Positions 1-11,232 of a DNA stretch of 11,232 nucleotides are shown piece by piece; position 1 is the stretch's first letter, and every line of letters starts with the position of its first letter. The notes under the pieces are model-generated. The model was not told the DNA's origin. It worked only from the letters and a program-made list of their open reading frames with translations, and searched no databases. The DNA is from Candidatus Micrarchaeota archaeon (GTDB lineage: Archaea > Micrarchaeota > Micrarchaeia > Norongarragalinales > SBBD01): NCBI GenBank assembly GCA_043813365.1, contig JBDRLB010000074.1, forward strand, positions 1 through 11,232, read 5' to 3'. The position numbers and the translations under genes were made by a program.

Positions 1-124
1 GGATGAGCACGCTTCCGATATTCCTGGATTTCATTATCTTTGCCGCTTCCTGTATGGTTGCATCTTCGTTGATCGCTACTAAGGAAGTCTTCATGATGTC
101 CCCTACCTTGATGCCTGTGTCCAT
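1..124 (-). CDS. CBS-domain protein, N-terminal part (runs off the window edge)
   Basis: Manual translation from ATG at 124 gives [41 protein letters not shown], which matches the CBS pattern (V.DIM...V.I..D.TI.EAA..M....IG.V.V). A TATA-like box lies about 22 nt upstream. Confidence 0.9.
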
Positions 125-145
125 GGAAGGTTTGTGCTGAAGGGG

Positions 146-155
146 ATTTAAATAT
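146..155. promoter_or_regulatory. TATA-like box (ATTTAAATAT) between divergent genes, possibly bidirectional
   Basis: Reads TTTAAATA on + (147-154) and TATTTAAAT on -. It is about 22 nt from the CBS start (124) and 29 nt from the GTG at 183, spacings typical of archaeal leaderless or short-leader transcripts. Confidence 0.55.
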
Positions 156-182
156 GTTGCGTGGAAATTATGTTTACTGCAG

Positions 183-533
183 GTGTCGAACTCACCCAAA
201 GTGGTCAGAATGCCGGAAACGCCAGAAAGGAGAGCATTGCTAGCGGAAATTGCCAGGATCAGATCCACCGTATATGGCCCAAAGCATCCCGATTATCCGC
301 ATTGGAAGGGAATCGAGGAATTCACAGCAGCCCAATTCCATATAACTTCGCCCATCCAGCTCCATAATGCACTGAATGAAAGGGCAACAAACATCATCAG
401 GGCACATATGCCCGATTCGATATTTATTAGGGATGAGGTAAAGCCCTTGAAAATTTCGGTTGCAGCCCAGAGTGAGCGTAAAAAATTCCTCGAATGGGCA
501 GAACGGGTGAAGAAGGAGTTCGGCATCCAATAG
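183..533 (+). CDS. Hypothetical protein (116 aa; alternative ATG start at 210)
   Basis: The ORF fills the gap between the CBS gene and guaA. It has protein-like composition with amphipathic helices ([30 protein letters not shown]). No family recognised. Confidence 0.65.
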
Positions 534-547
534 GAAAATCCAATAGC

Positions 548-577
548 TATTTATACCCCCTCCGCCACAAATATTTG
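548..577 (+). promoter_or_regulatory. Putative guaA promoter (TTTATA 550-555) followed by the perfect palindrome CAAATATTTG (568-577)
   Basis: A TATA-like box sits in the intergenic region, with a 10-bp perfect palindrome between it and the expected transcription start. Confidence 0.45.
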
Positions 578-579
578 CT

Positions 580-631
580 AATTCTGTTGGAATTTGGGGG
601 GGCCGATTTGTCAGAAGAATAGGCTTCCCCA
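580..631 (+). promoter_or_regulatory. Tandem stem-loops in the putative guaA 5' leader
   Basis: AATTC(580-584) pairs with GAATT(590-594). TGGGGGGGCC(595-604) pairs with GGCTTCCCCA(622-631), 10 bp including two G-U pairs, extended by ATTT/GAAT after a G.A mismatch. Confidence 0.45.
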
Positions 632-656
632 TACATTTCACAATCCGGGTAAAAAA

Positions 657-2192
657 ATGATAATCGTGCTTGATTTCGGGGGGCAATCAGTGCACCTAAT
701 TGCACGAAGGCTCAAGGACCTGGGCTTCAATGCGGAAATCCTTCCCTACAATGCTAAATTGGAGGAAATCAAAAGTCACAAGCCTGTCGGGATCATCCTT
801 TCAGGAGGGCCCGCCGCAATCAGCGGCTCCAATGCGATTTACCCGGACATGGGGATTTTCGATTTGAATCTTCCAATACTAGGCATCTGCTACGGCGAGC
901 AGCTCATTGCAACTCATTACAAGGGAAGGCTCGCTAGGCGCGGCGAGCAGAACGAATATGGGAAGGAGGAAATGGCAACCGCAAAGGACAGCGAGCTCTT
1001 CAAAGGGTTGGGGAAGGAGGAGCAGGTGTGGATGTCCCATGGGGATGCGGTGACCTTCCTGCCAAAGGGGTTCGAAGTTACAGGAAGCACGCAAAAATGC
1101 GCGGTTGCCGCTTTTGAAAGCCGCGCACGCAAACTTTATGGATTGCAATTCCATCCGGAAGTTGCGCACACGAGGAACGGCTCGAAAATGCTCCTTAATT
1201 TCGCGAAAAACATATGCAAATCAGGGAAAGATTATTCCCTTAGGGGGCTGGATAAGAAATTAATATCCGAAGTGCAGGAAGAAGCGAATAAAGGCGGCGT
1301 CCTCATTGCCGTTTCAGGAGGGGTTGATTCGCTCGTTACTGCTGCGCTGATCCATAAGGCGGTGCCTGACCAGCTTTACAGCGTATTCATAAATACGGGC
1401 CTGATGCGCGAGGGCGAAGTGGAGGAAACGGAGCTTTTCTTCAGGAAGATGGGCTTCAGGCATTTCGAAGTCGTCAATGCTGCAAAAATTTTCATCGGCA
1501 AGCTGAAGGGCGTGACTGATCCCGAACAGAAAAGGAAGATCATCGGCCATGCATTCATCGAGGAATTCGAGAAGAAGGCGAAGGAACTGGGAAGCAAAGC
1601 CAATATCAAATACCTGGCGCAGGGCACGATCTATCCCGACCGCATCGAAAGCGCGCAGGCCTCGCATGTTGCGGAGAAAATAAAAAGCCACCATAACCTT
1701 ACCCTTCCCGAAAAGATGAATTTGAAAATAATTGAGCCGCTTAAGGACCTCTACAAGGACGAAGTTAGGCAGCTAGGGGAAATGCTCGGGCTGCCGCATA
1801 AAAGGGTGTGGAGGCAGCCGTTCCCGGGCCCCGGGCTGGCAATTCGCATCGTCGGCGAAATTACGCCGGAAAGGATCGCGATTGTAAGGAAGGCGGATGC
1901 TATTTTCCGCGAGGAGATTGCCAAAGCGGGTTTAGATCAAAAAATATGGCAATATTTCGCGGCTCTGCTTCCCGTGAAGGCAGTTGGGGTAATGGCGGAT
2001 GAGCGCACCTACGAATACATCGTTTCATTGCGCGCAGTGACAAGCAAGGATGCGATGTCGGCTGATTGGGCTAAAATCCCCTACGATGTGCTGGAGAGGA
2101 TCTCCTCGAAAATCAGCAACAATGTGAGGGGAGTTAATCGCGTCCTCTACGACATTTCCCAGAAACCACCTGCAACAATAGAATACGAATAG
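657..2192 (+). CDS. guaA: GMP synthase (glutamine-hydrolysing), fused GATase + ATP-PPase, 511 aa
   Basis: N-terminus IIVLDFGGQ; oxyanion motif LSGGP; catalytic Cys (GICYG) and His/Glu (QFHPEV); PP-loop SGGVDS; QGTIYPD, KSHHN, PFPGPGLAIR; C-terminal KPPATIEYE. ATG at 657 is preferred over TTG at 594 because the homologous N-terminus begins there. Confidence 0.98.
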   Translation: MIIVLDFGGQSVHLIARRLKDLGFNAEILPYNAKLEEIKSHKPVGIILSGGPAAISGSNAIYPDMGIFDLNLPILGICYGEQLIATHYKGRLARRGEQNEYGKEEMATAKDSELFKGLGKEEQVWMSHGDAVTFLPKGFEVTGSTQKCAVAAFESRARKLYGLQFHPEVAHTRNGSKMLLNFAKNICKSGKDYSLRGLDKKLISEVQEEANKGGVLIAVSGGVDSLVTAALIHKAVPDQLYSVFINTGLMREGEVEETELFFRKMGFRHFEVVNAAKIFIGKLKGVTDPEQKRKIIGHAFIEEFEKKAKELGSKANIKYLAQGTIYPDRIESAQASHVAEKIKSHHNLTLPEKMNLKIIEPLKDLYKDEVRQLGEMLGLPHKRVWRQPFPGPGLAIRIVGEITPERIAIVRKADAIFREEIAKAGLDQKIWQYFAALLPVKAVGVMADERTYEYIVSLRAVTSKDAMSADWAKIPYDVLERISSKISNNVRGVNRVLYDISQKPPATIEYE

Positions 2193-2195
2193 ATT

Positions 2196-2726
2196 TCACT
2201 TTTTCTGCTTCGTTTTGATGTCCACGACATCGGCAAATGTGGTGCCTGTTGCGGAAGGTTTATTTCTGCTCCCCTGAAAATCCTTCGTCTCATCCGCTGT
2301 GGGCGGTTTCTCCTCCTCGATGATTTTTATCTTCAGGTAATCCTGCAGCTTCCGTGCGATTTTCAGCTCCGGCTTCAGGAGCTCGTCCTCCAGCCTTTCT
2401 ATCACGTTTTCCGAAATGAATAATTTGTTCCCCAGCTCCTGCCGGGTGAGATGGAGCGCCTCCCTCGCGCCTTTGATGATCATTCCGTATCCCTCAACCG
2501 CATAATATTCGTGGTGATAAGGAGTAGTTTTAGGAAGAAGTGGCGTTGTTGGATGAGTCGCAGCATGTTGACCCCCAAAGCCAAAATTCGGGCTCTTGGG
2601 AACAGCCGCCCTCTTTACCCGTTTCCCATAATGCATGCAATTGTCACATAGGAAAACGTCCGCTCCCTCCACAATCGCTTCATTGTAAGCCGGTTTCCCG
2701 CAGATATGGCATTGCTCCCCTTTCAT
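2196..2726 (-). CDS. mbf1: Archaeal multiprotein bridging factor 1 (Zn ribbon + HTH)
   Basis: N-terminal CHICG...IVEGADVFLCDNC..YG zinc ribbon, linker, cro-type HTH (YGMIIKGAREALHLTRQELG...I.RLE...LKP...ARKL..YLKIKI), and C-terminal TFADVV motif. ATG at 2726 is preferred over TTG at 2735. Confidence 0.92.
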   Translation of the reverse strand: MKGEQCHICGKPAYNEAIVEGADVFLCDNCMHYGKRVKRAAVPKSPNFGFGGQHAATHPTTPLLPKTTPYHHEYYAVEGYGMIIKGAREALHLTRQELGNKLFISENVIERLEDELLKPELKIARKLQDYLKIKIIEEEKPPTADETKDFQGSRNKPSATGTTFADVVDIKTKQKK

Positions 2727-2779
2727 GAATACCAACCCATTGCCAGTTAAATCAGCAGATTAATGTAAATGGTGCAAAC

Positions 2780-2787
2780 TTAATAAA
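2780..2787. promoter_or_regulatory. TATA-like box between divergent mbf1 and fen
   Basis: TTAATAAA on + (about 30 nt before the fen GTG); TTTATTAA on -. Confidence 0.4.
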
Positions 2788-2817
2788 ATTGAGCAAATTC
2801 ATCTTAGGGGGGTTATT

Positions 2818-3834
2818 GTGGGCGTACAGATCGCGGATATTGTGGAGGCAAGGAAACTTTCTTTCGAGGAGATAAACGGAAGGATCGCAATTGATGCCTA
2901 CAATACCATTTACCAATTCCTCTCCATAATCAGGCAGCCTGACGGGACTCCCTTGATGGATTCGAAGGGACGCGTGACATCGCACATCTCGGGCCTTTTC
3001 TACCGTACCTGCAGCCTGATTGAAAAGGGCATACAGCCGGTGTTCGTTTTCGATGGGAAGCCCTCTGAATTGAAGAGGAAAACGCTGGATGGGAGGAAGG
3101 AACGCAAGCAGATGGCTGCAGAAGAATTCGAGAAGGCTAAGGAGCAAGGCAAGGAGGAGGAAATGAAAATATTCGCGCAGCAAACCTCCAAATTGACGAA
3201 GGAGATGGCGGAGGAGGGCAAGCAGCTGCTTCAATTGCTCGGATTGCCCGTAATACAGGCAAAAAGCGAGGGCGAGGCGCAATGCGCATACATGTGCAAG
3301 AAGGGGCTCGTAGATGCAACCGGTTCGCAGGATTTTGATGCGCTCCTTTTCGGCACTCCGGTCTTGCTCAAGAACATGACAATTGCCGGAAGGCGGAAAC
3401 TTCCCCGAAAAAACATGTTCATCGAAATCGTCCCTGAAAGGATAGAATTGGAACCTAATTTGCAACGGTTGGGGATTTCCCAAAAAAAGCTCATCTGGAT
3501 CGGCATACTTGCAGGAACTGATTTCAACAAGGGGATTTACGGCATTGGCGCGAAGAAGGCGCTGAAATTGGTGAAGGAGCACGAGAGTTTTGAGGAGATT
3601 GCAACAACACTCAAGCAGGAAATAGATTACAAGGCGGTTGAGGAATTGTTTTTCCATCCGGATGTTGCGGATGTGGAGGAGGAGCAGATCGTTTTCGGGA
3701 AGCCCGACCGCGAAGGGCTGATCGAATTCATGATGGACAGGAATTTCACCATTGAGAGGGTGCAAGCTGCGCTCAACCGCGCATTCAAGGAACCTTTCGG
3801 GACAAAACAGCAAAATTTACAGAAGTGGTTTTGA
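2818..3834 (+). CDS. fen: Flap endonuclease 1 (archaeal FEN-1), 338 aa
   Basis: MGV N-terminus; AIDAYNTIYQFLSIIRQPDGTPLMD; VFVFDG; EGEAQ; SQDFDALLFG; GTDFN.GI.GIG.KKAL (H3TH); C-terminal PIP box QQNLQKWF. Confidence 0.98.
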   Translation: MGVQIADIVEARKLSFEEINGRIAIDAYNTIYQFLSIIRQPDGTPLMDSKGRVTSHISGLFYRTCSLIEKGIQPVFVFDGKPSELKRKTLDGRKERKQMAAEEFEKAKEQGKEEEMKIFAQQTSKLTKEMAEEGKQLLQLLGLPVIQAKSEGEAQCAYMCKKGLVDATGSQDFDALLFGTPVLLKNMTIAGRRKLPRKNMFIEIVPERIELEPNLQRLGISQKKLIWIGILAGTDFNKGIYGIGAKKALKLVKEHESFEEIATTLKQEIDYKAVEELFFHPDVADVEEEQIVFGKPDREGLIEFMMDRNFTIERVQAALNRAFKEPFGTKQQNLQKWF

Positions 3835-3953
3835 ATGCCTTGCCCCTTTCTTTTGGAAAAAGAAAGGTGCGAGGGCACCGCGCCAAAGAAAATGAAATAG
3901 AACATTTCAGCACGAAGCAGCAGAATTTGCAGAAGTGGTTTTGAACGCCTTGC
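3790..3953 (+). repeat. Imperfect 54-bp direct repeat of the fen 3' end (3790-3843 and 3900-3953)
   Basis: GAACCTTTCGGGACAAAACAGCAAAATTTACAGAAGTGGTTTTGAATGCCTTGC vs GAACATTTCAGCACGAAGCAGCAGAATTTGCAGAAGTGGTTTTGAACGCCTTGC: 46/54 identical, period 110 nt. Confidence 0.95.
3845..3867. other. Perfect 10-bp hairpin with 3-nt GGA loop between the two repeat copies
   Basis: CCTTTCTTTT-GGA-AAAAGAAAGG. An overlapping second hairpin is GGTGC-GAGG-GCACC (3866-3879). Confidence 0.8.
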
Positions 3954-4014
3954 TGCCGAATCGGCCTAATTGCGGAAGTTAAACGATTGTCGATGTTTCG
4001 CGGGAAGAATACGA

Positions 4015-4047
4015 TATATAAATATTTCTCCGCTTACTGTTTTATAG
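4015..4047 (+). promoter_or_regulatory. TATA-like boxes upstream of the small ORF
   Basis: TATATAAATA (4015-4024) and TTTTTATA (about 4040-4047) in an AT-rich intergenic stretch. Confidence 0.45.
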
Positions 4048-4099
4048 TTTTTTCGAGTGCAATTTTTTTCCGTGAGCATGTCCTATACCTGTGGTTAGT

Positions 4100-4207
4100 A
4101 TGGAGCTGAAGCAGATGCAGAAGATGAAGAAGAAGGATCTCTCCGTTATCGAAGATTCGCCCGACGAGCTCTGGGATGAGGAATCAGTTGAGAAGGAAGA
4201 CGACTAA
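4100..4207 (+). CDS. Small hypothetical protein, 35 aa (basic N-half, acidic C-half)
   Basis: Manual translation gives MELKQMQKMKKKDLSVIEDSPDELWDEESVEKEDD*. GTGGT SD-like sequence at 4091-4095, upstream TATA-like boxes, and coding-like G/C-ending codons. Below the ORF-track cutoff. Confidence 0.6.
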   Translation: MELKQMQKMKKKDLSVIEDSPDELWDEESVEKEDD

Positions 4208-4278
4208 TTCAAGCAGTTCCATATGGGCGGCATATTTAAAAGGGCTAGCGGTGCATTTTCAATCCGATTCATTTTTTC

Positions 4279-6213
4279 TCAAATCCTGATCAGTTCCATC
4301 TTCTCCGGATCATGCGGTTCCTCCTTCTTCATTGCCTTCACTTCGGGCTTGGGCTGCTCCTCGTTTTTCTGGATTTTCTTCATGAACTCCTCCGCGTCTA
4401 TATCCTTCGGATCCCTGAAAAGCCGTGATTTCCTGTGCGTGCGCCTGTAGTAATAGATGGCAAACCCAAAAAGCAAAGCAGCCGCTCCCGCAGCCGCATA
4501 CCAGACAAAATCTATTTTCACATCCTCGGGGGTCTTCATTGCCGCATTGATCCTTTCGGAAGCCGTTGAAAGCAGGATGAACGCCTGCGCAGTATCTCCT
4601 TTCGTGTCCGCTGCTTCGGCATCAAGGATCAGCTTTGCAATGTCAGTCCGGTCCTTTTCGGAAATTTTGGGACCTGCCCCAAGAAGGAGCTGCCTCATCC
4701 GTTCCGCCTCCGACGCTACGGTGATTGTTGGGGAGGGGCTCGCATGAAAATCCGGAGATGCCTGTGCTGAGGGGGTATTTTCAATTACATCTGCCGGGAT
4801 AATTGACGTGGATGGATTCCCTTCTGCCGGCTGTTCGGTTGGGGAAGGTGATGCCTCCGGCACAGCTCCCACTCCCAATATTATGGGCACATGGGGCGAT
4901 TCTGCCGCTGCAACTCCGGGGGATGATGAATTATATATGACAAAAAACTCATATATGCCCGCGCTTCCGTTGGCTAGCACGTTCCAGCTTGTTTCGCATG
5001 TGTCGCCATCCTTCATCTCATTGCAATTTGCAGGGTTCCTGTCAGTTGTGTAAAAAGGCGAGCCCGAACCAACTGCCAGAATGGATTTTTTTGGTCCGGT
5101 TACGGGCGGCAAAGTTGATGCACTTGCTGTCGGGGCCGGCTCCTGACCAAAACTCGGAGTGGGCGAAATCACAGGCGTTGCGCTCGGGAAAATCCCCTCC
5201 TCCTCACCATTCCTGGTTTCATAGGTTGCAAAAATATTCTTTGCCAAATCCGAAAAAATGATGCCGGGCCCGAAATCCGCCGAATCCTGCGGCAAGCCTG
5301 GCGATGATGCTGTTTGCTGAACCCTGCCCGCATCGTGGTACACATCCGTGCTGCTTCCGGATGCGCCCAAAGCAAGCCAATAGTATGCATCCGGCTCGAG
5401 CTTTTCGTTGCTGAAATCGAATGTGACAAGGGTGGACCCGATTGTGAATGGCGTGCTGTAAATTGTGAGGCTGTCATTTAGCTTCTTGCCGGGCTGCCCA
5501 TTGTCATTCATGTAAATTGCCGCCCCGTATGAAGCTCCTGCAATCACGAAGAGGTATGCGCTGATGCTCTTGAGCTTGCCTTCAACTGGGCCCATTCTGT
5601 ACTTTGTTGCAATTTTATTGCCATCCTGCAGTTTGGGGTAGGAATTGCATATCCCGCCGATAATGCAGCTCATGTTCTCATTGCCAAAAGCCGGGTCCAA
5701 CGCAGCTGAAACCATGCCGCATTCCCCTCCCGAACACGATAATTTGGCGGAGTACGCAAATGCGCCGCCATTCTGGATTGTGGTGCCATCCTCGGGTGCG
5801 ATGTGCCCTGCTTGAAGGGTTCCCCATGGCACCGTCCAATTGATCATTTTTGTTGATGAGGTGCCAGTGGAATCATCACAGCTTACCGTAAGCAGGAATT
5901 CGCCGGAATCCTCAATCTGGCTGTTCAAGCCAAGTGCGTAATAGCCTCCGTCAGGCAATGCACTCCCTGCCGCATATCCTTCGGAGTCCGGGACATTTAT
6001 CAGCAAAAACGAAACGGAATCCACCCCGTCCGGATCATCACATTTCGCGTGGACGCCAGTAAGCGTATCGCCGAAAACAAGTGTTTCGCAGTTTTCCCAT
6101 GAGCCACCCTTCTCGCATTTGACATCCGAAATCGCGGGTTCGCCCTGCGCAGCGATGAATGCAGGCAGAATCGCAAATACAATAAGCGCTATCACTAGCT
6201 TCTTGCTTTCCAC
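4279..6213 (-). CDS. Large secreted cell-surface protein with C-terminal transmembrane anchor (about 644 aa; start GTG 6213 or 6222)
   Basis: Signal peptide (KKLVIALIVFAILPAFIAAQ), Cys-paired beta-rich domains, Pro/Ser/Thr-rich linkers, a helical segment, a TM helix (FVWYAAAGAAALLFGFAIYYY-RR), and a charged cytoplasmic tail. A TATA box at 6252-6244 argues against the upstream TTG at 6288. Confidence 0.85.
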   Translation of the reverse strand: MESKKLVIALIVFAILPAFIAAQGEPAISDVKCEKGGSWENCETLVFGDTLTGVHAKCDDPDGVDSVSFLLINVPDSEGYAAGSALPDGGYYALGLNSQIEDSGEFLLTVSCDDSTGTSSTKMINWTVPWGTLQAGHIAPEDGTTIQNGGAFAYSAKLSCSGGECGMVSAALDPAFGNENMSCIIGGICNSYPKLQDGNKIATKYRMGPVEGKLKSISAYLFVIAGASYGAAIYMNDNGQPGKKLNDSLTIYSTPFTIGSTLVTFDFSNEKLEPDAYYWLALGASGSSTDVYHDAGRVQQTASSPGLPQDSADFGPGIIFSDLAKNIFATYETRNGEEEGIFPSATPVISPTPSFGQEPAPTASASTLPPVTGPKKSILAVGSGSPFYTTDRNPANCNEMKDGDTCETSWNVLANGSAGIYEFFVIYNSSSPGVAAAESPHVPIILGVGAVPEASPSPTEQPAEGNPSTSIIPADVIENTPSAQASPDFHASPSPTITVASEAERMRQLLLGAGPKISEKDRTDIAKLILDAEAADTKGDTAQAFILLSTASERINAAMKTPEDVKIDFVWYAAAGAAALLFGFAIYYYRRTHRKSRLFRDPKDIDAEEFMKKIQKNEEQPKPEVKAMKKEEPHDPEKMELIRI

Positions 6214-6243
6214 ATAACCCACGGAATCAGTAATCAAAGGTGG

Positions 6244-6252
6244 TATATATAA
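6244..6252 (-). promoter_or_regulatory. TATA box for the surface-protein gene
   Basis: TTATATATA on the - strand, about 22 nt above GTG 6222. Confidence 0.6.
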
Positions 6253-6297
6253 GTTGGGGAGGATTTTTTTCGAGGCACGTTCCTCCAAATTAATAGA

Positions 6298-7527
6298 TCA
6301 GTAAATCACGAATTTGGAGCACATTTCCTTTACCTCCTCCCTTACCTTTTGCTTCATTGCCGCATCCGTCCTGTTCCTCAATGTTTTATCTATCAATCTC
6401 GCGGTCTCCTTCATTTCAGACTCCTTCATCCCCCTGCTGGTAATTGCGGGCGTGCCAATGCGAATTCCGCTCGGGTCAAGCGGCTGCCTTTTATCAAAAG
6501 GGATCATGTTCTTGTTGCAGTAAATGCCGACTTCATCCAGAACGGTTTCAGCCTCCTTTCCGGTAATTCCCTCCTTCCAGACATCAACCAGCATTAAGTG
6601 GTTGTCCGTTCCATTTGTAACCAGCCTCCATCCGTAGCCCATCAAATCTTCCGCTAGCACTTTCGCATTCTTCACAATCTGCTTCGCATATTCCTTGAAA
6701 TTCGGCTCCAATGCCTCCTTGAATGCGACTGCTTTTGCCGCGTTCACATGGTCGTGCGGCCCGCCCTGCAAACCCGGGAAAACAGCTTTATCTATTTGCT
6801 TAGCAAACTGCTCCTTGCACATGATGATTGCGCCCCTCGGGCCCCTCAATGTTTTATGGGCTGTTGTTGAGACGACATCGAAGAACGGCACCGGATTCTC
6901 ATGTATGCCTGCTGCGCATAAACCGGCAATGTGGGCGATATCTGCAAAGGAATAAGCGCCGACCTCATCCGCGATTTCCTTGAATTTCTTGAAATCGAGC
7001 GTTCTCGGGTAGGCTGAAAAGCCGGCCAAAACCATTTTTGGCTTTTCCGCAATTGCCAGCCTCCTTACCTCATCATAATCAATCAATTCCGTTTCCGGAT
7101 CCAACCCATAGGGGATGATTTTGTAAAACCTGCCCGAAAAGTTCAACGGATGGCCGTGCGTAAGATGCCCGCCCATGGAAAGGTTCATTCCAAGCACTTT
7201 ATCCCCGATTTCGAGCAATGCGTAATAAACTGCGAAATTCGCCGGCGAGCCGGAATAAGGCTGGACATTCACATGCTGCGCCCCGAACAATTGCTTCGCC
7301 CTTGCAACAGCCAGATCCTCCATCTGGTCGATGTATTCGTTCCCCCCATAGTACCTCTTGTGGGGGACGCCTTCGGAATACTTGTTTGTCATTATGGAGC
7401 CAAGCGCTTCCAGCACCGGCTTGCTTACGTAATTCTCTGAAGGAATCAGCTCCAGCCCCTCCATCTGCCTCTTCTTCTCCAGCTCGATGATCTTCGCTAT
7501 TTCCGGATCGTATTTTTCAAGGAACAT
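6298..7527 (-). CDS. glyA: Serine hydroxymethyltransferase, bacterial-type
   Basis: [51 protein letters not shown]-lysine motif [41 protein letters not shown]. Confidence 0.98.
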
Positions 7528-7610
7528 GGATTCCCCACCCTAATGAATTAGATTGCCCACAATTGAAACAAACGGGATGAAGATATTAAATAGTTTGGGT
7601 AAGAACTCCC

Positions 7611-7943
7611 TCATTCCTGCGGGGGACGGCTCCCGCACTTGAATTTGTCCTCCGAAGCCGGGTCGTCCCATGCGGTTCCGTTGAGCCCTCCGTTCGTCAT
7701 GGTGCATTTTGGATCGAGTCCATAATCTATCGCATTACGCAAGGTTGTCGTATCCGGTTTCCAGGTGCCATTATCGAAATAGCATACTCCGACTGTTGCT
7801 AATTTCGCAAAGCATTTCGCCTGCTCCGCCTGGTTGACGCTGACCTGGTTAGTCCCCCTAAGCATGAAGAAGGCAACCAGTGCAATCATCAGTATGCCTC
7901 CCATTAGTAGAATATACTCAAATGCGCCCTGTCCCTTCCGCAT
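7611..7943 (-). CDS. Class III signal peptide / type IV pilin-like protein A (110 aa)
   Basis: MRKG/QGAFEYILL plus a hydrophobic helix fits the [KR][GA]-Q-x-x-x-E motif of EppA-type euryarchaeal pilins (Class_IIIsignal/DUF361). Four Cys in the globular part. Confidence 0.9.
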   Translation of the reverse strand: MRKGQGAFEYILLMGGILMIALVAFFMLRGTNQVSVNQAEQAKCFAKLATVGVCYFDNGTWKPDTTTLRNAIDYGLDPKCTMTNGGLNGTAWDDPASEDKFKCGSRPPQE

Positions 7944-7974
7944 AATATCAACTTGAAGGAGTACACTCGTCAGG

Positions 7975-7982
7975 TATTTAAA
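7975..7982 (-). promoter_or_regulatory. TATA box of pilin A
   Basis: TTTAAATA on -, about 32 nt above ATG 7943. Confidence 0.6.
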
Positions 7983-8014
7983 ATTACGCCTGCCCCGCTG
8001 GCGCTAAAGGCCTG

Positions 8015-8060
8015 AAGAAAAAAGAATCAGAAAAAGAAAATAAAAAAAGAAAAAGGGAAA
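8015..8060 (-). terminator. Oligo-T archaeal terminator after pilin B
   Basis: About 45 nt of multiple T4-T7 runs on the - strand immediately after the stop at 8061. Confidence 0.75.
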
Positions 8061-8402
8061 TTATGCCGGTTGCATTCCGCAGTTGAATGTGGCAACTTCA
8101 GGCGGACCAGCGACATACGAGGCAAACCAGCCAGTTCCTACTAATCCACCGCCGGGTGCAAAGCAGCTAAGTGGCACTCCATAATCCGTTGCAATTAAAC
8201 CAGCATCAGTATCCCAGCCTCCAGTTGGCGTGTAACAAGCGGATACTTTTGCGATTGCAGCCAAGCATTGCGCCTGCGAAATCTGTTGTTTCGGGGCGGA
8301 AGTCAAAGTCCCCCTGAGAATTATGATCGCCAGAACCACAATAAGCAGTACTCCGGCCAAAAGCAGAATGTACTCAAACGCACCTTGTCCTCTCTTTCCC
8401 AT
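8061..8402 (-). CDS. Class III signal peptide / type IV pilin-like protein B (113 aa), probable major pilin
   Basis: MGKRG/QGAFEYILLLAGVLLIVVLAIIILRG; four Cys aligned with pilin A; SD GGTGA, strong promoter and own terminator. Confidence 0.92.
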   Translation of the reverse strand: MGKRGQGAFEYILLLAGVLLIVVLAIIILRGTLTSAPKQQISQAQCLAAIAKVSACYTPTGGWDTDAGLIATDYGVPLSCFAPGGGLVGTGWFASYVAGPPEVATFNCGMQPA

Positions 8403-8453
8403 TATTTATCACCTTCAAGGATAAACTTGAACGAATAAACTAATCACACATGG

Positions 8454-8468
8454 TATATAAAGCTTTTC
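8454..8468 (-). promoter_or_regulatory. BRE-TATA promoter of pilin B
   Basis: GAAAAGC-TTTATATA on -, a near-consensus archaeal BRE plus TATA box. Confidence 0.75.
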
Positions 8469-8475
8469 CTGAAGA

Positions 8476-8652
8476 TCAGATATAACCGGAAGTGTTCGTC
8501 GCATTCAGGTAATCGTTGTAGCTCTGGTTCACCTGCTCCTTCCCGCCTTCAAGCGCGCTGGTTTTCAGCATCATGTATGCAATCGCAACTAGCATTATTG
8601 CAGCCCCTACAAGCAGGATATATTCGAAAGTGCCCTGCGCCTTTTCATCCAT
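8476..8652 (-). CDS. Short class III signal peptide / pilin-like protein C (58 aa)
   Basis: MDEKA/QGTFEYILLVGAAIMLVAIAYMMLK. The start is moved to ATG 8652 because TTTATTAA (8682-8675) sits 23 nt upstream, consistent with a leaderless transcript. Confidence 0.88.
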   Translation of the reverse strand: MDEKAQGTFEYILLVGAAIMLVAIAYMMLKTSALEGGKEQVNQSYNDYLNATNTSGYI

Positions 8653-8809
8653 GAGGAGGTATAAGCAGCCCGGGTTAATAAATTTTGCCACGATTGCAGT
8701 GGGGAATCCGCGAATAAACGGCCAACAGGTGCTTTTATTGTTACCACGCTTCCGAGATAACGCTTTTTAATTTCATTGCAGTTATGGTTTAGCCAGAAAG
8801 GTGATGCTC

Positions 8810-9076
8810 ATGCCCAAAAAGGAAACCTATGCGGTCTTTTCAAGTTCAGGTAACGGTGCGTTCGAGATTACGGACGACAGCGTCGTATTGATGGGGATCA
8901 AGAACCTCGCCATCAAGAAGAATTACGTCATGGAGCTTGCGAAGCTGGGCGATTTGCCCCTAAATAAAGTAAGCGTGAGCATGAAATACTTCGACATGTT
9001 CGGGAACACGGAGAATCTCGAATTCGCGATGCGCGAGGCGGATTTCCGCGCATTGAAAAATTCGCTCGGGAAATAA
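8810..9076 (+). CDS. Small hypothetical protein (88 aa), possibly PH-like fold
   Basis: SD GGTGA (8800-8804) is 5 nt before ATG 8810. The pattern of short beta-strands ending in one amphipathic helix (EADFRALKNSL) suggests the fold, but that call is inference. Confidence 0.8.
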   Translation: MPKKETYAVFSSSGNGAFEITDDSVVLMGIKNLAIKKNYVMELAKLGDLPLNKVSVSMKYFDMFGNTENLEFAMREADFRALKNSLGK

Positions 9077-9148
9077 GCCGATTGCAGCATTAATCAAAAC
9101 CAAACCTATTTATTTTGCTGAATTTCAAAGGGAGGTCGGGGATTCTTT

Positions 9149-11086
9149 ATGAGAGCAATTTATCTTTTGAGTTTATTCCTAACCTTGATGGCGGTGCCCG
9201 CTCTTGCAACCACTTCGCTCGAGGTGCCGGCAGTTGATGCGGAAGGAGTGGGCATACTCAGCACGGTTTCCGTCACCGCAACCAGCGGAACTGGTGACAT
9301 TTTCGTCTCCATTGTGCCCTTGACCGGCATTGACACGCAGCATTCTGAGAAAACAGCAGTTGAAGTTGCCGCTTCCGAACTTGATGTGGATCCCAATAAG
9401 TTCAACGTGATGTTCAAAATCGAATCCACTGCGGAAGTTGTGGATGGGACTTCGGCCGGCGCTGCGATGGCGCTTTTGACATATTCAGAATTTTCCGGCA
9501 AAAGGATGAGGCGGGACATGACTTTAACCGGCTCCATTGACCTTGATGGCCATATAGGCAAAATAGGGGGCGTGTTCGAGAAGGCAAAAGCTGTTGCGGA
9601 GAGCACCCTTCGCGACTACAAATTATTCCTCATTCCACGAGGGCAGCGAATACAGAGCGGGGTCGATATCGCGAAATATGCAAAGGAGAAATGGAAGCTG
9701 CAGGTTGTGGAGGTAGACACTATTGAGGACGTGATAAATTACGCATTCGACACAGCGGAAGGATCCGAAGTGCAGGTGATTGAAAAGGCAATCCAGCCTC
9801 TGCTGCTGATCCCTCTAAAGGCAAGCACGGAGGCGCAAGCGTTCAGGCAGATTTCCCAGAATGAAATCCAGGAAACAAGGAAGAGGCTCCGAGAGTCCGA
9901 TGCTTCAATTGAAGTGAAGGCGCAGGTGGAGGAGATGCTGAACCTCTCCGAAAGTCTGATAGCGAAAAATTATTTATATTCCGCAGCAAATACGGCATTC
10001 ATTGCGACCATCACCCTAGATGAACTCTCGTTCTTGAACAATAGCAAGGCGGAATTCCGGGAAAGGCTCAAGGAATTGAAGGCTAGCGCTGATGGGCTGG
10101 AATTCGCGAATCAGACGGAAAACAATTTCGAATGGGTCGTGGGTGCGAAGCTTCGGTACCATTGGGCGAAGGGAAAAATCGATTCCGCAGAGGACAAGGT
10201 CGCAGTTGGGAACTACATGGGCGCATCCGGCGATCTTGCAGTAGCTGCAAGCTGGCTCCGCGCGGCATACAGGATGAATGCGATCGCATCCGGAAAGGCA
10301 TTTGGGAAGGAGATGAAGGACATTTACTACAGGGATTTTGCCTCGCAAATAATCGAGGAGGCAAAGCAGCTCCAAACCGATGGGCTGTTGGATGAGGAGG
10401 CGCAGGACCATTACAAAACTGCAGTAAGCATTTTCAGCGATGCGGATTACCTCGCAGCCGCATTTGATGCAACCTTTGCAACCGCGTATTCCGAGGCGCT
10501 GGACGATACGGAAGACAAGACTTTTGGCGATGTTGTCAATGATTTGTGCAAAACGGAAACTTTCGAGATTACTTGCAGCGTCTTCAATGACAAGGAATTC
10601 GGCTCATTGTGGGCGGAGCTTTACCATGCACACGCACTCTACAGCTTCCAGGAGAGCAACCGTTCCCATGATGGCGCATCGCTCCTGAACGGCGTGAAAT
10701 TGCTGAAACTGTCCGAAGGATTTGCGCAACGCAGGAAGGAGGCGATTGAAATCCTGAAGAACCCACCGGTTGTTGTTGAGGGATCGGGCACCAAGGCGCC
10801 TTCGGCGGCGCCAACAAATGAGCTGAAGGTGGAGGTTGTTGCGGTTCAGGAGGATTCGATGAGGAATTTCATCGTTTTCGGGATAGTTGGGCTTGTAATA
10901 CTGCTGGTTGTTTACGGAATGCTAATCGGGAGGAAACCGCCCGCAATCGCATCCGTTGAAGGAAGGGGCAGGATGGAGCGTGCGGAGCAGCTTCTGCTAG
11001 AGGGAAGGATCAGCGAGCGCAGCTTCGAGTATTTCAAGCAAAAGTACGGGAAGGGAAAAGCGATCCGGAAAAAAGGGAAAAAATAA
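9149..11086 (+). CDS. Secreted/membrane-anchored Lon-like serine protease (peptidase S16, archaeal COG1750-like), 645 aa
   Basis: Signal peptide; VPAVD..G.G; VDGTSAG (Ser102); TGSI..DG.IG.IGGV.EK (Lys145, the same 43-residue Ser-Lys spacing as Lon); FLIP.GQ; VVEV.TIED. No AAA+ Walker motifs. Long helical region and a C-terminal TM helix. SD GGAGGT at 9131-9136. Confidence 0.9.
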   Translation: MRAIYLLSLFLTLMAVPALATTSLEVPAVDAEGVGILSTVSVTATSGTGDIFVSIVPLTGIDTQHSEKTAVEVAASELDVDPNKFNVMFKIESTAEVVDGTSAGAAMALLTYSEFSGKRMRRDMTLTGSIDLDGHIGKIGGVFEKAKAVAESTLRDYKLFLIPRGQRIQSGVDIAKYAKEKWKLQVVEVDTIEDVINYAFDTAEGSEVQVIEKAIQPLLLIPLKASTEAQAFRQISQNEIQETRKRLRESDASIEVKAQVEEMLNLSESLIAKNYLYSAANTAFIATITLDELSFLNNSKAEFRERLKELKASADGLEFANQTENNFEWVVGAKLRYHWAKGKIDSAEDKVAVGNYMGASGDLAVAASWLRAAYRMNAIASGKAFGKEMKDIYYRDFASQIIEEAKQLQTDGLLDEEAQDHYKTAVSIFSDADYLAAAFDATFATAYSEALDDTEDKTFGDVVNDLCKTETFEITCSVFNDKEFGSLWAELYHAHALYSFQESNRSHDGASLLNGVKLLKLSEGFAQRRKEAIEILKNPPVVVEGSGTKAPSAAPTNELKVEVVAVQEDSMRNFIVFGIVGLVILLVVYGMLIGRKPPAIASVEGRGRMERAEQLLLEGRISERSFEYFKQKYGKGKAIRKKGKK

Positions 11087-11098
11087 GATAGCAAAACG

Positions 11099-11232
11099 CT
11101 ACCTGTCCTCGAATGCCTGTGAATTCACAACATCCTCGCCCTGCAAAATGGCATTCACGATTATGTTGATCGATGAGTTGAGCGTCGCGTTTAGTGCAAA
11201 AACCTCATAACTATTCTCAATAGGAGCCGCAC
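11099..11232 (-). CDS. 3' end of a hypothetical (probably secreted) protein entering from the right edge
   Basis: Open frame ...AAPIENSYEVFALNATLNSSINIIVNAILQGEDVVNSQAFEDR* ends at TAG 11101-11099, convergent with the protease gene. It has two N-x-S/T sequons. Confidence 0.6.
   Translation of the reverse strand, partial: AAPIENSYEVFALNATLNSSINIIVNAILQGEDVVNSQAFEDR

Follow-up and report, generated by a model that had tools for sequence, protein, structure and literature searches.

Where integrative elements insert into the 3' end of a tRNA or protein gene, their attachment (att) site is duplicated, and in Thermoproteales tRNA introns reportedly transpose. The available text of PMC3630166 describes duplication of the C-terminus by mobile open reading frames in fungal mitochondria, at atp6 of Allomyces and at atp6, atp9, cox2 and nad3 of Glomus; that of PMC3293823 presents mobile-element integration as a proposed route to tRNA disruption, and that of PMC3239211 describes the three-unit splicing endonuclease of ARMAN-2 as broad-specificity. 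How archaeal tRNA introns arrive is still open, according to the accessible part of a 2026 preprint. Here we compare with these systems a locus in a metagenome-assembled genome (MAG) of Candidatus Micrarchaeota, where a non-coding hairpin element separates two copies of the end of fen, the flap endonuclease gene. We consider it highly probable that this is a mobile hairpin element accompanied by a dead tail copy; our account as a whole, with copy 1 as the working PIP-box tail, copy 2 as an untranslated leftover and the element placed after the stop codon of fen, stands evenly poised between right and wrong.

The window, that is, the whole stretch analysed, comprises 11,232 nucleotides of contig JBDRLB010000074.1. 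Its fen gene (2818..3834, + strand) is a 338-aa ORF for a FEN1/XPG-family flap endonuclease (Pfam XPG_N 2.8e-19, XPG_I 2.4e-24), with orthologues in five congeners at 70–78% amino acid identity. The C-terminal, PCNA-interacting PIP box has the consensus Q-x-x-L-x-x-aromatic-aromatic, and the fen product, with both XPG domains, ends in the PIP-like tail QQNLQKWF, which is kept as Q-x-x-L-x-K-W-F/L in all 6 relatives whose tail was read. Copy 1 (3790..3843, + strand), the working gene end, takes in the final 14 codons with their TGA plus 9 nt of 3' flank, and encodes EPFGTKQQNLQKWF*, the true end of the FEN1 ORF; its final 7 nt overlap the start of the element (3837..3892, + strand), a non-coding arm of about 55–56 nt with two hairpins. 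Copy 2 (3900..3953, + strand), the displaced tail with its own 9 nt of flank, starts 110 nt downstream of the start of copy 1, encodes EHFSTKQQNLQKWF* and has its TGA at 3942–3944. A short 6-bp hairpin, seen in the sequence and in the minimum-free-energy fold, is predicted at the junction of insert and copy 2 (3893..3909, + strand), and the native fen 3' flank (3954..4100, + strand) follows, syntenic with that of congeners; this locus shares short conserved motifs 3' of fen with three congener loci (L011, L012 and L014).

The two copies are identical at 46 of 54 positions and both terminate in TKQQNLQKWF and a stop. Re-reading the sequence bears out the repeat coordinates, the eight mismatches and the copy-2 stop reported in an initial annotation of this DNA, as well as its observation that the four differences within TKQQNLQKWF are all synonymous third-position changes, each an A in copy 1 and a G in copy 2; the likeness that it saw continuing 9 nt beyond the stop holds at 8 of those 9 positions and fails at the remaining one. 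Local alignment of the flanks scores 57, compared with a maximum of 23 in 200 shuffles, and the repeat is therefore far beyond chance. Among the 90 possible single changes in the 30 nt encoding TKQQNLQKWF only 12 are synonymous, which gives P ~3e-4 for four changes placed at random to be silent throughout; of the 14 sites open to an A>G change, the four differences occupy precisely the 4 silent ones (1 in 1001). The A-to-G pattern prompted us to weigh DGR-like mutagenesis, which is ruled out: the changes are silent, their direction is wrong and no reverse transcriptase was found. Upstream of TKQQNLQKWF the copies differ in two codons, each time with a change of amino acid (P>H and G>S, from copy 1 to copy 2) that the initial annotation did not mention; the residues concerned read EPFG in 4/4 congener fen tails read, a consensus that copy 1 matches.

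Copy 2 is probably untranslated. Its reading frame is +2 with respect to that of fen, and read-through of the fen TGA would stop after 21 codons; frameshifting, read-through or ribosome bypass reaching copy 2 are ruled out by these frames and stops. A bulge-helix-bulge joining the copies is absent from the minimum-free-energy fold of 3775–3965, which shows only the element's own hairpins, a negative that, coming from one predicted fold, is weak evidence. On all three grounds the idea that copy 2 is a still-translated second PIP module goes unsupported. We hardly credit the related proposal that copy 2 is translated alone, as a small free PIP-box peptide modulating PCNA, from an in-frame GTG or TTG inside the element. 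Its frame is indeed open from 3837, with TTG at 3840 and GTG at 3867, and an in-frame ATG directly precedes copy 2 at three loci of the second element family described below (C53, C71 and C76), but a 21-codon open frame is expected by chance, C72, also among the loci checked, has no in-frame start, most duplicated tails are not known peptide motifs, and copy 2 is altered at conserved positions.

The 56 nt that separate the fen copies are themselves a member of a dispersed repeat family, a feature overlooked in the first reading. There are 12 other matches to the fen element in its own genome; a nhmmer profile gives the fen element E=7e-16, with 23 matches at E<1e-4 in the MAG, and a 26-sequence alignment of this family (family 1) contains 13 base pairs, 7 of them with compensatory double changes. 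Family 1 is found in 30/67 genomes of the order and a second element family in 9/9 genomes of the taxonomic family, and no Rfam family matches either. Both are 85–96% identical between genomes whose proteins are 52–78% identical. In 17 cases vs 0–2 the second family points the same way as the gene, an excess that counts against our reading, since a strand-neutral DNA mechanism would not predict it unless selection filters orientation.

The element sits at many other housekeeping genes as it does at fen. Requiring that the last 12 aa of an ORF recur within 400 nt and be followed by a stop, we find 9 loci in this genome where a hairpin element stands between two gene tails (10 rows became 9 loci because one second copy had no stop after it), and unbiased self-BLAST regains 7 of them. 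The affected genes encode FEN1, a SpoU methylase, deoxyhypusine synthase, D-aminoacyl-tRNA deacylase, stalk protein P1, TatD, the N-half of RpoB, an HTH protein and one unknown protein. Flank repeats of 17–99 nt, several of them 100% identical, accompany 16 of the 27 second-family loci examined in nine genomes of relatives, and overall about 25 loci from 10 genomes have this layout, each enclosing only 50–90 nt. Duplications also occur upstream of genes (L244, L247), and one locus (L246) carries arrays of 2–3 units with a common left boundary. Dispersed units of tail plus element at non-homologous sites were not found, the cross-matches being element-to-element or tRNA-to-tRNA. The cross-match search also returned two contigs homologous to, but diverged from, other contigs. 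Two small contigs (C57 and C63) look like a second related strain.

This distribution bears on an earlier proposal that the repeat is the att scar of a lost, fen-targeting, integrase-linked element. What survives of it is the notion of a mobile insert accompanied by a duplicate of, or replacement for, the gene end. Far from lost, the element is the 56 nt between the copies; nor is it specific to fen, as nine different genes are hit here and others in relatives. Neither element nor tail duplication is present at the 4/4 congener fen loci read (L011–L014), and the element and the tail gave zero matches in viral_contigs (three exact-pattern scans) and in the phage and plasmid collections (blastn). 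It is very unlikely that a classical integrase-borne plasmid or virus entered at the 3' end of fen and has since shrunk by deletion to 56 nt. A gene end restored by direct repeats is the signature of att sites, and T-loop-to-3'-end duplications of tRNA genes, similar to T-loop att sites such as that of Ms6, surround the same element families; the 56-nt remainder, however, is itself a multicopy family member, the layout recurs across genomes with 50–90 nt inside each time, mobile collections hold no match, and integrases number 0 among the 83 ORFs flanking the 27 second-family loci in relatives, with one PF00589 match in the whole MAG, on C63, away from fen. No integrase, transposase or reverse transcriptase lies near the elements. 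RVT_1 is found in 0/10 genomes of the family (completeness 68–97%), which disfavours a reverse-transcription route, and the single Y1_Tnp gene is flanked by hairpins of its own, unlike either element family, which rules out the REP/RAYT idea. On our reading, copy 2 is neither the scar of a lost fen-specific element nor a second PIP module.

The synonymous pattern at fen extends to the other loci. Pooled over the 9 tail pairs of this genome, pN/pS is ~0.10 (Sd 45 over 102 synonymous sites, Nd 16 over 366 non-synonymous sites), where a value of at least 0.5 would be expected had one copy merely decayed. The view that both fen copies descend from peptide-selected sequences is upheld, and it generalises because of this pooled value. 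No directional mutation bias between copies is evident across loci. The two fen copies are each other's nearest relatives when compared with congener tails, and a same-species fen allele lacking the element was not found, the best identity being 56% in metagenome_contigs and 58% in genome_contigs. A contig from another sequencing run (X1, record 4; depth 2x) reads from fen through copy 1 into the element and departs from the MAG at 3801, 3804, 3807, 3813 and 3819, each time to the copy-2 state, with at most one further difference in 295 nt. To judge from this sequence, copy-2 states within a working tail point to patch-wise recombination, and the suggestion that copy 2 is an allele-swap relic lives on as a sub-explanation.

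The same data speak to an assembly chimera, in which two strains were joined via the repeated element. The MAG is in 78 contigs with 3% contamination, the element is multicopy, C57 and C63 resemble a second strain, and no Logan contig spans 3862–3960, such that both fen copies on one contig were not seen in other runs (X2, X3 and X5 hold just short or unrelated pieces at the fen locus). We nevertheless regard a chimera as extremely improbable: the copy-2 states at the equivalents of 3794 and 3799 are missing from both MAG copy 1 and the X1 variant, the longest exact match between the fen copies, 16 nt, is too short for a k-mer graph join, and the layout occurs, up to 32% diverged, at 8 other loci here and also in independently assembled genomes, including ones of 7–8 contigs.

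How the layout came about is less certain, and the route that we propose, in-place duplication followed by allelic recombination, is put forward tentatively, at a confidence just short of even. A ~56-nt non-coding hairpin element would have been set directly behind the fen stop codon, in an event that left the last 45 coding nt and 9 flanking nt of fen on either side. The element would be non-autonomous and copied in by host recombination or a template-switch type process, which would duplicate 17–99 nt of flank, the left end being ragged and the right one sharp; one copy may later have been replaced, in full or patch by patch, through homologous recombination with a diverged allele of fen, leaving the other as a fossil. 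The divergence would be synonymous-only because both copies descend from working fen alleles. In-place duplication is supported by locus C53, where the tails are 99/99 identical yet the elements after each copy are only ~70% alike. A neutral copy 2 would show more non-synonymous decay, and the explanation thus needs recombination faster than mutation, for which the evidence here is the single 2x X1 contig. Simple tandem duplication is ruled out, because the sequence 3' of copy 2 is not the element.

A possible but on balance doubtful alternative is an imported replacement tail: a unit of donor fen tail, short donor flank and element would have come from a close lineage and been integrated by homology, by Campbell-type integration or by homing like that of fungal mitochondrial ORFs, making copy 1 foreign and copy 2 the displaced native tail. 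Synonymous-only differences then need no further assumptions, and the available text of PMC3630166 supplies a known analogue. At L229, L237 and L239, unique nucleotides and a different stop or C-terminus lie on the left side of the insert, and the displaced end that follows copy 2 is not the same as the in-gene end that follows copy 1; these features fit an imported donor tail better than in-place duplication. The duplication at C71, the stalk-protein locus, also covers ~45 nt of non-coding 3' flank, which are more diverged, with indels, as between orthologues, and both the L246 arrays and the high identity of the element families across genomes with far less similar proteins are in line with import. 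Against it, many pairs are 100% identical over 17–99 nt, the C53 tails are identical although their flanking elements differ by ~30%, no donor lineage appears among sampled sequences, the fen copies being nearest to each other, and a candidate endonuclease or recombinase was not found. RpoB fits the import model weakly: its displaced copy, which matches congeners at 29 and 26 of 33 positions compared with 24 and 23 for the in-gene copy, is if anything the closer to them.

Members of the same element family make up anticodon-loop and T-loop tRNA introns in this Micrarchaeota lineage. The family of the fen element builds T-loop introns in at least 3 tRNA genes of this MAG: Rfam identifies a tRNA with the arm inside at L004 and long tRNA matches at C28 and C31, and in-silico removal of the arm-bearing segment, cut in the T-loop, restores tRNA-Asn(GTT), tRNA-Arg(TCT) and tRNA-Val(GAC). 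As expected of endonuclease-spliced introns, these tRNA-gene members interrupt a gene whose mature RNA is restored in silico by their removal. The fen element, positioned after a stop codon, interrupts no gene in this sense. In tRNA introns the full form is arm, hairpin, inverted arm, of which the fen copy is a single arm, a difference that matters for any comparison with the terminal inverted repeats of MITEs; family 1 occurs there in sense and family 2 was observed as the reverse complement only. The 3' parts of tRNAs, from T-loop to 3' end, are duplicated around the same element families in the same manner. At the SpoU locus, copy 2 starts 4–5 nt past the end of the element that, in tRNA introns, borders the 3' exon. 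A 392-aa splicing endonuclease with two catalytic-domain matches, encoded in the C73:2868–3347 region, resembles the three-unit enzyme of ARMAN-2.

Could the fen element then be a splice-neutral intron? Element and one tail copy would be cut from fen pre-mRNA by a broad-specificity splicing endonuclease, with unspliced mRNA using copy 1 and spliced mRNA copy 2, keeping both under selection. The use of the family as tRNA introns, the likeness of the endonuclease to the broad-specificity ARMAN-2 enzyme (as described in the available text of PMC3239211), the SpoU boundary and the low pN/pS all accord with this. A search for RNA runs that contain this sequence returned none. We give it little credence, as predicted folds of the fen and SpoU loci lack boundary bulge-helix-bulge pairing, the fen copy has one arm and lacks the partner arm of tRNA introns, many pairs are recent and identical and do not need selection to explain them, and some duplications lie upstream of genes (L244, L247). 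Somewhat less improbable, though still unlikely, is that the tail-element-tail units are primary products of a reverse-transcriptase-independent mobility of endonuclease-processed archaeal introns. If true, the same modules of ~50 nt settle at two kinds of site: in the T-loops and anticodon loops of tRNAs, from which they are spliced, and at mRNA 3' ends, where insertion is rendered harmless, or even splice-neutral, by the duplicated exon; the loci would be caught-in-the-act intermediates of archaeal intron arrival, possibly with real mRNA splicing at DPANN housekeeping genes.

If our preferred reading of a mobile hairpin element with a dead tail copy holds, an active class of tiny non-coding mobile elements is tolerated in ultra-compact DPANN genomes because every insertion brings along or generates a spare of the gene end that it would otherwise damage. 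Displaced copies would be dated fossils of earlier alleles, a handle on recombination versus mutation in uncultured archaea. The sequence identity of element and tRNA intron joins intergenic hairpin repeats and intron gain, usually treated apart, and the loci offer concrete, testable intermediates for the arrival of archaeal tRNA introns. Duplicated tails can also mislead gene callers and be mistaken for att sites or assembly errors.

Set against the systems described above, the fen locus matches none in full. As in att duplication, the repeats cover a restored gene 3' end (46/54 identical, copy 1 completing fen) and those of tRNAs run from T-loop to 3' end; unlike it, there is no integrase, cargo or single att core, with only 56 nt between the copies and repeats of 17–99 nt at unrelated genes, nine in this genome. 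MITEs and REP-like repeats are similarly small, non-coding, multicopy, hairpin-forming, non-autonomous and intergenic at gene ends, but here the flank duplications are long and variable (54 nt at fen) rather than short and fixed, the left end is ragged, no transposase with matching ends was found, the ends of the sole Y1_Tnp being different, and both families also sit in tRNA genes as introns. The fungal mobile ORFs, as far as the available text of PMC3630166 describes them, share the working, in-frame C-terminus beside the insert, the second C-terminal copy downstream and largely synonymous differences, whereas their insert is ~1 kb and encodes its own homing endonuclease; the inserts here are 50–90 nt (56 nt at fen) and non-coding, and their family, unlike that of the fungal ORFs, also serves as tRNA introns. 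The transposing introns of Thermoproteales are alike in occurring near-identically in different tRNA genes at non-canonical positions and in a lineage with a broad-specificity endonuclease. They differ in that the same sequences here also stand behind protein-gene stop codons with duplicated tails, an arrangement of which we found no description in the literature searched.

The fen locus carries a real repeat of its own gene end. The FEN1 open reading frame (ORF; 2818-3834, + strand, 338 aa, Pfam matches XPG_N and XPG_I) closes with 14 codons that, together with the TGA stop and the following 9 nt (copy 1, 3790-3843), recur at 3900-3953 (copy 2) with 46/54 identity; the flank-versus-flank alignment scores 57, whereas 200 shuffles reach 23 at most. 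Copy 1 encodes EPFGTKQQNLQKWF and copy 2 encodes EHFSTKQQNLQKWF, each followed by a stop codon. Within the stretch encoding TKQQNLQKWF the copies differ at four third positions, each A in copy 1 and G in copy 2 and each silent, where only 12 of the 90 possible single changes are silent (P ≈ 3e-4); the same stretch offers 14 A>G sites, and the only four that are silent are precisely those changed. The remaining coding differences are P>H and G>S, at sites where all four congeners (same-genus genomes) with a fen tail read have EPFG. The initial annotation described this repeat and its four silent PIP-stretch changes accurately, and the most likely status of copy 2 is that of a dead fossil of the fen tail. 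Short intergenic motifs 3' of fen (3954-4100; also at fetched loci L011, L012 and L014) are kept across congeners whose proteins are 70-78% identical, and may be the promoter or leader of a downstream small ORF. Immediately past this region lies a 669-aa ORF (4279-6288, - strand) with no Pfam match, and the window also holds three adjacent small ORFs (7611-7943, 8061-8402 and 8476-8691, - strand) with class III (archaeal pilin-type) signal peptides, two of which share a segment of ~110 nt at 70% identity (7851-7960 and 8307-8421).

What separates the fen copies had been taken for an anonymous spacer; we find that it is a member of a repeat family, family 1. The interval 3837-3892 matches 12 further sites in its own genome, and a profile built from 11 copies gives 23 matches at E < 1e-4, with E = 7e-16 for the fen copy. 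The family forms two hairpins with 13 base pairs in all, seven of them with compensatory double changes (26 copies, 20 genomes), and is found in 30 of the 67 genomes of the order, with up to 96% identity to the fen copy in other taxonomic families, where FEN1 is only 52-60% identical. In this metagenome-assembled genome (MAG; Micrarchaeota, DPANN; 1.34 Mb, 78 contigs, 88.6% completeness), ARAGORN reports 10 tRNA genes against 19 from Rfam, several of which measure 100-185 nt, because many tRNA genes hold family 1 introns. The anticodon-loop form is a single family 1 arm (contigs C70 and C28), and the T-loop form consists of an arm, a small hairpin and an inverted arm; in silico deletion of the arm-bearing segment, with the cut at position 53-58, restores tRNA-Asn(GTT), tRNA-Arg(TCT) and tRNA-Val(GAC). 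Interrupted tRNA genes lie, for example, at C31:1363-1590, C62:22916-23075, C47:15925-16110, C70:10970-11098 and C28:3071-3255, and the T-loop introns are bordered by a short repeat of the palindromic T-loop core. Flank repeats were flagged at 11 of 29 loci around family 1 copies, and ARAGORN identifies the repeated segment as the 3' part of a tRNA gene at L283 and L286 (family 1) and at L233, a locus of the second family described below.

The fen arrangement of gene end, hairpin element and second gene-end copy is one of nine in this genome. For each ORF of at least 90 aa, a second copy of the last 12 residues was sought within 400 nt; of 10 rows returned, the nine that then reach a stop were kept. 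These are FEN1 (the window, C74; repeat period 110 nt), a SpoU-type methylase (C47, 119 nt), deoxyhypusine synthase (C53, 152 nt), D-aminoacyl-tRNA deacylase (C57, 139 nt), ribosomal stalk protein P1 (C71, 142 nt), an HTH/S-layer-like protein (C72, 107 nt), TatD (C76, 88 nt), an unknown 177-aa protein (C63, 100 nt) and the N-terminal half of RpoB (C43, 108 nt). Seven of the nine also come out of an unbiased self-BLAST aimed at local direct repeats, whose other output is only internal repeats of repeat proteins. The SpoU tail pair adjoins a family 1 arm, and its 18 residues are all identical while 14 of the 18 codons differ; the SpoU tails of five congeners vary in sequence and length. The seven loci other than FEN1 and SpoU adjoin a G-rich hairpin family, family 2 (13 pairs, seven with compensatory changes; 24 copies). 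Two of the nine lie on short contigs, C57 and C63 (2.7 kb and 5.0 kb), which have 65-80% nucleotide identity to parts of C20 and C19 and by this similarity probably represent another, related strain within the bin. The deacylase gene copy on C20 has neither element nor tail duplication.

Family 2 is present in 9/9 genomes of the taxonomic family and 11/67 of the order, this genome counted, with copies in relatives 80-94% identical to those here. We fetched 29 family 2 loci and set aside two from this genome; flank repeats exceed the threshold (above the shuffle maximum plus 6) at 16 of the remaining 27. These repeats span 17-99 nt; several are 100% identical (17, 18, 21, 24, 25 and 36 nt), and others differ nearly only at silent sites, the 61-nt repeat of L253 having one amino-acid change. 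At 10 of the 16 loci an ORF of at least 80 aa on the element's strand ends within or shortly past the upstream copy; two, both tRNA-linked, have only short antisense ORFs, and four have none. The genes are core genes, among them ribosomal proteins S4e and S6e, a beta-CASP nuclease, an A-type ATPase subunit, PolD DP2 and Hsp20. At L246 one tail occurs in three copies interleaved with two to three elements; arrays of two or three tail-plus-element units per gene lie at L246 (G003:C73 ~31392-31700), L249 (G001:C63) and C53:11129-11450 of this genome, the preceding genes being a T2SSE ATPase, PolD DP2 and deoxyhypusine synthase. In the two genomes of genus g3, the match to the N-terminal half of RpoB is split by ~1.5 kb inside one open frame of 995-1025 aa (G007:C12 13234-15144; G009:C95 6835-8745), which may reflect an intein or another kind of insertion in frame.

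Family 2 is co-oriented with protein genes (17 cases, 10 in relatives and seven in this genome) and reversed in tRNA genes. Its reverse complement occupies the T-loop of tRNA-Asn in the related genome G002, where this genome has family 1; the orthologous tRNA-Asn(GTT) genes (L225, G002:C6 ~160420-160473, and C31:1363-1590) share the intron position and hold different elements. One possibility is that selection against endonuclease-cleavable mRNA orientations accounts for this pattern. That the element and one tail copy are spliced from the mRNA as a splice-neutral intron seems unlikely: the genome does encode a 392-aa endonuclease with two catalytic domains, resembling the broad-specificity ARMAN-2 enzyme (PMC3239211), but the predicted folds of the fen and SpoU loci show no boundary pairing.

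Pooled over the nine tail pairs of this genome, the copies show 45 silent differences over 102 silent sites and 16 replacement differences over 366 replacement sites, a pN/pS of 0.10 with boundary codons counted in. Simple decay of one copy after in-place duplication should give ~0.5 or more; both copies therefore come from sequences that had passed through selection for the encoded peptide, and what the initial annotation had argued from fen holds generally. Among contigs assembled from public DNA runs, record 4 of groundwater run X1 (295 nt, 2x depth) spans fen from 3567 through copy 1 to 3861 in the element. Its bases are exactly those of copy 2 at 3801, 3804, 3807, 3813 and 3819 and those of copy 1 at 3794 and 3799, with at most one other difference from the window. 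A cluster this tight, five changes in 19 nt of an otherwise identical gene, marks a patch of recombination or conversion and not mutations scattered singly. The run contigs leave 3862-3960 uncovered, and the two-copy structure at fen comes from the MAG assembly.

We infer non-autonomous elements that host recombination or replication copies into the locus: template switching or homology-assisted illegitimate recombination would insert the element, and the tail would be duplicated in place as it enters. In-place duplication is favoured because many pairs are identical, because the C53 tails match at 99/99 positions (the elements behind them are only ~70% alike), and because the native 3' flank of fen shares 7-11 nt with the junction of an arm-bearing tRNA T-loop. 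For older pairs, which have diverged only at silent sites, this would require that working alleles of diverged sequence recombine in faster than point mutations build up, which the X1 haplotype, a single low-depth contig, supports. At the family 2 loci of relatives the element's right end is sharp, the downstream copy beginning 0-5 nt past it; on the left, 4-36 variable nt separate the upstream copy from the conserved core, at times giving another stop or C-terminus (L229, L237, L239). These extra nucleotides, and the duplicated, indel-bearing 3' flank at the stalk-protein locus, would be accounted for by the main rival, which we regard as less likely: the unit brings its own donor tail and pushes the native one downstream, as in fungal mitochondrial mobile-ORF cases, where, according to PMC3630166, inserted and native C-termini differ chiefly at silent sites. 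It fits the identical tail pairs less well than duplication in place.

The elements showed no coding capacity, and no transposase with ends matching either family was found. The 83 ORFs flanking family 2 loci of relatives include no integrase, transposase or reverse transcriptase, no reverse transcriptase was found in any of the 10 genomes searched, and not more than one tyrosine recombinase was found in the MAG. Its only Phage_integrase match lies at the end of C63, and a lone IS200-like Y1 transposase gene (C8:1-600) has its own GC-rich flanking hairpins, unrelated to families 1 and 2. No Rfam family matches either element, and searches of viral, phage and plasmid collections found no copies. 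The att-scar proposal of the initial annotation survives in spirit; the element, however, is still present, tiny, multicopy and also found in tRNA introns.

We met no description of such archaeal elements with duplicated gene tails among the papers that our searches found, of which abstracts or passages of PMC3239211, PMC3293823, PMC3630166 and a 2026 Asgard preprint were consulted. Both att duplications and mobile-ORF C-terminal duplications have the same architecture, but the encoded recombinase or endonuclease that defines them was not found here. MITE/REP repeats are also alike, but their short fixed target duplication and cognate transposase were likewise not seen. That the elements also serve as tRNA introns brings to mind the transposing introns reported for Thermoproteales, and a possible link of these tail-element-tail loci to intron gain is what makes them of interest.
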